Origin: a virus
Taxonomy: Duplodnaviria > Caudoviricetes
DNA: 64,000 nucleotides
Virus record (IMG/VR): IMGVR_UViG_3300020036_009553
Location: 1 to 64,000 of that record
Reading direction: 5' to 3' (one strand)
Shown: positions 1 to 64,000 of the stretch, piece by piece
Position numbering within the stretch: position 1 is the stretch's first letter
Layout: every line of letters begins with the position of its first letter
The notes under the pieces: generated by a model
Seen by the model: the letters and a program-made list of their open reading frames with translations, nothing else
Databases searched by the model: none
What the model was told of the DNA's origin: nothing
Translations under genes and position numbers: made by a program

Positions 1-510
1 ACCGGAGAACTCGCTACTCTCGGTACATTAATCCGCGACAGACTTTATGACCAAGGTATTAAGCTCAATCATAAGATTGCAGGGGTTAATGCCAACAAGT
101 ATACATCCGGGTTTTTTGGTGAGCTCCTCGTTGCTGCAGATTTGAAGAATCGTGGCGCAACCACAGCCCACCTTCGGTCCAGGAGAGACCGACTCGGTAA
201 TATTAACTTTCTTGAGTCCAACGACGTTGCAACTCGCAATGCATCGATAACATATGCTAACAACGCTGGTAGGCTGTATGTTCACATTGACCGTTTGGAA
301 TCGCAGGGCAACAGTGATATTCTCACAATGATTAATCGTACTGATTGGAGTATTTGGTCAGCCCCTCGTGTTGTGTGGCAGACAGCTGTTGCAACGTTGC
401 CCGTCTGGAGACGGGCATATTATGTACCAGTCAGTGTATTTGAAGCCGCTGGTGGAGAGATTGTTCAACTATGCAGTGCCCTACGTGATCCACTACTGCT
501 GATTGAGTAA
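1..510 (+). CDS. 5'-truncated hypothetical protein (frame open from base 1)
   Basis: The frame of ORF 142..510 has no stop back to position 1. Confidence 0.6.
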   Translation, partial: TGELATLGTLIRDRLYDQGIKLNHKIAGVNANKYTSGFFGELLVAADLKNRGATTAHLRSRRDRLGNINFLESNDVATRNASITYANNAGRLYVHIDRLESQGNSDILTMINRTDWSIWSAPRVVWQTAVATLPVWRRAYYVPVSVFEAAGGEIVQLCSALRDPLLLIE

Positions 511-552
511 TTGCATTAAAATAATACTAACATAACAATAAGGATAACAAAT

Positions 553-1098
553 ATGTTTTTAAACCCCAAACAAGCTATTGCTGAAGGATGGATCAAGGGT
601 ATTGCCAACCTCGACAAACAGATTCAACCAAATGCTATTGATTTTACGTTAGATGTAGTTCATACAATAGACTATCTTTCGCGACCATATATTTGCGAAG
701 ATAAGTCACGAATTAAGATGCGGCCCACCACCGTATATCCTACCAAAGTTGATTTAACCCAACAGCGCCCAATCTGGGAATTGTTGGCTGGTAGAGTATT
801 TGATGGTACGTCAAACGTATATCTCGATCTACCCAAGGGGGTAGCAGCATTGCCAGTGTTTTCTAGGTCAACCTTTGCTAGGAATGGAATATTCATCGTG
901 AGTGGATTGTACGATTCGGGATATTCAGGACATATTGGGTTTACAATTTACACCATTGGTGGAATGATTGCGATTGAGCCAGGCACACGTATTGGGCAAA
1001 TTGCTTTTGTTGAAGCTGATTCGGCTAAATTATACGCGGGCGGGTACAATCATACCGAAGGTACTCATTATACAGAACAAACACAAACCTTACAATAA
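553..1098 (+). CDS. dcd: dCTP deaminase / trimeric dUTPase family protein
   Basis: IQPNAIDF, SRSTFARNG, GLYDSGYSG and RIGQI motifs. Confidence 0.8.
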   Translation: MFLNPKQAIAEGWIKGIANLDKQIQPNAIDFTLDVVHTIDYLSRPYICEDKSRIKMRPTTVYPTKVDLTQQRPIWELLAGRVFDGTSNVYLDLPKGVAALPVFSRSTFARNGIFIVSGLYDSGYSGHIGFTIYTIGGMIAIEPGTRIGQIAFVEADSAKLYAGGYNHTEGTHYTEQTQTLQ

Positions 1099-1111
1099 AG
1101 GAAATATTAAA

Positions 1112-1303
1112 ATGACACAAATTTCAATGCCAACCCCTGAACAATTATTTGAACTCGCACAACGAGTGTCCGTTCTCGAGGGTCAAATGACAGCCGTTGC
1201 TTCCCTACTGAATATTCCGCAGATTACTAATAGGAATAGTCAGGATCGAACAGAAACAGGAATGGGTCCGTTAGTTTCGCCAGAACGTACATCATTCCTG
1301 TGA
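1112..1303 (+). CDS. small hypothetical protein
   Basis: AAGGA RBS before ATG 1112; fills the gap between neighbours. Confidence 0.55.
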   Translation: MTQISMPTPEQLFELAQRVSVLEGQMTAVASLLNIPQITNRNSQDRTETGMGPLVSPERTSFL

Positions 1304-1325
1304 GCACAGGGGGAGGATTATTACA

Positions 1326-1943
1326 ATGACTGATTCGACCACCCCAAGAGGATTTTTTAAATATCTACTAGTAGCTGATAGTGAGACATCAGGATTGTTC
1401 ATGAATGCTGATGATCCTTCTTTTAATCCTGCTACCAACCAAACATACCAATCTGTATCTTGGGGGATGATTGTTGTTGATACAACTACGCTGAAAATCG
1501 TTGATACTTTATACGTTGAAATCAAATGGGACGGCGTAAGTATTTGGTCCAAAGAAGCACAGGCCGTTCATGGACTAACGATTAAGTATCTTGAAGAAAA
1601 CGCACTCTCTCCTGAAGATGCTGTGGTGGAAATTGCCTCCCTCATATTAAAATACTGGGGACCTGATAATCCTGTGTGTTTAGCCGGACATAATGTTGGA
1701 TCATTTGACATTTGGTTTCTGAAACGATTGTTACGTGATCACCAAATCAATATCAAATTTGGTGCAAGAGTGATCGATACTAACGGTATTGGATTCGCAG
1801 TATACAACACATACAACTCCGATGATTTGTTTGCTGCTTGCGGGGTAGAAAAACGAGCCCAGCACAATGCCTTGGATGATGCCAAAGCCGTATTACGAGT
1901 ATTGCGGACAACTCGTCGCCTCTTACAGGAAGATGCAAAATGA
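1326..1943 (+). CDS. DEDDh 3'-5' exonuclease (DnaQ/RNase T-like)
   Basis: ExoI DSETSG, ExoII GHNVGSFD, ExoIII HNALDDA. Confidence 0.85.
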   Translation: MTDSTTPRGFFKYLLVADSETSGLFMNADDPSFNPATNQTYQSVSWGMIVVDTTTLKIVDTLYVEIKWDGVSIWSKEAQAVHGLTIKYLEENALSPEDAVVEIASLILKYWGPDNPVCLAGHNVGSFDIWFLKRLLRDHQINIKFGARVIDTNGIGFAVYNTYNSDDLFAACGVEKRAQHNALDDAKAVLRVLRTTRRLLQEDAK

Positions 1944-2383
1944 TTGATTACAGCGCCCCAACATATGATGAATTGCACGAACTGTCTTTGCAGATATGTC
2001 GCCAATTATGCCTACTATCGTTTGATGGAGTTATAGCTCCATCGCGTGGTGGGTTACTATTTGGAATGATCGCTTCTCATTTTTTCAAGGTCCCATTAAT
2101 TCCCATTTCGTATTCATCAAAAAAGGGAAAGGGCGACGATAAAAACCACGACAATATTCTTCCTGAAATACCAACAGGTAATTACCTGTTGGTGGATGAT
2201 ATTTGTGATAGTGGGCAAACCATGCTTGAATTAATGAACTTTTACGCAGGTGAGCGTAACAATGTTGTGTATACAGCAGCGTGGTATTGCAAAGCATCAC
2301 CCGCCTATTTTCCAACTATGTATGGGGTTTGGGATAGGAACAACAAAATGGGGTTTATTAACTTTCCATATGAAGTGCAATAA
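1940..2383 (+). CDS. type I phosphoribosyltransferase (purine/Gpt-like)
   Basis: SRGGL and PRPP-binding loop LLVDDICDSGQT. Confidence 0.85.
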   Translation: MIDYSAPTYDELHELSLQICRQLCLLSFDGVIAPSRGGLLFGMIASHFFKVPLIPISYSSKKGKGDDKNHDNILPEIPTGNYLLVDDICDSGQTMLELMNFYAGERNNVVYTAAWYCKASPAYFPTMYGVWDRNNKMGFINFPYEVQ

Positions 2384-2389
2384 CGAGTT

Positions 2390-2596
2390 ATGGCATATAA
2401 TATTATTAATGTTATCAAGGATGCAGTCACAGGCAACTTAAAATTTGCTTCACGGGAAATTATTGCTGATCGTAGATCTATTTGTAATAATTGTGAAGTT
2501 CGTAATGAAGTAATTGATGTGTGTACTGCTTGTGGTTGTTTTCTCCCCACGAAAATCAGATTAACTAAATCTGCTTGCCCAATGGAATTGTGGTAA
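2390..2596 (+). CDS. small Cys-rich putative metal-binding protein
   Basis: CxxC, CxxCGC and CP..W pattern. Confidence 0.6.
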   Translation: MAYNIINVIKDAVTGNLKFASREIIADRRSICNNCEVRNEVIDVCTACGCFLPTKIRLTKSACPMELW

Positions 2597-2678
2597 GATA
2601 GTTGAAATTAATACGACAAAAAGATATACTAATTTATAGCGTTATGTTTTTATGGTTAAAAATTAATAAGGAAATAAT

Positions 2679-3281
2679 ATGAAGTCCCCATTGTCATGGC
2701 CCGTTAGACTTGGGCTGATTGCCCATTTTTCTCCATCTGATGAACAAATTTGTTCAGCATTTTCCATTACTGCATCTGAATTATCAACAGCTAGACATCT
2801 TGCTTCGGTTGGAGCATTTAAAGCAGAAGTTGTTTCAGATGCTGAACAATATTCAAATTTGTTCAGTGGGAATGTTCCCACAACATCAAGTGTGGTTCAA
2901 GATGTAAACTCAATCATGAATGAACCACCAGTGGATAAGCCTCGTGCGTATACCACATATGCAAAACCAGTGCCGGTGGTCAAAGCCGCCCCACCCGAAA
3001 CAGCAACAAAAAGGGTTAAACCTCCTCAAAAAAGAGGAAGGAAAGGTAATAATATTATTACAGCACTGCTGGCTGTTTCTTTGTTTCCTGAACCCGCTCA
3101 AGAATTTGCTGAAAAGCATGGAGTGTCCATTGCAGTACTTCGCCAATCTAAGCGATTCATCAGTGCAATGGAACCATCTATAGCTAATATAATTGGGAAA
3201 ATTAATGTCCGTCAAGATAAAGAAACGAAAGTGTTGATGATTTGGCGCGATAGTAAGGATCAAGATGATATCACTAATTGA
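2679..3281 (+). CDS. hypothetical protein with basic patch (possible nucleic-acid binding)
   Basis: AAGGA RBS; KKPPQKRGRKG-like basic segment (VKPPQKRGRKG). Confidence 0.6.
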   Translation: MKSPLSWPVRLGLIAHFSPSDEQICSAFSITASELSTARHLASVGAFKAEVVSDAEQYSNLFSGNVPTTSSVVQDVNSIMNEPPVDKPRAYTTYAKPVPVVKAAPPETATKRVKPPQKRGRKGNNIITALLAVSLFPEPAQEFAEKHGVSIAVLRQSKRFISAMEPSIANIIGKINVRQDKETKVLMIWRDSKDQDDITN

Positions 3282-3436
3282 TGGAGCATTCTTGTTGATT
3301 GGGTTCATTGTTGCATTTGTATTGATTTCACAAATAATCATCCCAAAAATTAGTAATACTCCAATATTTCCAATTCTTAGGGGTAAAATAAAACAAACAA
3401 AAGAGATATAATCTATTTGTTCTACGGAGACTATAA

Positions 3437-3656
3437 ATGAGTACAGCACAAGAGAGGATTGGCTTAGTTCTGGATAGAATTAACAATCAAATTCAAGATA
3501 ATGATGAATTGGCAGAAACATATGTAACATTTTTTTGATGAAATGCTATCGTGCATGTTAGAAGAAGGCCAATTTGGTAATGATGGACAAGAAGACCCAC
3601 GTGGCAACCAACGAACAGGAAGTTGGGATATGACATGTGTGGAAGGAGACGAATAA
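3437..3656 (+). pseudogene. small acidic protein gene interrupted by a +1 frameshift at a T7 run
   Basis: GGAGA RBS and ATG 3437; TTT TTT TGA at 3530-3538; +1 frame continues to TAA 3654-3656, abutting the next ATG. Confidence 0.5.
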
Positions 3657-4001
3657 ATGTTTACAATTAATTTTAAAGTACAAAAAACAATTCCAAAGGC
3701 CCGCGTATATAATGATCGTTATCATATTTACGTAATGAAAATGACAGCAAACACCAAAAACAAAAAACGGTACTATATTGGGTATACGACAGAAGGACTA
3801 TTCAATAAAATGCACCGACATTTGGTCACTCCGGGCCGAGATATTCAACGGGCATTGCTCACAAGCAAGGATGTAACGATCACAATTGTCAACACTACTC
3901 GAACTGAACAAGCTGCTAGATCGGTTAAAAGGAATCTCATTCACAAATTCGCCAAAAACCATCACATGGTTAACATTCAAGATGCTATGTTTTTGTACTA
4001 A
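3657..4001 (+). CDS. GIY-YIG-like nuclease domain protein
   Basis: HIYVM...YYIGYT followed by basic/His residues. Confidence 0.5.
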   Translation: MFTINFKVQKTIPKARVYNDRYHIYVMKMTANTKNKKRYYIGYTTEGLFNKMHRHLVTPGRDIQRALLTSKDVTITIVNTTRTEQAARSVKRNLIHKFAKNHHMVNIQDAMFLY

Positions 4002-4034
4002 TAAATATTATGCATTAATTGAAAAGGAAAAATA

Positions 4035-4934
4035 ATGGCAAAATATGAATGGAGTGAGGTATTCACATCAATCGAAGGAGAGGGCCCCTACTCTGGCTGT
4101 CCTACAGCATATATTAGATTTGTAAAATGTAATTTTACGTGTAATGGGTTTAATAATCCCACAGGCGAAAATGTATCAACGATTCAAGCAATGGGGTTTA
4201 ATCCAAAAGACTATACAACATTAGCTGATATCCCTCCGATTACTCGTGGGTGCGATTCAATTTATTCATGGGATCCAAAGTTTTCTCATTTTTGGAAAAA
4301 GGGAGATGAAACAGAGTTAGGACAAGCATTAATTGAAACTCTCCCCCATAAATCTTTTGTTAATCCCTTTACGGGCCAACGAGTTATTTTATCATTAACT
4401 GGTGGCGAACCGACTCTGAGGGCAAAACAAATTCCAACGTTGATAAATTCGCCGTTGTTTCAACAGGTTAACCATTTGTTAATTGAAACTAATTGTGCTG
4501 TTCCATTACAATGGAGTTTTATTGGAGCGCTCAATGAATGGTTGGCTGTTGATCCAGCACGTAAGTTAACATGGAGCAACTCACCAAAGTTATCTGTATC
4601 TGGAGAAAAGTGGGAAGACGCAATTGTACCAAGTATTGCTTCAATGCAGCGAATGGTTACAGGGCTGCGGGATAAAAACCAAGTAGATCAATACTTTAAA
4701 TTTGTATGCGGTCCTACAGAAAAAGATTTTTTTGAAGTTAAGACCGCAATGCATGAGTATCATACCAAAGGGAATGTACCGTACACAACAGGAGTGTATA
4801 TCATGCCTGTGGCCTGCGTGGAGGATCAACAGCAAGAAATTTCTACCGCTGTGGCGTTAAAATGTATAGAAACTGGATATGTTTATTGTCACAGGGTTCA
4901 TTTATCGACGTTTGGGAATGCCATAGGAACTTAA
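4035..4934 (+). CDS. queE: QueE-like radical SAM enzyme (7-carboxy-7-deazaguanine synthase)
   Basis: EVFTSIEGEG, CNFTC...GCDS (CX3CX36C), LTGGEP, IETN, SPKL, R.H motifs. Confidence 0.8.
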   Translation: MAKYEWSEVFTSIEGEGPYSGCPTAYIRFVKCNFTCNGFNNPTGENVSTIQAMGFNPKDYTTLADIPPITRGCDSIYSWDPKFSHFWKKGDETELGQALIETLPHKSFVNPFTGQRVILSLTGGEPTLRAKQIPTLINSPLFQQVNHLLIETNCAVPLQWSFIGALNEWLAVDPARKLTWSNSPKLSVSGEKWEDAIVPSIASMQRMVTGLRDKNQVDQYFKFVCGPTEKDFFEVKTAMHEYHTKGNVPYTTGVYIMPVACVEDQQQEISTAVALKCIETGYVYCHRVHLSTFGNAIGT

Positions 4935-4936
4935 TA

Positions 4937-5185
4937 ATGGATTATATTGATTTTCAGCATGTAGTAAACATTAAACTATCCGATGATGAACTGACTGAAG
5001 CGAGAGCGTTCGTAAACAAGAGCCACACTGGAAGTAACCACATTCAAACCTCTGAGCAAGTATCTCCGGAATTAATGGATGCTCATTGGTCTATTAATGC
5101 TGGGCATATTATGGTCGTGCCATTACGTTTGTATTCAAATGGCAAATTAAAAATTATTAATGGGAGTGAAGATAATGACAACTAA
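4937..5185 (+). CDS. hypothetical protein
   Basis: ATG directly after the queE stop. Confidence 0.5.
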   Translation: MDYIDFQHVVNIKLSDDELTEARAFVNKSHTGSNHIQTSEQVSPELMDAHWSINAGHIMVVPLRLYSNGKLKIINGSEDNDN

Positions 5186-5417
5186 GTATCAAGTTAGTGT
5201 GATTATTACTGGCGGAACTGATAGTGGTAAAAACACGGTTACTCGTCTTATCCATAGATTGTTACAGGATAATTTGGTTAATGTGGTATCAGCTCCAGAA
5301 CTAACCTCGCCACATATAACAATTACTGATGAGGAATTGCTTCATTTGAAAGAGACCAAAGTAATCATATGGGAGCGAAACAGCGATACCCAACCACCCA
5401 GTAATAGGCAAAACTAA
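5175..5417 (+). CDS. small protein with Walker A-like motif
   Basis: ITGGTDSGKNT; too short for a complete kinase. Confidence 0.45.
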   Translation: MTTKYQVSVIITGGTDSGKNTVTRLIHRLLQDNLVNVVSAPELTSPHITITDEELLHLKETKVIIWERNSDTQPPSNRQN

Positions 5418-5458
5418 AAAATATTCTTATATATACTACGCAAAGGAGAATAACAATA

Positions 5459-5887
5459 ATGATGTATGAAAAAAAGGTAGTATATAGAGCTGGGGTAATT
5501 CCATATATTATTAACGGAGATGGTGTTCCAATTATGATGTTCATGAGACCATCTGATAGTGAATATGGTGGGGATTTGTTTCAACTAGCAAAAGGAAAAG
5601 TAGATGATGGAGAAACCTCTTTGGTAGCAGCATTGCGAGAGGCCAAAGAGGAATTAGGGCTGTTTATTGGGAATGTAATTTTTACTGAAGAGCTTGGTGT
5701 GTTCATGGGAAGAACCACTGTATTTCTAGCCAAAGTTAAGAAAAAAGACATGTTTGGTGAACCATCTTTTGAAACAAGCGATGTTAAGTGGATGTCATTA
5801 GATGAATTCATGGATGAAGGGCGGGATTTACATAAACCAGTTGTTCAAGCAGCAATGCGTCGGATTTGTGCCATTGAAAACATATAA
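5459..5887 (+). CDS. NUDIX hydrolase
   Basis: Nudix box GKVDDGETSLVAALREAKEELGL. Confidence 0.9.
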   Translation: MMYEKKVVYRAGVIPYIINGDGVPIMMFMRPSDSEYGGDLFQLAKGKVDDGETSLVAALREAKEELGLFIGNVIFTEELGVFMGRTTVFLAKVKKKDMFGEPSFETSDVKWMSLDEFMDEGRDLHKPVVQAAMRRICAIENI

Positions 5888-5890
5888 ATA
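5883..5890 (+). promoter_or_regulatory. T4-type late promoter TATAAATA (variants CATAAATA/AATAAATA at 4000, 6955, 8815, 34558; TATAAATA at 53566, 55212)
   Basis: Motif recurs just upstream of gene or tRNA starts; matches the T4 gp55 late promoter consensus. Confidence 0.6.
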
Positions 5891-5910
5891 CCTCTTTTGA
5901 GGAGAATTGT

Positions 5911-6939
5911 ATGTTTAAACGAGGACTTATTGTAGCATTAATGTTGGGCGTAGTAGGAACTGCATCTGCAGAAATTAATTGTGATCAGTTATCATCATTT
6001 CCACTGACTGTTATTTCGGGAGTTGCAGTTCCTGTTTGTGACACGGCTTGTCCAATGATTACCCCTCCACTGTGCACAGGATCATCAGGACCGTATCAAA
6101 ATATCTTGTTTTCTGCACTGACGGCAGGTAGTGATAGTACAGGATTGTCTGTTAACACAGCTGGGTATCAAGCAATTACCAGCAGCGATATTAATCCTAG
6201 TGATAGTACAGGATTGGCAAATGATGCTACCGTGTACACAGCAACAATTACTGTCGATGGAGTGGCTAAGTCTGTTTCTGTAACGGGATCAACCGCCCAA
6301 ACTTTTACCACACTGATGAACCAAATCAATACGGATCTCGGAGCATCAGCAACAATTGCTATCAACACAAATCGTCTCCGTGTAACATCTGCCACAACAG
6401 GAACCAGTTCAACTGTCAGTATTGCTGATACTGATTTGTTTAGTTCTCTCACTGGGTATGCTTCCCTAGCATCTGCTGTCGTCGGTACTGCTCCAGTATA
6501 CACAGCAACGATCAATGTAAATGGAACCAGCAAGGCAATTAGTATTGCAGGTGCATCTGCACAAACTTTCACAGCATTAGTGTCAGAGCTTAACACAGAT
6601 ATTGGTGCTCAAGGAACAGCGGTTCTTGATGTTCCAAATAAACAAATTAAAGTTCGGTCATTATCTACTGGTCCAACAGCCACTATTAATATTACTGCGG
6701 GAACTCTTCTTCCAGCATTGGCTAATTACACCAGTTTGTCGCCTGTGCAGGTTGGTGGAATACCAACTGTTACTCCTAAAAAGTCATCTAACATTGGAGA
6801 TTATACCAATGTAGTATGTACTAACATTGCCACATTTCCAAAAGTAACAAAGGGAGCAAACGTATATCCTAAATGCGTCCAAAAATGTCAACAAGTTCGT
6901 CCACCTAAGTGTGTTGATTATAATAGTGAATTAAACTAA
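5911..6939 (+). CDS. exported or virion-associated Thr/Ser-rich protein with two internal repeats
   Basis: N-terminal signal peptide; repeat VYTATIxVxG...AQTFTxL...NTDxG twice; Cys clusters at both ends. Confidence 0.65.
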   Translation: MFKRGLIVALMLGVVGTASAEINCDQLSSFPLTVISGVAVPVCDTACPMITPPLCTGSSGPYQNILFSALTAGSDSTGLSVNTAGYQAITSSDINPSDSTGLANDATVYTATITVDGVAKSVSVTGSTAQTFTTLMNQINTDLGASATIAINTNRLRVTSATTGTSSTVSIADTDLFSSLTGYASLASAVVGTAPVYTATINVNGTSKAISIAGASAQTFTALVSELNTDIGAQGTAVLDVPNKQIKVRSLSTGPTATINITAGTLLPALANYTSLSPVQVGGIPTVTPKKSSNIGDYTNVVCTNIATFPKVTKGANVYPKCVQKCQQVRPPKCVDYNSELN

Positions 6940-6992
6940 TAATTCACATATTATCATAAATAATCACTATTACACATTGAAGGAGAAAACCA

Positions 6993-7748
6993 ATGGCTGG
7001 ATGGAATTTAAATGAACTGCGAGCAATCGCTGGGTTACCGCTAAATGAACGATATGACGACGATGACGATGATGGATTGTCGAGGGCTGAGCGCGAGTTG
7101 GCCTCAAAAGCTGACAAAGAGTTAAAAGCAAAGGGAGTCAAAGTTCCTGACATTGATCCTGATAAGGATATTAGTAAGGCAGCCAATCGTTCAAAAACAA
7201 AAAAAGATGCTGCTGATACTACTGCCGATGAAGAAGAACCAGCTGCGACAGCAAAGGAAGAACCAGCTGCGACAGCAAAGGAAGAACCAGCTGCTAAAAA
7301 AGAAGAACCAGCTGCTAAAAAAGAAGAACCAACTGTGGCGAAAAAGCGTGGTAGGTCTGCTGATCCAAATAGTAACATGTCTGTTGGTCGCGAATGGATC
7401 AAGAATCACCCTGATGCTTCGCTCGGTCAATGGAAGGATCACTGTGCAGCAACAGGTTTGATGGTACCTGCACAAGCGAGTGCATTCTTTTACCGTCACT
7501 CAGTAAAAGCAACTCGTAATCCAAAGACAAAAGGACAGACATCTGAGAGCGTATGGATGTTTGCTCACCCAATGCAACCATCATTTTACTTGCATGAAAA
7601 TGCTGGAATGGGAACATATGAATGGGTAAATGAGTCGGAAGCCAAGATGCCGGTTGTGTTAGAAACCATTGAGGATGCGAATCGGTTAGTCCAATTCTTA
7701 TCTGACTGGAAATCAATATCTGTTAAAGTACAAAAAGTCGGTATATAA
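6993..7748 (+). CDS. charged low-complexity protein, possibly an internal head protein
   Basis: LNELRAIAGLPLNE N-terminus, KEEPAA repeats, late-promoter motif upstream. Confidence 0.6.
   Translation: MAGWNLNELRAIAGLPLNERYDDDDDDGLSRAERELASKADKELKAKGVKVPDIDPDKDISKAANRSKTKKDAADTTADEEEPAATAKEEPAATAKEEPAAKKEEPAAKKEEPTVAKKRGRSADPNSNMSVGREWIKNHPDASLGQWKDHCAATGLMVPAQASAFFYRHSVKATRNPKTKGQTSESVWMFAHPMQPSFYLHENAGMGTYEWVNESEAKMPVVLETIEDANRLVQFLSDWKSISVKVQKVGI
7232..7331 (+). repeat. coding tandem repeat (24- and 21-bp units, EEPAATAK/EEPAAKK)
   Basis: GAAGAACCAGCTGC repeated. Confidence 0.85.
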
Positions 7749-7763
7749 GTTTGTTTTTATAGA

Positions 7764-7800
7764 GAATAAAGAAGGCCCCCGTTGCCTTCTTTATTCATTT
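7764..7800 (+). terminator. intrinsic terminator-like hairpin
   Basis: GAATAAAGAAGGC/GCCTTCTTTATTC inverted repeat. Confidence 0.6.
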
Positions 7801-7891
7801 CTCGTATAATTATACTATACAGAGGCCTATTAGTTCACCCCTCTCAAAATATTCTGCACTACAATATAATAATTAAAACAATGGAGGGAAA

Positions 7892-8812
7892 ATGAGTTAT
7901 ATTTCTAGTATGTTTCTGAGCGATATCTCAGTGGTGGATCACGCATATATCGACGATCGTGGTAATATTGTTGGAGGATCATTCAATCCAACTTTCCTAG
8001 TAACAGGCGAATTGGATCCAGTTGAGCAAGTGGTTGTTGACTTTTCTTCTGTCAAAAAACAAATTAAACAAATTATTGATGACAAAGAAACAGGGTTTGA
8101 TCATAAACTGTGGTTTATTGAAAAATATTCCAATGGTGATTGGTATTTTGATAAATTCGATAAAATTGCTACACGAATAACGATTATCACCCCAACTACG
8201 GAAATCCGTATTCCACGGAACGCAGTCACAATTATCTCCGAGAGAGATATATTTGATTATTCTATTGCTTCTATTGGTGTAGCACTAGAGCGAAAGGTTC
8301 AAGCAGAACTAAGAGTACTTCACCCACACGCGAACATTACGGTCAAATGCATCAATAATCAAAATTGTCATTATCCAACACAATATATACAATCAACATT
8401 GTTTAGATATACTCACGGACTGAAGGATTCTACTTCGTGGGGTTGCCAAAATGTTGCACACGGACACTTATCATATATCCAAGCAATTGCAGACGGCCCA
8501 AATAATGAACAGCAATTAACTGCTTTGGAATCAATAGGACGGGAGCTAGATGATACAGTGTTCATAATGGAGGATAATATTTCCCATGCATCTCAACAGA
8601 CCGTGACGGTAGATTATACCACGGGGAGAGGCCAATTTCTTGTGACATACCGTAAAGATGCATACAAGTTATCGATTCTTGAAACTGAGACAACTGTTGA
8701 GCATCTTGTTGAGTTTATTGCTGCAAAATATGGAGCCGAATTAAAAGAACTTGGAGTTATTAAGTTGTTTGTGTCTGAAGGATTATCAAAAGGTGCGTTT
8801 GTTACTCTTTAA
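7892..8812 (+). CDS. queD: QueD-like 6-carboxytetrahydropterin synthase (long two-domain type)
   Basis: VDFSSVKK..DHKLW, YTHGLK, CQNVAHGH and ETTVEH motifs; queE nearby. Confidence 0.7.
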   Translation: MSYISSMFLSDISVVDHAYIDDRGNIVGGSFNPTFLVTGELDPVEQVVVDFSSVKKQIKQIIDDKETGFDHKLWFIEKYSNGDWYFDKFDKIATRITIITPTTEIRIPRNAVTIISERDIFDYSIASIGVALERKVQAELRVLHPHANITVKCINNQNCHYPTQYIQSTLFRYTHGLKDSTSWGCQNVAHGHLSYIQAIADGPNNEQQLTALESIGRELDDTVFIMEDNISHASQQTVTVDYTTGRGQFLVTYRKDAYKLSILETETTVEHLVEFIAAKYGAELKELGVIKLFVSEGLSKGAFVTL

Positions 8813-8851
8813 CACATAAATACAATCATCTATTTTAGGAGATTGACTAGA

Positions 8852-9925
8852 ATGAAATTGAATTTATTAAAAGAAGCGCAACTTGCTTCAAACATGACCG
8901 AACAAGAGCATGCTATGCTCAAAACCGCAGCAATCGCATTAGGTAAGCAAACAGCGGTTGAATTGTTGGAGTCATTTCGCCCAACTAGGGATGATTACAC
9001 AAAATGGTTGTCAACGATAGTTGGACACGCAGCTGATAACAAAATTAATATCAACAGAAGAACAAATTTTGATGCAATTGCTTACGACATGTTTGAAAAT
9101 GATCCAACCCCACCTCCATACGAAATGGAGCAAATGATCGTTAAGAAACTTTGGTCAGATTACCAAGCAGCCCGGCACGGAACTCGTATCGATCAAGTTG
9201 CTCAGGCCCAAGAAGATGAAGAAGAATTGGATAAGGCTGCTCGCGATTTTGAACAAAACGGTGAGTTTAGTGGATCTACGGAAGATGATTCTCTCGAGTT
9301 AGATGACTCAGGCGAATTTGATGATGTGGGCGGTGCTGATGATTCAGAGTTGGGGGATGACACAGAAGAAGATCCATATTTAGTGTATCAACAGAATGGT
9401 GGTACGTTGAGTAGGGAAGCTTTTGATGATGACACAGCAGAATTAGACGATGAAGAATTTGAACAATACATCAAATGTGGGAATGCTGATAGTTGTGATG
9501 ATTCTGGCGTAGATGACGATCTTGATATTGATCCACAAGGGGAAGAAGACTTAGATTTTGATGATATTGATCCTGAAGTATCAGCAATTGCTGATCGGGT
9601 AATGCATCCATCTCGCGAGCCACGAATCAGCAATGAAGAGGAGGAAGTGCCAGTAGCACAAAAATCTTCATCTCCGTCTGCCAAGACCAACTTCCTGAAA
9701 TCAATGTTGTCTAGTCCCAGGACAAATATTAGTAGTGCATTGAAAGATGTTGCTGATGATGCTGCGAATGCGTGGAAGGCTCACGAATTGCCAACGAACC
9801 CACATCCAAAAAATTCAATGGCATATAAAGCATGGGAACGAGGATTGACAAAAGCGGTTCAAGATCATTTTGGGCTTGCTAAAGCGTCTTTGGTTACTAG
9901 TAAAGGCAAAGCAAAAAAACGATAA
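8852..9925 (+). CDS. highly acidic protein, possibly prohead core/internal protein
   Basis: Long D/E-rich middle; late-promoter motif at 8815. Confidence 0.6.
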   Translation: MKLNLLKEAQLASNMTEQEHAMLKTAAIALGKQTAVELLESFRPTRDDYTKWLSTIVGHAADNKININRRTNFDAIAYDMFENDPTPPPYEMEQMIVKKLWSDYQAARHGTRIDQVAQAQEDEEELDKAARDFEQNGEFSGSTEDDSLELDDSGEFDDVGGADDSELGDDTEEDPYLVYQQNGGTLSREAFDDDTAELDDEEFEQYIKCGNADSCDDSGVDDDLDIDPQGEEDLDFDDIDPEVSAIADRVMHPSREPRISNEEEEVPVAQKSSSPSAKTNFLKSMLSSPRTNISSALKDVADDAANAWKAHELPTNPHPKNSMAYKAWERGLTKAVQDHFGLAKASLVTSKGKAKKR

Positions 9926-10012
9926 TATTTGATCGTTAATTTAAGACAACACGAGTGGTGGATAATATTTTACCACTCGTGTTTAATATAATCTCACTCA
10001 AATTGGAAAATA

Positions 10013-10435
10013 ATGGAACATACTTCACTTGATTCTGCTGATGATGATATTGCTCACCCCAAAGGGTTGCCACCATCTCCCGTTGAAATGACGGATCTTG
10101 TATCAAAAATACAAGAACAGTGTGGTGATTTGAGTGCGATGTATTCGCATATTGTGAATAAAACCACTGAAGAATATCTAGCCAAAATGGTACAAACCGT
10201 GGTGTTAGATTTAACTCTTATTCCTGTTGTGCGATCTCTCAAAGGATTGTCTGGACCATCTGACGATGCCCAGACAGTTTCATCGGGGTTCAAAAGTATA
10301 GCAAAAACTATTGCAAACTTGTTTAACAAAGAACAACACGAGATTGAATCCCGTATTGTTGAAGAAATGAATACGTTTCCTGTGGACGATGTGCGCCAGG
10401 CCTATTTGCTTCGTTTTCAAAATAGGCTGAATTGA
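10013..10435 (+). CDS. hypothetical protein
   Basis: 140 aa ORF with RBS. Confidence 0.6.
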   Translation: MEHTSLDSADDDIAHPKGLPPSPVEMTDLVSKIQEQCGDLSAMYSHIVNKTTEEYLAKMVQTVVLDLTLIPVVRSLKGLSGPSDDAQTVSSGFKSIAKTIANLFNKEQHEIESRIVEEMNTFPVDDVRQAYLLRFQNRLN

Positions 10436-10515
10436 TTTGTGGTTGTTGACTTTTCCCCTATTACTGAGTATAGTGTGATTTGATTAATTCCACCACTCTC
10501 TGATTAGGATGCCTT

Positions 10516-11343
10516 ATGAGCACTACCACCATACCTGATTCGCTCGTAGAACACAAGACAATATTAGATCCATTGTTGGGTAGTACCAATACTAAGTATG
10601 GGACAATATTGGAATTCACGGACCTTGCTTTGATACGATCTAAGTTGTCTAAGTTAGATACGGCAACTTCGTCAAAGCCCAAGCGCATCAACTCAGGGAA
10701 ACACGTATTTTCTTTGGTTCCGAGAAGGATCAACTACTTGCTTAATAACCACACTTGTGTACGATGTGGAATCACACTTTCGCTGGCAATGGTGTACAAA
10801 CCCATCAATACCGACGACAAAACCCCCAACCACATTCATTTGTGTGGTATTCGGGATGGAAAAATCATCCCCCTGACAATCGATCATGTGTTACCTCATA
10901 GTTTGGGAGGTAAATATGCCGATAGCAACTTTCAGACACTGTGTGGACATTGTAACACGGCAAAAGGCAATATGATGTCACCATCGGAAATTGCTCTTGT
11001 CCGGGCTGATCCAACCAAACATACCAGAAGTACTGTTAGTGTGGATTCAATGTTGGCTGCTGTTGCGTCAATGGAGAATTATGCACAGATAAGCACAGAT
11101 GGGGTAAGCATCAAAAAAGCAATTACGGAAGCAAAAATTGATTTTATATCAGCAACAGCTGCTGTACAAGGCAAAACACCTCCTGCTGTTCATACGCGTT
11201 GTCCTGTTAGTAAGGTTTCTCCTGACCGCGAGTGGATTATGTGGTGGAAATCTCGTCCATCTGTAATAAAATTGCTTTGGTATTGGCTTAATGGGAAGTC
11301 CAAGCCGAGAACCACGCCAAAAGTGGCATTTAATAATCGTTGA
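10516..11343 (+). CDS. HNH endonuclease domain protein
   Basis: CVRCG...TIDHVLPHSLGG...NFQTLCGHCNTAKG. Confidence 0.8.
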   Translation: MSTTTIPDSLVEHKTILDPLLGSTNTKYGTILEFTDLALIRSKLSKLDTATSSKPKRINSGKHVFSLVPRRINYLLNNHTCVRCGITLSLAMVYKPINTDDKTPNHIHLCGIRDGKIIPLTIDHVLPHSLGGKYADSNFQTLCGHCNTAKGNMMSPSEIALVRADPTKHTRSTVSVDSMLAAVASMENYAQISTDGVSIKKAITEAKIDFISATAAVQGKTPPAVHTRCPVSKVSPDREWIMWWKSRPSVIKLLWYWLNGKSKPRTTPKVAFNNR

Positions 11344-11368
11344 CTTTTAAATTAAACCCATATATAAT
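11340..11368 (+). promoter_or_regulatory. sigma70-type promoter upstream of the PEP-CTERM pair
   Basis: TTGACT-N17-TATAAT. Confidence 0.75.
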
Positions 11369-11444
11369 TGTAATCATCGGATGTAGATAAAACTATCTAT
11401 ATTTCCCCGATAATAACTCTTTTTTCGCATAAGGACATTTTGAA

Positions 11445-11714
11445 ATGAAAAAAATTCTTGTTATGGCTTCTCTGCTGGCTGCTCTCCTGAGCACATCTCC
11501 CGTGATGGCACAAGTTTCCCCACCTGCTGACGATGTTGATCCAAACGTCACTGTTGCCGAGCTCTTGCCACCAGATTCCGACTTTGGAAATTTTGGCCGC
11601 GGTTTTTCGGTGTTTTCCGTTTCGGTACCGGATGAAGTACCCACTCCTGGCACTCTCGCGCTTCTTGCCATTGGGCTGGTTGGAATGGGTGCATTTGCTC
11701 GCCGTTCCGTTTAA
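11445..11714 (+). CDS. PEP-CTERM sorting-domain protein (VPTP variant)
   Basis: Signal peptide; C-terminal VPTPGTLALLAIGLVGMGAFARR. Confidence 0.85.
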   Translation: MKKILVMASLLAALLSTSPVMAQVSPPADDVDPNVTVAELLPPDSDFGNFGRGFSVFSVSVPDEVPTPGTLALLAIGLVGMGAFARRSV

Positions 11715-11732
11715 TTTTAAAAAGGAACTATT

Positions 11733-12500
11733 ATGAATAAAATGTTTTCAAAATTTGCTGGTATGTCCGCAATCGCCGCCCTGGCTCTTGCTGCTCCTGT
11801 GGCGATGGCTGATACGGTTACGTTGAACCTCCAGAATCTTGCTTTTACTACCACAGCATACGTCAGTTCAAACAGTGGGGCGTCATTTACGAATACGTAT
11901 GTGTCATTCCTCAATGGGAACGTAACCAACCCTGTTGGTCCGCTGGCTACCTCGGTTTTTAACCCCCTTCCTGCCGACGTGGATGTGTTTTGTATCCAAT
12001 TGCTGCAGAGTATTGGTGTCCCTAGTTCAAATACCTTCAACTTCGGTACTTTGGCTGCTTCTGGTTCGCCTGATGGTCCTCCTGGCCCACTTTCCGCGCT
12101 TCAACAAAAACAGATCCTGAACATGTACAGCAATGCGGATGGTAATCAATATATCAATGCGACTAACGCCGCCGCGTTCCAACTCGCTCTCTGGGAAATT
12201 ACCTTTGATGGTAACGGTGTTCTCAATGAAGATGCCGGAGTTTTTCAGGTTAAGCCTTTGAGCGCTGTCGTCGAGGCAGCATTGGATGGGTATCTTGCTA
12301 GCACGGTGTCTGATCTCAACAACAATGATCCTGACCTGACCATGTATGCGTTTCAAAATGGCAGGGTTCAAGACTTTGTAATTGATCTCGAGCGGTTGCC
12401 AGGCGGTGGTGATGAAGATCTGCCAGAACCTGGTTCCATGGCGTTGCTCGGTCTTGGGCTGGTTGGTCTAGCTGGTACTCGACGTCGTTTCGTCAAGTAA
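11733..12500 (+). CDS. PEP-CTERM sorting-domain protein
   Basis: Signal peptide; FCIQL and AAFQLALWEI motifs; C-terminal LPEPGSMALLGLGLVGLAGTRRR. Confidence 0.9.
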   Translation: MNKMFSKFAGMSAIAALALAAPVAMADTVTLNLQNLAFTTTAYVSSNSGASFTNTYVSFLNGNVTNPVGPLATSVFNPLPADVDVFCIQLLQSIGVPSSNTFNFGTLAASGSPDGPPGPLSALQQKQILNMYSNADGNQYINATNAAAFQLALWEITFDGNGVLNEDAGVFQVKPLSAVVEAALDGYLASTVSDLNNNDPDLTMYAFQNGRVQDFVIDLERLPGGGDEDLPEPGSMALLGLGLVGLAGTRRRFVK

Positions 12501-12654
12501 TTGAATCTGAAAATTTCATAGGAGTGGAATGACCGAACCGTAAATTGATCGAAAAGTAAACGTTCCTATCTGTAAGAATATACCAGTAGGATTGCCAATA
12601 ATACGTTAGTATGATGCTGGGCAGATCATCATTTACCACACGGCTATGAAAATC

Positions 12655-12681
12655 AAAAGAGGAACCGTGTGTTCCTCTTTT
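12655..12681 (+). terminator. intrinsic terminator
   Basis: AAAAGAGGAAC-cgtgt-GTTCCTCTTTT. Confidence 0.7.
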
Positions 12682-12704
12682 GTTTACCTATAAAGAATAA
12701 TAAT

Positions 12705-13019
12705 ATGCCTATCTACACCCATAATGATATTGAATATTTTCCTGCGTACTACCAGGAAACAATCATCGCCCCAAATGTGATTTTGGAAGATACTGATGAT
12801 CAATCAGATATGAGGCCCTTCGTTGTTGAGGTACTTAACCACATGGGGTACGCAGTTCATATCACGAAAGATAATTTTCTAGCGTTATCACATCCACTTC
12901 CTGTACCAGAAAATAATTGCGCAATCCTCTTTTTTAGACCATCTACTACGCTAAATTGGAGTGTAATGACAGCAAAGAGTGCTTCTATTTTTGCTGGAGT
13001 GGGCAAGATTGTGAGTTGA
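12705..13019 (+). CDS. hypothetical protein
   Basis: ORF in co-directional run. Confidence 0.45.
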   Translation: MPIYTHNDIEYFPAYYQETIIAPNVILEDTDDQSDMRPFVVEVLNHMGYAVHITKDNFLALSHPLPVPENNCAILFFRPSTTLNWSVMTAKSASIFAGVGKIVS

Positions 13020-13077
13020 GGTTTTATTAAGACTCGTCGACAATACTCGCTCTTTTTACAATAACGGAGATCTCCAC

Positions 13078-13362
13078 ATGCGATATGAATACAAAAATGA
13101 CTATGAATATGAGCCCCCCAATATTATGGATTATGCATCGGCGTGGGATCGTATTATTGCTGGCGCAATCACCATTATTTTAATGATGTTAGGGGCAGTT
13201 GCTGGTTACACAGGTGGATACCTATTAGCAGACAAGTTTGGTACATTATTTGCAATATTATTATCGTGTACGTTTGTCGCTATTGTATATCTACGGATGA
13301 TGTGCTTGTGCGAATGGGTAGACCGCCCCGAAGAAGACGTTTTGTACATCCCGTACAAATAA
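13078..13362 (+). CDS. small membrane protein
   Basis: GGAGA RBS; two hydrophobic segments. Confidence 0.55.
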   Translation: MRYEYKNDYEYEPPNIMDYASAWDRIIAGAITIILMMLGAVAGYTGGYLLADKFGTLFAILLSCTFVAIVYLRMMCLCEWVDRPEEDVLYIPYK

Positions 13363-13378
13363 TTAGCGAAAGTCCAAC

Positions 13379-13651
13379 ATGATCATTTATTCTCTCTATG
13401 AAACAAGTGGGGTATTTGTTGGTGCTCACATCACTTATGCCACATCAGTTGAGATTTTGATGAAGATCATCAAAAAAACCTTCAAAAAGCAACCAGTTCG
13501 AGTAATACGAGACAAGTTTGATATTTTCGTGATTCACAATCGTATTAAACGAAGACAAGTGGTAATACAAGCGTATCGAATAATTCCAATTGACGTTCTT
13601 GAAAGTCCTCCTCGCAAGTGCGATCACATCCTCAAGGGGCAACCACACTAA
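13379..13651 (+). CDS. basic hypothetical protein
   Basis: ORF in co-directional run. Confidence 0.45.
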   Translation: MIIYSLYETSGVFVGAHITYATSVEILMKIIKKTFKKQPVRVIRDKFDIFVIHNRIKRRQVVIQAYRIIPIDVLESPPRKCDHILKGQPH

Positions 13652-13725
13652 TTTAAAGGGCACCGTTGACTTCACCGTTGTTATTGATGATAATAGACGT
13701 TCTTTAATGGATCGGAGAGATTTCA

Positions 13726-14895
13726 ATGATGACTAATACTGATTACGACGACATCGACGGCGATGATGAAGGTCAAGAAGGTACCGACGTTGAAACCGAA
13801 CTGTTTGGTGCAAAAGAAGTCAGGTGGTATCAGGTCGCGGCTCGTAACGGGGTCGAAATGGCGTTGGAATCAAAGCCGAATGCTCGTATTTTGTTGGTTC
13901 AACCGACTGGGTCTGGCAAGACTGTGTCGTCAGGTCTTATCTTTTCTTCCCAACGAGTCCGCAAGGCGCTGAATGTCCCAGCGGATAGGAAGTTGCGGTT
14001 GTTGTTCATCGCTCACAAACACCGTCTGCTGACTCAAGCGGAAGAAGCGTATGCATCTGCTGAAAACGTGGAGTTCATTCCACAAAGCGCATTCTCTCCA
14101 CTCTCTCCTGACCTGCTCGCTGCTGGCTGGGACGTCACATGTATTGATGAAGCTCACCATGAGGCCATGACTACGATCCAATATCATCTGGATCAACTGG
14201 GCAATAAGCCAATCATTGGGCTAACCGCTACTCCTGATCGTGCTGATGGGTGCTTGATCAAATTTGACATCATCATTGATCCGATTTCTCGGGAACAAGC
14301 GGTGGAAGAAGGATGGTTGGCCCCAACTCGTATTCATACCTTCTTGGATGTGCCGACTATCGACAAAACCGAGATGCTGACAAATCTGCTCAATGATTAT
14401 GCTCATCAGATGGGACAAACGATGATATTCGTGAAGACCAAGCGAGAGATCGTCAATGTGGTGGAAGTATTGGTCAATCTTGGGTATGATGCTGAAGGTA
14501 TCTTGTCCCAATCAGAAAGGGAGTTGAATATCTTGTTGGATCAGTTCAGTGAAGGGGCTGTGCAGTTTATCGTGAACTGCAACAAGATCAACGAAGGGGT
14601 GGACGTGAAAGGGTGTACTGATGTGTTACTTGGCCGCCAATTTGGTTCATATGCTCAACTTAACCAAGTTATTGGACGGGCGGCTCGTCCTGACTCTCCG
14701 TGTAATGTCTGGGAATTGATTAATCCGTTGTCAGCACGTAATCTGGACACCACCGTTGTTGTTGGAACACCTGAGTTCCACAGATTGGTTGGAAAGGAAG
14801 GTGGCCAATGGGTTGAGCGTCAATTCAATTATGTGCAGCACCGCACAAATAAACAACTTGGGGTGGCCACTGGAGTTCGGGCAAGCCACAGGTAA
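13726..14895 (+). CDS. superfamily 2 (DExH) helicase
   Basis: PTGSGKT, DEAHH, LTATP, EGVD and QVIGRAAR motifs. Confidence 0.9.
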   Translation: MMTNTDYDDIDGDDEGQEGTDVETELFGAKEVRWYQVAARNGVEMALESKPNARILLVQPTGSGKTVSSGLIFSSQRVRKALNVPADRKLRLLFIAHKHRLLTQAEEAYASAENVEFIPQSAFSPLSPDLLAAGWDVTCIDEAHHEAMTTIQYHLDQLGNKPIIGLTATPDRADGCLIKFDIIIDPISREQAVEEGWLAPTRIHTFLDVPTIDKTEMLTNLLNDYAHQMGQTMIFVKTKREIVNVVEVLVNLGYDAEGILSQSERELNILLDQFSEGAVQFIVNCNKINEGVDVKGCTDVLLGRQFGSYAQLNQVIGRAARPDSPCNVWELINPLSARNLDTTVVVGTPEFHRLVGKEGGQWVERQFNYVQHRTNKQLGVATGVRASHR

Positions 14896-14913
14896 TCATA
14901 GGAGTCATAACAT

Positions 14914-15108
14914 ATGATTAAAACAATCATATTGCTGATCATTGGAATATATGTCATCCTTTGGGCGATGCCGACAATGGATGGTATGTCTTTCTCAACA
15001 TACGCTTCCAAGCATGGATATAAATCAGCACTTATTCGTGCTTGGGAGGGTCCCAAAACCACAACCATAATTCATTCCAATAAAAAGGAACATCATAATG
15101 ACGACTAA
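14914..15108 (+). CDS. small membrane-anchored protein
   Basis: AGGAG RBS; N-terminal hydrophobic helix. Confidence 0.5.
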   Translation: MIKTIILLIIGIYVILWAMPTMDGMSFSTYASKHGYKSALIRAWEGPKTTTIIHSNKKEHHNDD

Positions 15109-15358
15109 TAGTGAAGCCAGTGTTGCACGTGCGCACCAACATATTCCAACGGACGGCCATTGGGTCATCATAACAACAGTCGGTGTGTCCACGCCAACCT
15201 GCGACCCTGCGCTCGTGTACACTTATTACTTCGATGAGGAAGCATGGAAAAAGGCGATCCGCGCCTACGTCAATGCATCAAATAGCCGTGCGTTTTTTGC
15301 TGCAAAAGTCAATCCAGCTATCATTACGCAAGAAATAAAAATTGATTTTAATTGGTAA
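15098..15358 (+). CDS. hypothetical protein
   Basis: AAGGA RBS; overlaps the previous ORF end. Confidence 0.5.
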   Translation: MTTNSEASVARAHQHIPTDGHWVIITTVGVSTPTCDPALVYTYYFDEEAWKKAIRAYVNASNSRAFFAAKVNPAIITQEIKIDFNW

Positions 15359-15441
15359 CGGTTGAGTTTGGTTCTTTTGAAATTAGTCGTTGACATTTAC
15401 CCTATTACTGTTGATAATAGACGCTTATCAACTGACAACCA

Positions 15442-16635
15442 ATGGGAAGAGAAATGATTAAATTTGACCTCAATAAGTTAAGTGTCGAAATCGTTCAACT
15501 TAAAACCATTACGACTGCCCTTGGTGGAAGTATCAACGTAATAGATGAGAATAAGTCCACGCCCAGCAAAGAAGTTCTTCGTAGGATCAAAGTGCCTATG
15601 GCTACTGCTCGGGCATTCATTATCTTGCACAAGAAGATCACCAGATATTTGAAGCCAGTGTATGTCGCTCTTGCTTGGTATGATGGTATGGTCATCTCTA
15701 TGGAGCGTCATCCTTTGGCTGGGCTGGGCACACTGATCATGGATAGCGTTACTGGGCCCAAACAATGGGAACCAGCGATCCAAACCAACATTGATGGCGT
15801 CATCAAGCCAATGTTGTCAGCCCGCGAATGGTATTTTGATGGTCGTTTTATGTTCTCATTTGAAAATTCGTGCATTGATACGATGATCAAAAACGGCACA
15901 TTTTTGACTTCTGATGGGGCGTTTCGTAAAGTGATTGCCCAAACGGTTGATTTGCAGTCTTTGTTCGACAAAAAGAATCTCTCTGTTGAAGATCGTGGAT
16001 GTCTATCGTTTGTGACTTCCTATGGTGATTCATCATTGTCACCACCGATTTGGAAGAACCTGGACAAAGTTGGTTCTGCGCAAATGGCTATGGCTGGTGG
16101 AATAGATGATGATGAAAGGGACATGTCGACAACAATTACTTCATATGAAGAGCATCCGTTTGATGCCATTGACAATCAAATGGCAGTAAACATTAACTTT
16201 GCGCTGAAATCTGGCAATGAGATTGGGAGATTGTTTGGATATGATTATGTTGAACCGCTTCAATTGGCGAAACTGATGATTGAACTTCACACAGTCAACC
16301 TTCCCAGCGTTGCAAAATCAGTAAAAGCCACGTATGATTGTGGTATGAAGTTTAGTCATGCGCTGGCTTGGCTGTTGGGATTGTCTAGGTTTGCCAATAC
16401 GCTTGAAACGTATGTCGTAATGCGTTCATTGCTGACATATCTGACACGAAAAGGCATCTTCAAACGTGAATTATTTCAGTCTGATAAGGTGTTTAGAGAG
16501 GATCAATCGGTGGCAAATATTCGACTTCTCTCCCTTGATGAACTCAAAGGAAGCGAGAGTGTCATGGATACGGGAATTGCCAAATTGTTGATGAACGTAA
16601 AATCATCTCGTTCATCGTCTCGGCCAAAAAGATGA
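15442..16635 (+). CDS. hypothetical phage protein (397 aa)
   Basis: Long ORF after a TTGACA promoter. Confidence 0.7.
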   Translation: MGREMIKFDLNKLSVEIVQLKTITTALGGSINVIDENKSTPSKEVLRRIKVPMATARAFIILHKKITRYLKPVYVALAWYDGMVISMERHPLAGLGTLIMDSVTGPKQWEPAIQTNIDGVIKPMLSAREWYFDGRFMFSFENSCIDTMIKNGTFLTSDGAFRKVIAQTVDLQSLFDKKNLSVEDRGCLSFVTSYGDSSLSPPIWKNLDKVGSAQMAMAGGIDDDERDMSTTITSYEEHPFDAIDNQMAVNINFALKSGNEIGRLFGYDYVEPLQLAKLMIELHTVNLPSVAKSVKATYDCGMKFSHALAWLLGLSRFANTLETYVVMRSLLTYLTRKGIFKRELFQSDKVFREDQSVANIRLLSLDELKGSESVMDTGIAKLLMNVKSSRSSSRPKR

Positions 16636-16853
16636 TAAATATCTGGGATAGTGAATTAATTACCGTCCAAAGTGCCCCTTTTTCGAAGGAAATCAAATGG
16701 TCGATAATTTATCATTACACATGGGTGATTCAAAAACATTGAATGATTGTAGGACAGAGGAGGTACAAGCGACAGACCTCTGTTTTACTTTCAATTATGG
16801 TGATTTTGAAGAAGATGAAGAAGATGATGAAGATTAACTAACGAGGAGAGTAC

Positions 16854-17066
16854 ATGAATCCAAATAACACAAACAACAATACTGTTCCACCCCGCAGCAT
16901 CGTAATTAGTGAAAAAGACGTAGGACCGTTTAACACACAAATCAACAAATATTTGTCAGAAGGGTGGGTACAACACGGTAATATCATTTTTGAGCAGGGG
17001 AATGGACATCGTGAACGGCAATATATTGTTCAGCTCGTCCAGAATTTTCCTAAATGTAACCGTTGA
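16854..17066 (+). CDS. small hypothetical protein
   Basis: GAGGAG RBS; INKYLSEGW motif. Confidence 0.55.
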   Translation: MNPNNTNNNTVPPRSIVISEKDVGPFNTQINKYLSEGWVQHGNIIFEQGNGHRERQYIVQLVQNFPKCNR

Positions 17067-17173
17067 CTTCATCTAATAACTCGTATATAATGTTTATATT
17101 GAATGACGTAATGATACGAAATTCAATTTCACGAAGAAGTAACTGTAATGTATAACAAAACAGGAGATATAAA

Positions 17174-18241
17174 ATGGCTACATATGAACTGATTCGCAAT
17201 GGCGACGTAGAAGTCACAAAAGTAATTGATGAACACAAGAAGACAGTGGCAAGCGTTGTCATTGATGGTAAGTACCACCACAGGTTTCCGCACACCTCGC
17301 GTGTGTCCAAGCACTTGGATATTATGATGGCCGATGATCTGGCTGAGCGGCTGTCTGGTGGATCGTTCTTCATGGTGGATGGAGAACTGGTAGATTTCCG
17401 TGATGGAAATTACAATGGATTTATCCACACCGATTCATCCATTGATACGATGATGGACGTCATCGGGTATCAACGCAAGGCAGATTTGAAGGCTCCCCAC
17501 CAACGGAAAAAGGATGACGAAGATAGTAAGATTTTACTTCGTACGGTCTGGGACAGCAGCGAGATCAGTGTTCCTGGTTACGCAGTTGGTGTAGCCGACT
17601 TTGATTCGATCCTATCGTTTACGTGGAATCCGTTCATGAAAACGGTTAACAGCGCACTTGAGTTGGTTCGGCTGATTTGCACAAACGGTGCGATTGGAAT
17701 CGCTTCCTTCCTGAACACAAAAGTGCCGTTGATGAACCGGTGGGAAGAACACTTGGATATCGCGGCAAGGCAAATTCAAAACAAGGTGAACTCGATCGTG
17801 TCGAGCCGAGTTAATCTGCTTGTTGATTCTCGTGCTTCTGTTGCTGATTTGATGTTGTTGGGCAATCATGCATTTGACCGTCTGTATTCTTCAACGGATA
17901 AGACGGAAGAAGAACGTTTGACCTTGCTCGGCATCTTGAACGCTTGTAATGTCCGGGAGCACCTCGGTGATGTATATCGCGAGAGTGTGTTTTTGAACAA
18001 AGATTTGTCTGCTCAAATGCCAGGACACCTGACGTTGTTTGATGCATACAACATCGCAACGGAGTTGCGGTCTCATACAACTCCGTGTTCCAAGAGTTCC
18101 GATTTTGCGATGGACAAGTTTGCGAACCGGGTGTTGTTTGATGATGAAGACGATTATCAAGTTAGTGCAGGTAGGTATGGCAAACCGACTATATCTGCAT
18201 TCTCCTCACCTGAGCGAGCGTTTTACGGTCGAGTGAATTAA
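17174..18241 (+). CDS. DUF932-like protein
   Basis: RLICTNG motif and TLFDAYNIATE; own promoter, RBS and terminator. Confidence 0.55.
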   Translation: MATYELIRNGDVEVTKVIDEHKKTVASVVIDGKYHHRFPHTSRVSKHLDIMMADDLAERLSGGSFFMVDGELVDFRDGNYNGFIHTDSSIDTMMDVIGYQRKADLKAPHQRKKDDEDSKILLRTVWDSSEISVPGYAVGVADFDSILSFTWNPFMKTVNSALELVRLICTNGAIGIASFLNTKVPLMNRWEEHLDIAARQIQNKVNSIVSSRVNLLVDSRASVADLMLLGNHAFDRLYSSTDKTEEERLTLLGILNACNVREHLGDVYRESVFLNKDLSAQMPGHLTLFDAYNIATELRSHTTPCSKSSDFAMDKFANRVLFDDEDDYQVSAGRYGKPTISAFSSPERAFYGRVN

Positions 18242-18249
18242 TAAACAAA

Positions 18250-18274
18250 CAAAAGGGCCGCAAGGCCCTTTTTT
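18250..18274 (+). terminator. intrinsic terminator
   Basis: AAAAGGGCC-GCAA-GGCCCTTTTTT. Confidence 0.8.
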
Positions 18275-18562
18275 GGGATATATGTTTATGATTATGTATA
18301 ATTACGCAACTGTTACTCCCGGTCATTCAATTTTTACTGTTGAGCTATTGTCGAGATGTAACAAGGGACCAACCGAAGTGAAGCTTCGGAATGGAACAAC
18401 TGTGAGAGTGGTTCATGTCAATATCAAATATGAATCTCATGGAGATTGGTACGATTTATCCCATTTTGAGATGGATAGAGATAAACACTCTGTACACACG
18501 TCTTGGGATATGAATGGATTTAACACGTACCCAAAAGATCACAATCTTGACATTGTTAGTAT

Positions 18563-19114
18563 GTGAGGAATGTTATGCTCTCTTTTTTCAAACAAAAGGA
18601 TCCCCTTCCTGACATTGATATTGATTTAGATTGTGCTGATATCGAAGAAGAGGAAAAGACACCACCTCGCCCACCTTCTTCCAAGTCACCAGAAGACAGA
18701 GTCCTTGACCGCATTGCTGCGGAACATCAATGGCGAGAAGACATTAATGCTCGCGTAATGGCACGAGAGAAACCTCGGCAACTCGCTATCATAGAGATCC
18801 TTAGACAATCGGAGAAATATGATAAAGTAGTGTCCTCTAAAAAATATGTCCCCCCACAAGGTTGGAAGCGCAACTTTCCACAAGGTGGTGGACCAGAATA
18901 CATTGCTGGGTGCTTGTTTGATCAACAACAAAATCAAAAAAAGAATCCCGATAGCCCATATTGGAAGTACGTTTTTTCAGCGTGGACAGAGGAACATTGG
19001 CTTGAGATCATTGCGTATGTTAGATATTTGCAAACACTGGCGTTCATGCAACAACCAGCTTGTCAATTTTCATATACTTGGTATCGTCAATTGTGCTATC
19101 GCCTTTTTCACTGA
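18563..19114 (+). CDS. hypothetical protein
   Basis: 183 aa ORF (true start may be slightly downstream). Confidence 0.55.
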   Translation: MRNVMLSFFKQKDPLPDIDIDLDCADIEEEEKTPPRPPSSKSPEDRVLDRIAAEHQWREDINARVMAREKPRQLAIIEILRQSEKYDKVVSSKKYVPPQGWKRNFPQGGGPEYIAGCLFDQQQNQKKNPDSPYWKYVFSAWTEEHWLEIIAYVRYLQTLAFMQQPACQFSYTWYRQLCYRLFH

Positions 19115-19123
19115 GGAATAACT

Positions 19124-19606
19124 ATGAGTTTCAAACAGAAAGATTGTGCTGTATATGTAGATGGGAAATGTATTTGTGTTCTTAATGACCAGTTACTCGA
19201 TCGGCAAGGAATTGGAGCAGTACAGCTGAGAGAATTGAAAAAGTTACACAGACAGAAGTACCGAACATTCCAACAAATACAAAATCAAATTTATCTTGGT
19301 ATTCCCAGCCGTGCCAAGCTAGATGCCTTAGTCGCTAAAGTGACTAACATCGAGTTTGGGTTGCAGGATGTGTGGGGGTTTCCAAGGGATGAAAATTACC
19401 ATCAATGGTTCAGACTCCCAGGATGCTCTTGTCCAAAATTGGACAACGCCGACTTTGTGGGGACTGCACTCCGCATTTATAGTCATGATTGTCCATTGCA
19501 TAAAATGAGATTACACAAAATGAAATTGCAACAAAGTGACCAACCTGTTAAAGTTCTCCCCCCAATTCAGTGGGCTGATACGGTCAATTTGTGTTCTAGT
19601 TTATAA
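19124..19606 (+). CDS. hypothetical phage protein, possibly metal-binding
   Basis: H..W...PGCSCPKLDN...CPLH. Confidence 0.6.
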   Translation: MSFKQKDCAVYVDGKCICVLNDQLLDRQGIGAVQLRELKKLHRQKYRTFQQIQNQIYLGIPSRAKLDALVAKVTNIEFGLQDVWGFPRDENYHQWFRLPGCSCPKLDNADFVGTALRIYSHDCPLHKMRLHKMKLQQSDQPVKVLPPIQWADTVNLCSSL

Positions 19607-19751
19607 CAATGGGAATTCACATTGGGAGCATTATTATTGGGATGTTAGCGATAATAATATACAGTGTTTACATTTGGGCCATATATTTTAATCAACTGTT
19701 GATTTTTATGTAATATTAAAGTATAATGTATTTTTATGAGAGGAATACGTC

Positions 19752-19994
19752 ATGCCACCAACTATCCAAAAAGGACCAGAACTCGAGCTGTTGTGTGAGA
19801 TATGGAATGAGCACGGCGATCATTTTGAGATCGGGCCCGATCGTGATGGTCTCGACATGATTGAAATTCGTGAGTATGTTCAAGGGACGGAGAAGGACGA
19901 CAAGTGTATCAATCGAGTGGTCTTTACCAAAGACACCGCACGGTTAATGATTACAGCACTGACCAAGGTTTTGGAGAATAATCCCGATGCATGA
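19752..19994 (+). CDS. hypothetical protein
   Basis: Promoter and GAGGA RBS. Confidence 0.55.
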   Translation: MPPTIQKGPELELLCEIWNEHGDHFEIGPDRDGLDMIEIREYVQGTEKDDKCINRVVFTKDTARLMITALTKVLENNPDA

Positions 19995-20186
19995 TTTTTT
20001 CATTGCGATGTTAACTTGGGTAATGTATTTTCTCTCCTTCAACTCGTTTGTGTTTGGTGTTGTCACTTTGGCTACGTTAGAGAACATACGTTCGTTTAAA
20101 GATAACATTCCTCTAAAGATGTTTATCATCTGTGGAGCATTGTTAAACTTGGTTTGGGTTATTCGACATGTGATGATTGGACAAAC

Positions 20187-20597
20187 ATGCTTATCGTAAC
20201 AGACAAACAGACTGGGGTAAAGAGCTTGCTTTCACCCGAATACAATTATCGTTTTGATCCTCGCAATGGAGAGTTTTTGCGGTGGGGCAAAACGTTTGAT
20301 GATGATCCAAGTGTTGGGATGTTGGAAATCTTTGATTTGGAAGTGTCCACTGTCTGCGAGGGTATCGGTAAAGGTCCTTGTAAGCATTGCTACAAATCGA
20401 ATACACCAAAAGGTGATAATATGTCGTTTGAGACATTCAAGCACATTTTTGATCTTATTAGTGGTGGTGTTACAAAAGTTAATCTCACGATGGATGATGG
20501 GACAATTCGGTCGTATCTTCCTGATGAAGATGTGTTGTTGGTTGATGGGTCAACCAAAAAAGCAAAGCTGCTGACGTATGCGGACGATGTACTATGA
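20187..20597 (+). CDS. radical SAM enzyme, N-terminal fragment (part 1 of 3)
   Basis: DLEVSTVCEGIGKGPCKHCYKSN cluster motif and MSFETFK; stops long before a full barrel. Confidence 0.75.
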   Translation: MLIVTDKQTGVKSLLSPEYNYRFDPRNGEFLRWGKTFDDDPSVGMLEIFDLEVSTVCEGIGKGPCKHCYKSNTPKGDNMSFETFKHIFDLISGGVTKVNLTMDDGTIRSYLPDEDVLLVDGSTKKAKLLTYADDVL

Positions 20598-20791
20598 GAC
20601 AAAAGATCAAAAGAACGATGGTAATTGAGTTGGAGTATGACGATGCTACACATTGGAAGGATGCGAATGATCAAAAATGGTTCGTTCAAGATGTGTTGAT
20701 GTGTCACAAACCGGAACTTGTTTTGTATTCTACGCTCGTTGGTGACATCGTTGGTAATGTCCGCGTGGTTAATATTGACCACAATGAATAA
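20594..20791 (+). CDS. small hypothetical protein
   Basis: ATGA overlap with the upstream stop. Confidence 0.5.
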   Translation: MRQKIKRTMVIELEYDDATHWKDANDQKWFVQDVLMCHKPELVLYSTLVGDIVGNVRVVNIDHNE

Positions 20792-21085
20792 CAGAGAATT
20801 ATTAGCAGATATGTTGGGTGCGAAATCGATGAATGTTCTCGCTCGTACCACTGTAACTAACCCAGTTTTCGCAATGGAAAGTGGGTCGTTGGAAATCGTA
20901 CCATTTAAGAACGTAGTGCACAAACACATTATTAAAGATGGTGAATGGGATAACACACTTGTCAATCTGGTAGCAATACAAGAGGATCTTGCTTGGTTGC
21001 TAACTCAACCTGATGATTTTATTGATCACTTTTTTACAGAACAGAACATTTGTGCCGAACCACCTCAATCTAATGGAGAGATCAA

Positions 21086-21498
21086 ATGAATGTAGTTGAT
21101 TGGATGTCGTATAATGTAATTCTCGCAACTGGGATGGTCGTTGGTTGGGTGTTACTCACGTTTGTGTTGGTTAGAAATCGTGTAAAGAATAGTTTTCTCA
21201 CCAAAGAAGATGATATTCACGCTTATGACTAACTTCTGATCTTGGTCCATTGAGGAGATTTAACAACAGAATATGGAAAAATGTTTGTTCACCCTTGTTG
21301 CTGTAGCTATTGGGCTTGTCCCATCATTTATTGTTACTCTAATTATTCGTGCCCAGAACATATTATTTCCTTGAGGAGATTTAACAAATGAAGGTTAAAT
21401 GGAATTTGTCTGGAGTGGTCATCATCGGGGTGGCTTGTGTTCTTTGGGTATTTCTCACATTTATGTTTGTCGTTGCGTTTGATACGTTGTTGCACTGA
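21086..21498 (+). CDS. three very small hydrophobic ORFs (21086-21232, 21273-21374, 21388-21498)
   Basis: Each has an RBS (TTGAGGAGATTTAACA occurs twice) and one transmembrane-like segment; below the ORF track cutoff. Confidence 0.5.
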
Positions 21499-21741
21499 GG
21501 GGATTCAAAATGAACGTTGAACGGGTTCCTGGTGGTGTATTCATCACCATTGTGTATAAATGTGGACACACAACCAAACTCTTTTTTAGAGATGAGAGCT
21601 ACGGTCGTTCAATTGCTCGTGATAAGACCAACGTGCTTTGTCCTCACTGTAGTGTGAATTAACCTATGTGTGTTGCTTGTTGACTGTTCCTTTCAATTAG
21701 TGTAAAATAAGGCTTTCCGTTAATAATTCGCAGGGAACAGT

Positions 21742-22821
21742 ATGAATACCATTTATGCGTACAGAATCAAAAATGATCAATATAGTAACGAATACCGTGT
21801 TGATCAACCAACTTTGTTGCGTCGGCATGATGTGAAAATTGGTTTTACTTCAAGAACAGCAGATGAGCGGATAGCTGAACAAGCTAATGCATCAACAAAC
21901 TCACCACTAATCAAAATTAGTGAGTGGCAAATCGATGAGTCTTTTGGTATTTTTGATAGAAAAGTTCACAATGAATTATTACGCATGGGATATACACATT
22001 TATGTGACGCTGGAAGTGGTGGTAGAATGGGCGAGGAATGGTTCAACATTCCTTCTGTTGATGATGACGAAATGTGTGGGATTATTCTTCAATCAATCCA
22101 ACGAGCATCAACACCAACCGCCGGCCGGTGTGAATTGGAGCTAACCAAGCTGCAATTTGAACAGTTGGAAATTGCGGGGGATGTATTATTAGGTCGAGAC
22201 GACTCTACAATTTTAATGGAACTTTGTCCACGGTTTGGAAAGACTTTGTGGGCATTGTGTCTTCATACGATGATGCCTACCCCAATCATGGTAGTTAGTT
22301 CCTACTGGCTAAGCTCCTTGACTTCATTTAGAAATGAAATATTGAAATTTGTCCAGTTTGAATCAATGTGTTATATCAATATGGACGATTCTGATTATTT
22401 TGATCAAGTTCAGAAAGCGCTATCAGCAGGGAAAAAAATTGTATTGGACGTAAGTTTGTGTGGTAATCCTGATGTTATCGATAACAAAAGAAAGGCATTG
22501 CAACCACTCATTGATCTTAATTCTCACTGGGTAGTCGTTGATGAAGCAGATTTTGGAGCACACACTCCTAGATCTGGTGAATTTATTGACTTCCTGTGTG
22601 GACCAAACAACACCAAGTTGGTGCTTATGACAGGCACAAACGCTGTCCGTGCTTCGAATGGAAGGACTATTGATCACCATTCTTGTGTTACTTATCTTGA
22701 TATGCTTGTTGCTAAAAATAACAACATTTCATATACTTCGTTTTATTCTCCACCCGTTCCTTTTGTTATGAACAGTTTGATAGTAAAAACAAAAAATGAT
22801 GACACAATTAAAACAATTTAG
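21742..22821 (+). CDS. T5orf172/GIY-YIG-like domain fused to an N-terminal SF2 helicase lobe, apparently truncated
   Basis: IYAY...VKIGFTSRTADERI...EEWF; CPRFGKT, VDEADFG, MTGT; no helicase C-lobe. Confidence 0.65.
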   Translation: MNTIYAYRIKNDQYSNEYRVDQPTLLRRHDVKIGFTSRTADERIAEQANASTNSPLIKISEWQIDESFGIFDRKVHNELLRMGYTHLCDAGSGGRMGEEWFNIPSVDDDEMCGIILQSIQRASTPTAGRCELELTKLQFEQLEIAGDVLLGRDDSTILMELCPRFGKTLWALCLHTMMPTPIMVVSSYWLSSLTSFRNEILKFVQFESMCYINMDDSDYFDQVQKALSAGKKIVLDVSLCGNPDVIDNKRKALQPLIDLNSHWVVVDEADFGAHTPRSGEFIDFLCGPNNTKLVLMTGTNAVRASNGRTIDHHSCVTYLDMLVAKNNNISYTSFYSPPVPFVMNSLIVKTKNDDTIKTI

Positions 22822-23236
22822 CCCAATGAGTCCGGTAGCGTTAAAGGATTTTACTGGTGAGCGAAACTATAATTGGTCGTTTGGAATACCATGGGATGAC
22901 TCACCTACATCCGCACGATTCCCGTTTATTACGAACAAAATTCTCCATTGTCCCAATATTGTGGTAGCAGATGTATCATTGGTAGCAACCGTGGACGAGT
23001 GGTGGAGTTGTTGGATATACAGTATGTATTGTGCCCAACATACAACTGGTATCAGCATGGAAAGGCTTGAATACGAGTGGCGGTTAAGACAGAGATCTGG
23101 TGGACTAATACATGGCAATACCCCTCTGTTTCGTCGTGTTGATACCATGGCATACTTTGAAGAAATGCGAAAAGATGATACGTATGATCAAATTGATTTG
23201 TTCACAAAAATGTATGATATTCAAATTTGCACTTAA
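22796..23236 (+). CDS. hypothetical protein
   Basis: 146 aa ORF. Confidence 0.45.
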   Translation: MMTQLKQFSPMSPVALKDFTGERNYNWSFGIPWDDSPTSARFPFITNKILHCPNIVVADVSLVATVDEWWSCWIYSMYCAQHTTGISMERLEYEWRLRQRSGGLIHGNTPLFRRVDTMAYFEEMRKDDTYDQIDLFTKMYDIQICT

Positions 23237-23259
23237 CCATCAATCACAGGACTAATATA

Positions 23260-23580
23260 ATGAAAATCGCACAAATCAAAAATGATTATAAATGTCAAAC
23301 TATTTGCCAATGGGCAGCTGGTGTAGGTGACATCTGGTCAAATCCCGATTTGATTACGATGTTCAAGTATTCCCGCGAAAACAATGTTGTTCCTAATGTC
23401 ACAACCAATGGATATGGGCTAACCGATCAAATGGTTGATGATATCACCAAATATTGTGGAGGTGTTGCGGTTAGTGTTTATGATCCAAAAGATGTTTGTT
23501 ACGATGCCATCAAACGAATCACAGATGCAAAAATGAAACAAAAGGTGCTTGTTCGTATTCCCGTTAATGTGGAGAATTAA
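23260..23580 (+). CDS. radical SAM enzyme, middle fragment (part 2 of 3)
   Basis: GVGDIWSNPDL...VPNVTTNG...GVAVSVY core strands; AGGA RBS. Confidence 0.7.
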   Translation: MKIAQIKNDYKCQTICQWAAGVGDIWSNPDLITMFKYSRENNVVPNVTTNGYGLTDQMVDDITKYCGGVAVSVYDPKDVCYDAIKRITDAKMKQKVLVRIPVNVEN

Positions 23581-24033
23581 ATGAGAATTAAATCATCTAA
23601 AGGCGAAAGTGAAAAATTGAGGTGCCAGCTAGGACAACACCGCATTGTACGAAAGTTTTTGTGGTGGCCCAGACAATTTTTCACAACTGACAACAGAGTG
23701 TTTGAATATGCAAACATTTTGGAAGAAGTTCAAATCACAAAATACAAAAAAAGTGGTATGGTTTATAATTGTGAACCTGAGTGTATTAAATGGGTGGAAA
23801 TTAGTTTTATTGATGAAGAAAAAGAAGCAGCTACAATTATGGAAGGACCAGATGTAACGTGGCTAGCACCCCACGCTGGATATTTACCAGAAATCCCTGA
23901 AAATTCAACCGGCATATTTATTAGTACTGATAATAACATATCAAATGGTAAAAATCGATATGTGCGAATTTGGAGAGATGGCAACTGGTCGGACCCAGTT
24001 GTGTGTTCTCTCCCCTCTTCAGTCTGTAGATAA
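23581..24033 (+). CDS. hypothetical protein, paralog of 24050..24337
   Basis: Shared RIVxKFLxxPRxF...RVFEYAxIxEEVQ. Confidence 0.6.
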   Translation: MRIKSSKGESEKLRCQLGQHRIVRKFLWWPRQFFTTDNRVFEYANILEEVQITKYKKSGMVYNCEPECIKWVEISFIDEEKEAATIMEGPDVTWLAPHAGYLPEIPENSTGIFISTDNNISNGKNRYVRIWRDGNWSDPVVCSLPSSVCR

Positions 24034-24049
24034 GTAAAGAGGTATTATT

Positions 24050-24337
24050 ATGAAATATATGTCTGAAGCAGCCAAACAATTAATTCTAAAAGAACGGGTT
24101 GGCGAACAAAGAATAGTAAAGAAATTTTTGGTATATCCTCGACGATTTGGTGCTAAACCATCCAGAGTATTTGAGTATGCATATATTGTAGAAGAAGTCC
24201 AAGTTATCGGAACAGATTGGTACAAAAATCCGAGCAATTGGGCGTGGAGAGAAATTGATTTTGCTGATGATGTTGAGGAAGTGGTGATAACACGACGAGC
24301 CTCAACCCAACTCCCAATCGATATTAATACAATATAA
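24050..24337 (+). CDS. hypothetical protein, paralog of 23581..24033
   Basis: Same shared motif; GAGGT RBS. Confidence 0.6.
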   Translation: MKYMSEAAKQLILKERVGEQRIVKKFLVYPRRFGAKPSRVFEYAYIVEEVQVIGTDWYKNPSNWAWREIDFADDVEEVVITRRASTQLPIDINTI

Positions 24338-24410
24338 CAAGTATTGAATCCGTTGTGGTACAAGTAGCATTCTTGTATAATATCGTATTGATCGTTCAAG
24401 GACTCCACAC

Positions 24411-25142
24411 ATGACTAACAAAATTGAAATTGTACAAGAACGTCGTGAAAATGACGGCTTTCAATACGTTGAAATGACGTACCAAGAGTATGTTGATTAC
24501 AAATACGGCAAAGATGACTCTCCCGCAAAAAGACAAGAGGTGTTGAACATTTGTTCAACCAATTGTCACGTCCTCGTTAGTGAAGAAACGTATGATTTGT
24601 GCAAGACTGTCCTCAACGATGCTGCCACAGACCCCAGACTTACCAAGATGAAAGCTGTGATGTTCCTGACTTTGAAGCCAAAAGGGAAAAGAAACAAGAA
24701 CAACATCATTAAAGATCCAAAGAAGTATCGTGAATTGATCGACCTAGCGTTCTCACTTGGTGTTAACGTTGGATTTGATTCATGTACGGCTCCAATCTTC
24801 CTTACCGCAATGAAGGACCATCCTCAATTTAACCGGTTCTCACAAATGACCGAATCATGCGAGAGCAATCGGTTCAGTGGGTACGCGAATGTAGATGGAA
24901 ATTATTGGCATTGTTCGTTTACAGAGGACCAACCTGGTTGGAGAGCTATTTCTTTGTTGGATGCTACAGATTTCATCAAAGACATCTGGCATTCTCCTGA
25001 AGTCGAAAAATTCCGTAACCGATTGGTTTCGCAGGATAATTCTCACATTGACAATGAATGTTATTTGTGCCCAGTGTATGATTTGTATGATCCAAGCATT
25101 GGATGTGCAGCTAAAAAAGTTATTAACGTGGAGGCAATGTAG
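24411..25142 (+). CDS. radical SAM enzyme, C-terminal fragment with SPASM/twitch-like domain (part 3 of 3)
   Basis: FLTLKPKG, GFDSC, CESNRFSGYANVDGNYWHCSF, IWHS..FR, CYLCP. Confidence 0.75.
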   Translation: MTNKIEIVQERRENDGFQYVEMTYQEYVDYKYGKDDSPAKRQEVLNICSTNCHVLVSEETYDLCKTVLNDAATDPRLTKMKAVMFLTLKPKGKRNKNNIIKDPKKYRELIDLAFSLGVNVGFDSCTAPIFLTAMKDHPQFNRFSQMTESCESNRFSGYANVDGNYWHCSFTEDQPGWRAISLLDATDFIKDIWHSPEVEKFRNRLVSQDNSHIDNECYLCPVYDLYDPSIGCAAKKVINVEAM

Positions 25143-25561
25143 TGGGAGGATATGTAGGTTTTTGGTTAGCTCGTTGAATGTTGAAGAATAGATATTGTAT
25201 AATACGTTATTGTAGAAATACACAAGGGGAATAATAAGTAAGGTATGACCCAATTATTTTCGCATTATCAAAAACTTTTCAATTGAAAAAGGTAGAACAT
25301 GAACAACATTACTCATATATCCAAGAACTGGCAACCTATTAAGACAATGGCTGGAGCATTATTTGATGTTTGTTTTGCAATAGTGGCTATAATTGGATGG
25401 TATCATGCGGGTGGTGCTTTAGCTGTGCTATTCGTGTTTTTTCTATTGCTACGATCTCAAAGGGCTCACAACAGTGGGCAGTCATTAAAAATGATGCGGT
25501 AAGGAAGTACATGACCTATTTCGTTAGTATTATTGGTGTATTGCTTTTCTTGGTATGAAAG

Positions 25562-25783
25562 ATGAATGAAATAACTGTTGGTGACAAAGTTCGTTTATTG
25601 AACGACATATGGGACGATGGAGAAGAACACCATCCTCCTGGTTGGTTAGCATGGGTAGGAGAGATTCTAGAAGTCAAAGAGGTACGTACACGTAGGTTGG
25701 TTGTATCCCACGTTGGGAATGAAGGTGGATTTGTTGTGTATGATGGTGAATACGAAAGGGTAGCAAATGAAACAGCTAACTAA
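25562..25783 (+). CDS. small beta-rich protein, paralog of 26534..26776
   Basis: VGDKVRLLNDIWDD...H.P..LA shared. Confidence 0.6.
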   Translation: MNEITVGDKVRLLNDIWDDGEEHHPPGWLAWVGEILEVKEVRTRRLVVSHVGNEGGFVVYDGEYERVANETAN

Positions 25784-26087
25784 AACAAAAATAGTGTGGG
25801 TGACTGATGATGGCGTTGAGTTCGACACCGAGCATGATTGTTTAATTGCGGAAGCAAATAAAACATTCCATTCAATAATCGGAGATCCAAACGAAGAAGG
25901 TTATTTTAATAACTTCGAAGAAGGGCCTTGTATTTCTGATATTTACGGTCTTATTCATCTAATAGACAAATGTCCTCAGCTGTTTGTAATGCTTTGTAAA
26001 TTGGTTGGGCTCAAGCCATCGCCTGGCCCAAGTACGTCTTCATTGGTGGTACGTCATATTGAGGAGGGAGATTCTAGTGAAACATAG
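25767..26087 (+). CDS. hypothetical protein, paralog of 26955..27242
   Basis: VWxxxxGxExxTxxxCLxAEA shared. Confidence 0.6.
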   Translation: MKQLTKTKIVWVTDDGVEFDTEHDCLIAEANKTFHSIIGDPNEEGYFNNFEEGPCISDIYGLIHLIDKCPQLFVMLCKLVGLKPSPGPSTSSLVVRHIEEGDSSET

Positions 26088-26547
26088 AAAAGGATTTGTT
26101 AGCAACAGTAGTTCAAGTTCATTTATCGTCATTGCTGACACAGATCAAAAGGTACACTTTACAGATCACACGGGACAAACCCTCGAGTTGGGGGATCGTC
26201 ACGGTGGTGAAAGTGAATTTGGCTGGGCGCACGAACAATATTATGATCTATACAGCAAAATCAATTTTGCATACTTACAAACCAAATCAATGGGTGGTGA
26301 AATAGGTGACCAATGGTTAGCAATGCTTGAGGAAGTTCTATTGGAAAATTCTAAAGCATCGCTGATTCAATGGAGTTGGAACACATACACTTATTCCAAT
26401 GGAGAGACCAGCTTACAGGGATACATTGACCACCAATCAGCCGCACGCGAAGGGGAAAACACAGAGCTATTTAATAGCAAAGAAGCTCTCCAAAATTTCT
26501 TGTTTGATATGAATTCATATATTGAGACAGACAATGACAACAGATGA
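26077..26547 (+). CDS. SNSSSSSF-motif family protein 1
   Basis: GTG start after GAGGAGG; (M)KHRKGFVSNSSSSSFIV. Confidence 0.75.
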   Translation: MKHRKGFVSNSSSSSFIVIADTDQKVHFTDHTGQTLELGDRHGGESEFGWAHEQYYDLYSKINFAYLQTKSMGGEIGDQWLAMLEEVLLENSKASLIQWSWNTYTYSNGETSLQGYIDHQSAAREGENTELFNSKEALQNFLFDMNSYIETDNDNR

Positions 26548-26776
26548 TGCCCAATCTACTCTCGCCCCTGTTGCGGTGGGGGAAAAATTAAAATTGACTC
26601 GTCCTATATGGGATGATGAAACAGACTGGCACCGCCCAACTTGTCTAGCAGTAGCTGGGGAAGTTGTTGCTGTTGTTGGTATGAAACGAGATGGTGTTAG
26701 AGTAGTAGCAGATCGGCCGTCATCGTCACAACCATTTTCCGTGTACCGCGATGAGTTTGTGAGAATTGAAGGATGA
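26534..26776 (+). CDS. small beta-rich protein, paralog of 25562..25783
   Basis: VGEKLKLTRPIWDD...HRPTCLA. Confidence 0.55.
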   Translation: MTTDDAQSTLAPVAVGEKLKLTRPIWDDETDWHRPTCLAVAGEVVAVVGMKRDGVRVVADRPSSSQPFSVYRDEFVRIEG

Positions 26777-26954
26777 CTGTTTCAGCCCCCAAATATTCAA
26801 CCAATGTGATTGATTCTATCATGTTTATGGTTGATCAAGCCGCTGAATTTGGGCATACCTCATTTTATAGTGAATTACCCATTGTGATTTTGCCTAGAGA
26901 CGTGTACGATCAACTAATCGATTGTTATACCGAACACTGCGAGAAGGAAGTTCC

Positions 26955-27242
26955 ATGAGACAGGAAACGAGAACAGTTTGGATAAGCAATAATGGGGAGG
27001 AGCATTCCACACAAGAAGGATGTTTGTTTGCAGAAGCCAAACAAATGTTTAATCAAGTAGTCAATAGTGATGATTATCTTCACACACAAGCATATTTTCA
27101 TACCTGTCCAAGTCATCGGTGTGTTGGAGAGGTGGAAGATCTCATTGAGTTGCTTACGAAACAACCTGAATTAGCGAATACAATCCAAATGATTATCGAT
27201 CTCAGGAGAAGAGCTCGGAATGCAATCTTCCCAACTGAATAA
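26955..27242 (+). CDS. hypothetical protein, paralog of 25767..26087
   Basis: VWISNNGEEHSTQEGCLFAEA. Confidence 0.55.
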   Translation: MRQETRTVWISNNGEEHSTQEGCLFAEAKQMFNQVVNSDDYLHTQAYFHTCPSHRCVGEVEDLIELLTKQPELANTIQMIIDLRRRARNAIFPTE

Positions 27243-27264
27243 TGACTAAAAAAGGACCAACACA

Positions 27265-27651
27265 ATGAAAATCAGAAAAGGGTTTGTTAGTAATAGTAGT
27301 AGTTCTAGTTTTATTTGTGACATAACCGGAACTGTTGAATCGGGGTACGATGCCAGTCCAAGTGACTTTGGCATGGTCACATGTGAGATCGGTCATACTT
27401 TTATGGAGAGGTTCATTCTCAGTGGCACTGACGTTGCCACCGGCGATAATTTTAACGATGATGATGAAGTGTTGTCTGAGTATTGTCCAATTTGTAAGAT
27501 GGCTCACATTCGGGACACCCAACTGATTACCTACTTACTCCACACATTGGGGAAGACGAGAGCAGAAGTAACGAAAGAAATCGCATCAACTTTTAACACT
27601 CTATCAGACTTCACCAACTATATTAAAAGGTTGGAATCGACATTGAAGTAG
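27265..27651 (+). CDS. SNSSSSSF-motif family protein 2 (with Cys/His pairs)
   Basis: MKIRKGFVSNSSSSSFIC; CEIGH and CPIC. Confidence 0.75.
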   Translation: MKIRKGFVSNSSSSSFICDITGTVESGYDASPSDFGMVTCEIGHTFMERFILSGTDVATGDNFNDDDEVLSEYCPICKMAHIRDTQLITYLLHTLGKTRAEVTKEIASTFNTLSDFTNYIKRLESTLK

Positions 27652-27709
27652 TACAAAATGCCAACTTTGGCATACATAATAGTATACTTTTCTCATTTAG
27701 GATGTTATT

Positions 27710-28234
27710 ATGAAAATCAGGCAAGGATTTGTTAGTAATAGTAGTTCGAGTTCGTTTATTGTTCCATTCCCAAAAAACTTAAAGGTTAATACCGATAATG
27801 TTCATGAATTTCTATTTGGTTCAAAAACACCAACCAACGTTGTTAACCAGTATAACGAACATACGATTCCATCGTATGACGCCGTTAAGACAATAATATC
27901 TGCCATGCGTAGGCAAAAATTCAGTTTCAAAAATAGACAGCGGGTGTTAGAGGAAGCAATAAATGGGTATATCCAGGGCGAACCAGAGTGGGAAGATTTA
28001 TGTGATGCAAACACACTCATGTTGGATGACATAGACGAATTAGATAAGTTGTTTAAACAGTTTAATGAAGCAATTAGTGCATACCGAACAAACGCATTAA
28101 ATTCCTGCCTCAAACAGTGGGGGCCAGACGTAGATGTGTATGTTTTTGACTTTGATGATAATGATGAGTGGGGAGCTACAATGGAACATGGAGACGTGTT
28201 CAGTCGTGTTCCCCATCTGAAAGTATCTAAGTAA
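27710..28234 (+). CDS. SNSSSSSF-motif family protein 3
   Basis: MKIRQGFVSNSSSSSFIVPFPK. Confidence 0.75.
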   Translation: MKIRQGFVSNSSSSSFIVPFPKNLKVNTDNVHEFLFGSKTPTNVVNQYNEHTIPSYDAVKTIISAMRRQKFSFKNRQRVLEEAINGYIQGEPEWEDLCDANTLMLDDIDELDKLFKQFNEAISAYRTNALNSCLKQWGPDVDVYVFDFDDNDEWGATMEHGDVFSRVPHLKVSK

Positions 28235-28250
28235 ATCACGAGGGGGTATT

Positions 28251-28757
28251 ATGAAAATCAGGCAAGGATTTGTTAGTAATAGTAGTTCGAGTTCGTTTAT
28301 TGTTCCATTTCCTAAAGACATGGAAATGACAGTATCTAACATCCACAAATACTTGTACGGGGACACTCCATTTTCCATCTATTATTACGAGAGCTCCGTT
28401 AGCTCAATGGAAGCTGCCCAGATCATTCACGATGAAATTCACAAACAGACATCAAATGATAAAAAGCGGTTGTATGATGCTATGGACGGATGGATCCCCG
28501 GACAACCAGAATGGGATTACAGCAACAATCCACTGTTACCAGCAAACCACGAGGAATGGAATAAACAGTGGCGCAAATACGAAAAACGTCTCGAGCGGTA
28601 CAGGAATGGTTTATTGAACGAATACACTCACAAATGGGGGGATAATGTGGATCTCTATACTTTTGTTTTTTCTGATGAGGATGGTTTACCTTGGGTCGTA
28701 CTGGAATATGGACCCACATTCGATAATGTTCCTCATTTAGCAATAAGTCACCACTAA
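28251..28757 (+). CDS. SNSSSSSF-motif family protein 4 (tandem paralog of protein 3)
   Basis: First 22 aa identical to protein 3 with near-identical DNA; similar C-terminus. Confidence 0.75.
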   Translation: MKIRQGFVSNSSSSSFIVPFPKDMEMTVSNIHKYLYGDTPFSIYYYESSVSSMEAAQIIHDEIHKQTSNDKKRLYDAMDGWIPGQPEWDYSNNPLLPANHEEWNKQWRKYEKRLERYRNGLLNEYTHKWGDNVDLYTFVFSDEDGLPWVVLEYGPTFDNVPHLAISHH

Positions 28758-29329
28758 TGGGAGACATGGCCAATTTTGCATTGGAAGAAGTCGCAACAGA
28801 AGAAATCTTCCGTGCAGCAGCATATGATAGCCCGTTCGGTGCCGAATGGTGGCAGTACGTTGAGGAATATGGGGAAGAACCACAAGAACCAATTCCCGAG
28901 TTGGATCTAGGGATGTATGATGCGAGATCACTAACCGCAGATATCAAAACAACCCAACTTGAATTCCTCCATGCTACTCACCACCCCGAAAGCATTCTCA
29001 AAAAGATATCTCATGCCCATGCTTTTGCTGCCCATTGCAGAAAGTACAGAAAAACCTGGGAAATGAGGATTGGAATGGCCAAAACAGTATACGCAGGCAA
29101 AGCACTAACAGAAAAACAAAAAGCTTGGATGCAAACAAATTATACTGGCGGAACCAAGAAATTCATTGCTGATCTCAATGATCCATTGATTCGCGACGAG
29201 TTGATGTTTCATTTAATTCGTTTTGGAACATGGGTTCAACTTGTTGCTGATGGGATTAATATGAAACAAGCAAGTAGACAATCTCTACAATACACACGAA
29301 AGGCACTATGGCACATTCCCACATCGTAG
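28757..29329 (+). CDS. hypothetical protein
   Basis: 190 aa ORF coupled to the upstream stop. Confidence 0.55.
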   Translation: MGDMANFALEEVATEEIFRAAAYDSPFGAEWWQYVEEYGEEPQEPIPELDLGMYDARSLTADIKTTQLEFLHATHHPESILKKISHAHAFAAHCRKYRKTWEMRIGMAKTVYAGKALTEKQKAWMQTNYTGGTKKFIADLNDPLIRDELMFHLIRFGTWVQLVADGINMKQASRQSLQYTRKALWHIPTS

Positions 29330-30198
29330 ATGATATACTGGTCGTAAATTATTATGATAAGAACATCACTGGAAAAACATACATCGTCGGTGACCTACAT
29401 GGCTGTTATCATGAACTGTTTGACGCTCTTAATCAACTCAATTTTGATTTCTCCGCGGATATTCTGTACTCCACAGGAGATATCATTGATAGGGGCCCAC
29501 ACAATTACGCGTGTCTCGGGTTATTAAACGAGCCATGGTTCCGTCCTGTCATTGGTAATCATGAATTCATGATGGTTGAAACATTGGTGGGGGACCCAAA
29601 AAGACGCCAGATCTTTGAGCATATATGGTTATCAAATGGTGGTCGTTGGAAGTATAATTTTTCCGACAGCGAATTGTTCCCCGTTGCCGAACAACTTCGT
29701 GATACTATCCCATATGTGATCTCTGTTGGGGAAGAAAATGATCCTCAACGATTCTACATTGTCCACGCTGAGCTGACAAAAATAGACATATCAAACAATG
29801 TTCATCCTGAACCACATATCGTTCAGGACCATGATATAACAAATTGGATGTTTACTGATCGGGATATATCAGCAATGATGTGGGGAAGGCAGATTTTCCA
29901 ATCTCCACAATTATCAACAAACCTATTTCAATCCCCTGATCTTCCGCTGATTTATGTTGGACACACACCAACAATCACTCCCCGTAAAATAGAGAGGCAA
30001 ATTTATATTGACCAAGGTGCTTGTTATCAGTACTATCCTCGTGGTGATCTAGTTTTAACCCCGGGCCTCACGATAGTTGATCCATATGAGAAGATTTTTC
30101 ATATATACAACATCGCCTCTAAAACGACAACCAAGTACAATTTTGACCAATTCATCAACGAAAATGAATCATCCATACCCAATCCACACCAAAGTTAA
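29308..30198 (+). CDS. calcineurin-like metallophosphoesterase (lambda NinI/PphA-type Ser/Thr phosphatase)
   Basis: GDLHG, GDIIDRG, GNHE, VGHTP, IDQG. Confidence 0.9.
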   Translation: MAHSHIVDDILVVNYYDKNITGKTYIVGDLHGCYHELFDALNQLNFDFSADILYSTGDIIDRGPHNYACLGLLNEPWFRPVIGNHEFMMVETLVGDPKRRQIFEHIWLSNGGRWKYNFSDSELFPVAEQLRDTIPYVISVGEENDPQRFYIVHAELTKIDISNNVHPEPHIVQDHDITNWMFTDRDISAMMWGRQIFQSPQLSTNLFQSPDLPLIYVGHTPTITPRKIERQIYIDQGACYQYYPRGDLVLTPGLTIVDPYEKIFHIYNIASKTTTKYNFDQFINENESSIPNPHQS

Positions 30199-30336
30199 AG
30201 CCATGCGCCCTTCATGCCCGTGCAAGAATGCAAAGTTCACCCCAGTAGAGGGAACAATCCTGAAAGTCATCCAAAATGGATCCGGAATTTGGTATTATCT
30301 CGACGCTGGGATAACAATCAAAAGTGAATGGGTAGT

Positions 30337-30636
30337 CTAATCCTTTAACTCGACCCGAATCAATTTGATGTGCGACGGAGGAACAATCGTCAACACTTTC
30401 TTGTGTTTATCCCATATTGTAATTGGCTCTTGTTTTGTCATGCACGCATCGACATCTAATAGAACCTGGCTCATTGCCGGAATAGGCATATGTGATCCAG
30501 CAACGACCGTTCCATCAACAAGAACAATCTCGAGAATAAAATTCTTCGCTTTATCAATCGCTTGATCATAACTATCAAATAATGTGTGGTGCATACAGTT
30601 CTCCCCAATCAAAAATAATTTGGGGGAGAACGGCAA
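30337..30636 (-). CDS. hypothetical protein
   Basis: Minus-strand ORF adjacent to 30639..31139. Confidence 0.5.
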   Translation of the reverse strand: MPFSPKLFLIGENCMHHTLFDSYDQAIDKAKNFILEIVLVDGTVVAGSHMPIPAMSQVLLDVDACMTKQEPITIWDKHKKVLTIVPPSHIKLIRVELKD

Positions 30637-30638
30637 TA

Positions 30639-31139
30639 TTAATCAGGCCCCACCCATTGTGTCCCATCAAACCGTGTCCTCATTATTCGAGCACACTGAC
30701 TCTCACCAAACATGAACAGAAAATTCATTTGCCCATCATTATTTATCACCTGATCAATGAACACCCGTGTATCTGCGTTATAGATCAACTCCCCTTCACT
30801 TGGATCAAACCGATGGACAAAAGCATAGCAATAATCCCCACCAAATGGACGAGACGCTACTGGCATATCTGGATTGACATAATATAACAAAAACAACTTA
30901 TTTTCGTGGTAAAAAGCACGAGATGGCATGTACCCAATGATCCTATCATCTGTTAAACGATAGATTGCTGCAGTTATACGATTCCCAAATCCCTCCTCTC
31001 CCATTCCCACTCTAACTTCCACAATGGCAGAAGGAAAAGTCTCTAGGCAAACAGTAATGATAGAGACAATAGGTGGTGGAGGAGAAACATAAGTAGATAA
31101 AAAATCATCCCCATTAACATCAGTATGTAAGTTAGACAT
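30639..31139 (-). CDS. hypothetical protein
   Basis: Minus-strand AAGGGA RBS and TTGACA promoter near 31204-31209. Confidence 0.6.
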   Translation of the reverse strand: MSNLHTDVNGDDFLSTYVSPPPPIVSIITVCLETFPSAIVEVRVGMGEEGFGNRITAAIYRLTDDRIIGYMPSRAFYHENKLFLLYYVNPDMPVASRPFGGDYCYAFVHRFDPSEGELIYNADTRVFIDQVINNDGQMNFLFMFGESQCARIMRTRFDGTQWVGPD

Positions 31140-33229
31140 GTAATCAATTTCCCTTTTTTAATTTGTAAGTTGTAATCTAATATACCACGTATTAGTAATT
31201 AATGTCAACGGGGGAAAGGGAGATTGGGGAGATTAATTATTGGGGGCAAAATTAGTGATAACTCGGTGTATTGTGTAATGTGTTGATTGTATGGGGATAA
31301 ATTTACATGAGCAATTGACCAGCATATCTACCGATAAGAAATGCTGAGAATTGTTGTTATTGATCATGTGATCGGTCTATTATATCTCGATTCATGTGGG
31401 GTGGTAACTTGTTGTTTTTACAGGGATAATTTCGTTTGTCATGCATTCGATTGTTTACTAGTAACCATGTGATTTTAGTGGAGATAATTGTTGTTGGAAT
31501 GAGATGTTGTGTTATATATTATGTATTATGGGGTCATATATTGAGAAACATTTGGGTGGTGCTAATGTAGAAAACCGTAGTAGTCGCGCTCGTGGTCCTC
31601 CATCTCATTGGTCCTTTTTTTGGTATGGTTACTAGTAAACTGTTGTTTCTGCACAGTTTTTTACCACACTCCAACTTGGGAATATGTATTTGAAGTATGT
31701 TTTTTCAGTATAGCAACTGTTATACTTTTGGTGTTTTTTGTGTTGATTGCCCGTTTTCACCCTATTGTTTCACTGGATTGCAGCAGTAATATATGGTAGT
31801 TTAGACCATATTTCACAGTACCACCACCAGGTGGATACTCTGGCCAGTTATTCCCACAGTTCTCCCAGGATTATATTGTGTGGACATTGTTGTCAACATT
31901 GGGATGGTGATTGTCTCTACCATCGTCAACCACGCATGAATAGTGGTGTTGATGATATTTCACGATGATACAAAGTGGTGATGATGTGTATAGAAAAACT
32001 TTGGTTGTTTTCTATGGACGAACGAAGATAGGCGATGGTAGTTAACCATCGCCCAACTATGAAATTACCCTATTACAAATATATTCTAAAGGGTCAAATC
32101 ACCGTATTGCCCTATTATTACAATAGAGGAACCTTTCAGGAAAAGTCAACAAATATTTCATTTATTTTCCCATTTGCCCTGTAGAATCAGGTGGTTAGTT
32201 CCATCGTAGAACCACGACGTTGGCTATTCACAGAAAACTTTTTGGATAAATCAACAGGGCAACTTTGAAGTGAACGCATAGTATTTTCATTATACATCAT
32301 CCCAATGAAACCGTCAACAGGGCGGACGATGGTTCTAGGAATGATAGGCGCTCTCGCCGTCCATCCCGAGGTCTGCTCTTCGAATCAGTACGTATATTAT
32401 CCCACATTACACGTGGGAAGACAACTACTGTTTCGTTGGACGACAAGAAACTCACCTCATACTACCAGTGATAAAATAGACTGCAGTGTATATCTGCATG
32501 TTAACAGGTCTGTACAGGATGACCATTTCCAGTTGTATTGAAGACACCACTCTTGATACAAATCGCCGAGTTACTACCGGTTGTTGAGAACTGTATCTGC
32601 CTCATGAACACATTGTGTGAGAAGTTTGTATCTATTAGTTAGCCGGTTCATGTTCTCGGGACTCACGCTTAAATGTTTCGGCCGCCCGCATTACTTTACG
32701 TCACTACCTAATGTGATATTGTTCATTCCAACGCAACACATTCCCTGTTATTTAGTCGTCTCCGTAAAAATTCCATTATTTTTGAGTTTGCCATTGTGGA
32801 ATTTTGACATTACTAGCCGAAGGAATGAAGTGGCAATTAACGGAGGAATGCGGGTTTGATACACTCCCAACAATTTGGTAGAAATGCTAACGTATTGATA
32901 TTATTAAGGTTTTGATCCTCTCTCAAAGGAACAAACGAAAGTGTTGTGTCTTGTTGATTTATTTGCATGGATGAGATATAATTATTGAACTGTCAAACGC
33001 AACAAGTGGAGAAGATTTAGATGTTGACATTCTCCAGCAATTAAAGTAAAATGTCTTCACTGTAGTAAATCAAGCACCGAAAGAAGTAGTGAACAAGTTT
33101 TTGAAACGCAGTAAAAAAGATGTTGACATGAGCAGTAAATTGATGTAGAATGTCCTTACTGTAGTAGATCAAGAGTAGTTGAACAAATAACCCTTTCTTT
33201 TTTATCTCTCTTTTTTGAGGAGTTGCACC
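31140..33229. other. long non-coding region, candidate origin or packaging/terminal region
   Basis: No convincing ORF; C/A-rich to G/T-rich switch; IHF-consensus matches at 31276-31288 and 32888-32900. Confidence 0.4.
33021..33173 (+). promoter_or_regulatory. tandem duplicated sigma70 promoters
   Basis: ATGTTGACAT...TA(A/G)AATGTC...ACTGTAGTA(A/G)ATCAAG twice, 99 bp apart. Confidence 0.7.
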
Positions 33230-33799
33230 ATGGAAAATATCAACATGACCACCGATACCAACACCACCGAATCCAACGTTCCGGCCTTCAACGATGAAGC
33301 GTTTGACGCCGCCCAAGTTGTGGTGAAGTCGCCTGCTGACATCGCCGCCGAAATGGCCGCGACCGCCGCCGCCAAGAAGGCCGAACGCGACGCCGAAGTC
33401 GCCAAGGCCGCCGCCGAGAAGGCCGAGCGGAAGGCTCAACGTGAAGCCGACAAGATCGCTCGCGACGCGGCGAAGGCCGAGACCAAGGCGACCAACGAAG
33501 CGAACCGTGAAGCCGCCAAGGTTGCCCGTGAAGCCAAGGTTGCTGCCGAAAACGAAGTCAAGGCGGCCAACAAGGCCAAGCGTGAAGCCGAAAAGGCTGC
33601 TCGTGATGCGCTGAAGGCCGACAAGGTCGAAAAAGGTCCTTCCAAGCGGTCGATCGTTCAGCCGATCATTGTTGCGAACATCGCGGCCGGCGTTGCCCGT
33701 AAGGACACGATTGATCTGCTCATGGCCAACTACGGCATGACGAAGTCGGGCGCTGCGACGTACTACCAGAATGTCCACAGCGGTGCGTGGACGAAGTAA
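33230..33799 (+). CDS. Ala/Lys/Glu-rich coiled-coil protein with C-terminal GAxTYY domain
   Basis: GAGGAG RBS; GC-rich codons; ends YGMTKSGAATYYQN. Confidence 0.75.
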   Translation: MENINMTTDTNTTESNVPAFNDEAFDAAQVVVKSPADIAAEMAATAAAKKAERDAEVAKAAAEKAERKAQREADKIARDAAKAETKATNEANREAAKVAREAKVAAENEVKAANKAKREAEKAARDALKADKVEKGPSKRSIVQPIIVANIAAGVARKDTIDLLMANYGMTKSGAATYYQNVHSGAWTK

Positions 33800-33809
33800 C
33801 CAGTAAGGT

Positions 33810-33844
33810 AGAAAAGGGGGGAGGTTTTCCCCCTTTTCTATTTT
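33810..33844 (+). terminator. intrinsic terminator
   Basis: AGAAAAGGGGG...CCCCCTTTTCT. Confidence 0.7.
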
Positions 33845-34477
33845 CGTTGATTTCTTCTTCGGGGTAAGATATAATAATCGCATTGATTTGAGGAGTTCAA
33901 CGAAAATGAAACCATACGGACATTGCAGGAGAGACAAACTGGAGTGCAAATTTGGTTGTTGCACTACCAAGAGCGGAAAGAAAATGTGTTGCCGCAAGCT
34001 GGTTGATCGTGCAAACAAAAAGGCAGCGCGTCAATTCGCGAAAAAATTGATCAAACTTGTGTTTGGAGAATAGCATGTATCGGAGAAACAGTCAGCAATT
34101 TGCCATTGGAACTCGGGTGGAGTTTTTTACGAGCCCCCACACCAAGGATTTTTCATGTGGCACAATAGTTGGCCGTGCCGATAACTATATGTTGATTGTA
34201 CAATTGGATACCCCCCTGACAGATGGATCAACGGCCATTGTACTCGACACGAAGATGGTTACGATCATTTAATCAATGAACGAGCCTAAAAAACAAATCA
34301 ATAACCTTGGTGAAGTGAGCATTTACATTCGTGCTAGGAGGGAAGAACTCACCCAGCAATGGGAGAAGACCAAGGAGACCAGCATACTGTCAAGGATGCA
34401 CGAACTGCAGAAACTTTACAATTTGATTAACTCGAAAGATTCATAATTGAATCTTTCACAGAAGTGTATTTTTTAAC

Positions 34478-35094
34478 GGGCGGTTAGCTCAGTTGGTTAG
34501 TAGCAGTGGACTCTCACCGATGCCTTGAATTATCGAGGTGTCTTGTCCCTCATAAAGCATAAATAAGTAAAAGGTGCTTTATGAGGGGACAGAAATGAGT
34601 GTTTTGTATTCAGTAGATATGTTAAGAGATGCTGTAAGTGAGTCTTTGTGTTATAGTGATGTAACCAGAAAATTGGGAGTGTCTTTGTGCACATTCAATT
34701 TTAAACGCATCCAGAAGTTGTGTGATGAATATGGTATATCAGTTGACCATTTTGACGTAAAGAAGGCGTTTCGAAGAAACAAAAAGGAATACGGCAAGAA
34801 TGAGATTTTTGTAGAAAACAGTAGAATATCACGAAGTCGGTTGAGACCAGCGTGTATCAGGCTAGGAATTTACCCTGGAAAATGCGGAGAGTGTGGTATT
34901 GAAGAAGTTTGGAATGGCAAACCTCTAATCATTGAGGTTGACCACATAAACGGAAACAGTACTGATAATCGACTAGAGAATTTACGGTTTTTATGCCCTA
35001 ATTGTCATTCCCAGACTCACACATATCGAAGGCGGATTTCCCGCCGTACTGAATAATCCATTGGTCACTGGTTCGAGTCCAGTACCGCCCACCA
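34478..35094 (+). tRNA. tRNA, most likely Lys(CTT) (Ile2/Met CAT possible), split by a ~539-nt insertion; exons 34478-34514 and 35054-35094
   Basis: GGGCGGT/ACCGCCC-A-CCA acceptor stem, GTGGA/TCCAT anticodon stem, GGTTCGAGTCC T-arm. Confidence 0.8.
34595..35056 (+). CDS. HNH homing endonuclease inside the tRNA insertion
   Basis: CGECG...EVDHINGNSTDNRLENLRFLCPNCHSQT. Confidence 0.9.
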   Translation: MSVLYSVDMLRDAVSESLCYSDVTRKLGVSLCTFNFKRIQKLCDEYGISVDHFDVKKAFRRNKKEYGKNEIFVENSRISRSRLRPACIRLGIYPGKCGECGIEEVWNGKPLIIEVDHINGNSTDNRLENLRFLCPNCHSQTHTYRRRISRRTE

Positions 35095-35298
35095 TATTCA
35101 CACGGAGGTAACGATGAGCAACAAACAAATCAAACAAGATCGAGATCGATATCTACAACTGTTGGCCGAAGTGGCTGAGTTGTTGAACGGCATTCAACCA
35201 CCGTTGACCTCTGCACAAAAACAGGGTGTTCTTGACGGAACTCTCAAGCTGAAAACTGATGCCGATGGTGGGATCACTGTTGAATAGGGCATAATTTA

Positions 35299-36528
35299 AT
35301 GAAAAGTAATCTGTATATTCCCAAAACCATCACGGTTGGGTTTCGAGAACGCAGTGACACGTTCACAGGAAAGCTCGGTTATGTAATTTATACCGACCAC
35401 AAAGGCGTGTTGCGGAAACAGGCATCGTGGAATTCGTGGAGAGATTTGAAGATTGCAACAATTCAACTCGATAATACTCCACAACCTGGATTCTGCCTGA
35501 ACAAAGGCGTCCAACGGGATGGATATTGGGGTAATGGACGCTCTGTCATTCGTGTCTGGGATCCTCGGGATTTTGAGTTTGAGATTTCTGTTGATAACTT
35601 GATCGGCATTTTAATGCATGCCGATGTCTCAAAGCGGGATATCACCGAACCTTGTGTGTTTGCTTGGAATGGGACAGAGTTGATCTTGCTGCCAACAAAT
35701 TCTGTGGAATATCAACAGTCGGTGGAACATACCGCAAAACAATGTGTCACATTTTCCAGTAGGTCTCTGGTGGCTGGATATACCTATTCTGTTCGCGCGG
35801 ATAATCTTTCTGTTGTGTACCTGGGATACCTCCAACGATGGGAGGCTGTCAACCACACATATAGTTACCGGCGTGATACGGATGTCCCGCCGTCGCTGAA
35901 ACAACTCAAAAAACGTAAAGGACACGTGTTCATCGATCCATCCACGAAACGAATTTACGTCAAAGACCCATCAGCGTTTATCTCGGGCGTCGAGGTCGAA
36001 GAATGTCACAACAAGTTTGCAGATTTATTGCAAGCATATTACGGTGACATTAACAGCCAACCGTGGATCGGTTGCAGCATTCTACCCGCTACTGAGGGGT
36101 ATCGTACTAGGCTATGGGGAAGAATTAACAATACAGATTTCGTCGAATTTGCTTTTACTGATGATTTTATCGGGTATGATAATAACCGTAGACCACCTAA
36201 GGTAGAAGTGACGAGGTTTGGTCGGTATGATCCGTCTGTTCCTGGTTTTACATTTTCTAGTACTGACCAACAGCCTAATTATTGGACAGCTCGTGGAAAG
36301 ACTGTCCCAAGGTTAGCTGGGTTGGCTATCGATCAACCGGAAGTAATTGCTTTGGGAGGGCTTATTCTAAGTCATCTGGTTGCAAACCCATCCGATAAAA
36401 CGTCTTTTACGTGGCAACAAAAGAAAATTCACATGAAGAAGATATTCGCTGAGATGTACACAAATTCCAACATTGGAGAGCTTTCTGTCGTATTGTCTGA
36501 TGGGAAAATCGCCAAAACTGAAATATAA
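35299..36528 (+). CDS. hypothetical phage protein (409 aa)
   Basis: Long ORF; DPRDFEFEISVDNL segment. Confidence 0.7.
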   Translation: MKSNLYIPKTITVGFRERSDTFTGKLGYVIYTDHKGVLRKQASWNSWRDLKIATIQLDNTPQPGFCLNKGVQRDGYWGNGRSVIRVWDPRDFEFEISVDNLIGILMHADVSKRDITEPCVFAWNGTELILLPTNSVEYQQSVEHTAKQCVTFSSRSLVAGYTYSVRADNLSVVYLGYLQRWEAVNHTYSYRRDTDVPPSLKQLKKRKGHVFIDPSTKRIYVKDPSAFISGVEVEECHNKFADLLQAYYGDINSQPWIGCSILPATEGYRTRLWGRINNTDFVEFAFTDDFIGYDNNRRPPKVEVTRFGRYDPSVPGFTFSSTDQQPNYWTARGKTVPRLAGLAIDQPEVIALGGLILSHLVANPSDKTSFTWQQKKIHMKKIFAEMYTNSNIGELSVVLSDGKIAKTEI

Positions 36529-36542
36529 AAGGAATTGATAAC

Positions 36543-36986
36543 ATGACAACACAAATTGATAGTAAAATCACAGCGATGTTCGCCAAGGTGAGCGAACGCA
36601 AAGCAAAGTGTAAAGAACTCCGGCAGCAAATCTCTGCACCATGGAAAACAAACTGTTCGTTCATCCCACTGGGGGCTACTGTTCCAGTGAATATTCAAAC
36701 AGCTTCGGCTGAAATGGTGTACTCTATTGCTACAACGTTGGGAGTATTGATCGTTGGAGCTACGTGTGCAAGTGAGAATTTTGGTTTGACCATCACCGTA
36801 AAAATCCAAGGGTATGTCCCAACTGATTGGTTTACTGATCTGAAGAAGCGGCTTGCTGCGATTAACATCCGCGACGAAGAGAAGCAACTGGCTGACATTG
36901 AAGAACGACTGACAAAAGTTCTCTCTCCGGAAGAACAACGTCGGTTGGAGGTTGAAATGCTGGCCAAAGAAATTGGGCTTGAGTAA
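36543..36986 (+). CDS. hypothetical coiled-coil protein
   Basis: AAGGA RBS; probable operon with 35299. Confidence 0.65.
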   Translation: MTTQIDSKITAMFAKVSERKAKCKELRQQISAPWKTNCSFIPLGATVPVNIQTASAEMVYSIATTLGVLIVGATCASENFGLTITVKIQGYVPTDWFTDLKKRLAAINIRDEEKQLADIEERLTKVLSPEEQRRLEVEMLAKEIGLE

Positions 36987-37060
36987 TTATTGTTGACAAT
37001 GAGTGGAAAATTAGAGATAATACTATTTTAACTTTCCACTAATGACAAGGATATATCATT

Positions 37061-37507
37061 ATGTCCCAACCGGATGATATTTTTGACCAGGCTGCCAAGC
37101 GAAGTGTTCGTGATGTGGTGGAGGCAGCGATTAAACTCGCGTTGACTACCACTCCACGGGAGGTGTTGGACATTATGCTGATCGCCTGTGCACTTCAGGC
37201 AGGGCTCAAGTATTGCGTAGCTAATGCTAATCGCCGCGAAGTTTCTCAATCTATGAACTGGTATTCGAACTGTCACGATTTTGTGAACACTACAGCAGTC
37301 GGCCATCCAGATTTGGAAGTTGCTTTGAAAGATGCCATTCGTGGGGTTGATCATTATGTCGAGATAGTGGATTCTCTCAAAGACAAGTATGGAATTAATT
37401 TGATGGATTATTTCATGTTTAGCCGTAACAGCCATCTGGACCAGCGCCCCACGTACGCAGTGCTGGAAACGGACGCGAGGAGACGCCTGGGAATAATAAA
37501 TCTGTAG
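37061..37507 (+). CDS. hypothetical protein
   Basis: Own promoter and RBS. Confidence 0.6.
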   Translation: MSQPDDIFDQAAKRSVRDVVEAAIKLALTTTPREVLDIMLIACALQAGLKYCVANANRREVSQSMNWYSNCHDFVNTTAVGHPDLEVALKDAIRGVDHYVEIVDSLKDKYGINLMDYFMFSRNSHLDQRPTYAVLETDARRRLGIINL

Positions 37508-37515
37508 TGCCGCCC

Positions 37516-38154
37516 GCCCGGGTGGTGAAATCGGTAGACACAAGGGACTCAACAGGGTCACTAGCGAAAAATGAATTGGTAGCCAGAAAACGTTGATATA
37601 TTATGATCAGCTAATCCAGGCGTAACAAGTCAAGGGAAACCCGCTAGTAGTATTTCCGTAAATTCGGCGAACGCTAAAACAAGCAGACGGCAAGGCATCT
37701 CGGTAAGAGCAAGGGACGAGGAAATAGTAACACTCGTGGTTAAATCTACTTATTGAGATGGTTAAAACTAGAATGCTTGTTATGCCAACGCCGAGCCGAG
37801 CCTGTACTTTGAACGGTGGACCGTTTAACTAAGTACCGTAGTGAGGATGCAACTGGCTTACTTAAATGTAAACAATGATAGTATCTGTGCCAGTAGAACC
37901 ATAAAGGTAAGTATAGGAAGGTGTAGAGACTAGAGACGGAATGCCTGGGCGGTAGGCTTACGGGATGCTGATATAATCCCGCCGAGTAACCGTATGGTGA
38001 TAGCATAGTCCAGACCACGAACAATCGCTCACGATTAGAAAACGAGTGAGTAATAGCTAAAGCAACGGGTAGCTAGATTGGCGGCGAAAACCGAAGTGGT
38101 AAGTAAAATCCCTCGCCGTAAGGCATGCGGGTTCGATTCCCGCCCCGGGCACCA
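37516..38154 (+). tRNA. tRNA-Leu(TAA) with group I intron; exons 37516-37549 and 38104-38154
   Basis: GCCCGGG/CCCGGGC-A-CCA; AGGGA-CT|TAA-AA-TCCCT; long variable arm. Confidence 0.9.
37550..38103 (+). ncRNA. group I self-splicing intron (554 nt, no evident ORF)
   Basis: Exon ends in U, intron ends in G; P-like AAATTCGGCGAA, Q-like AACGCCGAGCC, R GAAGGTGTAGAGACTA, S CATAGTCC. Confidence 0.85.
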
Positions 38155-38506
38155 ACAAAAAACTCATCTGCTATAATAATAAGTGTTGCTTAACGAAAGC
38201 GACCAATGAACTGCTTCGGGCATTATTAACATTCTAATGCCTTTCCATAGTCCGCCAGATGGGACGATAGTGGATAAAGTGGTGCTGGACATTCTCCGTT
38301 AGTGGAGCCGGCCAACAGCAAATAGAATACTAACTAACCATATGATTAATGGCGGCTATATTACTGGGGTGGCTGGTTAACCAGGCGAGCGACTGACCAT
38401 ACGATGGCTTGGGCGAATAGCCCAGGCTGTTTCTCCTTCCCGCCGATAGTGGTAATGTTGATATAGTGTAAACTTTTATGTATAATTTCTCTATTGAAAA
38501 ATTCAC

Positions 38507-39028
38507 ATGGAGAAAACAATGTCCAACAATTACGTATACATTGGATGGTATGTAGAAGCGCAAACCATTGGTGGAACGGAATATGAAGGAAGCCGAGTTT
38601 GTTCGCATCATCCCGAACATCCAATAATGCAAGGTGGGGACTTCTGTCCTATTTGTGGCAATCAAGTTGTATTTGCAGCCGTCGCTAGACATACACAGCG
38701 CCATTTTTCTGCCTTGTTAAAAATGTCCTGGCAGCCTCCCTTCCATCAGGAAGATTGGCGATCTTCTGTTCCTGAACAAGATAAATCAACTCTGGTATTG
38801 TATTTTGGTAACTTATCGCAAGATAAGTCATTGAGACAGCCGGGGGTGGATGTTGTTTATCCTATTGACTCATGCTGTTACAGGATTATTGATCTCCCTC
38901 CACATAGGAGAATATCAGTCTCTCCTTCGTTGGAACGCCCCAATGACGACATGGTTGCTTTGCTGGCACGGACGATGAAATATTCTTCCTATGAAGTAAA
39001 ATACGGAATGGTGTGGTTAGAAGATTGA
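38507..39028 (+). CDS. hypothetical protein with zinc-ribbon motif
   Basis: CSHH...FCPICG. Confidence 0.55.
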   Translation: MEKTMSNNYVYIGWYVEAQTIGGTEYEGSRVCSHHPEHPIMQGGDFCPICGNQVVFAAVARHTQRHFSALLKMSWQPPFHQEDWRSSVPEQDKSTLVLYFGNLSQDKSLRQPGVDVVYPIDSCCYRIIDLPPHRRISVSPSLERPNDDMVALLARTMKYSSYEVKYGMVWLED

Positions 39029-39089
39029 CATTACAGTAATGATGCTGTATACTTGTCAGTATTGAAACAGTCCAAAAAGGAAATAGCAA

Positions 39090-41348
39090 ATGATCACGAA
39101 TCAATTCCAAGCTCCTGTTGAACGTTCCGGTGTTGCGGCTGAAAGTGTATTTCACATCAATGCCAGTGCAAAGGCATTTGAGATCCTTTCTTCCACATTG
39201 TACTCGGACAAAATTCAAGCGATCGTTCGGGAGCTAGCGTGCAATGCCTACGATGCTCACGTCGCTGCAGGAAATCAAGATACGCCGATTGAGATCCATT
39301 TGCCATCACCATTGGATGCCACATTTTACGTTAAGGATTTCGGCACGGGGTTATCCCGCGAACAAGTTGTTGGGCATACTGATGCCACGGGCCGTTTTAT
39401 TCCTGGGATCTATCAGACGTTTTTTGATAGCGACAAGACTGACAGTAATAATTTTATTGGTGCTCTCGGGCTTGGGTCAAAGTCACCATTTTCGTACACC
39501 AGTCAATTTACTGTGGAATCGCGGTTCAATGGAACATGCTACGTCTTCCTGGCGTTTAAGAATGAGGAAGGATTGCCATCAATTGTTGAAATCTCTCATG
39601 CTCCAACAATTGACCCTAATGGTCTGACAGTATCGTTGTCGGTTCGTTCGGAGGACATTGGTAAGTTTTTTAACGCTGCAAAGTTGGCGTTGATGTATTT
39701 CAATCCAGCTCCAACGGTTCTCGGGCGGTGGGATTTTGGATCTGCTCACAGGTTGGTTCACACCGTGTCAGGCACAAATTGGAAGATTCGTGAGGCGGAT
39801 TATTATGCCAATATGATTGGCCCTCGTGTTGTGCAGGGGTTTGTATCATATCCAGTTCTGACCCACATGTTATCTCAACATGTTGCTTTATCTGTAGGCG
39901 CCGCCGGATTGTTGAGCACAGATGTTGATTTGTACGTACCAATTGGAGAGATTGATGTTGCTCCCTCTCGTGAAGCGTTGTCTTATAACAAGAAAACATG
40001 CGTTAGTTTGATTACAGCTCTGGAACAGGCCGCCGATGAGATGCGGGCAGGGTTTCAGAGTTCATTCGACAAGTGCGCCACCAGGTGGGAGATGCTTTGT
40101 CTTCTCGAGAAGCTGACGAAGAGTTCTTCGCAGAAGTTCAATGCAGTATTTGCTTCAATGCATAAAAGCATCCCATTCACCTGGAACGGGGATGAAATTG
40201 CGGATGTAGTATCCATGGACCTGAGTGAGTGCTATCTCATGGGCATCCAGCGTGTATCACGATCAGTTAATCGTCGTGGTATTATGGCCCGCAAAGTGAA
40301 CATGTCGGACGTATGGGGGAAGGGTCGGGGAAGTTCAGATACTGCTGAGCTGCCATGTACTAATCCAAGCAAGATTAAGTTTTTGGTGGAGCGGACTGGG
40401 AAGGTGCTCGGGCCTGTGTTCTTTCAAGCATACACAGATACCTTTGGAGCTACGGAAGATCATCTGTTGTATGTGATTCGGTCCATTCCTGGTTGTGGGT
40501 ATTCTGCGGCTGAAACAAAGATGATTCTCGAGCAATTTGGGAATCCTCCCGTTGAGTATGCTGATGAGGTGATGGCAAAGGTACAAGTCGTTAAAAAACA
40601 ATACGTTAAGAAAGATAAAGAAGTTAAAATGTTTTGGACGGGGTTCCGTACCAAGCGCGTTCGTGGGAGGATGGTTGAAAATAATTCATACTCCCGTCTC
40701 ACATGGGACAATGCTACTTTTGATCCTTCGGAAGGTGGGTATTACGTAGTTGTTGATCGTTTTACGCCAATGAACGGTGATCAGCCAGTAGCCAACCTCA
40801 AACAATTCATTGGGGCTGCCCAGACGTTACATTATATCCCAGAAGGGGTTACGATATGGGGGCTAACGAAGAATGATGCTCGTGAAATCGAAGACGATGA
40901 GCAATGGATTAATGTGGTTACCGACACAGCTCTCCAATTCGAAACTGATAATGAACAAGGAGAGTTGACGAACAAGGTCAATGTAACAACCACACTGAAT
41001 CAAGTTCATCGTACCATGGGATGGGCATATTCGCGCATTGTCGGTGTGTGGACGCCTTCTATATCCCAAACATGTTGCGATGGAGAATTTAAGACATATA
41101 TTGAAAAAATCTATCAACTCATTCAAACTGCTGATGAGCCATGTGAAATAAAAGCAATCCGGTGCTTGGCTACTCAGTTTGGTGATTGTCTTCAGCAGAC
41201 GCCTGAGGCGATAGCCGCTATCACTTCTCAATGGGAAGCCATCCTCAAGAAATACCCAATGTTACAATTTATTGATTGTTCATACACTCATTCATCCGAG
41301 TTAGTTGCAATTATACTCGAATATATTGGGTTGGTGGAACGGAAGTAG
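39090..41348 (+). CDS. rIIA: rIIA-like protein (GHKL ATPase N-terminus)
   Basis: LYSDKIQAIVRELACNAYDAH, DFGTGL, GALGLGSKSPFSY, PSREALSY. Confidence 0.9.
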   Translation: MITNQFQAPVERSGVAAESVFHINASAKAFEILSSTLYSDKIQAIVRELACNAYDAHVAAGNQDTPIEIHLPSPLDATFYVKDFGTGLSREQVVGHTDATGRFIPGIYQTFFDSDKTDSNNFIGALGLGSKSPFSYTSQFTVESRFNGTCYVFLAFKNEEGLPSIVEISHAPTIDPNGLTVSLSVRSEDIGKFFNAAKLALMYFNPAPTVLGRWDFGSAHRLVHTVSGTNWKIREADYYANMIGPRVVQGFVSYPVLTHMLSQHVALSVGAAGLLSTDVDLYVPIGEIDVAPSREALSYNKKTCVSLITALEQAADEMRAGFQSSFDKCATRWEMLCLLEKLTKSSSQKFNAVFASMHKSIPFTWNGDEIADVVSMDLSECYLMGIQRVSRSVNRRGIMARKVNMSDVWGKGRGSSDTAELPCTNPSKIKFLVERTGKVLGPVFFQAYTDTFGATEDHLLYVIRSIPGCGYSAAETKMILEQFGNPPVEYADEVMAKVQVVKKQYVKKDKEVKMFWTGFRTKRVRGRMVENNSYSRLTWDNATFDPSEGGYYVVVDRFTPMNGDQPVANLKQFIGAAQTLHYIPEGVTIWGLTKNDAREIEDDEQWINVVTDTALQFETDNEQGELTNKVNVTTTLNQVHRTMGWAYSRIVGVWTPSISQTCCDGEFKTYIEKIYQLIQTADEPCEIKAIRCLATQFGDCLQQTPEAIAAITSQWEAILKKYPMLQFIDCSYTHSSELVAIILEYIGLVERK

Positions 41349-41411
41349 TTGACATTTGTAAAACACGTGGGTATAATGTTGTTATAGTATTCCACCACAA
41401 AGGAAAAAACG

Positions 41412-42368
41412 ATGATTTACATCAAAACACAAACAGGATTTGCAGGGCTGGCGGATGGTAAGCCATTTACGGTAGCGGACACACATCCGTGCTTTGGTGA
41501 AATCGAGCAAGCGATTCGTAATAACAATGAGCAATTAGTTCATCAGTTGATTAATCGATCAACCATGCTGGCTACTAACCCACACGTTGTGCACCAGCGA
41601 GTAGAAGTTGATCCAGTGGCAGGGGTGATCTATGTGGATGGTCTCCCGATTGAGAACACCCTCGTCAGCAGAGTAATTTCAATGGCGTTGGAAGGGTATC
41701 AAATTGAATCAATGGTTGCATTCATTGACAATTTGTACCAGAATCCATCCAAGAAAACAATCGATCGTATCTATGCTTGGTTGGAAGCTGGTGAAATGCC
41801 GATTACCGACGATGGGCATTTCATTGCTTATAAGCGAGTTAACAACGACCTGACCTCATTCTACGATAACACGACGAAACATGTCGTCGGTGAAGTGACA
41901 GCAATGGAACGATATCGTTGCGACGACCGAACAGAAGAGACGTGCTCCACTGGGCTGCACTTTTGCTCTTATGGATATCTCTCAAAATATTATTCGGGCA
42001 TGGGCCGAATTTTGGTGCTCAAAATCAATCCAGCGGACGTTGTTGCTATTCCCGACGATTATGGAACATCAAAAGGTCGGGCTTGTAAGTATTTGGTCGT
42101 TGGGGAATTGACCATTGAACAAACATCTGAAGTTGAAACTGTTAATGTTCTGTCAATGCCTGTAATGATTATTGATGAGCAAGACACTATTCCCGAGGAA
42201 CCAACTACCAGTCCTACATATGAACAAGGATATGTGAGGGGATATGCTGTCGCTCGCCAGCAGAAGTTTATCCCTGACATGCCGGATGATGCCAACAGTG
42301 ATTATATTGAAGGGCATTCAGCAGGGTATAGTGACGGCATCTACCACAAAAAACGGATGTATCGGTAG
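41412..42368 (+). CDS. rIIB: rIIB-like protein
   Basis: NPS, ITDDGHFIAYK, CSTGLHF, INPADVVAIPDDY..KGRACKY; follows rIIA. Confidence 0.9.
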   Translation: MIYIKTQTGFAGLADGKPFTVADTHPCFGEIEQAIRNNNEQLVHQLINRSTMLATNPHVVHQRVEVDPVAGVIYVDGLPIENTLVSRVISMALEGYQIESMVAFIDNLYQNPSKKTIDRIYAWLEAGEMPITDDGHFIAYKRVNNDLTSFYDNTTKHVVGEVTAMERYRCDDRTEETCSTGLHFCSYGYLSKYYSGMGRILVLKINPADVVAIPDDYGTSKGRACKYLVVGELTIEQTSEVETVNVLSMPVMIIDEQDTIPEEPTTSPTYEQGYVRGYAVARQQKFIPDMPDDANSDYIEGHSAGYSDGIYHKKRMYR

Positions 42369-43391
42369 TTTACTAGTAAACACGCGCGTATATGTGTGAA
42401 ATACCAGCTCCAGGTACAGTGTATCATTTATCAAATGCGACAGTGCGGTCGGTACTGTCGCATTTTCTGAAAGTTGACCCGGATCAAGTAGATTTGTCCT
42501 GGGATCTACGCCAAACACCTGATTCCGATCCTGCTGATCCTGATTATGAAGTTCACCAGTTAGTGGTAACAATTCTCCCGCCCACTGGACAATAATTGTT
42601 GAGTTTTACCCATATATACGATATAATTAATTCTTTTGGAGGGTAAAACGATGGACAAGATTACAGGGAAATTGCCGAAACCGCGGCATAAGATCCTCAA
42701 TGATTTACTGAGGACAAAACGGTGTGAGGCCCATGAACCAAAAGCTGGTGATCACACCAACCGAGCAAGATCAAAACAGCAACACATAAAAAACCTTCGC
42801 CAAGAAGGTTTTTTATTGTGTGGAGTTGTGAGTCACAAAAATTGTTGTTCCACATTTTTGGGATTGTGAAATTATCATCATTTTCGTAACCACGAAACTA
42901 CCAAGAATTGTTTGGTAGTCACAAAAAGTCAACAGGGCAGAATGAATTTTCTTGTTTGACTAACCTTTCATTATACTCCGCCCAACGTACAAAAGTCAAC
43001 AGGGCTGTCGTGACTTTTAGGAACGATAGGCGCTCTCGCCGTCCACCCCCCTCTGTTCGATAAGTCCATTATACTCGGAATACAGCCAAAGGACAACGAA
43101 AATTGTAAGTTGACAATCATTGTGAGACGTCGTATAATATGATTTTCCCTCAACAACCGAGATATATCATGTGCACCACAGAATTAGCCCATGCCATCGC
43201 AATTGCCCGTCGTTGCCGTCATCTGTTTGATGCGGATATTCAGTTCCGTTCTGCCGTTCAAACGTCGTCAGAGTTCTACAACGCCTGCATTGCGTATTGT
43301 GGAGCTGAGAACGTGCCTGACATGGGCACCGCCGAGTATGAAGAAATCATCATTGAACTCGAGCAGTGTTTCCTCCAGTAAGGAGTAACAT

Positions 43392-43616
43392 ATGAGTAAC
43401 GATTGGATGCCTTCAAAAGAGGATGTGAAAATCCTCTGTGAAGCAGTTTTGGAGAATTATGTCTCCCAGGATAGAAACACTGGGGGAGATTATTGTTCAC
43501 AATGTGGGAAGCATTATGGAAATGTCCAATACTATTGGGAAGAGGGCAAGAGAGAACCCCATAACCCCAATTGCCCTGTTCTTGTTGCGCAAGATGTAAT
43601 GACAGGAATCGGTTGA
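43392..43616 (+). CDS. small zinc-binding hypothetical protein
   Basis: CSQCG...HNPNCP; AAGGAG RBS. Confidence 0.55.
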   Translation: MSNDWMPSKEDVKILCEAVLENYVSQDRNTGGDYCSQCGKHYGNVQYYWEEGKREPHNPNCPVLVAQDVMTGIG

Positions 43617-43671
43617 CATTATCGATTAGATAAGGGATAATATCTCCATCAACTGACGAAAGGGAATAAAC

Positions 43672-44259
43672 ATGCAATCCGCAATCGACACCCTCATGGC
43701 GATGGACTTTCCTGTTCATAGCCCCAATTTGCTTGCCCAACAAGTCAGAGAGCACATTGAGAATTCTCCTTCTCCGTTGGAGACTGCCAAACGCGTGATC
43801 TACAACATCACGAGTATCGCCGTGGATTACACCGATCTTCTCCTTGCTCGGCATGTCGCTCAAGGTGTCGCGATTGATGCGATTACACGCGATTCTTACG
43901 CGTTTGAAGACAGTGTTCAACGTGCTGAAGATCATCATCGCAAACTCCTCACGAAAATGCCCTACATTTCTCTGGCATATACACCAGCTGAAGTGTCTCT
44001 CAGTGGTGCGACAAAGACAACAACTTCTGTTGCAGTTGCCGAAGGAATCACAACCACAGTTGAAGTGAAAGCTGATGGAAAGATCAAGAAGGGCGGCAAG
44101 CAAGTTTTGGCCGTAGAGATGTATCAACTTCATGTGACCAATTCGCCCACACCAATGACGAATCAAGAGTTCATTGCTCTGTTGATGAAAGAACTCCAGA
44201 TGACCAAACCTGGGGCAACGACATACGCATACAATTGCCGCAAAGCAGCCCAAAAATGA
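43672..44259 (+). CDS. hypothetical protein with C-terminal GAxTY domain
   Basis: LQMTKPGATTYAYNCRK. Confidence 0.7.
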   Translation: MQSAIDTLMAMDFPVHSPNLLAQQVREHIENSPSPLETAKRVIYNITSIAVDYTDLLLARHVAQGVAIDAITRDSYAFEDSVQRAEDHHRKLLTKMPYISLAYTPAEVSLSGATKTTTSVAVAEGITTTVEVKADGKIKKGGKQVLAVEMYQLHVTNSPTPMTNQEFIALLMKELQMTKPGATTYAYNCRKAAQK

Positions 44260-44977
44260 TCATTCGTGGCATGATTTATAATGCGAGTTATAGCGGGTGT
44301 GAGGGGTGGTCTCGTCACCTTGTTCGTGAGATCCGCTTCACGACAACCGCCGCGCGAGCAACAGCAGCAAAGCGTAGAGCAGAAATCCGGGTTGCTTCAA
44401 CAGCACCCACGTACACGAGACGAATCATCAAATGGGTCAATTGACCCCATATTGTAACCCAACAACAAGGAAACACAGGTGTATTGGACAGATTACCCAT
44501 TTAAAGAGTTGGGAGACATTCCTTTCACGATTGCTCCAATTCGTCCCGTTATCGTAAAGGAGTGGGACAGAAACAAATATGTCCGTGTTGAGGTGGAAGG
44601 ACAGGAGTTTGAAATTAAAGAGGGGTATATTTACACTGAACCAGGCCGGTGTGGGTCAGTCCCGGGTCTCAAATTTCCACGGACACACATCTCTCAATAT
44701 TGAGTTGTATTTCTCTTGGAGGTGTGGTATAATGACATCTTTGAGAGGAGGACACAATGGATGTTGCAATATTGGCAGATGGCCGTGTCTGCAAACTCAT
44801 ACGTGATGATGTTGATGTCCAATTCAGCAACCTTCCAGGTTGGAGCCTCGTTGCTCGTCCATTGGAGGTTCCGATCCTCACGCATCAAACGGCTTGGTGG
44901 GTTCAATCAACCGAAATCAAAAATCGCTTTACAATATCCACGTAATGTGGTATACTGATATTTTTGGAGATACTTCA

Positions 44978-45304
44978 ATGGTCATGAGTAGTTTTGCCGC
45001 TCAACAGAATTTGCCACGTCATTCCGCATCGTTGTTCTCGATCTTGCCGAAATCCAAGGTATATTATGCAGATGTCACCGATCTACCAAGGCCCGTAGCA
45101 AGCCGCGTTGACGGCACGACTGCTGTTGGGTTTGTGATGGTATCTGTCATCACACCTGGTGATACCGCCACGTTCACGTGCGATGAGACTCCAGCTCGTG
45201 GTGAAGATGGGGATCTTGAGTTTTGGGTGTTTAGTCCTACTGCGGAGACGATCGCAACTCACCCCAAACTGAAGGGATGGACAGTGAAGATTTTCAACGA
45301 TTAA
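44978..45304 (+). CDS. hypothetical protein
   Basis: Promoter and GGAGA RBS upstream. Confidence 0.5.
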   Translation: MVMSSFAAQQNLPRHSASLFSILPKSKVYYADVTDLPRPVASRVDGTTAVGFVMVSVITPGDTATFTCDETPARGEDGDLEFWVFSPTAETIATHPKLKGWTVKIFND

Positions 45305-45985
45305 CCGTTGATTATTAACAGTATTTGTGAGATAATGACATTTTGAGGAGAAAACGACGATGACACGCAAAGAAGAATTTGACGGATGGAAACGATTCAT
45401 GGATCGTGAAGATTTGAAGGCGGAGAAGGGCGAGAGTTCTGTCTTCCCCGCCGATCATCGTTGGACGTTTGTTGAGGACAAACAAGGCAACCCAAAAAAT
45501 GGAGCAGCTGCGATGCATGATCGGTACGGCTCGTTTTGATGGAAACATTGTTCAACATAATGAGCATTCCAATCTTATTTCTCACTGTCATGCTATTGGT
45601 GGGAGCTGGTTCATATGTGGTGTTCTTGTTGGGCCAGTTCCTTGTCAACCAGTATTTGAATGGGCGTGGGTCTGCGGAAACAGAAGATGTGGCATCGATC
45701 GTGGTGGGCTTGATCGTGTTAATCGTGGTTTATCTGATTTGCTTTGTGGGGTATCGTTGGCTGTTTTAATTGTTGACATCGCCAGTGAGTTACTGTACAA
45801 TGTCTTTATTGAATCAAACAACAGGAGTTTTAAAGAGATGAAGTATATAGAGATCGGGCTGTACTGACAAGAGCCCGCCCAAAAGTCAGCCTCGGTAGTG
45901 ACGACTATTAGAGGATAGAGATCAACGGAAGACGGATCCGATAACGCAATAAACCATTTCTCAACTGATATCAAGGAGTTACATT

Positions 45986-46285
45986 ATGTCCAGCAACAGC
46001 AAATCCGCTCGCCGTGTCGCCCTCCGCAAGGCCATCACCGCCACTCACAAAAATGGTGACAAGGTCGGCGCCTCCACCCGCAAGAATACCAACCGCAACG
46101 GTTGGGCACAGGTCAAGGACGAAAACGGTCGCCTCGCGATCTTCCGCGAACGTGATCAGGAAGCCAAGAACGCCGAACAGGCTGCTCTGAAAGAAGAGCA
46201 GGCAGCGGCGAAAGCAGCTGCAAAGGCCGAGCGAGAGGCCGCGAAAGTGGCAGGACGAAACAAACGTGGTCGCTTGGACGACTAA
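45986..46285 (+). CDS. small basic Ala/Lys/Arg-rich protein
   Basis: AAGGAG RBS; GC-rich codons; terminator after it. Confidence 0.7.
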   Translation: MSSNSKSARRVALRKAITATHKNGDKVGASTRKNTNRNGWAQVKDENGRLAIFRERDQEAKNAEQAALKEEQAAAKAAAKAEREAAKVAGRNKRGRLDD

Positions 46286-46639
46286 CACGAAAAAAAGGGA
46301 GATTCGTCTCCCTTTTTTGTTGACAATTCGTGAGAATTGTTATATAATTACCTCATTGACTAACAAATCCACGGAAAACAAATGAAAATCGTCTCCGCTT
46401 CTGATTTTGGTGTTGTCGCTTCAATGGAACATAGCTGTGGACACATTGTGGAAATGTGGTATGCAGCTGAGGAGTTTGCACTCTCGGACGTGGAGTCCAT
46501 GAAAGCTCGTCCTTGCCTCCAGTGCAGGGTCGGCTTTCCTCTCCCCATTCCTCATTGTCAAGATCGTTGACTCCCATACCAATTTATGGTATAATGATTA
46601 TTGTCAACTGACATAATGATTGCCAAGAGGAGCTTTAAC

Positions 46640-46921
46640 ATGTTTAATGTTCGTATGTGGGACTGTACTAAGCCAATAGCGGCAAAATCGTTGGCAAAAC
46701 CACCTGGTACCCTCATCTTCTCAGGGGAGGATGGTGAAGCAGCATTGGAAATAGTGCAGACTCTCATTACATCTGTGTTGGCCGAAGATGGTGTTCGCTT
46801 CACCGCCGCCTCCGTCCACGAAGATGATGACAACATCCTTACCATTGTCCTCAATAACGCGGATAATTCGTGCCGAATGGTAATCGTTGTCACTTGTCTC
46901 CCCAACTCCGACCCTAGTTGA
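46640..46921 (+). CDS. hypothetical protein, tandem paralog A
   Basis: Shares CCAAGAGGAGCTTTAACATG and SVLAEDGV..TIVLxNAD with 46991. Confidence 0.65.
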   Translation: MFNVRMWDCTKPIAAKSLAKPPGTLIFSGEDGEAALEIVQTLITSVLAEDGVRFTAASVHEDDDNILTIVLNNADNSCRMVIVVTCLPNSDPS

Positions 46922-46990
46922 TTTCCCATCCCATTCGTAGTATAATGATCGCTGTCAATCGACATAATCATCACCAAGAGGAGCTTTAAC

Positions 46991-47287
46991 ATGGTTAACG
47001 TGTGCGTGTGGGACTATACACAATCAGTAGCAAAATTGATGGCAGGTCCAACTACTGTCACCAGTTTTCCGGGGGAGGACAGCGAGGGAGCTCTAGTGAT
47101 GGCCCAAGCCCTCGTCGTCTCTGTGTTGGCTGAAGATGGGGTTCATCCATTCTCCGCCTCTGTTAACGATGATAGCGACAATATTTTTACCATTGTCCTC
47201 GATAACGCCGACCATTCACACCGGATGGCAATCGTTGTCACCCGCTCTTCCATCCTGCCTCTTGTTGATCTTCCATCCCATTCGTAG
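46991..47287 (+). CDS. hypothetical protein, tandem paralog B
   Basis: Same shared RBS block and motifs. Confidence 0.65.
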   Translation: MVNVCVWDYTQSVAKLMAGPTTVTSFPGEDSEGALVMAQALVVSVLAEDGVHPFSASVNDDSDNIFTIVLDNADHSHRMAIVVTRSSILPLVDLPSHS

Positions 47288-47334
47288 TATAATGATCTTC
47301 GTCAACTGACGCAACCACAACCAAGGAGATTCAA

Positions 47335-47898
47335 ATGATGACCACCAATCCTCTTACCACCCTCATCGGCAAAACCGTCCTCAATGGCATGACTGAAATG
47401 ACGATCACCGCATTCCTCGACAAGCAAGGCACGATCAAGAGCGGCGATCGTCTTCCGTACATCCAACTCGTCGGCGGAGATACGGAACTGTCCCTCCATC
47501 CGCAGCATGCCATGTCGTTGATGAAAACGGGCAAGTACAAGGAGCTGTCCATCCTCAGCGAAATCGCCGGCGAGCAAGTCGTTCTCGATTCGTCCTCCGC
47601 TACCAACGAAGGTGAGGCTGAAGTCGAAGTCGAGGTCGAAGCCGCTCCTGTTGAAGTCGAAGCCGCTCCTGTTGAAGTCGAAGCCGCTCCTGTTGAAGTC
47701 GAAGCCGCTCCTGTTGAACCCACTCCTGCAAAGGAGAAAAAGGTGAACAAGCGCCAACAAACCGAAGAGTTGTACATTGAAGGTCACAAGCAAGGACTGA
47801 CCCGCAAAGCAATCATTACTCAAATGAAGGCACAACTGGGCATGAGTGATGCTGGGGCAAATACGTACTACCAGAACGCCAAGACCAAGCTTGGGTAA
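47335..47898 (+). CDS. protein with acidic repeat linker and C-terminal GAxTYY domain
   Basis: VEAAPVE repeats; LGMSDAGANTYYQNAK. Confidence 0.75.
   Translation: MMTTNPLTTLIGKTVLNGMTEMTITAFLDKQGTIKSGDRLPYIQLVGGDTELSLHPQHAMSLMKTGKYKELSILSEIAGEQVVLDSSSATNEGEAEVEVEVEAAPVEVEAAPVEVEAAPVEVEAAPVEPTPAKEKKVNKRQQTEELYIEGHKQGLTRKAIITQMKAQLGMSDAGANTYYQNAKTKLG
47635..47718 (+). repeat. four perfect 21-bp coding tandem repeats
   Basis: GTCGAAGCCGCTCCTGTTGAA x4. Confidence 0.9.
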
Positions 47899-48594
47899 CA
47901 TCAACGGTGGGGAGAGATCCTCCCCACCGTTGTCTTTGGTAGTGTTTACTAGTATAATGCCTTTATCAAATGAGACATTGCAGTAGTAATCATTAACCAA
48001 CAAGGACAATATCATGTACACAGTTTTTGGATATGATTGGGATGGTACGGACTTCCGCTTCACATTCGATAGCTTCGTTGCAGCAGTCAAGTGTTTCAAA
48101 AGCTGGAGTTTCACAGTCGTATTCATCAAGCGGGACACAATCGGTTCGTGCAGGTTTGTTCAGTAATAAAAAAGGGACAGGATGATGAAAAACAAATTGA
48201 GGCCATTTCTAACGTGGCAAGAATTGAAAGACAGGATTGCTTCGTTCACCCCTGAACAACTGGCGAACGATGTGATTGTGTACAATACGTTGGATGGTGA
48301 TGCGTGGGGAGTGAGGTCAGTACTTGTGGTAGGGGTGGATGAAGAGGATCCCGCTGCCATGACCAGCGATCTGTTTGATCAAGGACAACCCTACTTGACG
48401 TTTAACGAGCCATAACTATTTCATCGGCATGAAAATAGGGTGGGACTTAGTTTTAGGGCAATTGCGGTTGCCCTAAAAGTGATTTGTCGTCAATGAAGAC
48501 AAGTCTACAGTAGGTCCATGTCAAAAGTCAACGGTTGATTTTCATCACATCATGTAGTACAATGTCTCTACCGACTAACAACACAGGACTAATC

Positions 48595-48909
48595 ATGGCC
48601 CACCCCTATTATGAAGCTGTTGCGATTTGCGCAAAGTGGATTGCTGAACGCGTCATTGAAAACGCCAACGACAACGACGAGGACGCCACACTGTATTCCA
48701 CCGATGAAGAGGTTGTCAACCTCTACCTTCGTGAACTCGCAGCTGACATCAGCAAGGCCTTGCCTGCCGCGATTACCGAGTCCCTGGCTGATGACGAGTA
48801 TGATGACGATTCTGGGATGACAGACGCTGAGGCTGATGCTGATGCGTTGGCCTCAGCAGGGTGGGGGACGGATGAAGACTACGGTGATTATGGAGGGTAT
48901 GACGACTAA
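48595..48909 (+). CDS. acidic hypothetical protein
   Basis: C-terminal DADALASAGWGTDEDYG; very D/E rich. Confidence 0.65.
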   Translation: MAHPYYEAVAICAKWIAERVIENANDNDEDATLYSTDEEVVNLYLRELAADISKALPAAITESLADDEYDDDSGMTDAEADADALASAGWGTDEDYGDYGGYDD

Positions 48910-48911
48910 CT

Positions 48912-49374
48912 GTTGACTTTGTGAGCCATTTGAGATATAATGGCTCCATCAACTGGAGAACAACATGACCACCACCCCTGTTATTGTTACTCGTGACTCT
49001 CTCACCAAAATGATCACCAACCCGAACGCTGAATACGTTAAACGCGTCCTTGGCAAGGCATTGGTGGCAATCTTCAAGAGGCAGACTGAAGCAGAACAAA
49101 CCACCGACTCCACTCAAAACGATAATGGGGTGGGGTTTGCGGGATGTGATGCACGTTCTGGGTCGCTCACAGCAAAGTTCTTCATGAAACACAACACTCT
49201 TGCTGACTGGCAGGTCGCTGCGTGGACACGCGTTGGAAAGAACGGATATGCCCGAATCTGCAAGTATCACGCTCAACTGAATGAAATTGCAACATCTCGT
49301 CCACAACGGACAGCAAGTCTGTAATTGTTGACTTTGTGAGCCATTTGAGATATAATGGCTCCATCAACTGGAGA
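48912..49374 (+). repeat. identical 48-bp promoter repeats (48912-48959, 49327-49374) flanking one gene
   Basis: GTTGACTTTGTGAGCCATTTGAGATATAATGGCTCCATCAACTGGAGA twice. Confidence 0.9.
48965..49324 (+). CDS. hypothetical phage protein
   Basis: RQTEAEQ...NGVGFAGCDA...KYHAQL; own promoter. Confidence 0.65.
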   Translation: MTTTPVIVTRDSLTKMITNPNAEYVKRVLGKALVAIFKRQTEAEQTTDSTQNDNGVGFAGCDARSGSLTAKFFMKHNTLADWQVAAWTRVGKNGYARICKYHAQLNEIATSRPQRTASL

Positions 49375-49379
49375 TACAT

Positions 49380-49667
49380 ATGACGACATCTGTTGTTAGA
49401 AAACATGTGAAACAAATCAAACAAGTCGTTGCAAAGCACTACAATTTTTGGAGAGTGTTCAACGACAAGCGCCTATATGGTCGTCGTCTGAAATTCATGA
49501 AAAACGGATACAAATACACAGACGAAGAATACAAACAAATTGTTGATAACATCGTGAAGGAGTTGAAAGCTCACAATATCCCACACATCAAAGTGTACAA
49601 AGCAGTTAGTGTCCGTTCATTTTATGGGCCATACACGTTTCTGGCTGTTACGTTGATCGACGACTGA
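49380..49667 (+). CDS. hypothetical protein (F[ND]DKR...RRLK family)
   Basis: Motif shared with 61276 and 62023. Confidence 0.6.
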   Translation: MTTSVVRKHVKQIKQVVAKHYNFWRVFNDKRLYGRRLKFMKNGYKYTDEEYKQIVDNIVKELKAHNIPHIKVYKAVSVRSFYGPYTFLAVTLIDD

Positions 49668-49747
49668 CCACACTAAAGATTGTTGACTTTCGTCGTCAGT
49701 TGGTGGATAATGATCTTCATCAACTGACGACAACCGAGGAGATTCAA

Positions 49748-49990
49748 ATGAACAAAACTCTTGAACAAAGTTCCCTCATACCTCTTACCGAATATGCGAA
49801 ACGTGTGTGGAGCGCACCATCACTTGACGCAAAGCGTCAGATCATTCACGAGGCGATTGCGGTGTTCAAGTTCAAAGGAAAGGCTGAACGTTTTCGTCGT
49901 CAGATTGATGCTGAATGCAAGGCATCACGACTCGACCAGTTCGCCGCAAACTTGGTCTTACTCGAATCTGGTGACAAAGTAATTCACTGA
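49748..49990 (+). CDS. hypothetical protein
   Basis: Hairpin promoter and GAGGAG RBS. Confidence 0.6.
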   Translation: MNKTLEQSSLIPLTEYAKRVWSAPSLDAKRQIIHEAIAVFKFKGKAERFRRQIDAECKASRLDQFAANLVLLESGDKVIH

Positions 49991-49995
49991 GAAAA

Positions 49996-50307
49996 TTGAT
50001 GAAAATCACAACATTCAACAAGTTGAAAGCTGAACTTCAACTCTATTTGTTGGAAACAGCATTAGTAGACAACCAAACAACGGATGACGATGTCAAGCGA
50101 TTTGTTGCCATGATGCTCGCAAGTGAATGTGCTGATATGAATCGTCGAGAAATGATCGACTTGTTCGTTGATGGAGTTCCGCCGATGACCAAAAAACGTG
50201 TTGTTGGATGGTTGAAAAACTGTGAGGAATGTGCAGAAAACGACGACGATGCACGTCCTCCCTGGCCCTTGTTGTTCAAAGAATTCTACGGACCAAAGAG
50301 TCGTTGA
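49996..50307 (+). CDS. hypothetical protein
   Basis: ORF ends inside the next -35 box. Confidence 0.55.
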   Translation: MMKITTFNKLKAELQLYLLETALVDNQTTDDDVKRFVAMMLASECADMNRREMIDLFVDGVPPMTKKRVVGWLKNCEECAENDDDARPPWPLLFKEFYGPKSR

Positions 50308-50365
50308 CTTTGTGGTTCGGGTATGAGATAATACATTTTTCAACACACACGAGACGGAGTGATAA

Positions 50366-50704
50366 ATGTACAACGATGACGTTGAAATGAAGTACGGAGA
50401 TATCTACGAAATAGAGAAAGACTCTCCTCTTCTTGGCATGGTGACCGCCCTCAAAGAGGGGAAGACGATTACCGAATTCGAAGTGGAGGAAGATTGGAAA
50501 GACGACCACGAAATCTGTCTTGGATGTCGGGTAGTCGTCGATGGTGTTGAATATCGGGTCGGTTTGTTGTGGTTGAATTTCTGCGGAATTCGGATGGCAT
50601 TAGGAGCAGAATTTCAGGATGCCGAAAGTATCACATCGTTGACCGAATTCATTCTCGACAGCGCCACATTTGTCGATGACGACACCGATGAAGTTGATGA
50701 GTAG
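50366..50704 (+). CDS. acidic hypothetical protein, paralog of 59040..59342
   Basis: EExWxDDHExCLGCRxVVxG shared. Confidence 0.6.
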   Translation: MYNDDVEMKYGDIYEIEKDSPLLGMVTALKEGKTITEFEVEEDWKDDHEICLGCRVVVDGVEYRVGLLWLNFCGIRMALGAEFQDAESITSLTEFILDSATFVDDDTDEVDE

Positions 50705-51093
50705 AGATTAACATCTCCGTTGACGGAAGAGGACATTTGGTAGATAATGTCCTCTTTCCATCACCATCTCTCCTCATGTCCTATCATTTCCACTACCAAA
50801 TCATCAAACGAACTAACACTCGGTCAACATCCTATTCGTGGGCATCAATAAAGGCCGTATTAGATCGTAACGGTTTGTCATATGAACTCCCGAATGTCTT
50901 AATTGTGGATGTACGAGTCTCCTTTGACACCAGAGAAGAGGCCGTAATATTCCGTACTAGGTTTGAACAGGACTTGAGAATTGTCCACCGTAACGTAACG
51001 TACACAGTCAAAATAACCAAAACTTGAGTTGACATCTGTCGTCAGTTGGTGGATAATGATCTTCATCAACTGACGACACATGAGGAATTCTAA

Positions 51094-51867
51094 ATGATCA
51101 CTGCCACTCTTCACAAACAAGTTGTTGATACTGTTGTTGATGCATTGTCTACAGCTCAGACGAAGTACAAGACAGCGTTCAAGATGCCGTCAATCGTTTA
51201 TACCAAGCGTGGAACGACTGCAGGAACAGCTGACTACACCAAGTGGGAGATCAACCTCAATCCTGTTCTCCTCGTTGAAAATGTTGAGACGTTTCTCAAG
51301 CGCACTGTCATTCACGAAGTCGCTCACTTGGTTCATTTCATCGTTTGCCCAAAAGACCATGATCGTCGCTATGGCAAGAGAGATGTTCATGGGACAAATT
51401 GGCAGCGTGTGATGTCATCTTTGGGTGGCGAAGATGTGTCTCGTTGTCATTCATACGATGTGTCGTCAGTCATGCAAAACAGGGTGCGGTACGCACACAA
51501 GTGTTCAGTATGCGGCAACGAAGTCCAAGCAGGCCCCAAGTACCACAGCAGAATTGAAAACGGTGAGCGGTTCTTCCACAAGTCTTGTGGTCGTAATAGT
51601 TATCTCATGCCATCGTCGTCTACGGCAGTAAAAGCTACAACTGGTGTCAGCACACCAACGACGTCAAACAAATCGTCTACGGCGGTGAAAACACCAGCTA
51701 AAGGCAGTAAAATCCATCAGTGCTATGAGATGTACAAGATGTATCATCAAAAATACTCCAGGTCTATGATGATCAACGTATTCGTACAAAATTGTGACTG
51801 CACGCCTGCTGGGGCATCTACGTACTACCAAACATGTAAAAAAATGTACGATGCTGGTGTGGTATAA
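51094..51867 (+). CDS. SprT-like zinc metalloprotease with C-terminal GAxTYY domain
   Basis: TAG, HEVAH, HGxxWQxVM, CSVC; ends PAGASTYYQ. Confidence 0.85.
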   Translation: MITATLHKQVVDTVVDALSTAQTKYKTAFKMPSIVYTKRGTTAGTADYTKWEINLNPVLLVENVETFLKRTVIHEVAHLVHFIVCPKDHDRRYGKRDVHGTNWQRVMSSLGGEDVSRCHSYDVSSVMQNRVRYAHKCSVCGNEVQAGPKYHSRIENGERFFHKSCGRNSYLMPSSSTAVKATTGVSTPTTSNKSSTAVKTPAKGSKIHQCYEMYKMYHQKYSRSMMINVFVQNCDCTPAGASTYYQTCKKMYDAGVV

Positions 51868-51934
51868 TCGTTGACCTAACGAGGGAATTAGAGGATAATT
51901 CCCTCATTGACTAACACAACCACGAAAGAAACAA

Positions 51935-52360
51935 ATGAACCTGACCACTACCCAAGTTCGCAACCTCGTCAATTTCATCTCGGCGAAGAATCCTTCAGTC
52001 AGAGAGCTCATGGAAGCTGGGGTGTTGTCCGTTGTTGCTGCAATGATGGACAATATCACGGAAGCTCCCGTCCCCACGTATGTGTATATGGACATGACTG
52101 AAGCCCTGAAATTTAGCTCCCAGATCAGCCCCAAAGTCTCCGGGATCAAGGCAATTCGGTTGTTAACTGATCTTGGATTGACAGAAGCAAAAGAATTGTA
52201 TGAGCAACTCTCTATTAACGATCACTCTCCCATAATTGGGCCAATCATGACTGTTGGGGATGGAGTGGATGAATCAGCGTTGAGGGTGCTGGTGGAAGAG
52301 ACGGAGAAAAGGTTTGATGCTAATGGTATCAGGGGAATTAAATATCTGGTGATGTGTTAG
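51935..52360 (+). CDS. hypothetical protein with ribosomal L7/L12 C-terminal-like motif
   Basis: KVSGIKAIRLLTDLGLTEAKELYE. Confidence 0.55.
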   Translation: MNLTTTQVRNLVNFISAKNPSVRELMEAGVLSVVAAMMDNITEAPVPTYVYMDMTEALKFSSQISPKVSGIKAIRLLTDLGLTEAKELYEQLSINDHSPIIGPIMTVGDGVDESALRVLVEETEKRFDANGIRGIKYLVMC

Positions 52361-52638
52361 TCGTTGACACGGCAAGGGAATTAGAAGATAATTCCCTTGC
52401 CGTTAATACCCCCACGAAGGAATCAAATGAAAATCTCGTCAGACCAAGCTGGAACTCCTGTCAGGTTTTTCAAGGAAAGTGAGCGTGACTCAATCCGGGA
52501 ATTAGCGAGATTCATTCTCCTCGTGTTGTTAATGGAGGTATCTCCGTTGTTTGAAGAGGAGAATGTTATCAAACACAACGGCGTTGATTTCCCACCGAAT
52601 TCGTAAGATAATTAATTTTTGATAGAAAGGGTTACGTT

Positions 52639-52842
52639 ATGAAAAGACAACTTGGATTTACCCTCATTGAGCTACTGATCGTCGTTGCCATCGTGGGCAT
52701 CTTGGGAGCAATCGTTGTTCCAGCAGTTGGAAGATTGTTCAATGGAGGAGAAGCATCCACCGCATCATCTCCGCCACCACAGCAATTCATGGAACAGCAA
52801 GCTCCTCTCGTGGCTCCACGTCCGAGCAACGGACAGTACTAA
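52639..52842 (+). CDS. miniature type IV prepilin-like protein
   Basis: MKRQLG|FTLIELLIVVAIVGILGAIVVP class III signal with E5 and P22. Confidence 0.85.
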   Translation: MKRQLGFTLIELLIVVAIVGILGAIVVPAVGRLFNGGEASTASSPPPQQFMEQQAPLVAPRPSNGQY

Positions 52843-52845
52843 TCA

Positions 52846-53283
52846 ATGCTGGCCGCTCCACTAACTCCAGAATTGGCTACGATAATCGACAACATCGTAG
52901 CCAATTCTGAACCATTAGGCCCAGAATTTGAAAAGGTGTGGGCAGAGAATCATGATGTGCTATATGAGACGGATGGACTTGCGGAACGAAGCAGAGTTCC
53001 TGTGAACTGGAACGTTTTTGGAGAAAAATTCCAGTCCCTGTTTCATGACAAGGTAGCGGATTCGACGAAAACAGCCAGAATCTACCCAATATATGAGGGA
53101 GACACCGTTACGGTAATTGAAATATCGTTGTTTCCCACAGTTACGGTGTCCGAAGAAGAGGAACTAGCAGCAAGAGCAACTATACAATACTTGTGCAGAG
53201 ATTATCAACGGTACCACATTCGCAATGCATCAGAGTATCCTGGCACCACGTGCAGAGATTTATTGGTAGAAATAGTGTTGTAA
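52846..53283 (+). CDS. hypothetical protein
   Basis: Starts 3 nt after the pilin-like gene. Confidence 0.55.
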   Translation: MLAAPLTPELATIIDNIVANSEPLGPEFEKVWAENHDVLYETDGLAERSRVPVNWNVFGEKFQSLFHDKVADSTKTARIYPIYEGDTVTVIEISLFPTVTVSEEEELAARATIQYLCRDYQRYHIRNASEYPGTTCRDLLVEIVL

Positions 53284-53580
53284 CGGTTGACATTTTTCAT
53301 TAAATACCGTATAATTACTCCATTAACTGGAGAAATCAAATGACCGTTGCTGATATCAATGGCTTGGAACCTGATGGTTACTCCATTAACTGGAGAAAAG
53401 AAATGTTTGGTGATGTGCAGACAAAAGAGATGTTCTTCCTCTATTCCCGTCCGGAAGACTACACCATGTCACGACCCTTGACAAAAGAGGAAAATGATGC
53501 GAGAATCGCTGAAGATAACAAGCCCGTTCCAAGTCGGTTGTTATCATCTTTGATAGCTCGCATTGTATAAATACACAAAT

Positions 53581-53652
<72 letters not shown>

Positions 53653-53664
53653 CAGATCAATTGG

Positions 53665-53847
53665 TTACGAAGCGAGTACTTTTGCTGCTTCCGCGTTCAG
53701 TGCTACCATACCCTTGAGGAGATGTTCCTCAATAAACAGCACGTGTTGAGCATCGAGGTCGTTCCATGTATTAACTGTTTCGCATTCAACGACGCCCTTT
53801 GAATCGGTTAGTTCAAATGTAACCGTAACAGTCTTTTTGTTTGCCAT
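53665..53847 (-). CDS. small hypothetical protein (probably late)
   Basis: Minus-strand AAGGA RBS and CATAAATA upstream. Confidence 0.55.
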   Translation of the reverse strand: MANKKTVTVTFELTDSKGVVECETVNTWNDLDAQHVLFIEEHLLKGMVALNAEAAKVLAS

Positions 53848-53992
53848 TTCATTCCTTTCAAATTTCGGGCGCGAGAAACAATTCCTCGGCATGTTTATTT
53901 ATGTAAAATCGGCAATAGTGCTCCTTTTAATTAAAATTGTTGACTTCACTTGAACATTCCTGTATAATTTCTTCATTAACTGGAGACAATAA

Positions 53993-54214
53993 ATGACTGG
54001 TTGGGGATTTTTGAGAGAGCTTAACAAACTTTGCCACTTTCAAACAAGAGAGGGAAAGAAGGTTGGGCCGGTGAGTTCATCTGAATTGAAGAGATGGCTT
54101 CAACAAAAAGCTGTTCTTGTCAATGGTGAGCCTCTTGATTGGGACGAAGAGATGGACTTTGTGATCCATTCGTGTGTCCTCTTCCCGAAAGGTAATACGG
54201 TTACTTTGTGGTAG
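53993..54214 (+). CDS. small protein with S4-like motif
   Basis: SSSELKRWLQQKAVLVNG. Confidence 0.5.
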   Translation: MTGWGFLRELNKLCHFQTREGKKVGPVSSSELKRWLQQKAVLVNGEPLDWDEEMDFVIHSCVLFPKGNTVTLW

Positions 54215-54468
54215 TTAGTTGACTTTGTTGTGTATGTAAAGTATAATGACTACACCAACTGACGGAGAGATGAAAATGAATACATGGAAATTTACCAAAG
54301 ATAATGCTACCTTCTGGGACACTTGTAGTATTGAGGTGGTTAATGAGTGGATCAGTAAGGGCTGGAACGCCGTTATCTGCCGGTAGAAGAAGACAGCTGC
54401 CCACCCAGCATGTTGTTGACATTGCTTGAACTTTCCTGTATAATCTGTTCATTAAATGGAGAAAACAG

Positions 54469-54840
54469 ATGTCCACAATCAATGAACAAATCGTTGCTCG
54501 TACCAAAATCTTGGTTGAGAGCCAAATTTTATACGATTGCCCGTCGTTTCCAACTGGAAGAGACCCGTACAACAATGTCGCGATCGACATCGGCCGTGAT
54601 ATAGCGGTTGAGACTATTGGGGAAACGGGCCTTCTCGATATTGTCAGGGGGGCTGAACTGCTTTCGGATGCTTCCCTCCTTCAACTTGCGGCTGAAATCA
54701 CACTTCACAAATTGTTCAGTTTCAATAGCTGGATTGAGGAAGTCAGGGATTATATGATCAAGCATCAAGATCAATGTGTTCCTTTGTGGAATTATATGGA
54801 ATCGTTGGGACTACCAGCGGTCGTTGAAAAAAGTCGTTGA
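54469..54840 (+). CDS. hypothetical protein
   Basis: Own promoter and GGAGA RBS. Confidence 0.55.
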   Translation: MSTINEQIVARTKILVESQILYDCPSFPTGRDPYNNVAIDIGRDIAVETIGETGLLDIVRGAELLSDASLLQLAAEITLHKLFSFNSWIEEVRDYMIKHQDQCVPLWNYMESLGLPAVVEKSR

Positions 54841-55224
54841 TTTCTCATTATAAATACAGTATAATATCTCCATCAAATAGAGAAAACAAATGAATTTTGC
54901 TGAATATAATATGTTCATCAAATGGAGAACACAAATGAAGTTTGCTGACTTTGTACAGAGATGTCAACAACTTCTTCGGGAGAATCCCGAAACATCAACG
55001 ATGAAGGTATTCAACACATCGGTTATGGATTCTCCTCAACGGTTTGTGACGTCTGGGGTATATGTTGGATCTGTGACGTGTGAGGATCTAGGTGGTGAGT
55101 GTGAACGGTTTTTGATTACTGGTGATCCTGATGTAGCCCTTCTTGAACCGCTGAATGACGTTCCCGTTCAGTCATTCACAGTGGATTGTGTGGTCATTGA
55201 CGCGTATTGAGTATAAATAGTACA

Positions 55225-55629
55225 ATGAAGATTTGTACAAAATGTAAAGTCCTTAAAGGTTTAGACGAATTTCATCGAAGCTGTAAGGGAAAACTGGGTG
55301 TTCAGCCTGCGTGTAAAGAATGTATGAACGCTGCTTACACCATTTCTCGTAACAAAAAGCGTCAGCACTACCAGGAAGTTGGGTACGCACGTAATAGGCT
55401 CGTAACAACGAAAATTGAAGAATATAAAGCAAGTAAGGGATGTACGATTTGTGGGGAGATGGATCCTTGTTGTATCGATTTTCATCACACAGACCCCTCC
55501 AAGAAAGAAAATGCGATTTCAAATATGAGGCACTGCTCTTGGGATACTGTTCTGGTTGAGGTCGCAAAGTGTATCCCGCTTTGTCGCAATTGTCACGCAA
55601 AAGTTCACGCAGGAAAATTGAAGTTATAA
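55225..55629 (+). CDS. freestanding HNH endonuclease with N-terminal zinc ribbon
   Basis: CTKC, CKEC, CTICG..DFHH...KCIPLCRNCHAKVH; TATAAATA just upstream. Confidence 0.8.
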   Translation: MKICTKCKVLKGLDEFHRSCKGKLGVQPACKECMNAAYTISRNKKRQHYQEVGYARNRLVTTKIEEYKASKGCTICGEMDPCCIDFHHTDPSKKENAISNMRHCSWDTVLVEVAKCIPLCRNCHAKVHAGKLKL

Positions 55630-55708
55630 CGGAATGTCGCCTAGTCAGGTTATGGCACCTGCTTTGGGAGCAGGTATAACGAGAGTTCGAATCCCTCCAT
55701 TCCGACCA
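55630..55708 (+). tRNA. tRNA-Pro(TGG)
   Basis: CGGAATG/CATTCCG-A-CCA; CCTGC-TT TGG GA-GCAGG. Confidence 0.9.
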
Positions 55709-55733
55709 ATTGATTTTTATGAAAGGAGTTAAA

Positions 55734-55892
55734 ATGAAAACTTACTTGGTTGCTATGGCGTGTGTTGTCCTGATGGCATCCAATGCTGCATTTGCTTATA
55801 CCGCTGCGATGGGGGATTTTAGCCGTCCCGGGCAGTATTGTACTACATCGTGTAACCAATACACCAATCAGTGTACCACCTACTGTCGATAA
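55734..55892 (+). CDS. small secreted Cys-rich peptide 1
   Basis: AAGGAG RBS; signal peptide ending AFA; mature part has 4 Cys. Confidence 0.7.
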   Translation: MKTYLVAMACVVLMASNAAFAYTAAMGDFSRPGQYCTTSCNQYTNQCTTYCR

Positions 55893-55914
55893 TTTTTCCT
55901 TGAAAGGATTCAAA

Positions 55915-56076
55915 ATGAAAAACGTAATGCGTCTGGTTATTTTGGTGATTTGTTTGGGAAGTAATGTTGCTCCTTCCTTTGCTGGGAATTGTGACTACTC
56001 ATGGCAAACTGCATCAAATGGATCCTCATGTGGCGGTCGCGCCGCTGATCAACGTCCTGGTGGGAAATTTCAATGA
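55915..56076 (+). CDS. small secreted Cys-containing peptide 2
   Basis: Signal peptide ending SFA; GNCDYSWQTASNGSSCGGRAA. Confidence 0.7.
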   Translation: MKNVMRLVILVICLGSNVAPSFAGNCDYSWQTASNGSSCGGRAADQRPGGKFQ

Positions 56077-56195
56077 AATTGACGCTGCTTGTTGTGCTGC
56101 TGTTTTCGCTGGGTCCTGCGTTTGCGTATCAAAAGGACGGGTGTCCTTGTTATGATAAGCCGTATTTTCCCAACTGTATTTGTAGCAAAAAGTAG
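56073..56195 (+). CDS. small secreted Cys-rich peptide 3 (not in ORF track)
   Basis: MKLTLLVVLLFSLGPAFA-YQKDGCPCYDKPYFPNCICSKK; ATGA overlap. Confidence 0.65.
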   Translation: MKLTLLVVLLFSLGPAFAYQKDGCPCYDKPYFPNCICSKK

Positions 56196-57238
56196 TTGAC
56201 ATTGAAGAGAAATTGACGTATAATGATCTTCATTGAATGAGAGATAAATTGGTTACGATAGAGCCTGATTCCACCACCGAGTGGATAGGGCCAAGAAGTC
56301 CGCAAGGACAGTATGCTAATCAACAATAAACCAAAATGTTTTTGTAGTAAAAAAGTAGTTGTCTTAACAAAGGAAAAGCAGTATAATGATCTTGTTGTTG
56401 AGGGAATCAGGAAATAGAGTGAATTACGACGGAGAGCAGCCATGTACTTTTGCCAGGCATTCCGATCCACTTGATCCTGATTCAATAGTTAAAATGGTGA
56501 TTAGACATTCTAATTAGCCACCAGGAGGTGAGGCACCGATGGGCAGTTAACTTGAGACACTTTAAAATATAGATAATAGTTAATTAAAGCGATTCACCCC
56601 AAGAGGAATCGGCCTCTTGGGGAACCCACCTGAGATGTCAATAATTAAAAAAGTTTCAGTTGTTGACATTTGATTCAAAATGTAGTAAAATGTACTTGTT
56701 GTTGAGAGAGAAGTAAACGAACACAAATAATAACACCGGTCGGCGCATGGCCATTATACGACAGCCCAATTGCCACCGTTATGTTATGTGTATCGTCAAG
56801 GCTTCGTTAACCTTTAACATAAGTAAAAGTTACTTTAATGAACCGCCAGGAGGTGAGGCAAAAATGATTTAAGATCCAAATATAATGTAAGTTTATTATA
56901 GAGGATTAATAATTGTTACGCTTACGACTGTAGTGAATGGTGAAAGCAGGTAACTACACGAGTGGCTCTGGGAAACAAGGACAGACAGAATGCTGTCCGA
57001 AGAAGGGATGGAACGATTGAGAAATGGTTCCATGTGTGAAGAGCGTGAGGAGGGGCTACTTCACAAATTCTCTGAAAAATCCTTGATCGTCAGTTGAGGA
57101 TGCTCCGGAAGTACCTGGTGGTAGAAACTTCCGTGTAATTATTTCTTTAACAAAAGAGATAATATTGGTCAACCACATCCGAATTCATGGTTTGAGGGGT
57201 GGTAGTAGCGACAAATCGCTCCCATCCCTCTCTTTTTT
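56196..57238 (+). ncRNA. promoter-driven, ORF-free, hairpin-rich block (candidate ncRNAs and minigenes)
   Basis: Three sigma70-like promoters, many stems, 3' terminator. Confidence 0.5.
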
Positions 57239-57303
57239 GTTGACATTATCGCCGATACGTTGTATAATGATCTTCATCAGCTGACAACACGAGGAGAAAG
57301 AAA

Positions 57304-57930
57304 ATGCAATTGTACACTATCGCAGCTCAAAGCAAGTACATGCTGTTCATTGAACAAATCGTCGACATTGAAGATGCTGGTGACGATTTCATTACGGCTG
57401 AAGAGATGTGCGAAATGACGGGCGAAGAGTTCAACGAAGCACGTAGGTATTACTTTGATGATCGTGTCTTTCGTCGTGATGCGATTAAGGAGGCACTCGG
57501 TGTTCTTGCTGACGAGATTCGCAAAACAGGCAAAAAGTCAGTTCTTATCAAAGATGATGAGTTGCTGGAGGTGTTTAAACAAGGGTATTCAATTTCTGAA
57601 TTCGCTGAAGGTTTTCGTCGTGTTGGTAACCGCTTGTTTTTACAAGAGAAAAAGCCAAATGGCCCCAAAAAGGCTAATATGAATGTGTTGGCTTATCGTG
57701 TACAACAAACTGTCAATAACGGCAACAAGTACGAGATCGAAATAAAGTATGCAAGTCATGACGTTCCTGGTACAATTGCGTTGTGCAAGAAGCTGGTTTC
57801 ATGGGAAGATATCTTGTGGGAAGACAACGGGTACAAAAACGTGAATGACGAAACGATCGGTTTTTGCAAGCAGATTTGGGACAATCCCAACATTTTCAAT
57901 ACTGCCAAAAAAGAAGCATCGCCCACTTGA
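57304..57930 (+). CDS. hypothetical protein
   Basis: Promoter cassette and GAGGAG RBS. Confidence 0.7.
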   Translation: MQLYTIAAQSKYMLFIEQIVDIEDAGDDFITAEEMCEMTGEEFNEARRYYFDDRVFRRDAIKEALGVLADEIRKTGKKSVLIKDDELLEVFKQGYSISEFAEGFRRVGNRLFLQEKKPNGPKKANMNVLAYRVQQTVNNGNKYEIEIKYASHDVPGTIALCKKLVSWEDILWEDNGYKNVNDETIGFCKQIWDNPNIFNTAKKEASPT

Positions 57931-57994
57931 CTTGATCGCGATTTCGTAGTATAATCACTATACCAACTGACGTAACACAACTAGGAGATTCAAA

Positions 57995-58582
57995 ATGACC
58001 CAAACTCAAGCCATCGCCATCAGCACCATGACTTCAAACATCAACGTGGGCATGGACGAAGTTGTTTCGGTGTTCGTGGCAAAGTACGAAAGTGGACTTT
58101 TTGCAAAAAAGGACGATCTTTCTGCGAAGATTAAGGCGATTAAGCAGGAAATTGAACAAATCGATCGTGATCTGGTGAAGTCGGTTGATTCGACTGATTA
58201 CGACGTGACTGTTCCTAAGCTTGGTCTGTTGTTCAAGATGGGAGAAGTTCTTATTCATTGGGGTGAAACGTATCATCATGCCAAGAACACGATGATGATC
58301 GAAATTGCGATGTTCGATAAGTCGGATGATTATCAACGTGCGATATTCACGAAAATGGAAAATCGCCCAATTCCGGCTGATGTGGTGACAAAACGCGACG
58401 AAGCGAAAAGTCAACTGGCCGTTTTGACTGGTGAGTTGATGGAGGTGATGGGACTGATCAAATCGGTCAGTCGTAAAGAACGTCAAATTCGTGGGAAGAT
58501 TTCGGAGATGAAGTTGGCTGAAAGTGGCAAGGCTGGTTTGTTGGACAATCCCGAAATGTTGCAGTTGATTCAAATCAACTAA
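57995..58582 (+). CDS. hypothetical coiled-coil protein
   Basis: Promoter cassette, AGGAG RBS, terminator at 58601-58624. Confidence 0.7.
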   Translation: MTQTQAIAISTMTSNINVGMDEVVSVFVAKYESGLFAKKDDLSAKIKAIKQEIEQIDRDLVKSVDSTDYDVTVPKLGLLFKMGEVLIHWGETYHHAKNTMMIEIAMFDKSDDYQRAIFTKMENRPIPADVVTKRDEAKSQLAVLTGELMEVMGLIKSVSRKERQIRGKISEMKLAESGKAGLLDNPEMLQLIQIN

Positions 58583-59039
58583 CCTGAATGTTGTAATGTA
58601 AGAGGGCTGAAAGGCCCTCTTTTCGTTTCCGTTGACATTATCGCCGATACGTTGTATAATGATCTTCATCAACTGGAGACAATCGTGGCAACTTTCTATA
58701 CAGATGAATTTAAGTGGGCGGCAGCATCCAAGTCCTTCATTCAAGATGCCGCATATCTTGGTGGACATCCATTCCATGATCTGGGACAAGGACAGCATGG
58801 GCTAATACTCGTCAATAATTACAGCGATGTTGGAGTATTCACGATTGATCGGTGCTTCTCCGACGTCAAGTCAAAAAAAGTAACTGTGTCGTTGTCATCT
58901 CGTCCAGTAGGTAGTTGGTTTGATGCGATGGGGGTCGTTGTTGAAAACATGAATCAAGATTGGTTCATGTGAGTTGACAATGGCTATCGGTTGTTGTATA
59001 ATGACTCCATCAACTGACAAATCAACCAAAGAAAATACC

Positions 59040-59342
59040 ATGCCCGATCCAACAGATAAGTACCTGGATCTTATTGACCCAGAAGAAGGAAGTGGAGTCA
59101 ATCCGTTACTTTGCACCATGTTCAACGACATTACATATGGTCACGCGATTGCAGAATTTGCAATCGAAGAGCATTGGGAGGATGATCATGAATTTTGTCT
59201 TGGGTGCAGGGCTGTTGTTAACGGGACAGTTTATTACTTCGCAATGATGTGGTTGCGTCTTTCAGATATCAGAATGGCATTTTGTGCTGAAACAGACGAC
59301 CGATCCAAGCTAGTCAAATACCTATTTGAATATGTTTCTTGA
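59040..59342 (+). CDS. hypothetical protein, paralog of 50366..50704
   Basis: EEHWEDDHEFCLGCRAVVNG. Confidence 0.6.
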   Translation: MPDPTDKYLDLIDPEEGSGVNPLLCTMFNDITYGHAIAEFAIEEHWEDDHEFCLGCRAVVNGTVYYFAMMWLRLSDIRMAFCAETDDRSKLVKYLFEYVS

Positions 59343-59404
59343 TTGTTGACTTGATGGAGTCATTGTTGTATAATGATCTTCATCAACTGACGAAAGGACC
59401 TCAA

Positions 59405-59719
59405 ATGTACGTATGTTTCAGCAATGCTGGCAATTGGGACGAACAATGTCTCGGATTCATTGGAACAATCAATGACGAGGACGTCATAAACAAGGGCGTG
59501 GATGGTGCTGTTCGTGATTTTCTTGCCAATGAACCATCAGCAGATTTTACCAATCCCAAGTTTGCCATCCATAGTTACGATGCCGATACAGCTGAAGCAT
59601 ATCGAGACATGCTCGATGACAATGAATTCTCCTGCTACTTCAATGCTACTCCGTCATTCTACGCTGTGTTCCCTGGTGGTGATTATGTTGACGCTATCTT
59701 TGTTTTTGCACGCGTTTGA
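59405..59719 (+). CDS. acidic hypothetical protein
   Basis: Promoter cassette and AAGGA RBS. Confidence 0.55.
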   Translation: MYVCFSNAGNWDEQCLGFIGTINDEDVINKGVDGAVRDFLANEPSADFTNPKFAIHSYDADTAEAYRDMLDDNEFSCYFNATPSFYAVFPGGDYVDAIFVFARV

Positions 59720-59791
59720 CAACAGTTGACATTTGAAGTTGATGGAGCTATAATGGCTCCATCAACTGACAAACACACAAGGAGAGACACG

Positions 59792-60139
59792 ATGACCACA
59801 ATGTATTATTTCGGGAATGTTTGTTGTCGTGGAGATACCCGCAAAATGTCTGGCACCATTGACTCGGAGAAGATTGACGAAGCATTTGCTGTGAGGGGCA
59901 ATGAAGAGTTGGTTGAAGAATACTGCGATGGGCAAGAAATCACCTCATCCAACTTCGACGAAGTCAATTTACTCTGTGGTATCGCTCAACCTTTCCTGCA
60001 CGACGCCGCCGAGTTTGAGAACTGGAAGAACAACAGGGCCTTCGTCCTTCTCATGGAGGAATGTGAATATGCTGTTGCCCCAACTCTTCGTGATGCCAAA
60101 GTAGCATGGGCTGAAATCGAAATAGACGTTGACTTTTGA
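59792..60139 (+). CDS. acidic hypothetical protein
   Basis: Hairpin promoter and AAGGAG RBS. Confidence 0.55.
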   Translation: MTTMYYFGNVCCRGDTRKMSGTIDSEKIDEAFAVRGNEELVEEYCDGQEITSSNFDEVNLLCGIAQPFLHDAAEFENWKNNRAFVLLMEECEYAVAPTLRDAKVAWAEIEIDVDF

Positions 60140-60317
60140 CCCTGATGGAGCTATAATGGCTCCATCAACTGACAACACCACATAAATAAGGACTGAAATG
60201 GAAACGATCAAACTGGTAGCAATGGTGGTAGTGGTTATTCTCTTTGCCCCAACCATGTGCCGCATCGTCGCCGCTCTGGCAAGTGACGAAGACTTGACCA
60301 AATAATAAGGAACCACT

Positions 60318-60563
60318 ATGTCCAATCCCAACTCCAAAGAACTTTCCTCAAGGGATGCGCAAGCAATGCACCGCGATGCGCAACGTAACAAGTTTGCAGC
60401 TCTCAGGGCCGACACCCGCATCCATGTGTTCGATGGCTCCACATTGGTTGCTACTGTAGCTGACAAGGATGAGCTGGTCCGTCGTCGGCTGGAGTGGTTC
60501 AAGCTGCAGCACCCATTCATCATGGCAGCATCGGGGGATGAAATCAGCTTGCGCAGTCTCTAA
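60318..60563 (+). CDS. hypothetical protein
   Basis: AAGGA RBS. Confidence 0.5.
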   Translation: MSNPNSKELSSRDAQAMHRDAQRNKFAALRADTRIHVFDGSTLVATVADKDELVRRRLEWFKLQHPFIMAASGDEISLRSL

Positions 60564-60712
60564 TATCCATCCACTAGTAAACATTCTACGTCATATGCAA
60601 GACAAGGGATGTTTACTAGTGGAACCGTGTTGTAATGGAGTCGCAATCACCACGAGCTCGACTATATTAGTTTTGCTTCGTATCTGGCAATCTTTCCAAG
60701 GAGTTCTATGCC

Positions 60713-61024
60713 ATGACGATTAGAGCGTTTACCAGGATAGCTGGAACCCTGAAAGAATCCGTGGAAGATGGTGCCTCTCCACAATTTTTCCTATCCGAGC
60801 TCTACGATCGTGGGGATCTCCTTCAGCTAATGAAGTATGAGGCTATGGAAACAATGTGCGAGATCATAGCTTCTCATGGGAATGGAACATATGATGTTCG
60901 GTTTGAGGACGGCCACGTCCTCAACAAGGTCCGGCATCATTTCCTCAATGGAGTAACCGAGCACGGGCTGGCGGTGTCGTGGACAACACTTCAAGCTAGT
61001 GACGATTGTGTGCTACTGGGATAA
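60713..61024 (+). CDS. hypothetical protein
   Basis: AAGGAG upstream; GNGTYDVRFEDG. Confidence 0.5.
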   Translation: MTIRAFTRIAGTLKESVEDGASPQFFLSELYDRGDLLQLMKYEAMETMCEIIASHGNGTYDVRFEDGHVLNKVRHHFLNGVTEHGLAVSWTTLQASDDCVLLG

Positions 61025-61275
61025 AGGAAGCCTACAACATGTGGTCATTTTCAATAGACGTGTTTTATCTTTGAGCCTTCTCCGTCTGCCCTATAAATGA
61101 CTTACAAAGTCAAATTTGCCCTTTGAAGTTAGAAACATCATCTTCAATCCAATGTAGAAATTGTACTTGGTTGTCTCTGTGAAATCAACAGGGAAGAACT
61201 GCCCTATTGACTTTTTGTCCATCTTGTTGTATAATGGTTCTTGTCAACTGACAAACAACTCGAGGAGAAAATGAG

Positions 61276-61548
61276 ATGGTACCAATTGGGCGGAGATTAA
61301 AAGGGTGCATTCAACGAGTTGCAAAAACAGAAGAAGTGGTGATCGATAATCCGTTGATTTTCAACGATAAAAGGAAAACTTTTCGGCGGTTGAAATGGTG
61401 GGGTGGGTATGGGTGTTATTATAAACAAAACAGGGAAAGGTTTTTTCAAAAACTTGATGAAGAAGTCAAGAGGGAATTTGGTAACGAGTTGATTGTTGCC
61501 CAAGTTGACGGTGAATCGTATTGTGTGCATATTCACTTGAATAATTGA
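61276..61548 (+). CDS. hypothetical protein (F[ND]DKR...RRLKWW family)
   Basis: Paralog of 62023 and 49380. Confidence 0.6.
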   Translation: MVPIGRRLKGCIQRVAKTEEVVIDNPLIFNDKRKTFRRLKWWGGYGCYYKQNRERFFQKLDEEVKREFGNELIVAQVDGESYCVHIHLNN

Positions 61549-61628
61549 CAAAAGTCAACGTTGATGTTTGGCAAGAATCATGTATAATGGTTCTTGTCAA
61601 CTGACAAACAACTTGAGGAGAACACGAG

Positions 61629-61901
61629 ATGCCCAAAACCAAGAAAAACGAGAAAGTTGTTTTTACTGTTGCTGTTCCTGTAACGGATGCCAAACTTCAG
61701 ACCTTCATCAATAAGATCAACAAATACTGGCTGGATGAGGATGATGAGAGACTGACGCTTGAACGGGTTGTAAATGATGTTTCTCTGTTGACTTACATTT
61801 GCGAATCTGCTGTTGAAGATGGAGTCGCGATGTATGACCCAGAAACTTTTGCAGGAGAAGGGGATGGGTGGTGTGACTGGAAGGATTATGTGACAAAATA
61901 A
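61629..61901 (+). CDS. hypothetical protein
   Basis: Hairpin promoter, GAGGAG RBS, terminator after it. Confidence 0.6.
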   Translation: MPKTKKNEKVVFTVAVPVTDAKLQTFINKINKYWLDEDDERLTLERVVNDVSLLTYICESAVEDGVAMYDPETFAGEGDGWCDWKDYVTK

Positions 61902-62022
61902 CATTAAAGAAAAAGGGGGCTGATTGCTTGCTCCCTTTTTGTTATCGGTTACGTTGACTTCTTCAGGTGGTTGGTATATAATCGTCCTTGTCGATTGACA
62001 AACAACGTTTACGGAAGGACAT

Positions 62023-62322
62023 ATGATGGCAACCAATACCAGTCGTTTTCATGATTGCATCGTTCGTACGAGGACTGATGCTAACCGGAACGTAACCGTA
62101 GCAATCTTCGATGACAAGCGGGTACATGGCCGTCGTCTGAAGTGGTGGGACGGATATCATGAATACCAAGGCAATGACAAGGAACTGTTTTTCAAGCGGC
62201 TTGACGAGGAGGTTCGGAAAGAATTCGGCAGACTGGTCAAAGCAACCAGGATCAAAAAGGATCAGAACAAATATTCGGGCGGCAACTGCATTTCGTATTG
62301 TCTGTATCTTCATAACAGCTGA
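62023..62322 (+). CDS. hypothetical protein (F[ND]DKR...RRLKWW family)
   Basis: FFKRLDEEVRKEFG, similar to FFQKLDEEVKREFG in 61276. Confidence 0.6.
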   Translation: MMATNTSRFHDCIVRTRTDANRNVTVAIFDDKRVHGRRLKWWDGYHEYQGNDKELFFKRLDEEVRKEFGRLVKATRIKKDQNKYSGGNCISYCLYLHNS

Positions 62323-62400
62323 CAACTGTTGACAAGGCAAGGACGATGTTGTATAATCGTCCTTGTCGATTGACAAACAACATTCACAAAGGAAACATCA

Positions 62401-62595
62401 ATGAAAACATCCTTCAACTTCAACCTGTTCGTCTTTTGGGTAATTACGCTTTTGTTCGGTTTGTCGGCGGCAAATGCATCGGTGACCGTCGTGAACGAAG
62501 TTCCTGAGCCATCCACGATGTTCATGGTCGTTCTTGCCGTTGCGATCATGTTCGTCTGCGACTACCTTGGCCGTCGTTTCCATCGTCGATCGTAA
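62401..62595 (+). CDS. minimal PEP-CTERM protein
   Basis: Signal peptide, 7 residues, then VPEPST + transmembrane helix + RRFHRR. Confidence 0.75.
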   Translation: MKTSFNFNLFVFWVITLLFGLSAANASVTVVNEVPEPSTMFMVVLAVAIMFVCDYLGRRFHRRS

Positions 62596-62605
62596 TCGTT
62601 GTCAG

Positions 62606-63067
62606 TTGATGGAGTCATTGGAGTATAATGGCTCCATCAACTGACAACAACCAAGGAGAAACAAAATGAAAACCATCACAGCAACAGGAGAATTTGTGGT
62701 ATCATTCAACTGCTCGTTTGGTGGTATTGACTGTGGTGAGTCCAACAGGTACACGGTGGATTATGCAGGGGATGATGTATCTTCCCTTGCAAGGGAAGTC
62801 ATTGATGATGATCCAAACTTCCCCATGGACTTCATCACAAAAGCACAAGCTGCTGAAATGCTTGGTCCTCACGATGAGGATAATTGGGCGGTGAGTCTGC
62901 CTGATTTTGTTGTGGGGGTATTTGTTGAGAAAGGAAACGAGCTCACATGGCCTGTTGCCATAATGGTTTCATCCAAATACTTCTAACAGCCGTTGACTTG
63001 ATGGAGTCATTGGAGTATAATGGCTCCATCAACTGACAACAACCAAGGAGAAACAAAATGAAAACCA
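62606..63067 (+). repeat. identical 70-bp promoter-RBS-start repeats (62606-62675, 62998-63067)
   Basis: TTGATGGAGTCATTGGAGTATAATGGCTCCATCAACTGACAACAACCAAGGAGAAACAAAATGAAAACCA twice. Confidence 0.9.
62666..62986 (+). CDS. acidic hypothetical protein
   Basis: Cassette gene with AAGGAG RBS. Confidence 0.6.
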   Translation: MKTITATGEFVVSFNCSFGGIDCGESNRYTVDYAGDDVSSLAREVIDDDPNFPMDFITKAQAAEMLGPHDEDNWAVSLPDFVVGVFVEKGNELTWPVAIMVSSKYF

Positions 63068-63288
63068 CCACTCAAACTCAGTTTCAACAAATTGACGGCT
63101 ATCTTTCATTGGAGGAAGCCACCGCAAGTTTGGTACACGTTGCGAAGTGCATGCAATCCACCCACACCGCCGCATCCTTCAACAGCAACAAAGACATCCA
63201 AGTTCGCCTGTTTGATGCGAGAAAAGCAAGTGTCAGAGTTCTCCTTAGCCTGATCGAACAGTATATTGACCAAATACCTGACGAGTAA
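63058..63288 (+). CDS. hypothetical protein
   Basis: Cassette gene with AAGGAG RBS. Confidence 0.6.
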   Translation: MKTTTQTQFQQIDGYLSLEEATASLVHVAKCMQSTHTAASFNSNKDIQVRLFDARKASVRVLLSLIEQYIDQIPDE

Positions 63289-63356
63289 TTTGTGTTGACT
63301 TCTGTTGTTAGTTATTGTATACTTTGTTTTTCAACTAACAACAGAAGGAAAACAAA

Positions 63357-63773
63357 ATGTTTTCAAAAAGAATGTACATTAACGATGGTGACATGGGCAC
63401 TTTTGTTGGTGAACAAGTTGTTGGTTTAACGGAAACGTGGGTTAATAGTGATGGAACAACAACTGAATTTGATTACTGGAAGGAGTTGTTTGAAAATCAC
63501 TTTGTTGTGTACAACAACAAAGAGGAGTGCTTGAAAGAGTTTAATGAATGTGTTTTTGATGAAGATAAACATTTTAAGACTGACAAGGAATACTTTAGTA
63601 ACATGAAACGTATCAGTAACGTAAAACGTATGATTACGTTGTTGTGTGAAAAAGAAGAAGGGAAACAGGGCAAGTGGTTTGTTGGAGGAAACGGGGAATA
63701 TGATGTTATTGTTATTGTTGGGTTTGAGTTTGAAAGTGATAACGATGAACAAATAACATATTACGAAGAATAA
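63357..63773 (+). CDS. acidic hypothetical protein
   Basis: Promoter and AAGGA RBS. Confidence 0.6.
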   Translation: MFSKRMYINDGDMGTFVGEQVVGLTETWVNSDGTTTEFDYWKELFENHFVVYNNKEECLKEFNECVFDEDKHFKTDKEYFSNMKRISNVKRMITLLCEKEEGKQGKWFVGGNGEYDVIVIVGFEFESDNDEQITYYEE

Positions 63774-64000
63774 GTGTAACAAAACGAAAAGAACTGTACT
63801 GTACAGTTCTTTTCGTTGTCTTCTCTGGTTAGGCTCAGTAATTGACTAGTAAACATTTAAGACCCTGAAACATCCAAGGGGATTGGAGTAATGATTGATC
63901 GCAAGGGATCGAACAGATACTCAACAGGGCATGTGATAAGTATAACTAATAAAAGAGAGAGAGAATTAATCTCTCTCTCTCTTCTCTCTTCTTCTTATTT

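Follow-up and report, generated by a model that had tools for sequence, protein, structure and literature searches.

Sorting of PEP-CTERM proteins by exosortase is common, yet little understood. To our knowledge, even in bacteria the experimental support for exosortase action on its substrates comes from genetics only. The bacterial substrates (TIGR02595, PF07589) of exosortases (EpsH, XrtA) have a signal peptide, a Pro-Glu-Pro-type motif, a transmembrane (TM) helix and a C-terminal Arg cluster. One of them, PepA of Zoogloea, is associated with flocculation according to its family entry (NCBIfam NF033554) and as cited in PMC12642866 (ref. 37).

Thioester domains (TEDs) are a second point of comparison. 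Their motifs are [YFL]C-phi-zeta, TQxx-phi-W and phi-Q-zeta-phi-phi, the thioester Cys and Gln are their sole fully conserved residues, and the 2015 survey found them exclusively in Gram-positive bacteria (Walden 2015, PMC4450167). In the literature that we searched, all thioester adhesins described came from Gram-positive bacteria or from plasmids that these carry. Such a plasmid, the conjugative pLS20, encodes the TED adhesin TIE(pLS20), which is required for efficient liquid mating and whose thioester Cys is essential (PMC8092201).

Here we describe a two-gene operon in a 64,000-nt stretch of phage DNA (hereafter the window; positions 1–64,000 of IMG/VR record IMGVR_UViG_3300020036_009553). 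Its products, ORF A and ORF B, have the same signal peptide, Pro-Glu-Pro-type motif, TM helix and C-terminal Arg cluster as the bacterial PEP-CTERM substrates, and are also like them in small size and tandem arrangement. Unlike the bacterial systems, they are encoded by a phage, stand behind promoters of a presumed early class, and have no exosortase in the same element, so that the infected cell would have to supply the enzyme. The literature searched contained no paper describing PEP-CTERM proteins as a phage function, in agreement with an earlier note on this DNA, which knew of no such characterised function. The 255-aa product of ORF B is moreover predicted to fold as a TED. This prediction is new to the present analysis, and the fold is the operon's most informative feature.

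Results

The source record comprises 128,415 bp in IMG/VR (57% complete) and carries the phage hallmark genes rIIA/rIIB (39090–42368), UvsX and a giant baseplate protein. The phage is a large, virulent-looking jumbo phage of the T4 superfamily, uncultured and from wastewater/freshwater. Its UvsX led only to jumbo phages that infect Ralstonia, Stenotrophomonas and Xanthomonas (44–46% identity) and pointed to no specific host. An HNH endonuclease gene (10516–11343, + strand) lies upstream of the operon and a helicase gene (13726–14895, + strand) lies downstream. QueE/QueD-like genes are also found in these surroundings, and same-strand phage genes flank the operon on both sides over tens of kb. 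The earlier note had placed the operon among phage genes, and these neighbors bear it out.

We considered whether bacterial DNA had been wrongly joined to the phage contig, either as an assembly chimera or as host contamination. The GC content of ORF A, ORF B and a third gene described below (ORF C) exceeds the phage mean, placing them in the 94th–99th percentile among the phage's genes. Sequencing runs on wastewater, freshwater, faecal and activated-sludge samples yielded contigs with fragments identical to the operon; these public contigs are short (150–680 nt) and show no more than the occurrence of identical sequence in four studies, and none of them spans the operon junctions by at least 31 nt on each side. 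Against a chimera stand the same-strand phage flanks, a promoter of the phage's own class whose −35 box contains the stop of the upstream phage gene, and a third PEP-CTERM gene 50 kb away inside an array of promoter cassettes. In addition, two PEP-CTERM genes are present in a 350-kb relative whose genome is complete and has terminal repeats. Because of this relative, a host-contig chimera, an origin that the earlier note had itself raised, is unlikely, and taking all of the above points together we consider it very improbable. The high GC rank within the phage does fit horizontal acquisition of ORFs A, B and C.

The operon is preceded by the promoter TTGACT-N17-TATAAT (11340–11368, + strand; 11 of 12 consensus matches), and its −35 hexamer contains the TGA stop (11341–11343) of the HNH gene. 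The earlier note had read this element as a host-type promoter. The element is present as described, but it is not special, because its class recurs throughout the phage, 33 times on the + strand and 6 times on the − strand, and some 30 further phage genes share it. Judged by its sequence, the operon promoter belongs to the phage's own general sigma-70-type class, which probably acts early. The ribosome-binding site AAGGA was found ahead of both ORF A (11431–11435, + strand) and ORF B (11722–11726, + strand). A 12-bp hairpin with T-rich flanks (12654–12682, entered without a strand) is a terminator candidate; the scan rule scored it on the − strand, and on the + strand its stem ends with CTCTTTTG, then TTT. 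This hairpin is probably the end of the operon's transcription unit.

ORF A (11445–11714, + strand) encodes 89 aa, with a signal peptide at residues 1–22 (KK, a hydrophobic core and VMA|Q), an acidic passenger of ~40 aa without Lys or Cys, and the tail VPTPGT-TM-RR (residues 64–89; nt 11634–11711, + strand). The signal peptides and cleavage sites of ORFs A and B were assigned by eye from the translations. ORF A scored marginally for TIGR02595 (16.3 bits, cut-off 16) and just under the cut-off for PF07589 (19.8 bits, cut-off 20.7), and the tail of ORF B scored 21.0 and 28.6 bits, respectively, and 25.2 in a six-frame search. Both genes, described in the earlier note as adjacent and as having signal peptides and VPTP/LPEP-TM-Arg tails, exist as claimed, and both reach the TIGR02595 cut-off of 16 in the HMM search that it had proposed. 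Among proteins of 48–156 aa, no homologue of ORF A was found at E ≤ 0.01 except a 99% variant; in language-model features, ORF A was close to small bacterial PEP-CTERM proteins.

The count of two adjacent genes was correct as far as it went, but a third PEP-CTERM gene had been overlooked. ORF C (62401–62595, + strand) lies ~50 kb from the operon within the array of promoter cassettes, in a cassette (62329–62595, + strand) that consists of the promoter TTGACA-N17-TATAAT (62329–62357, + strand), a ribosome-binding site and the gene. Its 64-aa product consists of a signal peptide, ~8 aa of passenger and a VPEPST-TM-RRFHRR tail, and no other gene of the phage reaches its GC3 (0.63). Because its TIGR02595 score is borderline (17.5 bits in the six-frame search; 16.7 bits by hmmscan, over model positions 1–18 only; cut-off 16), we regard ORF C as only a probable PEP-CTERM gene. 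PEP-CTERM model matches in the phage far exceed chance. A regular expression for the PEP-type tail found three ORFs in the real genome versus a mean of 0.04 and a maximum of 1 in 100 second-order Markov simulations.

The short products of ORFs A and C could be decoys that occupy host exosortase during infection, so that fewer host surface proteins are sorted or less slime is assembled. ORF C is nearly all signal peptide and sorting tail, and ORF A combines its lack of a homologue with a poorly structured passenger. However, bacteria commonly have PEP-CTERM proteins of 67–106 aa, so that shortness by itself is unremarkable, and the well-folded conserved domain of ORF B would be superfluous in a decoy. 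We judge decoys to be unlikely.

ORF B (11733–12500, + strand) encodes 255 aa, comprising a signal peptide (residues 1–26, AMA|D), a TED-like passenger and a PEP-CTERM signal (12417–12497, + strand) that consists of LPEPGS, the helix MALLGLGLVGLAG and then TRRRFVK. The earlier note had correctly called this gene a PEP-CTERM gene, but it missed the thioester-domain fold of the passenger (~residues 27–225; 11811–12407, + strand), which became apparent from a structure model and searches. The model was confident (pLDDT 87.4, pTM 0.79) and needed an alignment of 125 sequences; an alignment of 5 sequences gave pLDDT 31. It fits the TED fold, which combines a beta-barrel and a three-helix subdomain. 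In a wide VIA-align search (48,161 chains) the top 8 matches were all TEDs (Z 8.9–12.2) and the next match had Z 4.7, whereas identity was only 8–13% over the 150–170 residues aligned with Class I TEDs (CpTIE-TED 5A0G, SfbI-TED 5A0L, PnTIE-TED 5A0N, Cpa 2XI9/4C0Z, FNE 5DCQ), which share their fold with the model. Foldseek with the same model returned 5a0g (E 1e-4, probability 1.0). That is, two independent structure searches agree, which supports the TED fold of ORF B. An Atlas structure search gave TED clusters among the matches listed, with neighbors mostly from Pseudomonadota.

Across 125 ORF B relatives, C87, W154 and Q213 were the only invariant columns, and all three agree with the TED motifs in the literature. 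Cys87 (FCIQ; codon 11991–11993, + strand), the sole Cys in ORF B, and Gln213 (VQDFV; codon 12369–12371, + strand) are the candidate thioester residues, and both stretches match the Cys and Gln motifs of TEDs. W154 (codon 12192–12194, + strand) lies in the helix motif FQLALWEIT. As in Class I TEDs, ORF B has a central helix with Q..xW and a distal Gln in phi-Q-zeta-phi-phi (VQDFV); the spacing from Cys to Gln is 126 residues in ORF B, 129 in CpTIE and 152 in SfbI. The Pfam TED model PF08341 gave weak matches (E ≤ 1) in 96 of the 125 relatives. The seven matches listed for ten relatives scanned individually (14–20 bits) were under the cut-off, and ORF B itself had 13.8 bits at nt 12120–12215, below the gathering cut-off of 22. 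A sequence-profile search of the PDB found no TED; what connects ORF B to TEDs is the fold, the motifs and the weak Pfam matches. ORF B appears to be a distant branch of the TEDs, placed by its modelled fold and its motifs and not by the curated Pfam model. Its closest homologues (39–50% identity) were on contigs of up to 103 kb.

The architecture of ORF B differs from that of the Gram-positive TED adhesins in that there are no stalk domains, LPXTG or sortase anchor, and the PEP-CTERM tail follows the TED with nothing in between. The setting also differs: a phage whose host is probably Gram-negative, versus Gram-positive bacteria for Class I TEDs. Like the putative adhesin ORF B, TIE(pLS20) is a mobile element's own TED protein, apparently serving to control the contacts of the occupied cell; however, TIE(pLS20) belongs to a plasmid of a Gram-positive host and is a class II TED of 778 aa with CnaB stalks, whereas ORF B is phage-borne and minimal.

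ORF B was also compared with PepA, because the earlier note had drawn a link to Zoogloea. The two are alike in length, signal peptide, PEP-CTERM tail and presumed sorting route, but their passenger domains are unrelated, and PepA proteins do not have the Cys/Trp/Gln signature. Assignment of ORF B to floc_PepA (NF033554) was rejected (18.7 bits, cut-off 80), as was kinship between the families, since profile–profile alignment (hhalign) of the ORF B family against six true PepA proteins covered just a 30-column tail. At the protein level the link therefore fails, the sorting tail being all that aligns.

Exosortase (PF09721) was absent from the whole 128,415-bp record, which extends what the earlier note had reported for the window, and from a complete 350,089-bp relative and two further related phage records. 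None of these four phage records thus encodes an exosortase, and any PEP-CTERM processing would need a host enzyme. Among bacterial genomes carrying ORF B relatives, exosortase was present in nine of ten.

These results bear on whether the proteins are anchored independently of exosortase. The tail would then be an inner-membrane anchor that leaves the domain in the periplasm. From there it might prevent superinfection, or attach to peptidoglycan or to parts of an incoming phage, much like T4's small early membrane proteins such as Imm and Sp. The present phage is T4-like, with an early-type promoter at the operon. The tail by itself amounts to a TM helix plus a basic stop-transfer cluster, and the absence of exosortase from four phage records agrees with such an anchor. 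However, membrane anchoring would not require a PEP motif, which disfavors a plain anchor given that the full signature is kept in three genes here and in three genes of two relatives; the co-occurrence of ORF B's bacterial relatives with exosortase argues in the same direction. We regard exosortase-independent anchoring as possible but doubtful.

We gathered nine related phage records via the neighboring helicase. PEP-CTERM genes were present in two of these, and the other seven, many of them fragments, had no match. The complete relative, which has direct terminal repeats, contained one TED-family gene and one MHFG-family gene (227 bits, cut-off 100), and a 292-kb record contained one MHFG-family gene (168 bits, cut-off 100). 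The MHFG family of PEP-CTERM proteins (NCBIfam NF038119) is absent from the window and differs from the families of ORFs A, B and C. The occurrence of MHFG in two related jumbo phages shows that exosortase-type cargo is carried repeatedly in the phage lineage. No relatives of ORF B or MHFG were found in 50,697 GenBank phage records; in IMG/VR, strict patterns found no ORF B relatives, and a looser pattern gave two tail-only matches. MHFG was found in one of 201 sampled genomes from the order of one Alcaligenaceae MAG.

The genes could also be recent passengers, acquired from a host by chance, unused and in the course of being lost. Their GC content is high for the phage, the trait is patchy across relatives, and other genes fill the slot between HNH and helicase in the closest relative. 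But the reading frames are intact, with phage-type promoters and good ribosome-binding sites, ORF B retains the invariant residues of its family, and PEP-CTERM genes recur in related phages at other positions and from different protein families. These observations make chance passengers improbable in our estimation.

Discussion

On balance we favor, with modest confidence, the interpretation that the operon is an early accessory cassette for a covalent adhesin, which host exosortase would sort onto the infected cell's surface. Put simply, the phage probably makes the cells that it infects display a sticky protein.

We propose that transcription of this accessory (moron) cassette would start at one of the many early promoters of sigma-70 type that the phage possesses. 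After Sec export, the ORF A and ORF B products would stay in the inner membrane, anchored by their PEP-CTERM tails. Because the phage has no exosortase, we invoke the host's, which would be expected to cut the tail and pass the protein outward. A buried Cys87–Gln213 thioester in the compact TED of ORF B would bind a target amine covalently, as Gram-positive TED adhesins do. The surface of the infected cell would be altered in this way, by tethering to slime, floc or neighboring host cells, or by covering of the receptor.

More tentatively, we suggest a general strategy, which we see as speculative. Large lytic phages of floc- or biofilm-forming Gram-negatives may use the host exosortase pathway to display a covalent 'harpoon' adhesin early in infection, making the infected cell stick to slime or susceptible neighbors, or sealing the receptor. 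If true, viruses would take an active part in how wastewater and freshwater communities aggregate, and the phage adhesin would be the viral equivalent of plasmid pLS20's thioester adhesin.

The operon is a compact, portable test system, with one promoter and two small genes. It allows one to ask what exosortase does to its cargo, and whether TED chemistry works in double-membrane bacteria. If our interpretation is correct, phages of activated sludge and lakes would alter the adhesion of the cells they infect, which would bear on floc stability, phage spread and superinfection.

PEP-CTERM signals in three phage genes

The earlier note had described two adjacent genes with signal peptides and PEP-CTERM tails, and their translations and model scores bore this out. 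ORF A (11445–11714, 89 aa) and ORF B (11733–12500, 255 aa) both begin with a signal-peptide-like N-terminus and end with a short motif (VPTPGT and LPEPGS, respectively), a hydrophobic helix and then an Arg cluster. The TIGR02595 model, whose use the earlier note had proposed, reached its cut-off of 16 bits in both genes (16.3 for ORF A, 21.0 for ORF B), and Pfam PF07589 gave 19.8 and 28.6 bits at a cut-off of 20.7. When the full record was searched in six frames, a third gene emerged with a borderline score, ORF C (62401–62595, 64 aa). Some eight residues separate its signal peptide from a VPEPST-helix-RRFHRR tail, which leaves it nearly without a passenger.

Because short models such as the PEP-CTERM ones also give matches in control genomes, the chance of PEP-type tails was tested separately. 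A regular expression for such tails found three ORFs in the real genome, versus a mean of 0.04 and a maximum of 1 in 100 second-order Markov simulations of the genome.

ORF A had no homologues except one 99% variant. Its passenger of ~40 residues is acidic and contains neither Lys nor Cys, and its language-model features resemble those of small bacterial PEP-CTERM proteins of 67–106 aa. Both ORF A and ORF C could represent minimal cargo, or they could act as decoys that compete as exosortase substrates.

A putative thioester domain in ORF B

The AlphaFold2 model of ORF B, built on an alignment of 125 family sequences, was confident (pLDDT 87.4, pTM 0.79). Foldseek against the PDB matched it to thioester domains (TEDs) of Gram-positive adhesins with probability 1.0 (5a0g, 5dcq, 4c0z, 5a0n and others). 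A second, independent comparison, all against all over 48,161 chains, ranked eight thioester domains first (Z 8.9–12.2, 150–170 aligned residues), and the next match had Z 4.7.

Only C87, W154 and Q213 are invariant in the 125-sequence alignment, with A148 and Q150 nearly so. Three TED motifs have been published (Walden et al. 2015, PMC4450167), and each has a counterpart in ORF B: [YFL]C-phi-zeta in FCIQ (C87), the helical TQxx-phi-W in FQLALW (Q150, W154) and phi-Q-zeta-phi-phi in VQDFV (Q213). ORF B has no cysteine other than C87; in the model this residue lies on a beta strand and W154 is helical. The Cys-to-Gln spacing of C87–Q213 is 126, compared with 129 in CpTIE, whereas the alternative with Q150 (63) fits far worse. 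The Pfam TED model matched 96 of 125 relatives at E ≤ 1 (best E 3.7e-7); when ten relatives were scanned singly, seven TED matches were shown, all below the gathering score and all covering the same region. The sole Pfam TED candidate in the phage genome lies inside ORF B (13.8 bits). Given the fold, the invariant residues and motifs, and these weak Pfam matches, we interpret ORF B as a probable TED, distant, compact and class-I-like, with a PEP-CTERM tail joined directly to it.

The close clade of ORF B is small (P0002–P0005, 39–52% identity), and the wider family is very large: a limit of E ≤ 1e-10 gives 487 cluster representatives, and one of E ≤ 1e-3 gives 3,027. Members occur in soil, sediment and freshwater metagenomes, and in MAGs of Alcaligenaceae, other Betaproteobacteria, Methylomonas, Alphaproteobacteria, Bryobacterales, Phycisphaerae and Planctomycetota; exosortase was encoded in 9/10 genomes with family members.

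Genomic setting and promoter

The IMG/VR record is 128,415 bp long (57% complete by CheckV), the window being its first 64 kb, and its + strand carries nearly all genes. PHROG matches show a T4-superfamily jumbo phage: an HNH endonuclease gene (10516–11343, + strand) directly upstream of the PEP-CTERM operon, a helicase gene (13726–14895, + strand), rIIA (39090–41348), rIIB (41412–42368), a NinI-type phosphatase gene and, in the record's second half, UvsX, a 2,716-aa baseplate-wedge-like protein and radical SAM enzymes. The closest cultured relatives of UvsX are in Ralstonia, Stenotrophomonas and Xanthomonas jumbo phages (44–46% identity). PHROG matches to QueE-like radical SAM and QueD-like genes (4035–8812) suggest a 7-deazaguanine DNA modification pathway. 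An ORF of 94 aa at 13078–13362, between the operon and the helicase, is predicted to have two membrane helices.

The host-type promoter of the earlier note, TTGACT-N17-TATAAT, is present in front of the operon at 11340–11368, but it is not special to it: TTGACN-N16-18-TAnAAT occurs in 33 copies on the + strand and 6 on the − strand of the record. Most copies stand directly before small genes (for example at 41349, 46320, 53287, 57240, 58632 and 62993), in two pairs (48913/49328 and 57240/58632) both copies share the same spacer, and ORF C has its own consensus copy directly in front, at 62329 (cassette 62329–62595). The TGA stop of the HNH gene sits within the −35 hexamer of the operon promoter (11340–11345). 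Since the pattern recurs across the phage, the operon follows the layout of the other early-type single cassettes in this genome, and the promoter type suggests early expression.

Phage linkage of the operon

That an assembly error joined host genes to a phage contig is unlikely on several grounds. Phage genes on the same strand flank the operon on both sides, its promoter is of a class native to the phage, and ORF C forms a second PEP-CTERM locus 50 kb away. Nine related IMG/VR records were found through the neighbouring helicase (41–70% identity), and two of them carry PEP-CTERM genes. G001, a complete genome of 350,089 bp with direct terminal repeats, has two that are adjacent (L097:904–2433, L099:1653–2495), one of the ORF B family (E 2e-14 against ORF B) and one of the MHFG family (NF038119, 227 bits, cut-off 100); the pair lies between NAMPT-like and NAD-kinase-like genes, in a NAD-metabolism gene group. 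In G008 (292 kb) the PEP-CTERM gene is of the MHFG family (L098:634–1566, 168 bits), and its product bears a long proline-rich spacer of (TP)n and (PPPPPYV)n between domain and tail that looks like a stalk. Relatives of ORF B and of the MHFG protein were not found in the GenBank phage records searched.

The helicase and the next two genes are syntenic in 9/9 relatives; what precedes the helicase varies, and in G001 other genes stand there. ORFs A, B and C are among the phage's most GC-rich genes (94th–99th percentile), with GC3 highest in ORF C; this fits horizontally acquired, retained cargo. Identical short contigs from wastewater, freshwater, faecal and activated-sludge runs of four studies cover stretches of the operon and of the sequence flanking it and lend weak support to phage linkage; no matching contig spans an operon junction by at least 31 nt on both sides.

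Two further IMG/VR contigs of higher GC (18.7 and 38 kb, candidate viral) encode PEP-CTERM proteins, singly or as a tandem pair, whose passenger domains are unrelated (L120:4667–6081, L121:5392–6087).

Relation to known systems and proposed function

PEP-CTERM proteins are Sec-exported and have been tied to exosortases by genomics and genetics. The earlier note saw no exosortase in the window, and none was found in the full record or in the relatives G001, G003 and G008. What the phage proteins share with PepA of Zoogloea is the sorting tail and nothing beyond it. Among mobile elements, plasmid pLS20 offers the nearest functional analogue, a TED adhesin required for mating in liquid culture (PMC8092201).

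A 2015 survey placed TEDs in Gram-positive bacteria only (Walden et al. 2015, PMC4450167). In the searchable literature we found no paper that joins "thioester domain" with "PEP-CTERM" and no description of phage-encoded exosortase substrates, in agreement with the earlier note's remark that this is not known as a characterised phage function; one preprint mentions a PEP-CTERM domain on a Dehalococcoides mobile element. We concluded that the observation is confirmed and its first interpretation partly supported.

The putative PEP-CTERM substrate and thioester domain are of known kinds, here in a phage. Within this jumbo T4-like lineage PEP-CTERM cargo recurs, from different families and at different positions, and the present case also offers an early-promoter cassette architecture and a third member nearly without a passenger. 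The host's exosortase would process the phage PEP-CTERM proteins, ORF B would form a Cys87–Gln213 thioester and then bind an amine-bearing target covalently, and the outcome would be a change in the infected cell's adhesion or receptor access.

What the first reader, a model, noticed from the sequence alone, without database searches (positions are those of the whole stretch)
20187..25142. Radical SAM/SPASM enzyme split over three separated genes with extra tails at each break
Seen: the CX7CX2C cluster motif is in 20187-20597, the GD..NP / TTNG / VAVS core in 23260-23580, and the rest of the barrel plus SPASM cysteines in 24411-25142. The order is collinear, the pieces are intact ORFs (clear RBS on parts 2 and 3), and unrelated genes lie between them. 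Each break carries apparent extra peptide: part 1 ends VTKVNLTMDDGTIRSYLPDEDVLLVDGSTKKAKLLTYADDVL and part 2 starts MKIAQIKND; part 2 ends KVLVRIPVNVEN and part 3 starts with ~45 extra residues. Inference: the first pair resembles the end of a split-intein N-half and the start of a C-half but lacks block A, TxxH and HN, and is too small for a Hint fold. The tails may be non-splicing docking modules that assemble a three-chain enzyme.
Basis: partly seen in the sequence, partly recalled or inferred. Interest (0 to 1): 0.88.

Follow-up and report, generated by a model that had tools for sequence, protein, structure and literature searches.

The report
Three-piece phage radical SAM enzyme gene
A phage gene for a radical SAM/SPASM protein-modifying enzyme has been cut into three separately translated genes by two inserted gene cassettes, each of which adds conserved peptide extensions that probably hold the pieces together without splicing, a mechanism tested experimentally so far only in one other phage enzyme.

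Summary
ORFs 20187-20597, 23260-23580 and 24411-25142 are collinear pieces of one radical SAM/SPASM gene. The gene is contiguous (about 380 aa) in dozens of related phages. The pieces keep 74 of 79 family-invariant residues.

Neither RNA nor protein splicing is supported. There is no intron model match, no Hint/intein match and no splice-junction nucleophile.

Each break carries extra peptide that nearly all contiguous homologues lack:
- Break 1 has a 47-aa tail and an 8-aa head.
- Break 2 has a 12-aa tail and a 49-aa head.

The same extensions recur in other phages on unrelated allele backgrounds, so they belong to laterally moving insertion cassettes. One relative carries the break-2 pair fused as a 54-aa in-frame insert. 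At a third site, relatives hold a GIY-YIG homing endonuclease gene.

All 10 environmental variants in piece 1 are synonymous, five of them in the tail. A complex prediction places the tails and heads in the interfaces (0.90 against best control 0.69).

The best reading is a non-covalently reassembled "gene in pieces" with cassette-derived docking tails. This matches the phage Aeh1 NrdA precedent (PMC3045599). The scan has already noted this kind on other DNA. It is a new member of a known kind, here split twice. The likely substrates are leader-bearing proteins encoded downstream.

The parts
20187..20453 (+). Piece 1 core: N-terminal strands, beta1, the CX7CX2C radical SAM cluster loop and helix alpha1 (residues 1-89)
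   Evidence: PHROG 7293 profile positions 20-114; tblastn of P0004 residues 2-107; alignments
20454..20597 (+). Piece 1 tail, 47 aa plus stop, predicted to form a four-strand beta meander. The stop overlaps the ATG of the next ORF (ATGA).
   Evidence: Absent from contiguous homologues. Conserved in P0122 and P0128. Five of five variants here are synonymous. Strands 98-101, 107-110, 115-117 and 123-125. Interface residues 91-105, 119 and 127-136.
20594..23259 (+). Insert 1, 2.7 kb of cargo with about 8 ORFs: 20594-20791, 20784-21089, three tiny membrane-like ORFs at 21086-21498, a zinc-ribbon-like ORF at 21510-21662, a T5orf172-domain ORF at 21742-22821, and 22796-23236
   Evidence: ORF list; Pfam T5orf172 E 6.9e-7; no homologues in the 45 related loci
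23260..23283 (+). Piece 2 head, 8 aa, one short strand
   Evidence: The same head is found on P0011 and P0040. It contacts piece-1 tail residues 95-100 in the predicted complex.
23284..23541 (+). Piece 2 core: beta2 with the GVGD (GGE-type) motif, NP.. helix, TTNG strand and VAVS strand (residues 9-94)
   Evidence: PHROG 7293 profile positions 107-189; tblastn of P0004 residues 96-181
23542..23580 (+). Piece 2 tail, 12 aa plus TAA. Its last codons contain the GGAG RBS of the next ORF, whose ATG follows the stop directly.
   Evidence: Sequence. Related tails are on P0123 and P0124, and within the insert of P0021. Interface residues 91-103.
23581..24410 (+). Insert 2, 0.83 kb of cargo: two paralogous ORFs of unknown function, 23581-24033 and 24050-24337
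   Evidence: Paralogy E 1e-11; phrog_11031 at E about 1e-3; no Pfam or NCBIfam match
24411..24557 (+). Piece 3 head, 49 aa, acidic
   Evidence: Absent from contiguous homologues. Related heads are on P0012 and P0024, and within the insert of P0021. Interface residues 3-11 and 16-25.
24558..25142 (+). Piece 3 core: beta5 and beta6 of the barrel plus the Cys-rich SPASM/twitch-like domain
   Evidence: PHROG 7293 profile positions 189-363. Pfam SPASM E 1e-3, below cut-off. tblastn of P0004 residues 178-378.
26077..28757 (+). Four downstream genes whose products share an N-terminal leader (MKIRxGFVSNSSSSSF type): the candidate substrates
   Evidence: Motif scan of the window and about 45 related loci; ORFs

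Best explanation
This is one phage radical SAM/SPASM maturase gene broken at two places by inserted gene cassettes. The breaks lie between helix alpha1 and strand beta2, and between helix alpha4 and strand beta5 of the barrel.

The three pieces are translated separately, each from its own RBS and start codon, probably from one co-directional transcript. They then reassemble non-covalently into one barrel plus SPASM domain.

Each cassette brought the coding sequence for a pair of extension peptides, one long and acidic and one short and basic, that sit at the new chain ends. In the model the 47-aa tail of piece 1 forms a small beta meander. The 8-aa head of piece 2 adds a strand to it. The 12-aa tail of piece 2 packs against the 49-aa head of piece 3. 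These extensions most likely make the insertions phenotypically neutral by stabilising assembly, as the mobE-derived tails do for Aeh1 NrdA.

The cassettes, with their tail and head coding ends and a few tens of codons of flanking gene, have moved between alleles by a homing-like gene conversion. The reassembled enzyme probably modifies the shared Ser-rich N-terminal leader of the proteins encoded just downstream.

What is shown: the split, collinearity, conservation, mosaicism and selection. What is inferred: assembly, the docking role of the tails and the substrate.
For: 1. One gene in three collinear pieces, contiguous elsewhere.

2. The pieces are not decaying. They keep 74 of 79 invariant and 54 of 63 near-invariant residues, and the losses cluster at the breaks. 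All 10 variants in piece 1 across environmental strains are synonymous, 5 of them in the tail.

3. The tails are conserved. The piece-1 tail recurs on P0122 (62% of 21 aligned tail columns, about 64% over all 47 by my own count of the alignment) and on P0128. The piece-2 head recurs on P0011 and P0040. Break-2 tails and heads recur on P0123, P0124, P0012 and P0024, and are fused in P0021.

4. The extensions are mobile.
- P0122 is 90-94% identical to the contiguous P0007 over its core, and P0011 is 81-90% identical to P0007 (81-97% to P0003 or P0007) away from the break. Both share the tail, the head and the adjacent flank with the window.
- P0040 relates to P0048 in the same way.
- The third site and break 2 show the same mosaic.
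- A single clade of break-1 alleles is rejected (p-AU 5e-6). A single clade of break-2 alleles is rejected (p-AU 0.013).

5. At the third site (GIG|NPDL), L011 and L042 hold a GIY-YIG+NUMOD3 homing endonuclease gene between the pieces, with analogous tails and heads.

6. Charge pairing resembles Aeh1. The short extensions carry +1 to +6 and the long ones -3 to -8 (PMC3045599).

7. Complex prediction of pieces 1+2+3, with piece 2 as the scored partner, gave 0.90. The best of 3 controls gave 0.69. That mark was reached by 58 of 80 solved complexes and 2 of 110 mismatched pairs. The runs agree in at least 84% of contacts and the partner pLDDT is at least 83. The interfaces include both tails and both heads. 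Halves of a split gene can pass this test simply by likeness to solved single-chain structures.

8. Candidate substrates are kept. Four leader-bearing genes lie downstream here, and 1-7 lie beside the gene in nearly all related loci.

9. The fold of a homologue is nearest to SPASM peptide and protein maturases: SuiB, TigE, anSME, PqqE and CteB.
Against: - There is no experimental or expression evidence.
- No recognisable homing endonuclease lies in either insert of this phage. Insert 1 has only a T5orf172-domain ORF, and insert 2 has two ORFs of unknown function.
- The fused break-2 insert of P0021 is modelled with low confidence: residues 154-181 have pLDDT below 50.
- The piece-1 tail alone reaches only pLDDT 64-74.
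- Alignments covering the tails hold only 3-5 sequences.
- In Aeh1 the tails were not needed for the two fragments to bind each other, only for higher assembly. "Docking" may therefore be too simple a description.
- The control with piece 3 replaced still scored 0.69.
- I named the groups for the clade tests after seeing the tree.
Confidence: 0.68

Rival explanations
1. The enzyme does work in three pieces, but the extensions are passive by-products. They would be read-through into cassette DNA and start-codon context, with no role in assembly. The large native interfaces of the barrel would suffice.
For: The piece-2 tail encodes the RBS of the next ORF. Short tails at other sites are Lys/Arg-rich, as A-rich translation-initiation regions would read. 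In Aeh1 the fragments bind each other without tails. The P0021 insert is poorly modelled.
Against: A 47-aa tail is kept at about 57-64% identity in three phages. All its variants are synonymous and it has a predicted ordered fold. The 49-aa head is conserved in four alleles. Charge pairing is consistent. Tail and head residues lie in the confident interface. In Aeh1 the tails are essential for activity.
Confidence: 0.2
2. The pieces are pseudogene remnants. The insertions killed the gene and the fragments are decaying or have other roles.
For: Two insertions lie inside a catalytic barrel. Five invariant residues are lost near the breaks. There are no expression data.
Against: 74 of 79 invariant residues are kept, including all cluster and SPASM cysteines. 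Every piece has an intact frame, an RBS and a start codon. The variant ratio in piece 1 is 10 synonymous to 0 non-synonymous. The same splits persist in several diverged phages. The candidate substrate genes are retained.
Confidence: 0.1
3. Degenerate split inteins ligate the pieces by protein trans-splicing.
For: The beta-rich pattern of the piece-1 tail recalls the first strands of an intein N-half. A genomic layout of gene half, mobile genes, gene half is known as "fractured genes" (PMC2677866, listed).
Against: There is no Pfam intein or Hint match at E up to 0.1. The extension pairs total only 55 and 61 aa. The tail starts carry no conserved Cys/Ser, and the heads carry no His-Asn and no Cys/Ser/Thr at +1. 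The residue after the break-2 head is T, I, V or I in four alleles. A search with the tail alone found no intein.
Confidence: 0.03
4. The inserts are ORF-bearing group I or II introns, or are bypassed, so that one mRNA or one polypeptide is restored.
Against: No intron family matched at E up to 1 in 19500-25800. The ORFs are packed with overlapping or abutting stops and starts. Each piece has its own RBS. The tails evolve as coding sequence. In L042 only 35 nt separate the gene piece from the endonuclease gene.
Confidence: 0.03

Closest known systems
Aeromonas phage Aeh1 nrdA-a / mobE / nrdA-b, the "genes in pieces" ribonucleotide reductase (Crona et al., PMC3045599; review PMC2988022)
   Same: A gene that is contiguous in relatives is fragmented inside an alpha/beta barrel, between strands, by a mobile insertion. 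The fragments are translated separately. [quoted passage not shown] The tails carry opposite charges. There is no RNA or protein splicing.
   Different: - Here the enzyme is a radical SAM/SPASM maturase.
- There are two independent insertions, giving three chains.
- One tail is a 47-aa predicted beta meander.
- This copy holds no recognisable endonuclease gene.
- The tail-bearing cassettes are seen on several allele backgrounds and once as a fused in-frame insert.
- Nothing here has been tested experimentally.
"Fractured genes": split inteins with a free-standing homing endonuclease gene between the gene halves (Dassa et al., PMC2677866)
   Same: The layout is the same: gene half plus extension, then mobile gene(s), then extension plus gene half. 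The sources are environmental phage-like sequences.
   Different: The extensions here total 55-61 aa, lack all splicing residues and match no Hint model. The pieces should stay separate chains.
T4 gene 39/60 split by mobA, and split gene 43 of Aeromonas phages 25 and 44RR (seg43, IC-UTS) (PMC2988022, section 17)
   Same: Genes of T4-like phages are split by endonuclease transposition or by short intercistronic inserts. The products reassemble.
   Different: Those are replication enzymes in two pieces. As far as I read, no conserved laterally moving tail modules are described for them.
SPASM-domain radical SAM maturases: SuiB, TigE, anSMEcpe, PqqE and CteB
   Same: These are the nearest solved folds to the family (Foldseek E 9e-8 to 1e-5; 5wgg by sequence profile E 1.5e-5). 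They share the N-terminal cluster motif, the partial TIM barrel and a Cys-rich C-terminal domain.
   Different: Sequence identity is 10-15%. No curated family cut-off is reached. The cluster spacing is CX7CX2C here, and CX3 to CX13 across the family. The substrate is unknown. All solved relatives are single chains.

Membership tests
Radical SAM superfamily with SPASM/twitch domain | Three-Cys cluster motif after beta1 (canonical CX3CX2C) | tested here: met
   Piece 1 has CX7CX2C and the three Cys are invariant in the family. Relatives have CX3 (L042) to CX13 spacing. Most contiguous homologues carry PF04055.
Radical SAM superfamily with SPASM/twitch domain | GGE-type SAM-binding motif at the end of beta2, and a partial TIM barrel | tested here: met
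   GVGD in piece 2 aligns with the family's invariant G.G and near-invariant D. The AF2 model of homologue P0021 has pLDDT 80.8 and a barrel that matches SuiB, anSME and PqqE.
Radical SAM superfamily with SPASM/twitch domain | Cys-rich C-terminal auxiliary-cluster domain (Pfam SPASM PF13186) | tested here: inconclusive
   Piece 3 scores 19.8 bits, E 1e-3, below the 21.5 cut-off. A few homologues carry PF13186. Five Cys are invariant in piece 3.
Mobile-element-fragmented "genes in pieces" with insertion-derived tails (Aeh1 nrdA type) | The gene is contiguous in relatives, and the fragments are collinear and individually translatable | tested here: met
Mobile-element-fragmented "genes in pieces" with insertion-derived tails (Aeh1 nrdA type) | A free-standing homing endonuclease gene lies between the fragments | tested here: inconclusive
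   This window holds only a T5orf172-domain ORF in insert 1 and none in insert 2. Relatives split at a third site hold a GIY-YIG+NUMOD3 gene.
Mobile-element-fragmented "genes in pieces" with insertion-derived tails (Aeh1 nrdA type) | Unique tails at the new ends that are absent from contiguous homologues and travel with the insertion | tested here: met
Mobile-element-fragmented "genes in pieces" with insertion-derived tails (Aeh1 nrdA type) | The fragments assemble and the tails are needed for activity | not testable with these tools
   Only a prediction is available: 0.90 against best control 0.69.
Split intein / fractured gene | Hint fold blocks, an N-terminal Cys/Ser, a C-terminal His-Asn and a +1 nucleophile | tested here: not met
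   No Pfam intein or Hint hit. The junction residues are not conserved nucleophiles. The extensions total 55-61 aa.
Group I/II intron with endonuclease ORF | A ribozyme core flanking the ORF, with exons joined at the RNA level | tested here: not met
   No Rfam intron match at E up to 1. The tails evolve as coding sequence. RNA joining itself was not testable because no RNA run is listed.

The most novel reading that the evidence does not exclude
The tail- and head-coding ends may be a selected, integral part of a class of mobile cassettes. Such a cassette would be a splicing-free counterpart of introns and inteins. It can invade the middle of a catalytic barrel because it carries its own protein-level "clasp". 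It spreads between alleles with a short conversion tract, swaps or loses its cargo genes, and can decay to a small in-frame insert, as in P0021. Three different clasp types have hit this one gene family at three sites.
Probability: 0.45. Interest if true: 0.75.

Novelty: new member of a known kind. Interest (0 to 1): 0.55.

Why it matters
Only one enzyme, Aeh1 NrdA, has been shown to survive fragmentation by a mobile element through insertion-derived tails. Its authors proposed that this could be a general mechanism.

This locus gives a second enzyme class, an oxygen-sensitive Fe-S barrel enzyme, cut twice. Natural comparison material comes with it:
- many contiguous alleles;
- two-piece alleles at each of three sites;
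- a three-piece allele;
- a fused derivative.

That set makes the docking hypothesis directly testable by co-expression. It also offers small natural peptide pairs that might serve as split-protein assembly tags.

The mosaic alleles suggest that the tails travel with the cassette. That would explain how endonuclease cassettes can colonise coding sequence without an intron or an intein.

Separately, this enzyme is linked to families of proteins that share one Ser-rich leader. That points to an undescribed phage protein-maturation system.

Tried and rejected
- **The look-up of encoding contigs.** I could not see the DNA or the cargo of the other split alleles (P0122/P0011, P0012, P0024, P0021, P0040).
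- **Metagenome and genome scans.** The metagenome scan with P0012 returned only an unrelated contiguous homologue. The genome-contig scan returned one contiguous copy.
- **Megablast to GenBank phages.** No match.
- **DNA repeats around the breaks.** Nothing beyond chance.
- **Promoter and terminator scan.** No more sites than in shuffled sequence. The T4 late-promoter motif is absent from the region.
- **Fused form carrying the piece-1 tail.** None found among longer proteins, which is weak evidence.
- **Paralogues of the tails or heads elsewhere in this genome.** None.
- **Piece-1 tail alone against 1.84 billion representatives.** This found P0128 and a cyanobacterial WD40 protein (9 weak repeat hits, about 7 bits each, summed E 4.6e-13). 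I treat that as a resemblance to a four-strand blade, not homology.
- **Cargo ORFs.** No Pfam or NCBIfam match. They have no homologues in GenBank phages apart from an S-CAM7 hypothetical protein matching the T5orf172 ORF. The atlas search was uninformative.
- **Sequencing runs.** No RNA holder is listed. No contig joins across an insert, and cover is patchy.
- **Duplication idea.** I considered that the first strand of the piece-1 tail is a diverged copy of beta2. Identity is only 4 of 21, so this is not established.
- **AF2 of fused P0021.** It gave no confident fold for the insert.
- **Literature.** A search for the leader motif found nothing.

Full report
**Observation.** The window is the first half of a 128,415-base IMG/VR virus record that CheckV rates 57% complete. 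All genes in the region lie on the + strand.

Three ORFs match one protein family collinearly.
- Piece 1 is 20187-20597 (136 aa).
- Piece 2 is 23260-23580 (106 aa).
- Piece 3 is 24411-25142 (243 aa).

Against the 384-position PHROG 7293 profile they cover 20-114, 107-189 and 189-363 (E 1.7e-19, 9.9e-7, 7.7e-42). Against the contiguous homologue P0004 they cover residues 2-107, 96-181 and 178-378.

Piece 1 holds the CX7CX2C cluster motif. Piece 2 holds the GVGD (GGE-type), TTNG and VAVS elements. Piece 3 holds the rest of the barrel and a Cys-rich domain with a sub-threshold Pfam SPASM match.

Contiguous homologues of 340-394 aa are common.
- About 170 GenBank T4-like phages carry one, including the RB43, KP15 and CfP1 groups.
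- 42 of 44 IMG/VR loci carry one.
- Dozens of metagenomic proteins are 63-72% identical.

The split is present in independent samples. Contigs from activated-sludge and freshwater runs bridge two of the four junctions. It is therefore not an assembly artefact.

**The pieces are under selection.** Together they keep 74 of 79 residues that are invariant in 33 full-length homologues, and 54 of 63 near-invariant ones. The losses lie next to the breaks.

Among near-identical environmental strains, all 10 variants inside piece 1 are synonymous. Five of them fall in the tail.

Each piece has its own start. AGGA precedes piece 2 and AAGGA precedes piece 3. The piece-1 stop overlaps the next ATG. The piece-2 stop is followed at once by the next ATG, whose GGAG RBS lies inside the tail codons.

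**Splicing is not supported.**
- No intron family matches at E up to 1.
- No intein or Hint family matches.
- The extension pairs total 55 and 61 aa.
- The tail starts have no conserved Cys/Ser. The heads have no His-Asn, and the residue after them is not a conserved nucleophile.

**The extensions.** Break 1 lies between helix alpha1 and strand beta2. Piece 1 continues for 47 residues that no contiguous homologue has. Piece 2 begins with 8 extra residues.

Break 2 lies between helix alpha4 and strand beta5. Piece 2 ends with 12 extra residues. Piece 3 begins with 49.

These extensions recur in other phages.
- The 47-aa tail is on P0122 and P0128. It is about 64% and 57% identical respectively, as conserved as the core.
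- The 8-aa head, with an altered beta2 flank, is on P0011 and P0040. These are pieces 2+3 in one chain.
- Break-2 tails are on P0123 and P0124, and break-2 heads are on P0012 and P0024.
- P0021 is contiguous but carries a 54-aa in-frame insert. That insert is the break-2 tail and head joined together.

A third site lies inside the GGE-type motif. In L011 and L042 it is split by a GIY-YIG+NUMOD3 homing endonuclease gene, again with a short basic tail and an acidic 29-aa head. P0018 and P0046 carry the same head.

In every pair the short extension is basic (+1 to +6) and the long one is acidic (-3 to -8).

**The extensions travel with mobile cassettes.** On a tree of the C-terminal core, the split alleles do not cluster. 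Holding break-1 alleles together costs 158 log-likelihood units (p-AU 5e-6). Holding break-2 alleles together costs 64 (p-AU 0.013). I named these groups after seeing the tree.

Segment identities show the mosaic directly.
- P0122 is 90-94% identical to the contiguous P0007 over its core.
- P0011 is 81-90% identical to P0007 (81-97% to P0003 or P0007) away from the break.
- Both nevertheless carry the window-type tail, head and about 35 flanking residues. The flank includes a four-residue deletion and changes in beta2.
- P0040 relates to P0048 in the same way.
- P0037 relates likewise to P0052 and P0048, and P0012 to P0032.

This is the pattern expected of homing with co-conversion of flanks.

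In this phage the cargo differs from a plain endonuclease gene. Insert 1 (2.7 kb) has about eight ORFs, including a T5orf172-domain protein. From memory, Pfam places T5orf172 in the GIY-YIG clan, and I did not test this. Insert 2 has two paralogous ORFs of unknown function. None has homologues in the related loci.

**Predicted assembly.** A three-chain prediction with piece 2 as the scored partner gave 0.90.
- The best of three controls gave 0.69. That control kept piece 2 and replaced piece 3.
- The mark was reached by 58 of 80 solved complexes and 2 of 110 mismatched pairs.
- The runs agree in at least 84% of contacts and the partner pLDDT is at least 83.
- Halves of a split gene can pass such a test simply because the model knows the single-chain fold.

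The interface lists carry more information than the score.
- Piece-1 residues 95-100, the first tail strand, touch piece-2 residues 6-9, the head.
- Piece-1 beta1 touches piece-2 beta2.
- Piece-2 residues 91-103, the tail, touch piece-3 residues 3-11 and 16-25, the head.

AF2 of piece 1 alone gives four short strands in the tail at pLDDT 64-74. AF2 of the fused P0021 gives low confidence for the first half of its insert and helices for the second half. The structural picture therefore remains provisional.

**Comparison with what is known.** The closest precedent is phage Aeh1 NrdA.
- The insertion of mobE split the gene between two barrel strands.
- The tails that arose with the insertion are essential for activity.
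- One tail is basic and the other acidic.
- The tails are not needed for the two fragments to bind each other, only for higher-order assembly (PMC3045599).

The 2010 review of T4 mobile elements lists this case together with mobA in gene 39/60 and seg43 or IC-UTS in gene 43. It calls the assembly of such pieces an open question (PMC2988022).

Earlier notes of this scan report the same kind of thing in other genomes: NrdD, DnaE, an RNA ligase in three pieces and a CCA enzyme. One of those notes led me to the Crona paper, which I then read myself. The present case is a new member of that kind. It adds a new enzyme class, two different cassettes in one gene, and natural one-piece, two-piece, three-piece and fused alleles.

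**Function of the enzyme.** The fold is nearest to SPASM peptide and protein maturases. No curated family is reached.

In nearly every related locus the gene is followed, or sometimes preceded, by 1-7 genes. Their products begin with the same leader (MKIRxGFVSNSSSSSF type) on otherwise different bodies. This window has four, at 26077-28757. I infer that these are the substrates. Their retention here fits a working three-piece enzyme.

**Verdict.** My confidence is about 0.68 that this is a non-covalently reassembled, twice-fragmented enzyme with cassette-derived assembly tails. The main rival, at 0.2, is that the tails are passive. Interest is 0.55.

Noticed in passing
window 26077-28757; also L003-L051 beside the radical SAM gene: In nearly all of about 45 related phage loci, the radical SAM/SPASM gene sits next to 1-7 genes whose products start with the same leader (MK[IV]RxGFVSNSSSSSF[IV]) on unrelated bodies. 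This window has four. No Pfam family matches them and no paper holds the motif. They are probably the substrates of the maturase.
   Followed up: partly
window 23581-24033 and 24050-24337: Two paralogous ORFs (150 and 95 aa, weak phrog_11031 match) fill the second insert. Their function is unknown and they have no endonuclease signature.
   Followed up: partly
window 21742-23236: A 359-aa ORF carries an N-terminal T5orf172 domain and a DEAD-like ATPase half. It is followed by an overlapping 146-aa ORF. The only phage homologue is a 319-aa hypothetical protein of Synechococcus phage S-CAM7, itself followed by a 448-aa ORF. This may be a nuclease-helicase module that is truncated here.
   Followed up: partly
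window 21086-21498: Three tiny hydrophobic ORFs (48, 33 and 36 aa) stand in a row inside insert 1. A 33-nt direct repeat covers the RBS region of two of them (21239-21271 and 21360-21392).
   Followed up: no
family-wide; window 20355-20390: The spacing of the first two cluster cysteines varies within this one family. It is CX3 in L042, CX7 here and in RB43-type phages, and CX13 in several metagenomic members.
   Followed up: no
protein P0123 (no locus): This N-terminal piece is split at break 2. It also carries an in-frame insert of about 18 aa at the third site (GIG|NPDL), which looks like the scar of a lost endonuclease cassette. Alleles can therefore accumulate and lose cassettes.
   Followed up: no
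window 20457-20594: The piece-1 tail aligns weakly with single WD40 blades of a cyanobacterial repeat protein (P0127). This is probably convergence on a four-strand meander.
   Followed up: yes

Follow-up and report, generated by a model that had tools for sequence, protein, structure and literature searches.

A tRNA gene that is interrupted in its anticodon by the gene of an endonuclease raises the question whether the interruption is an intron, i.e. is taken out of the transcript so that a working tRNA results, or whether it is a mobile gene that has simply broken the tRNA in two. The case considered here lies in a metagenomic phage genome of the Caudoviricetes (IMG/VR record IMGVR_UViG_3300020036_009553), of which the first 64,000 nucleotides were analysed in detail (hereafter the window, to which positions refer unless stated otherwise). 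The phage is present in activated-sludge and wastewater samples. The original prediction left both answers standing. On the basis of the tRNA halves, the insert itself, its lack of known splicing features and the genomic context of the homologues of the encoded enzyme, we argue that the probable answer is the second one.

When introns are allowed, ARAGORN reports a tRNA on the plus strand at 34478-35094 that carries a 539-nt intron; neither ARAGORN without the intron option nor Rfam detects the tRNA. The two halves that had been predicted some 539 nt apart are indeed present (34478-34513 and 35053-35094), for when joined in silico they form a canonical cloverleaf with 7 of 7 pairs in the acceptor stem, 5 of 5 in the T arm, a D stem of 3 bp and 5 of 5 pairs in the anticodon stem (including G27.U43), which ARAGORN classifies as tRNA-Met(cat). 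Four junctions can restore a 7-nt loop, yielding the anticodons AAU, CAU, CUU or CUC, and the original prediction hesitated between Lys(CTT) and CAT. Comparison with uninterrupted tRNAs settles the matter for CAT and makes Lys(CTT) unlikely: the tRNA-Met of Acinetobacter phage AbTZA1 has an identical anticodon arm (GTGGACTCATAATCCAT), the same uninterrupted sequence is present in at least 120 bacterial genomes from many phyla, and among phage sequences the best alignments break off after C34 for the 5' half and set in with A35 for the 3' half, the matched genes being mostly annotated as tRNA-Met. Because of this homology we place the insert between C34 and A35, with CAU as the anticodon. The joined halves are collinear with the tRNA(CAU) of phages and bacteria and no base is lost or duplicated, so that the insertion is base-precise. 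The TAA stop codon of the inserted frame, which had been taken for the start of the 3' exon, does lie within the tRNA (35054-35056, nucleotides 36-38), but the exon begins one base earlier, the last base of the final sense codon being nucleotide 35.

As to identity, the sequence suggests that the split tRNA is either elongator-Met-like or Ile2-like. The G27.U43 pair and the variable loop presumably are Ile2-like features, judged against the E. coli sequences, and such an identity would be in keeping with the other tRNAs that ARAGORN finds in the phage (Leu-UAA, Thr-UGU and Pro-UGG), all of which read A-ending codons. The D arm contains one extra T (GGTTAGTAGC versus the bacterial consensus GGTTAGAGC), and all bacterial matches to the uninterrupted anticodon arm are of the 32-nt form that lacks it. 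This extra T would fit a relaxed constraint on the gene; it is no proof of decay, since D arms ending in GTAGC occur in apparently intact phage tRNAs as well (L013 and L019).

Table 1. Features of the interrupted tRNA gene and its insert (window positions)
Feature	Position	Strand	Description
tRNA(CAU), 5' part	34478..34513	+	nt 1-34: acceptor 5' strand, D arm with extra T, anticodon stem 5' strand, then C32 U33 C34
Insert	34514..35052	+	539 nt between C34 and A35; 81-nt leader plus HNH gene
Leader	34514..34594		non-coding, 81 nt
Leader hairpin 1	34519..34542	+	10 bp, 4-nt loop; no counterpart in the L003 leader
Leader hairpin 2	34543..34592	+	homologous to the L003 leader (free-standing HNH gene)
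CATAAATA	34558..34565		loop of leader hairpin 2
GAGGGG	34583..34588		ribosome-binding site, in the 3' arm of leader hairpin 2
HNH homing-endonuclease gene	34595..35056	+	153 aa
GGCGG-ATTTC-CCGCC hairpin	35031..35045	+	within the Arg-rich tail of the ORF, 7 nt upstream of the 3' junction
tRNA(CAU), 3' part	35053..35094	+	nt 35-76: A35 U36 A37 A38, anticodon stem 3' strand, variable loop, T arm, acceptor 3' strand, A73, encoded CCA

The insert (Table 1) is more AT-rich than its surroundings (39% GC versus 44-46% in the flanks) and consists almost entirely of coding sequence, as had been recognised at the outset. The open reading frame of about 460 nt encodes an HNH protein (Pfam PF01844, 6.6e-7; PF13392, 5.5e-6; phrog_10822, 2.4e-42), the 153-aa translation of which contains the two CxxC pairs (CGEC and CPNC) of the HNH/His-Me finger motif and aligns over nearly its full length with homologues of about 150 aa. 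The non-coding RNA is confined to the leader, with 0 nt following the frame. The leader folds, as foreseen, into two hairpins, which together are very stable (-36.8 kcal/mol, z = -7.2), and the ribosome-binding site is buried in the second of them. This second hairpin and the leader of the HNH homologue at the IMG/VR locus L003 align with each other. A scan for promoters and terminators yielded nothing above chance, and paralogues of the cassette are absent from the genome.

Some smaller resemblances within the insert deserve mention. The GGCGG/CCGCC hairpin that had been noticed near the 3' end is present, and its arms have the same letters as nucleotides 2-6 and 67-71 in the acceptor stem of the split tRNA, a match that may be a chance product of Arg codons. 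The insert starts with UCACC, which aligns with a tRNA 3' end (CACCA) in L003; together with hairpin 1 it may represent a scar of the donor context. Two other candidates were rejected: a vestige of the tRNA 5' half in the 3' end of the frame aligned locally no better than shuffled sequences, and the CTCATAA in the leader, considered as a copy of the anticodon loop, forms an arm of the hairpin that is conserved between the window and L003.

If the insert were an intron, one would expect it to bear the marks of one of the known routes of removal. It shows none of them, which bears out the absence of group I elements, group II ends and a clean bulge-helix-bulge as originally predicted. In group I introns the last base of the exon is a U (paired as G.U in P1) and the last base of the intron is a G, and the core (P3-P9, with the guanosine site in P7 and the R/S elements) needs about 200 nt. 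Here the exon ends with C34 and the insert with A35052, the sole U...G pair of boundaries would yield the anticodon AAU, an R/S motif pair is absent from the insert, and there is too little room for a core, the frame being no longer than that of homologues that have no ribozyme. The Rfam group I model RF00028 has no match in the window or in the 128-kb record. Because this model also misses the intron in the tRNA-Leu gene of the window and nearly all related introns, covariance models were purpose-built from the P7-P3'-P8-P7' modules of two families of HNH-bearing tRNA introns (R1 and R2, run with filters off). The check with intron models that had been proposed thus could be made with suitable ones: R1 recovers the tRNA-Leu intron (37917-37988, 18.3 bits, E 0.003), and R1 and R2 find no group I core across the HNH frame and nothing significant anywhere in 34478-35094 (best 6.7 bits, E 1.8). 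The tRNA-Leu(UAA) gene itself (37516-38154) is split after U33 by a 554-nt insert without an open reading frame, and has clear group I R/S elements (GTAGAGACTAGAGACGG ... GCATAGTCCAGACCAC) that closely resemble those of HNH-bearing tRNA-Leu introns of other phages (e.g. L053); the contrast with this intron that had been drawn at the start therefore holds.

The remaining routes fare no better. Group II introns are marked by 5' GUGYG, 3' AY, a domain V and usually a reverse-transcriptase frame; the ends of the insert (UCACC...CUGA) are wrong for this class, its frame encodes an HNH protein only, and the group II models of Rfam 15 have no match in 34300-35300 at E up to 10. The same holds, in the same region and at the same cutoff, for the small self-cleaving ribozymes (hammerhead, twister, pistol, hatchet and HDV-like). 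A bulge-helix-bulge consists of two 3-nt bulges separated by a 4-bp helix, placed at the junctions, and is cut by a splicing endonuclease; at all four loop-restoring junctions the pairing is at chance level, and the splicing endonuclease (EndA, PF01974) is absent from the 128-kb record, which is about 57% complete. An insert shaped like a tRNA, i.e. with an acceptor stem and T arm at its ends and RNase P and RNase Z cuts at the junctions, is not indicated either: the ends pair over 3 bp only (UCA/UGA), ARAGORN by default finds no tRNA-like fold in the insert and under relaxed settings one spurious internal match only, and the Rfam tRNA model has no match at E up to 10. The search for RNA ligases that had been suggested was half successful. 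RtcB, the ligase type it had in mind, is absent from the record of about 57% completeness, as is a T4-type Rnl1, and as a consequence of this incompleteness such genes may be missing from the record; a single RNA ligase of 210 aa (PF09414) is present beyond the window, at 73659-74288 of the genome (L090:1408-2037). The ligase consists of the PF09414 nucleotidyltransferase domain alone; upstream of it, and separated from it by a 108-aa frame of no known family, is a protein that has a GmrSD domain at its N-terminus.

Clues to the origin of the insert come from the genomic context of the homologues of its enzyme. The two nearest homologues in IMG/VR (L002, 51% and L003, 44% identity) are encoded by free-standing genes, each with its 3' end in the 5' part of a tRNA-Met(CAT) gene, the one in L003 being located between this gene and a tRNA-Leu gene. 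Hairpins similar to the second leader hairpin, with (C/T)ATAAATA, are found upstream of other homologues. About 22 of the 80 homologues have a tRNA within 20 nt, and at seven of the 80 loci (L002, L034, L040, L052, L056, L059 and L067) the HNH frame stops in the TAG provided by U8-A9-G10 of the next tRNA. Borrowing a stop codon from a conserved tRNA triplet hence appears to be a habit of the family, for which the frame in the window uses U36-A37-A38. Free-standing homologues in tRNA arrays also occur in cultured phages (the Vibrio phages D69 and D479).

A further part of the family, at least 16 of the 80 homologues, is housed in group I introns that interrupt the anticodon loop of phage tRNAs (L023, L024, L027, L028, L032, L051, L053, L057, L063, L068, L071, L072, L074, L075, L078 and L080, at about 1350-2480 in each); in these, 77-97 nt precede the frame and a P7-P8 core follows it. 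By their cores the 16 loci form two families, in which P7 and P8 show compensatory changes, and in the 11 of them that were scanned the Rfam group I model has no match at E up to 0.1. The HNH family thus is common both in phage tRNA arrays and in tRNA group I introns that go unseen by Rfam; according to a review from 2014, every phage intron then known sat in a protein gene (PMC3984707). At three loci (L023, L028 and L072) the HNH frame reads through the core elements of the intron. The split tRNAs of family B (L027, L032 and L068, at about 1400-2480) have Gln-like bodies with U1-A72, and by the U...G splice rule their loop becomes CUCUAAA, so that a CUA (amber-reading) anticodon arises only once they are spliced. 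Two other loci (L034:1389-2057 and L036:1351-1967) have an HNH gene and a complete tRNA nested in a split tRNA without a ribozyme motif, which looks like an endonuclease cassette that brings along a replacement tRNA.

The above contexts tie the lineage of the enzyme to tRNA genes and its nearest branch to tRNA(CAU). Searches that could have widened the sample added little: when relatives were sought among viral and metagenome sequences with the 409-aa protein encoded downstream, the proteins recovered were only 35-50% identical and had no split tRNA nearby, exact patterns taken from the tRNA halves gave one match only (a prophage attachment site in another tRNA), and a search with the L003 enzyme as query added nothing. 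Elsewhere in the window, a 140-aa frame (55207-55629) ends one base before a tRNA-Pro gene (55630). Its matches are weak (PF18275, a His-Me finger family, E 0.004, below the cut-off; HNH motif, E 0.12), and it may be a second nuclease gene that abuts a tRNA in the same phage.

Judging from its sequence, the insert is built like the free-standing members of the family, yet its place is within the target. The reading we favour, and consider probable, is accordingly worded in these terms: an HNH cassette of the free-standing type landed in its own target, splitting the tRNA(CAU) gene and shielding its own copy, and the tRNA probably is dead. An insertion that leaves a split tRNA was among the options of the original prediction, and the homology of the leader and the location of the L002 and L003 genes beside tRNA-Met(CAT) make it the better-supported one; the loss of function is a part that we infer. 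In terms of mechanism, the enzyme would cut tRNA(CAU) genes near the anticodon, and its gene would have been inserted where the enzyme cuts or close by, so that a gene that in relatives lies immediately upstream of tRNA(CAU) would here have moved inside, as a ribozyme-free insertion precisely between C34 and A35 of the phage gene. The split site could no longer be cut and the genome would therefore be immune. In a mixed infection, the element could be copied into the intact tRNA(CAU) genes of co-infecting phages, the tRNA halves serving as homology arms, and because of such homing base-precise junctions would require no splicing at all. The second leader hairpin hides the ribosome-binding site and presents a late-promoter-like box in its loop, by which, in analogy to the endonuclease genes of T4, expression from read-through transcripts probably is held back and expression from the loop box allowed. 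Since no excision route is visible, the tRNA is most likely inactive, and the phage would rely on the tRNA of its host instead.

Some observations can be held against this reading of a landed cassette. Both halves are free of other defects and the insert is placed to the exact base, as one would expect for an intron under selection, though the same is equally expected of an insertion that is recent or propagated by homing; and the PF09414 ligase could be used by a protein-dependent splicing route. Along that route, host or phage nucleases would cut the RNA at C34/U+1 and A-1/A35, and the phage ligase or a host RtcB would seal the ends to a working tRNA(CAU), the end-matured precursor retaining the acceptor, T and D arms. 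That the frame depends for its stop codon on the UAA of the anticodon loop, having none itself, suggests a long residence at the site, and unexplained introns in phage tRNAs are on record (Devoto et al. 2019, PMC6784885). The cut sites, however, are not marked by structure: a bulge-helix-bulge is lacking, as are tRNA-like ends on which RNase P and RNase Z could act. The leader is of the type found upstream of a free-standing endonuclease gene, and the genes of the 57%-complete record include neither a splicing endonuclease nor RtcB nor a T4-type Rnl1. RNA ligases are common among the tRNA-repair genes of phages, and for that reason the presence of one is weak evidence. Removal by proteins hence seems to us rather unlikely, and so, to the same degree, does its wider implication that the insert exemplifies a ribozyme-free, endonuclease-carrying kind of intron undescribed in bacteria and phages and belonging to a wider protein-spliced class.

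A different starting point would be a true group I intron with an HNH gene that has lost its catalytic core by deletion, leaving a dead tRNA gene. The abundance of homologues in such introns speaks for this, as do the intron in the tRNA-Leu gene of the same window, the length of the leader (similar to the 77-97 nt of the intron-borne homologues) and a U33...G35051 boundary pair with weak P1-like pairing (GGACU with GGU-G-UC). Nevertheless, that boundary pair yields AAU rather than the CAU indicated by homology, in a CUCAUAA loop an insertion at a known group I site would come after U33 or U36 rather than after C34, the leader has its homologue upstream of a free-standing gene and not among the intron leaders, and the deletion would have had to stop exactly at the exon and yet spare a full-length frame; we regard such a remnant as improbable. 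Less credible again is a cryptic or new ribozyme, formed in part by coding sequence or by leader hairpin 1, that splices the tRNA. The precursor as a whole is more stable than shuffled sequences (z = -4.9), hairpin 1 is missing from the free-standing leader, CGACTAGAG within the frame resembles the 5' strand of P7, and frames that run through core elements do exist (the three loci mentioned above). But the partner strand for P7 and a terminal G are absent, CGACTAGAG encodes the conserved R-L-E of the HNH motif, the Rfam families (at E up to 10) as well as R1 and R2 are negative, and the frame is not longer than in ribozyme-free homologues, all of which makes such a ribozyme very improbable. 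It is hardly conceivable, finally, that the split gene is the product of a chimeric contig. The record does stem from metagenome assembly, and in four public runs, the contigs of which are short, none bridges either junction, the candidates being unrelated tRNAs of other organisms. In one run with a relative of roughly 96-97% the flanks are covered and the insert region is without coverage, a gap that we do not count for or against any reading. Against an artefact stand the location of the insert between adjacent tRNA bases without overlap, loss or duplication, the 7 of 7 pairing of the halves, the pieces of the insert and of both flanks that recur at 100% identity in independent runs, and the analogous arrangements in other records (L034 and L036).

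If the tRNA is dead, this locus of about 700 bp would be a clean natural case in which the gene of a homing endonuclease left its place next to the target for one within it, with the anticodon as a landing pad without the usual cover of a ribozyme. It would then bear on the origin of endonuclease-carrying introns, as one in which endonuclease and ribozyme meet separately. If the tRNA is re-joined after all, bacteria or phages would have protein-dependent tRNA splicing, which to our knowledge is so far known from archaea and eukaryotes only. Split tRNAs also explain genes that are missed by tRNA finders in phage genomes.

The components of this arrangement are already known one by one: endonuclease genes that stand free within the tRNA clusters of phages, group I introns of tRNA(CAU) genes that carry an endonuclease, and protein genes split by endonucleases. 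A ribozyme-free endonuclease cassette lodged in the anticodon of a phage tRNA was not encountered in the literature searched. Archaeal tRNA introns and split tRNAs with a bulge-helix-bulge, which are processed by an endonuclease and RtcB, likewise interrupt the anticodon region, but here both the bulge-helix-bulge and (in the record) EndA are lacking, and the tRNA and its context are bacterial. For the Lak megaphages, 'enigmatic' tRNA introns of no recognised class are mentioned (Devoto et al. 2019, PMC6784885). As far as the relevant passages of that report go, the likeness consists of a phage tRNA gene interrupted by sequence of no recognised intron class, and the tRNA nested in a Lak tRNA-Thr resembles the situation in L034 and L036; the Lak introns are not described there as carriers of an endonuclease, and the insert in the present case has no tRNA-like fold.

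In Aeromonas phage Aeh1, nrdA is split by mobE. This gene and the 'fractured genes', i.e. protein genes split by the insertion of a homing endonuclease (PMC2677866), share with our locus an endonuclease gene that lies within a conserved gene without an intron and leaves two collinear pieces. The difference is that their pieces reassemble as proteins or by means of split inteins, whereas we know of no way in which a tRNA that is broken at the anticodon would work in pieces in bacteria. The target itself has a parallel in the group I intron of a bacterial tRNA-fMet that encodes I-Ssp6803I (Bonocora and Shub 2001, as cited in PMC3984707). In both cases an endonuclease gene resides in a CAU anticodon loop and the enzyme presumably is specific for the anticodon region, and the HNH protein in the window is of the same family as those in many phage tRNA group I introns; the insert differs from these introns in having neither a ribozyme core nor the room for one, in not following the U/G rule and in its position after C34. 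In its way of life the element would be like SegB of T4, the free-standing homing endonuclease gene of a phage tRNA cluster (PMC2330249). Like segB, it is a small endonuclease gene among phage tRNA genes, presumed to encode a cutter of the tRNA region of rivals and to be co-inherited, and its leader resembles the control of the T4 type in that the ribosome-binding site is hidden and a late-promoter-like box is present. SegB, however, is a GIY-YIG enzyme encoded between tRNA genes, whereas here an HNH gene sits inside the anticodon of a tRNA and splits the gene.

What the first reader, a model, noticed from the sequence alone, without database searches (positions are those of the whole stretch)
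56495..56872. Two start-stop minigenes behind an identical, maximal Shine-Dalgarno
Seen: CC(A/G)CCAGGAGGTGAGGCA occurs twice, each right after a hairpin. In both, AGGAGGTG is followed 8 nt later by ATG: ATG GGC AGT TAA (56539-56550) and ATG ATT TAA (56864-56872). I noticed no equally strong SD on the protein genes. Known: lambda bar minigenes (ATG ATA TAA) cause peptidyl-tRNA drop-off and tRNA sequestration. Inference: promoter-driven RNAs that trap ribosomes or specific tRNAs to reshape host translation, or ribosome loading that protects the downstream RNA.
Basis: partly seen in the sequence, partly recalled or inferred. Interest (0 to 1): 0.75.

Follow-up and report, generated by a model that had tools for sequence, protein, structure and literature searches.

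The report
Ribosome-docking micro-ORFs on phage non-coding RNAs
Two related, protein-less early RNAs of an uncultured large phage each carry the strongest ribosome-binding site in the genome followed by a start codon and an almost immediate stop. They look built to hold a host ribosome rather than to make a product, but this rests on two copies in one genome and is untested.

Summary
CC(A/G)CCAGGAGGTGAGGCA occurs at 56518-56535 and 56843-56860 and nowhere else. AGGAGGTGA occurs only at these two sites in the 128-kb phage record. Each site follows a small hairpin and is followed by ATG GGC AGT TAA or ATG ATT TAA. Predicted pairing to the 16S tail is -16.2 kcal/mol, against a best of -11.8 and a median of -6.2 for 61 promoter-driven genes.

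Both sites lie in a 1-kb ORF-free block with three consensus promoters and one terminator. The two units share only the promoter and start box, the 15-mer and the ATG. The 3-nt spacer and everything else have diverged. That is the pattern expected of a selected ribosome-binding site.

My best reading (0.4) is a ribosome dock that shields or organises the downstream non-coding RNA. Published mini-ORF sites that block RNase E are the closest precedent. A lambda-bar-like tRNA trap is less likely, because AUU is the phage's own commonest Ile codon and no Pth gene is seen.

This scan has noted analogous, but not sequence-related, minigene-capped RNAs in other uncultured phages.

The parts
56196..56224 (+). 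Promoter A (TTGACA-17-TATAAT, 12/12). It starts the ORF-free block and its RNA probably reads through into unit B.
   Evidence: no terminator is seen before promoter B
56359..56387 (+). Promoter B (TTGTCT-17-TATAAT)
   Evidence: D1 repeat family of promoter units
56391..56405 (+). 5' box of unit B (CTTGTTGTTGAGGGA), the initial transcribed sequence. It matches unit C at 14 of 15 positions.
56403..56483 (+). Long irregular hairpin of unit B. Its sequence is unrelated to the hairpin of unit C.
56496..56519 (+). Short hairpin directly before the SD box of unit B (-7.6 kcal/mol)
56518..56535 (+). SD box B, CCACCAGGAGGTGAGGCA. It has 9 nt complementary to the 16S 3' tail and can form a 4-bp hairpin (CACC/GGUG) with an AGGA loop.
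56539..56550 (+). Micro-ORF B: ATG GGC AGT TAA (Met-Gly-Ser-stop)
56597..56622 (+). G+C-rich 10-bp hairpin after micro-ORF B. It has no U-tract, so it is probably a stabilising or processing hairpin rather than a terminator.
56663..56691 (+). Promoter C (TTGACA-17-TAAAAT)
56695..56709 (+). 5' box of unit C (CTTGTTGTTGAGAGA)
56710..56805 (+). Long irregular hairpin of unit C
56821..56835 (+). Short, weak hairpin before the SD box of unit C
56843..56860 (+). SD box C, CCGCCAGGAGGTGAGGCA. The A-to-G difference from box B keeps the small hairpin pair (A-U becomes G-U).
56864..56872 (+). Micro-ORF C: ATG ATT TAA (Met-Ile-stop). It sits at the base of an A+U-rich three-tier hairpin (56863-56917).
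56920..57193 (+). Multi-hairpin non-coding RNA downstream of micro-ORF C, the probable protected payload
   Evidence: z -3.3; the + strand folds 22 kcal/mol better than the - strand. No Rfam match.
57194..57238 (+). Intrinsic terminator (long G+C stem followed by U6). It closes the block and abuts the -35 of the next gene's promoter.

Best explanation
The two sites are real, selected, maximal-affinity translation-initiation sites placed on dedicated non-coding early RNAs. A host 30S or 70S ribosome docks on AGGAGGUGA plus AUG. Because the frame closes after 2-3 codons, the ribosome never moves away from the Shine-Dalgarno tether. It terminates and can rebind at once, so the site stays occupied almost all the time. 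The peptide itself (Met-Gly-Ser or Met-Ile) is irrelevant. The parked ribosome acts in cis. It is a bulky, persistent roadblock that shields the RNA downstream from 5'-end-dependent RNase E scanning and possibly governs how that RNA folds. In unit B the protected RNA is the A+U-rich tail and G+C hairpin, plus any read-through into unit C. In unit C it is the ~370-nt multi-hairpin RNA that ends at the terminator. What the sequence shows: the motif, its uniqueness, its strength, the micro-ORFs, the promoters and terminator, the absence of coding potential, and the RBS-like conservation pattern between the two copies. What is inferred: transcription, ribosome binding, and the protective consequence.
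For: (1) AGGAGGTGA is used only at these two sites in 128 kb. It is 4.4 kcal/mol stronger than the best SD of 61 promoter-driven genes.
(2) Conservation between the two copies is RBS-shaped. The 15-mer matches 15/15, the spacer length is fixed but its letters match 0/3, and the ATG matches 3/3. The ~100-130 nt upstream and the sequence downstream are no more alike than shuffles.
(3) The peptides differ (MGS against MI). If anything is selected, it is the act of initiation and not the product.
(4) The sites lie in a 1-kb block without coding signal. No ORF in it matches Pfam or PHROGs. The block has three consensus promoters and one strong terminator. The RNA after micro-ORF C is significantly structured and strand-specific.
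(5) There is experimental precedent. In E. coli a ribosome on a short uORF impedes RNase E scanning. The effect scales with SD complementarity to 16S rRNA, hardly depends on uORF length, and is limited by how long the ribosome stays at the start site (PMC9943677). That paper also cites the mini-ORF RBS that protects an EHEC T3SS mRNA. Strong SDs stabilise RNA even without productive translation (PMC7509114; PMC3997798). A maximal SD with a 2-3-codon frame is the design that would maximise persistence.
Against: There are only two copies in one metagenomic phage record. I found no homologue anywhere, so there is no independent conservation or covariation. The host is unknown, so the presence of RNase E and the exact anti-SD are assumed. 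The SD and AUG are predicted to be about half paired in the full transcripts, so they are not conspicuously exposed. Unit B has little obvious payload to protect. The closest relative available (L014, whose flanking gene is 69% identical) has ordinary gene cassettes in this position, so the element is not needed by the lineage.
Confidence: 0.4

Rival explanations
1. The sites are bar-like trans-acting minigenes. Abundant early RNAs are translated over and over, and fMet-Ile-tRNA and fMet-Gly-Ser-tRNA drop off. Ribosomes, Pth capacity or specific tRNAs are soaked up, and host translation is damped or reshaped.
For: The layout matches lambda bar and engineered minigenes: SD, AUG, 1-2 sense codons and UAA, with an A-rich spacer in unit C. 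Shorter minigenes inhibit more, and they act through peptidyl-tRNA accumulation (PMC2490762). The units sit behind strong early promoters.
Against: Known toxicity depends on scarce tRNAs (AUA, AGA) and on limiting Pth. Here the last sense codons are AUU, the phage's own top Ile codon at 34 per 1000, and AGU. A trap would therefore starve the phage as well. The phage's two tRNAs are Thr and Pro, which do not match. No Pth or RF-1-domain gene is present in the 128 kb held. This reading also does not explain why micro-ORF C is welded to a 370-nt structured RNA.
Confidence: 0.12
2. The conserved 18-mer is an RNA structure or recognition motif that does not work through the ribosome. It would be a 4-5-bp hairpin (C[A/G]CC / GGUG) presenting an AGGA loop to a protein (a CsrA/RsmA-type or phage RNA-binding protein, or a GGAG-cutting nuclease) or to another RNA. 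The ATG and the stop would then be incidental.
For: The flanks CCRCC and GGCA are conserved although SD pairing does not need them. The single A/G difference keeps a base pair. GGA in a hairpin loop is the classic CsrA/RsmA site (from established knowledge, not tested here). A hairpin loop at 57114-57127 is complementary to CC(A/G)CCAGG over 8-9 bp.
Against: The ATG is conserved at an exactly fixed distance across a fully diverged spacer. There is no GGA enrichment in the block, 18 seen against 17.8 expected, so it is not a Csr-type sponge. No RegB homologue was found. The loop complementarity is weak by shuffling, p about 0.03-0.09. No convincing complementary target exists elsewhere in the phage.
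Confidence: 0.18
3. The sites are evolutionary leftovers. This phage shuffles promoter-leader-RBS modules between single-gene cassettes, and B and C are such modules whose protein cargo was lost or replaced. The tiny frames would then have no function.
For: The relative L014 has different cassettes at this position. In A+T-rich non-coding DNA, stops soon after an ATG are common, about 0.14-0.20 per site.
Against: The standard cassette module (CATCAACTGACAAC...AAGGAG) is different. The perfect SD is used only on these two RNA units. The units have diverged beyond recognition except for the boxes, and neutral decay would not spare a 15-mer and an ATG. No parent gene with this start region exists in any collection searched. 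The downstream sequence is structured RNA ending in a terminator, not decayed coding sequence.
Confidence: 0.15
4. The micro-ORF is a translation-dependent switch. Initiation melts the helices in which the AUG is embedded (56863-56917 in unit C, and the AUGGG/CCCA closing helix in unit B). The downstream RNA would then adopt its active fold only when ribosomes are available. This is comparable to position-critical leader minigenes.
For: In both units the AUG is predicted to lie at the base of the downstream domain. Translation of the two-codon LEE1 leader minigene controls the neighbouring downstream element in a position-dependent way (PMC3262186).
Against: The predicted helices are weak, A+U-rich and unsupported by covariation. 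Local z-scores are near zero. There is no downstream gene to regulate.
Confidence: 0.08

Closest known systems
Mini-ORF or uORF ribosome-binding sites that block RNase E (EHEC T3SS mini-ORF of Lodato et al. 2012, as cited in PMC3997798 and PMC9943677; the uORF reporters of Richards and Belasco, PMC9943677)
   Same: A strong SD and a start codon open a frame of a few codons whose product is irrelevant. The bound ribosome protects the RNA downstream. Protection scales with SD complementarity to 16S rRNA and with ribosome persistence.
   Different: Those sites sit in 5' leaders of protein-coding mRNAs. Here the RNA downstream has no gene at all. The SD is longer (9 nt) and the frame shorter (2-3 codons) than any tested there. 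The element is duplicated on dedicated phage transcripts. Protection here is inferred, not measured.
Phage lambda bar minigenes and engineered 2-8-codon minigenes (PMC2490762)
   Same: SD, AUG, one or two sense codons and UAA on a phage transcript. The two-codon AUG AUU UAA differs from bar's AUG AUA UAA by one letter.
   Different: Bar toxicity rests on a scarce tRNA and limiting Pth. Here the codons are common ones that the phage itself uses heavily. The bar sites are not stand-alone promoter-to-terminator RNAs and have no maximal SD. Toxicity was not tested here.
Two-codon minigene in the EHEC LEE1 leader (PMC3262186)
   Same: A translated AUG-codon-stop frame in a long untranslated RNA, acting through its translation and position and not through its product.
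   Different: It tunes expression of the adjacent ler gene. Here no gene follows.
SD-type 5' mRNA stabilisers of Gram-positive bacteria and their phages (STAB-SD; the SP82 polypurine stabiliser; ermC, aprE and hbs leaders; reviewed in PMC7509114, PMC3997798, PMC5737220)
   Same: A strong SD-like polypurine element, in SP82 on a phage early RNA, stabilises downstream RNA by holding a ribosome without any need for a protein product.
   Different: Those act against the 5' exonuclease RNase J1 in Firmicutes and often need no start codon. Here the start codon is conserved. The phage's ordinary weak SDs and its rIIA relatives (phages of Vibrio, Aeromonas and Acinetobacter) point to a Gram-negative host.
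Minigene-capped folded RNAs and tandem minigene RNA arrays noted earlier by this scan in other uncultured phages (AI notes e1-5825695, e1-5763600, e1-5659846, e1-5350510, e1-5693671)
   Same: These are protein-less phage transcripts that open with a strong RBS and a 2-4-codon frame placed directly before a folded RNA.
   Different: They have no detectable sequence likeness to this locus. Their folds (double pseudoknots, 102-nt periodic arrays) are not seen here, and I could not obtain their sequences to test membership.

Membership tests
Lambda bar-type toxic minigene | SD, AUG, one to a few sense codons and a stop | tested here: met
Lambda bar-type toxic minigene | The last sense codon is read by a scarce tRNA whose sequestration causes the effect (AUA, AGA) | tested here: not met
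   AUU is 52% of Ile codons and AGU is 19% of Ser codons in 82 phage ORFs. Host tRNA abundances are unknown.
Lambda bar-type toxic minigene | Growth arrest and peptidyl-tRNA accumulation in Pth-limited cells, reversed by Pth or tRNA | not testable with these tools
   Needs experiments. No phage Pth or RF-1-domain gene is present in the 128 kb held.
Mini-ORF or uORF RBS acting as an RNase E roadblock | A short frame with an SD strongly complementary to 16S rRNA, upstream of the RNA to be protected | tested here: met
   -16.2 kcal/mol and 9-nt complementarity, the strongest in the genome. Structured RNA lies downstream.
Mini-ORF or uORF RBS acting as an RNase E roadblock | The host degrades RNA by 5'-end-dependent RNase E scanning | tested here: inconclusive
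   The host is unknown. The best rIIA matches are phages of Vibrio, Aeromonas and Acinetobacter, and the phage's own genes use weak SDs. Both fit a Gram-negative host.
Mini-ORF or uORF RBS acting as an RNase E roadblock | Downstream RNA is measurably stabilised in a way that depends on the SD | not testable with these tools
No experiments were possible.
SD-type 5' stabiliser of Firmicutes (STAB-SD, SP82) | Acts in a Gram-positive host against RNase J1, and no start codon is required | tested here: not met
   The ATG is conserved at fixed spacing. AGGAGG is not enriched on the coding strand, 27 against 22, unlike phages of strong-SD hosts.
CsrA/RsmA-titrating sponge RNA | Many GGA motifs at high density, mostly in hairpin loops | tested here: not met
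   18 GGA in 1010 nt against 17.8 expected. Only the SD box presents AGGA in a loop.
Any Rfam 15 family | Covariance-model match | tested here: not met
   Nothing at the gathering threshold. Nothing credible up to E = 10 in 55600-57400.
Minigene-capped folded phage RNAs noted earlier in this scan | RBS and a 2-4-codon frame directly before a conserved pseudoknotted fold, with sequence or model similarity | tested here: inconclusive
   The layout is similar for unit C. There are no shared words with any earlier window. No pseudoknot could be tested without homologues.

The most novel reading that the evidence does not exclude
These RNAs belong to a wider, undescribed class of phage-encoded ribosome-docking RNAs. 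Such dedicated early transcripts would use a maximal SD and a micro-ORF to seize host ribosomes. They might act in trans, sequestering or re-programming 30S/70S pools during take-over, or they might deliver an attached structured RNA to the ribosome. Unrelated phage lineages would have invented this repeatedly, as the other minigene-capped RNAs seen by this scan suggest.
Probability: 0.15. Interest if true: 0.8.

Novelty: new variant of a known kind. Interest (0 to 1): 0.5.

Why it matters
If the reading is right, a phage uses the host ribosome as a protective or organising protein for its own non-coding RNAs, and not as a protein factory. The design it uses, a maximal SD with an immediate stop, is what recent RNase E scanning work predicts to be the most persistent roadblock. 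That would extend mini-ORF protection from mRNA leaders to stand-alone regulatory RNAs. It would also give a simple sequence signature for finding phage non-coding RNAs in metagenomes. Together with the other minigene-capped RNAs seen in this scan, it would point to a recurrent phage strategy that no RNA catalogue yet holds. If the bar-like reading were right instead, it would be the first case in which minigene toxicity looks purpose-built.

Tried and rejected
**Homologue searches, all empty.**
- blastn of the 1.15-kb block, and of each 48-nt box, against 50,697 GenBank phages.
- The 18-mer in IMG/VR gave only an unrelated high-GC actinophage gene start, L001.
- The 5' box, a gap and the SD as one pattern gave 10 chance hits.
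- The SD followed by a minigene gave ordinary gene starts.
- A 24-nt pattern in 185,579 prokaryote genomes gave none.

**Relatives found through the flanking 208-aa protein.**
- The protein has relatives at 32-69% identity.
- L014 has different cassettes upstream of that gene.
- The distant jumbo phages G001-G003 lack the element. The two AGGAGGTGA sites in G003 lie in antisense or coding context. G002 has nothing comparable.

The seven contigs that carry the identical neighbour protein could not be fetched.

**Readings tested and dropped.**
- Hidden coding. ORFs on both strands of the block have no Pfam or PHROGs match. The 41-aa frame that ends at micro-ORF C has no counterpart in unit B.
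- Stop-codon read-through or recoding. Only TAA-rich frames result, and the rest of the genome uses the standard code.
- A Csr sponge. There is no GGA enrichment.
- RegB processing. No homologue was found.
- rrn/nut-type boxA antitermination. CTTTAACA occurs twice in unit C but five times on the + strand overall, which is weak.
- The SD box pairing with the loop at 57114-57127. Shuffles give p 0.03-0.09.
- The SD box pairing with other phage transcripts. The longest perfect complement is 10 nt, as chance gives.
- Homology between unit A and the RNA downstream of unit C. The alignment is not convincing.
- A shared structure for B and C. Only the small SD hairpin emerges, and single-sequence z-scores of the leaders are modest at -1.4 and -1.5.

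Full report
**Context.** The window is the first 64 kb of a 128,415-bp IMG/VR virus record estimated to be 57% complete. It is a large phage of about 42% G+C. Its rIIA-like protein is only 35% identical to those of Vibrio, Aeromonas and Acinetobacter T4-type phages. From about 41 kb to 66 kb the + strand is an array of one-gene cassettes. Each has a near-consensus sigma-70 promoter, and 11 of them match TTGACA-17-TATAAT perfectly, all on the + strand. Each also has a short stereotyped leader (CATCAACTGACAAC...AAGGAG) and a small gene. The two tRNA genes, Thr(UGU) and Pro(UGG), lie just upstream of the finding.

**The observation.**
- CC(A/G)CCAGGAGGTGAGGCA occurs at 56518-56535 and 56843-56860, and no shuffle gave a match.
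- Its core AGGAGGTGA is a 9-nt perfect complement of the 16S 3' tail. It occurs nowhere else in the 128 kb on either strand.
- ATG follows at the same distance in both copies. It opens ATG GGC AGT TAA and ATG ATT TAA.
- A hairpin precedes each box. It is solid in unit B and weak in unit C.
- The predicted SD/anti-SD duplex is -16.2 kcal/mol at both sites. For 61 genes defined by an upstream promoter, the median is -6.2 and the best is -11.8.

**What surrounds it.**
- Positions 56196-57238 form a 1-kb stretch with no + strand ORF of 45 codons or more. None of the small ORFs on either strand matches Pfam or PHROGs.
- The stretch holds three promoters: A at 56196, B at 56359 and C at 56663. It has one strong intrinsic terminator at 57194-57238, which abuts the promoter of the next gene.
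- Unit B is a promoter, a 15-nt start box, an ~80-nt irregular hairpin, a short hairpin, the SD box, the micro-ORF, an A+U-rich tail and a G+C hairpin without a U-tract.
- Unit C has the same order of parts. After its micro-ORF comes a ~370-nt chain of hairpins. This folds better than shuffles (z -3.3 for 56920-57240; z -4.6 for the whole unit). It also folds 22 kcal/mol better on the + strand than on the - strand.
- Rfam 15 has no match, even at E = 10.

**Are B and C related, and what is conserved?** A global alignment shows identity concentrated in three places: the promoter, the start box CTTGTTGTTGAG(G/A)GA at 14/15, and TAAT.A.CC.CCAGGAGGTGAGGCA...ATG. The leaders between the boxes, and the sequences after the stops, are no more alike than shuffled sequence (p 0.93 and 0.07).

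Within the second box the 15-mer matches 15/15, the three spacer letters match 0/3 (CCG against AAA) and the ATG matches 3/3. A conserved SD, a fixed spacer length with free spacer letters and a conserved start codon are the classic pattern of a ribosome-binding site under selection. Recent gene conversion would have copied the spacer as well, so this does not look like conversion. The two peptides differ, so no product is conserved.

The start box is best read as part of the promoter unit, a purine-rich initial transcribed sequence. The same 12-mer follows good promoters in front of a tRNA or small non-coding RNAs in a few unrelated IMG/VR phages. That is a weak enrichment, and I only note it.

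The extra conserved flanks of the SD (CCRCC and GGCA) allow a 4-bp hairpin with an AGGA loop, at -5.0 and -4.6 kcal/mol. The A/G difference between the copies preserves a pair. This may simply present the SD locally, and it is far weaker than the SD/anti-SD duplex.

**Mechanism.** I take the sites to be true ribosome docks.
- In E. coli a ribosome on a short uORF impedes RNase E, which scans from the 5' end. The effect grows with SD complementarity to 16S rRNA and is nearly independent of uORF length. It is limited by how briefly the ribosome stays, because trapping it at the start codon with retapamulin increases protection (PMC9943677).
- That paper, and PMC3997798, cite a natural case in which the RBS of a mini-ORF protects an EHEC T3SS mRNA from RNase E.
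- Strong SDs stabilise RNAs without productive translation in ompA, ermC, aprE, gsiB and an SP82 phage RNA (PMC7509114).
- A 9-nt SD and a 2-3-codon frame is the arrangement that should keep a ribosome tethered and maximise occupancy. This last step is my inference.

**Why a bar-like trap is less likely.** A bar-like trap remains possible. Minigenes inhibit more the shorter they are, and they act through peptidyl-tRNA accumulation (PMC2490762). But their effect rests on scarce tRNAs and limiting Pth. Here the last sense codons are AUU, which is 52% of the phage's own Ile codons, and AGU. The phage's tRNAs do not match these codons. No Pth or RF-1-domain gene is seen in the 128 kb held, though 43% of the genome is missing.

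**Other rivals.**
- A non-ribosomal hairpin motif cannot be excluded with two sequences. However, the block is not GGA-enriched, no RegB-like nuclease is present, and complementarities to other parts of the block or of the genome are at chance level.
- An empty-cassette relic fits the modular genome and the absence of the block in the relative L014. It does not explain why only the boxes survived divergence. It also does not explain why this unique SD is reserved for the two RNA units.

**Comparative evidence, and why it is thin.** I found no homologue in GenBank phages, IMG/VR or 185,579 prokaryote genomes. The adjacent 208-aa protein has relatives at 32-69% identity, but the reachable contigs lack the element. 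The case therefore rests on two paralogous copies.

**Relation to earlier notes of this scan.** Other first readers flagged the same stretch (e1-5959882, e1-5959869, e1-5959883). More interesting are the follow-up reports on other genomes. They describe protein-less phage RNAs that open with a strong RBS and a 2-4-codon frame before a folded RNA, and tandem minigene arrays. These are unchecked AI notes and share no sequence with this locus. I use them only as a hint that the layout recurs. They led me to PMC2490762 and PMC3262186, which I read myself.

**Verdict.**
Ribosome loading is plausible and is my preferred reading, in its cis-protective form, at 0.4. Any ribosome-dependent function stands at about 0.6. 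The tRNA trap is disfavoured.
- The element is a new variant of a known kind, namely mini-ORF ribosome-binding sites or minigenes, here placed on stand-alone phage non-coding RNAs.
- Interest is moderate at 0.5. The design is striking and easy to test, but it is so far supported by a single genome.

Noticed in passing
window 37511-38153 (+): This looks like a split type-II tRNA, Leu with anticodon UAA if the halves are joined. A 5' half runs up to ...GGGACT and a 3' half runs from TAAAATCCCT... to ...GGGCACCA. About 560 nt separate them, starting after a U and ending in G, which are group-I-intron-like boundaries. ARAGORN and Rfam miss it. Rfam hits only the T-arm and acceptor as a 'tmRNA 3' end' (17 bits).
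   Followed up: partly
G000:C1:67300-67400 (beyond the window): An iteron-like array of TTCCA(C/A)ATTCCAA(T/C)TTAACA repeats lies after a promoter-driven leader, next to an A/T-rich stretch. It could be a replication origin or a protein-binding array.
   Followed up: no
window 56812-56819 and 57145-57153: CTTTAACA and CTTTAACAA, the core of rrn-type boxA, occur twice inside unit C. There are only five copies on the + strand of the 128 kb, so this is too weak to call.
   Followed up: partly
window 57114-57127: The hairpin loop ACCUGGUGGUAGAA is complementary over 8-9 bp to CC(A/G)CCAGG of both SD boxes. This could be a long-range or trans contact that masks the SD, but shuffles give p 0.03-0.09.
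   Followed up: partly
L079 (- strand, about 7633), L089/L107, L103: In unrelated IMG/VR phages the same 12-mer CTTGTTGTTGAG follows good TTGAC(A/T)-17-TATAAT promoters. In those phages it stands in front of a tRNA, a ~150-nt terminator-ended RNA, and a long leader. It may be a recurrent initial transcribed sequence of phage stable-RNA promoters.
   Followed up: partly
window 56885-56890: A second ATG directly followed by TAA (a start-stop) sits in the apical loop of the A+U-rich hairpin that contains micro-ORF C. No SD precedes it.
   Followed up: no
G002 (IMGVR_UViG_3300024983_000001, 257 kb; loci L121-L133): This distant relative, 35% identical in the flanking protein, carries about 49 tRNA genes in several clusters and a tmRNA gene by ARAGORN. 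It has no counterpart of the SD/micro-ORF units.
   Followed up: partly
window 55734-56195: Three tandem small ORFs with signal-peptide-like N-termini and several cysteines lie directly upstream of the block. Other first readers have already noted them.
   Followed up: no
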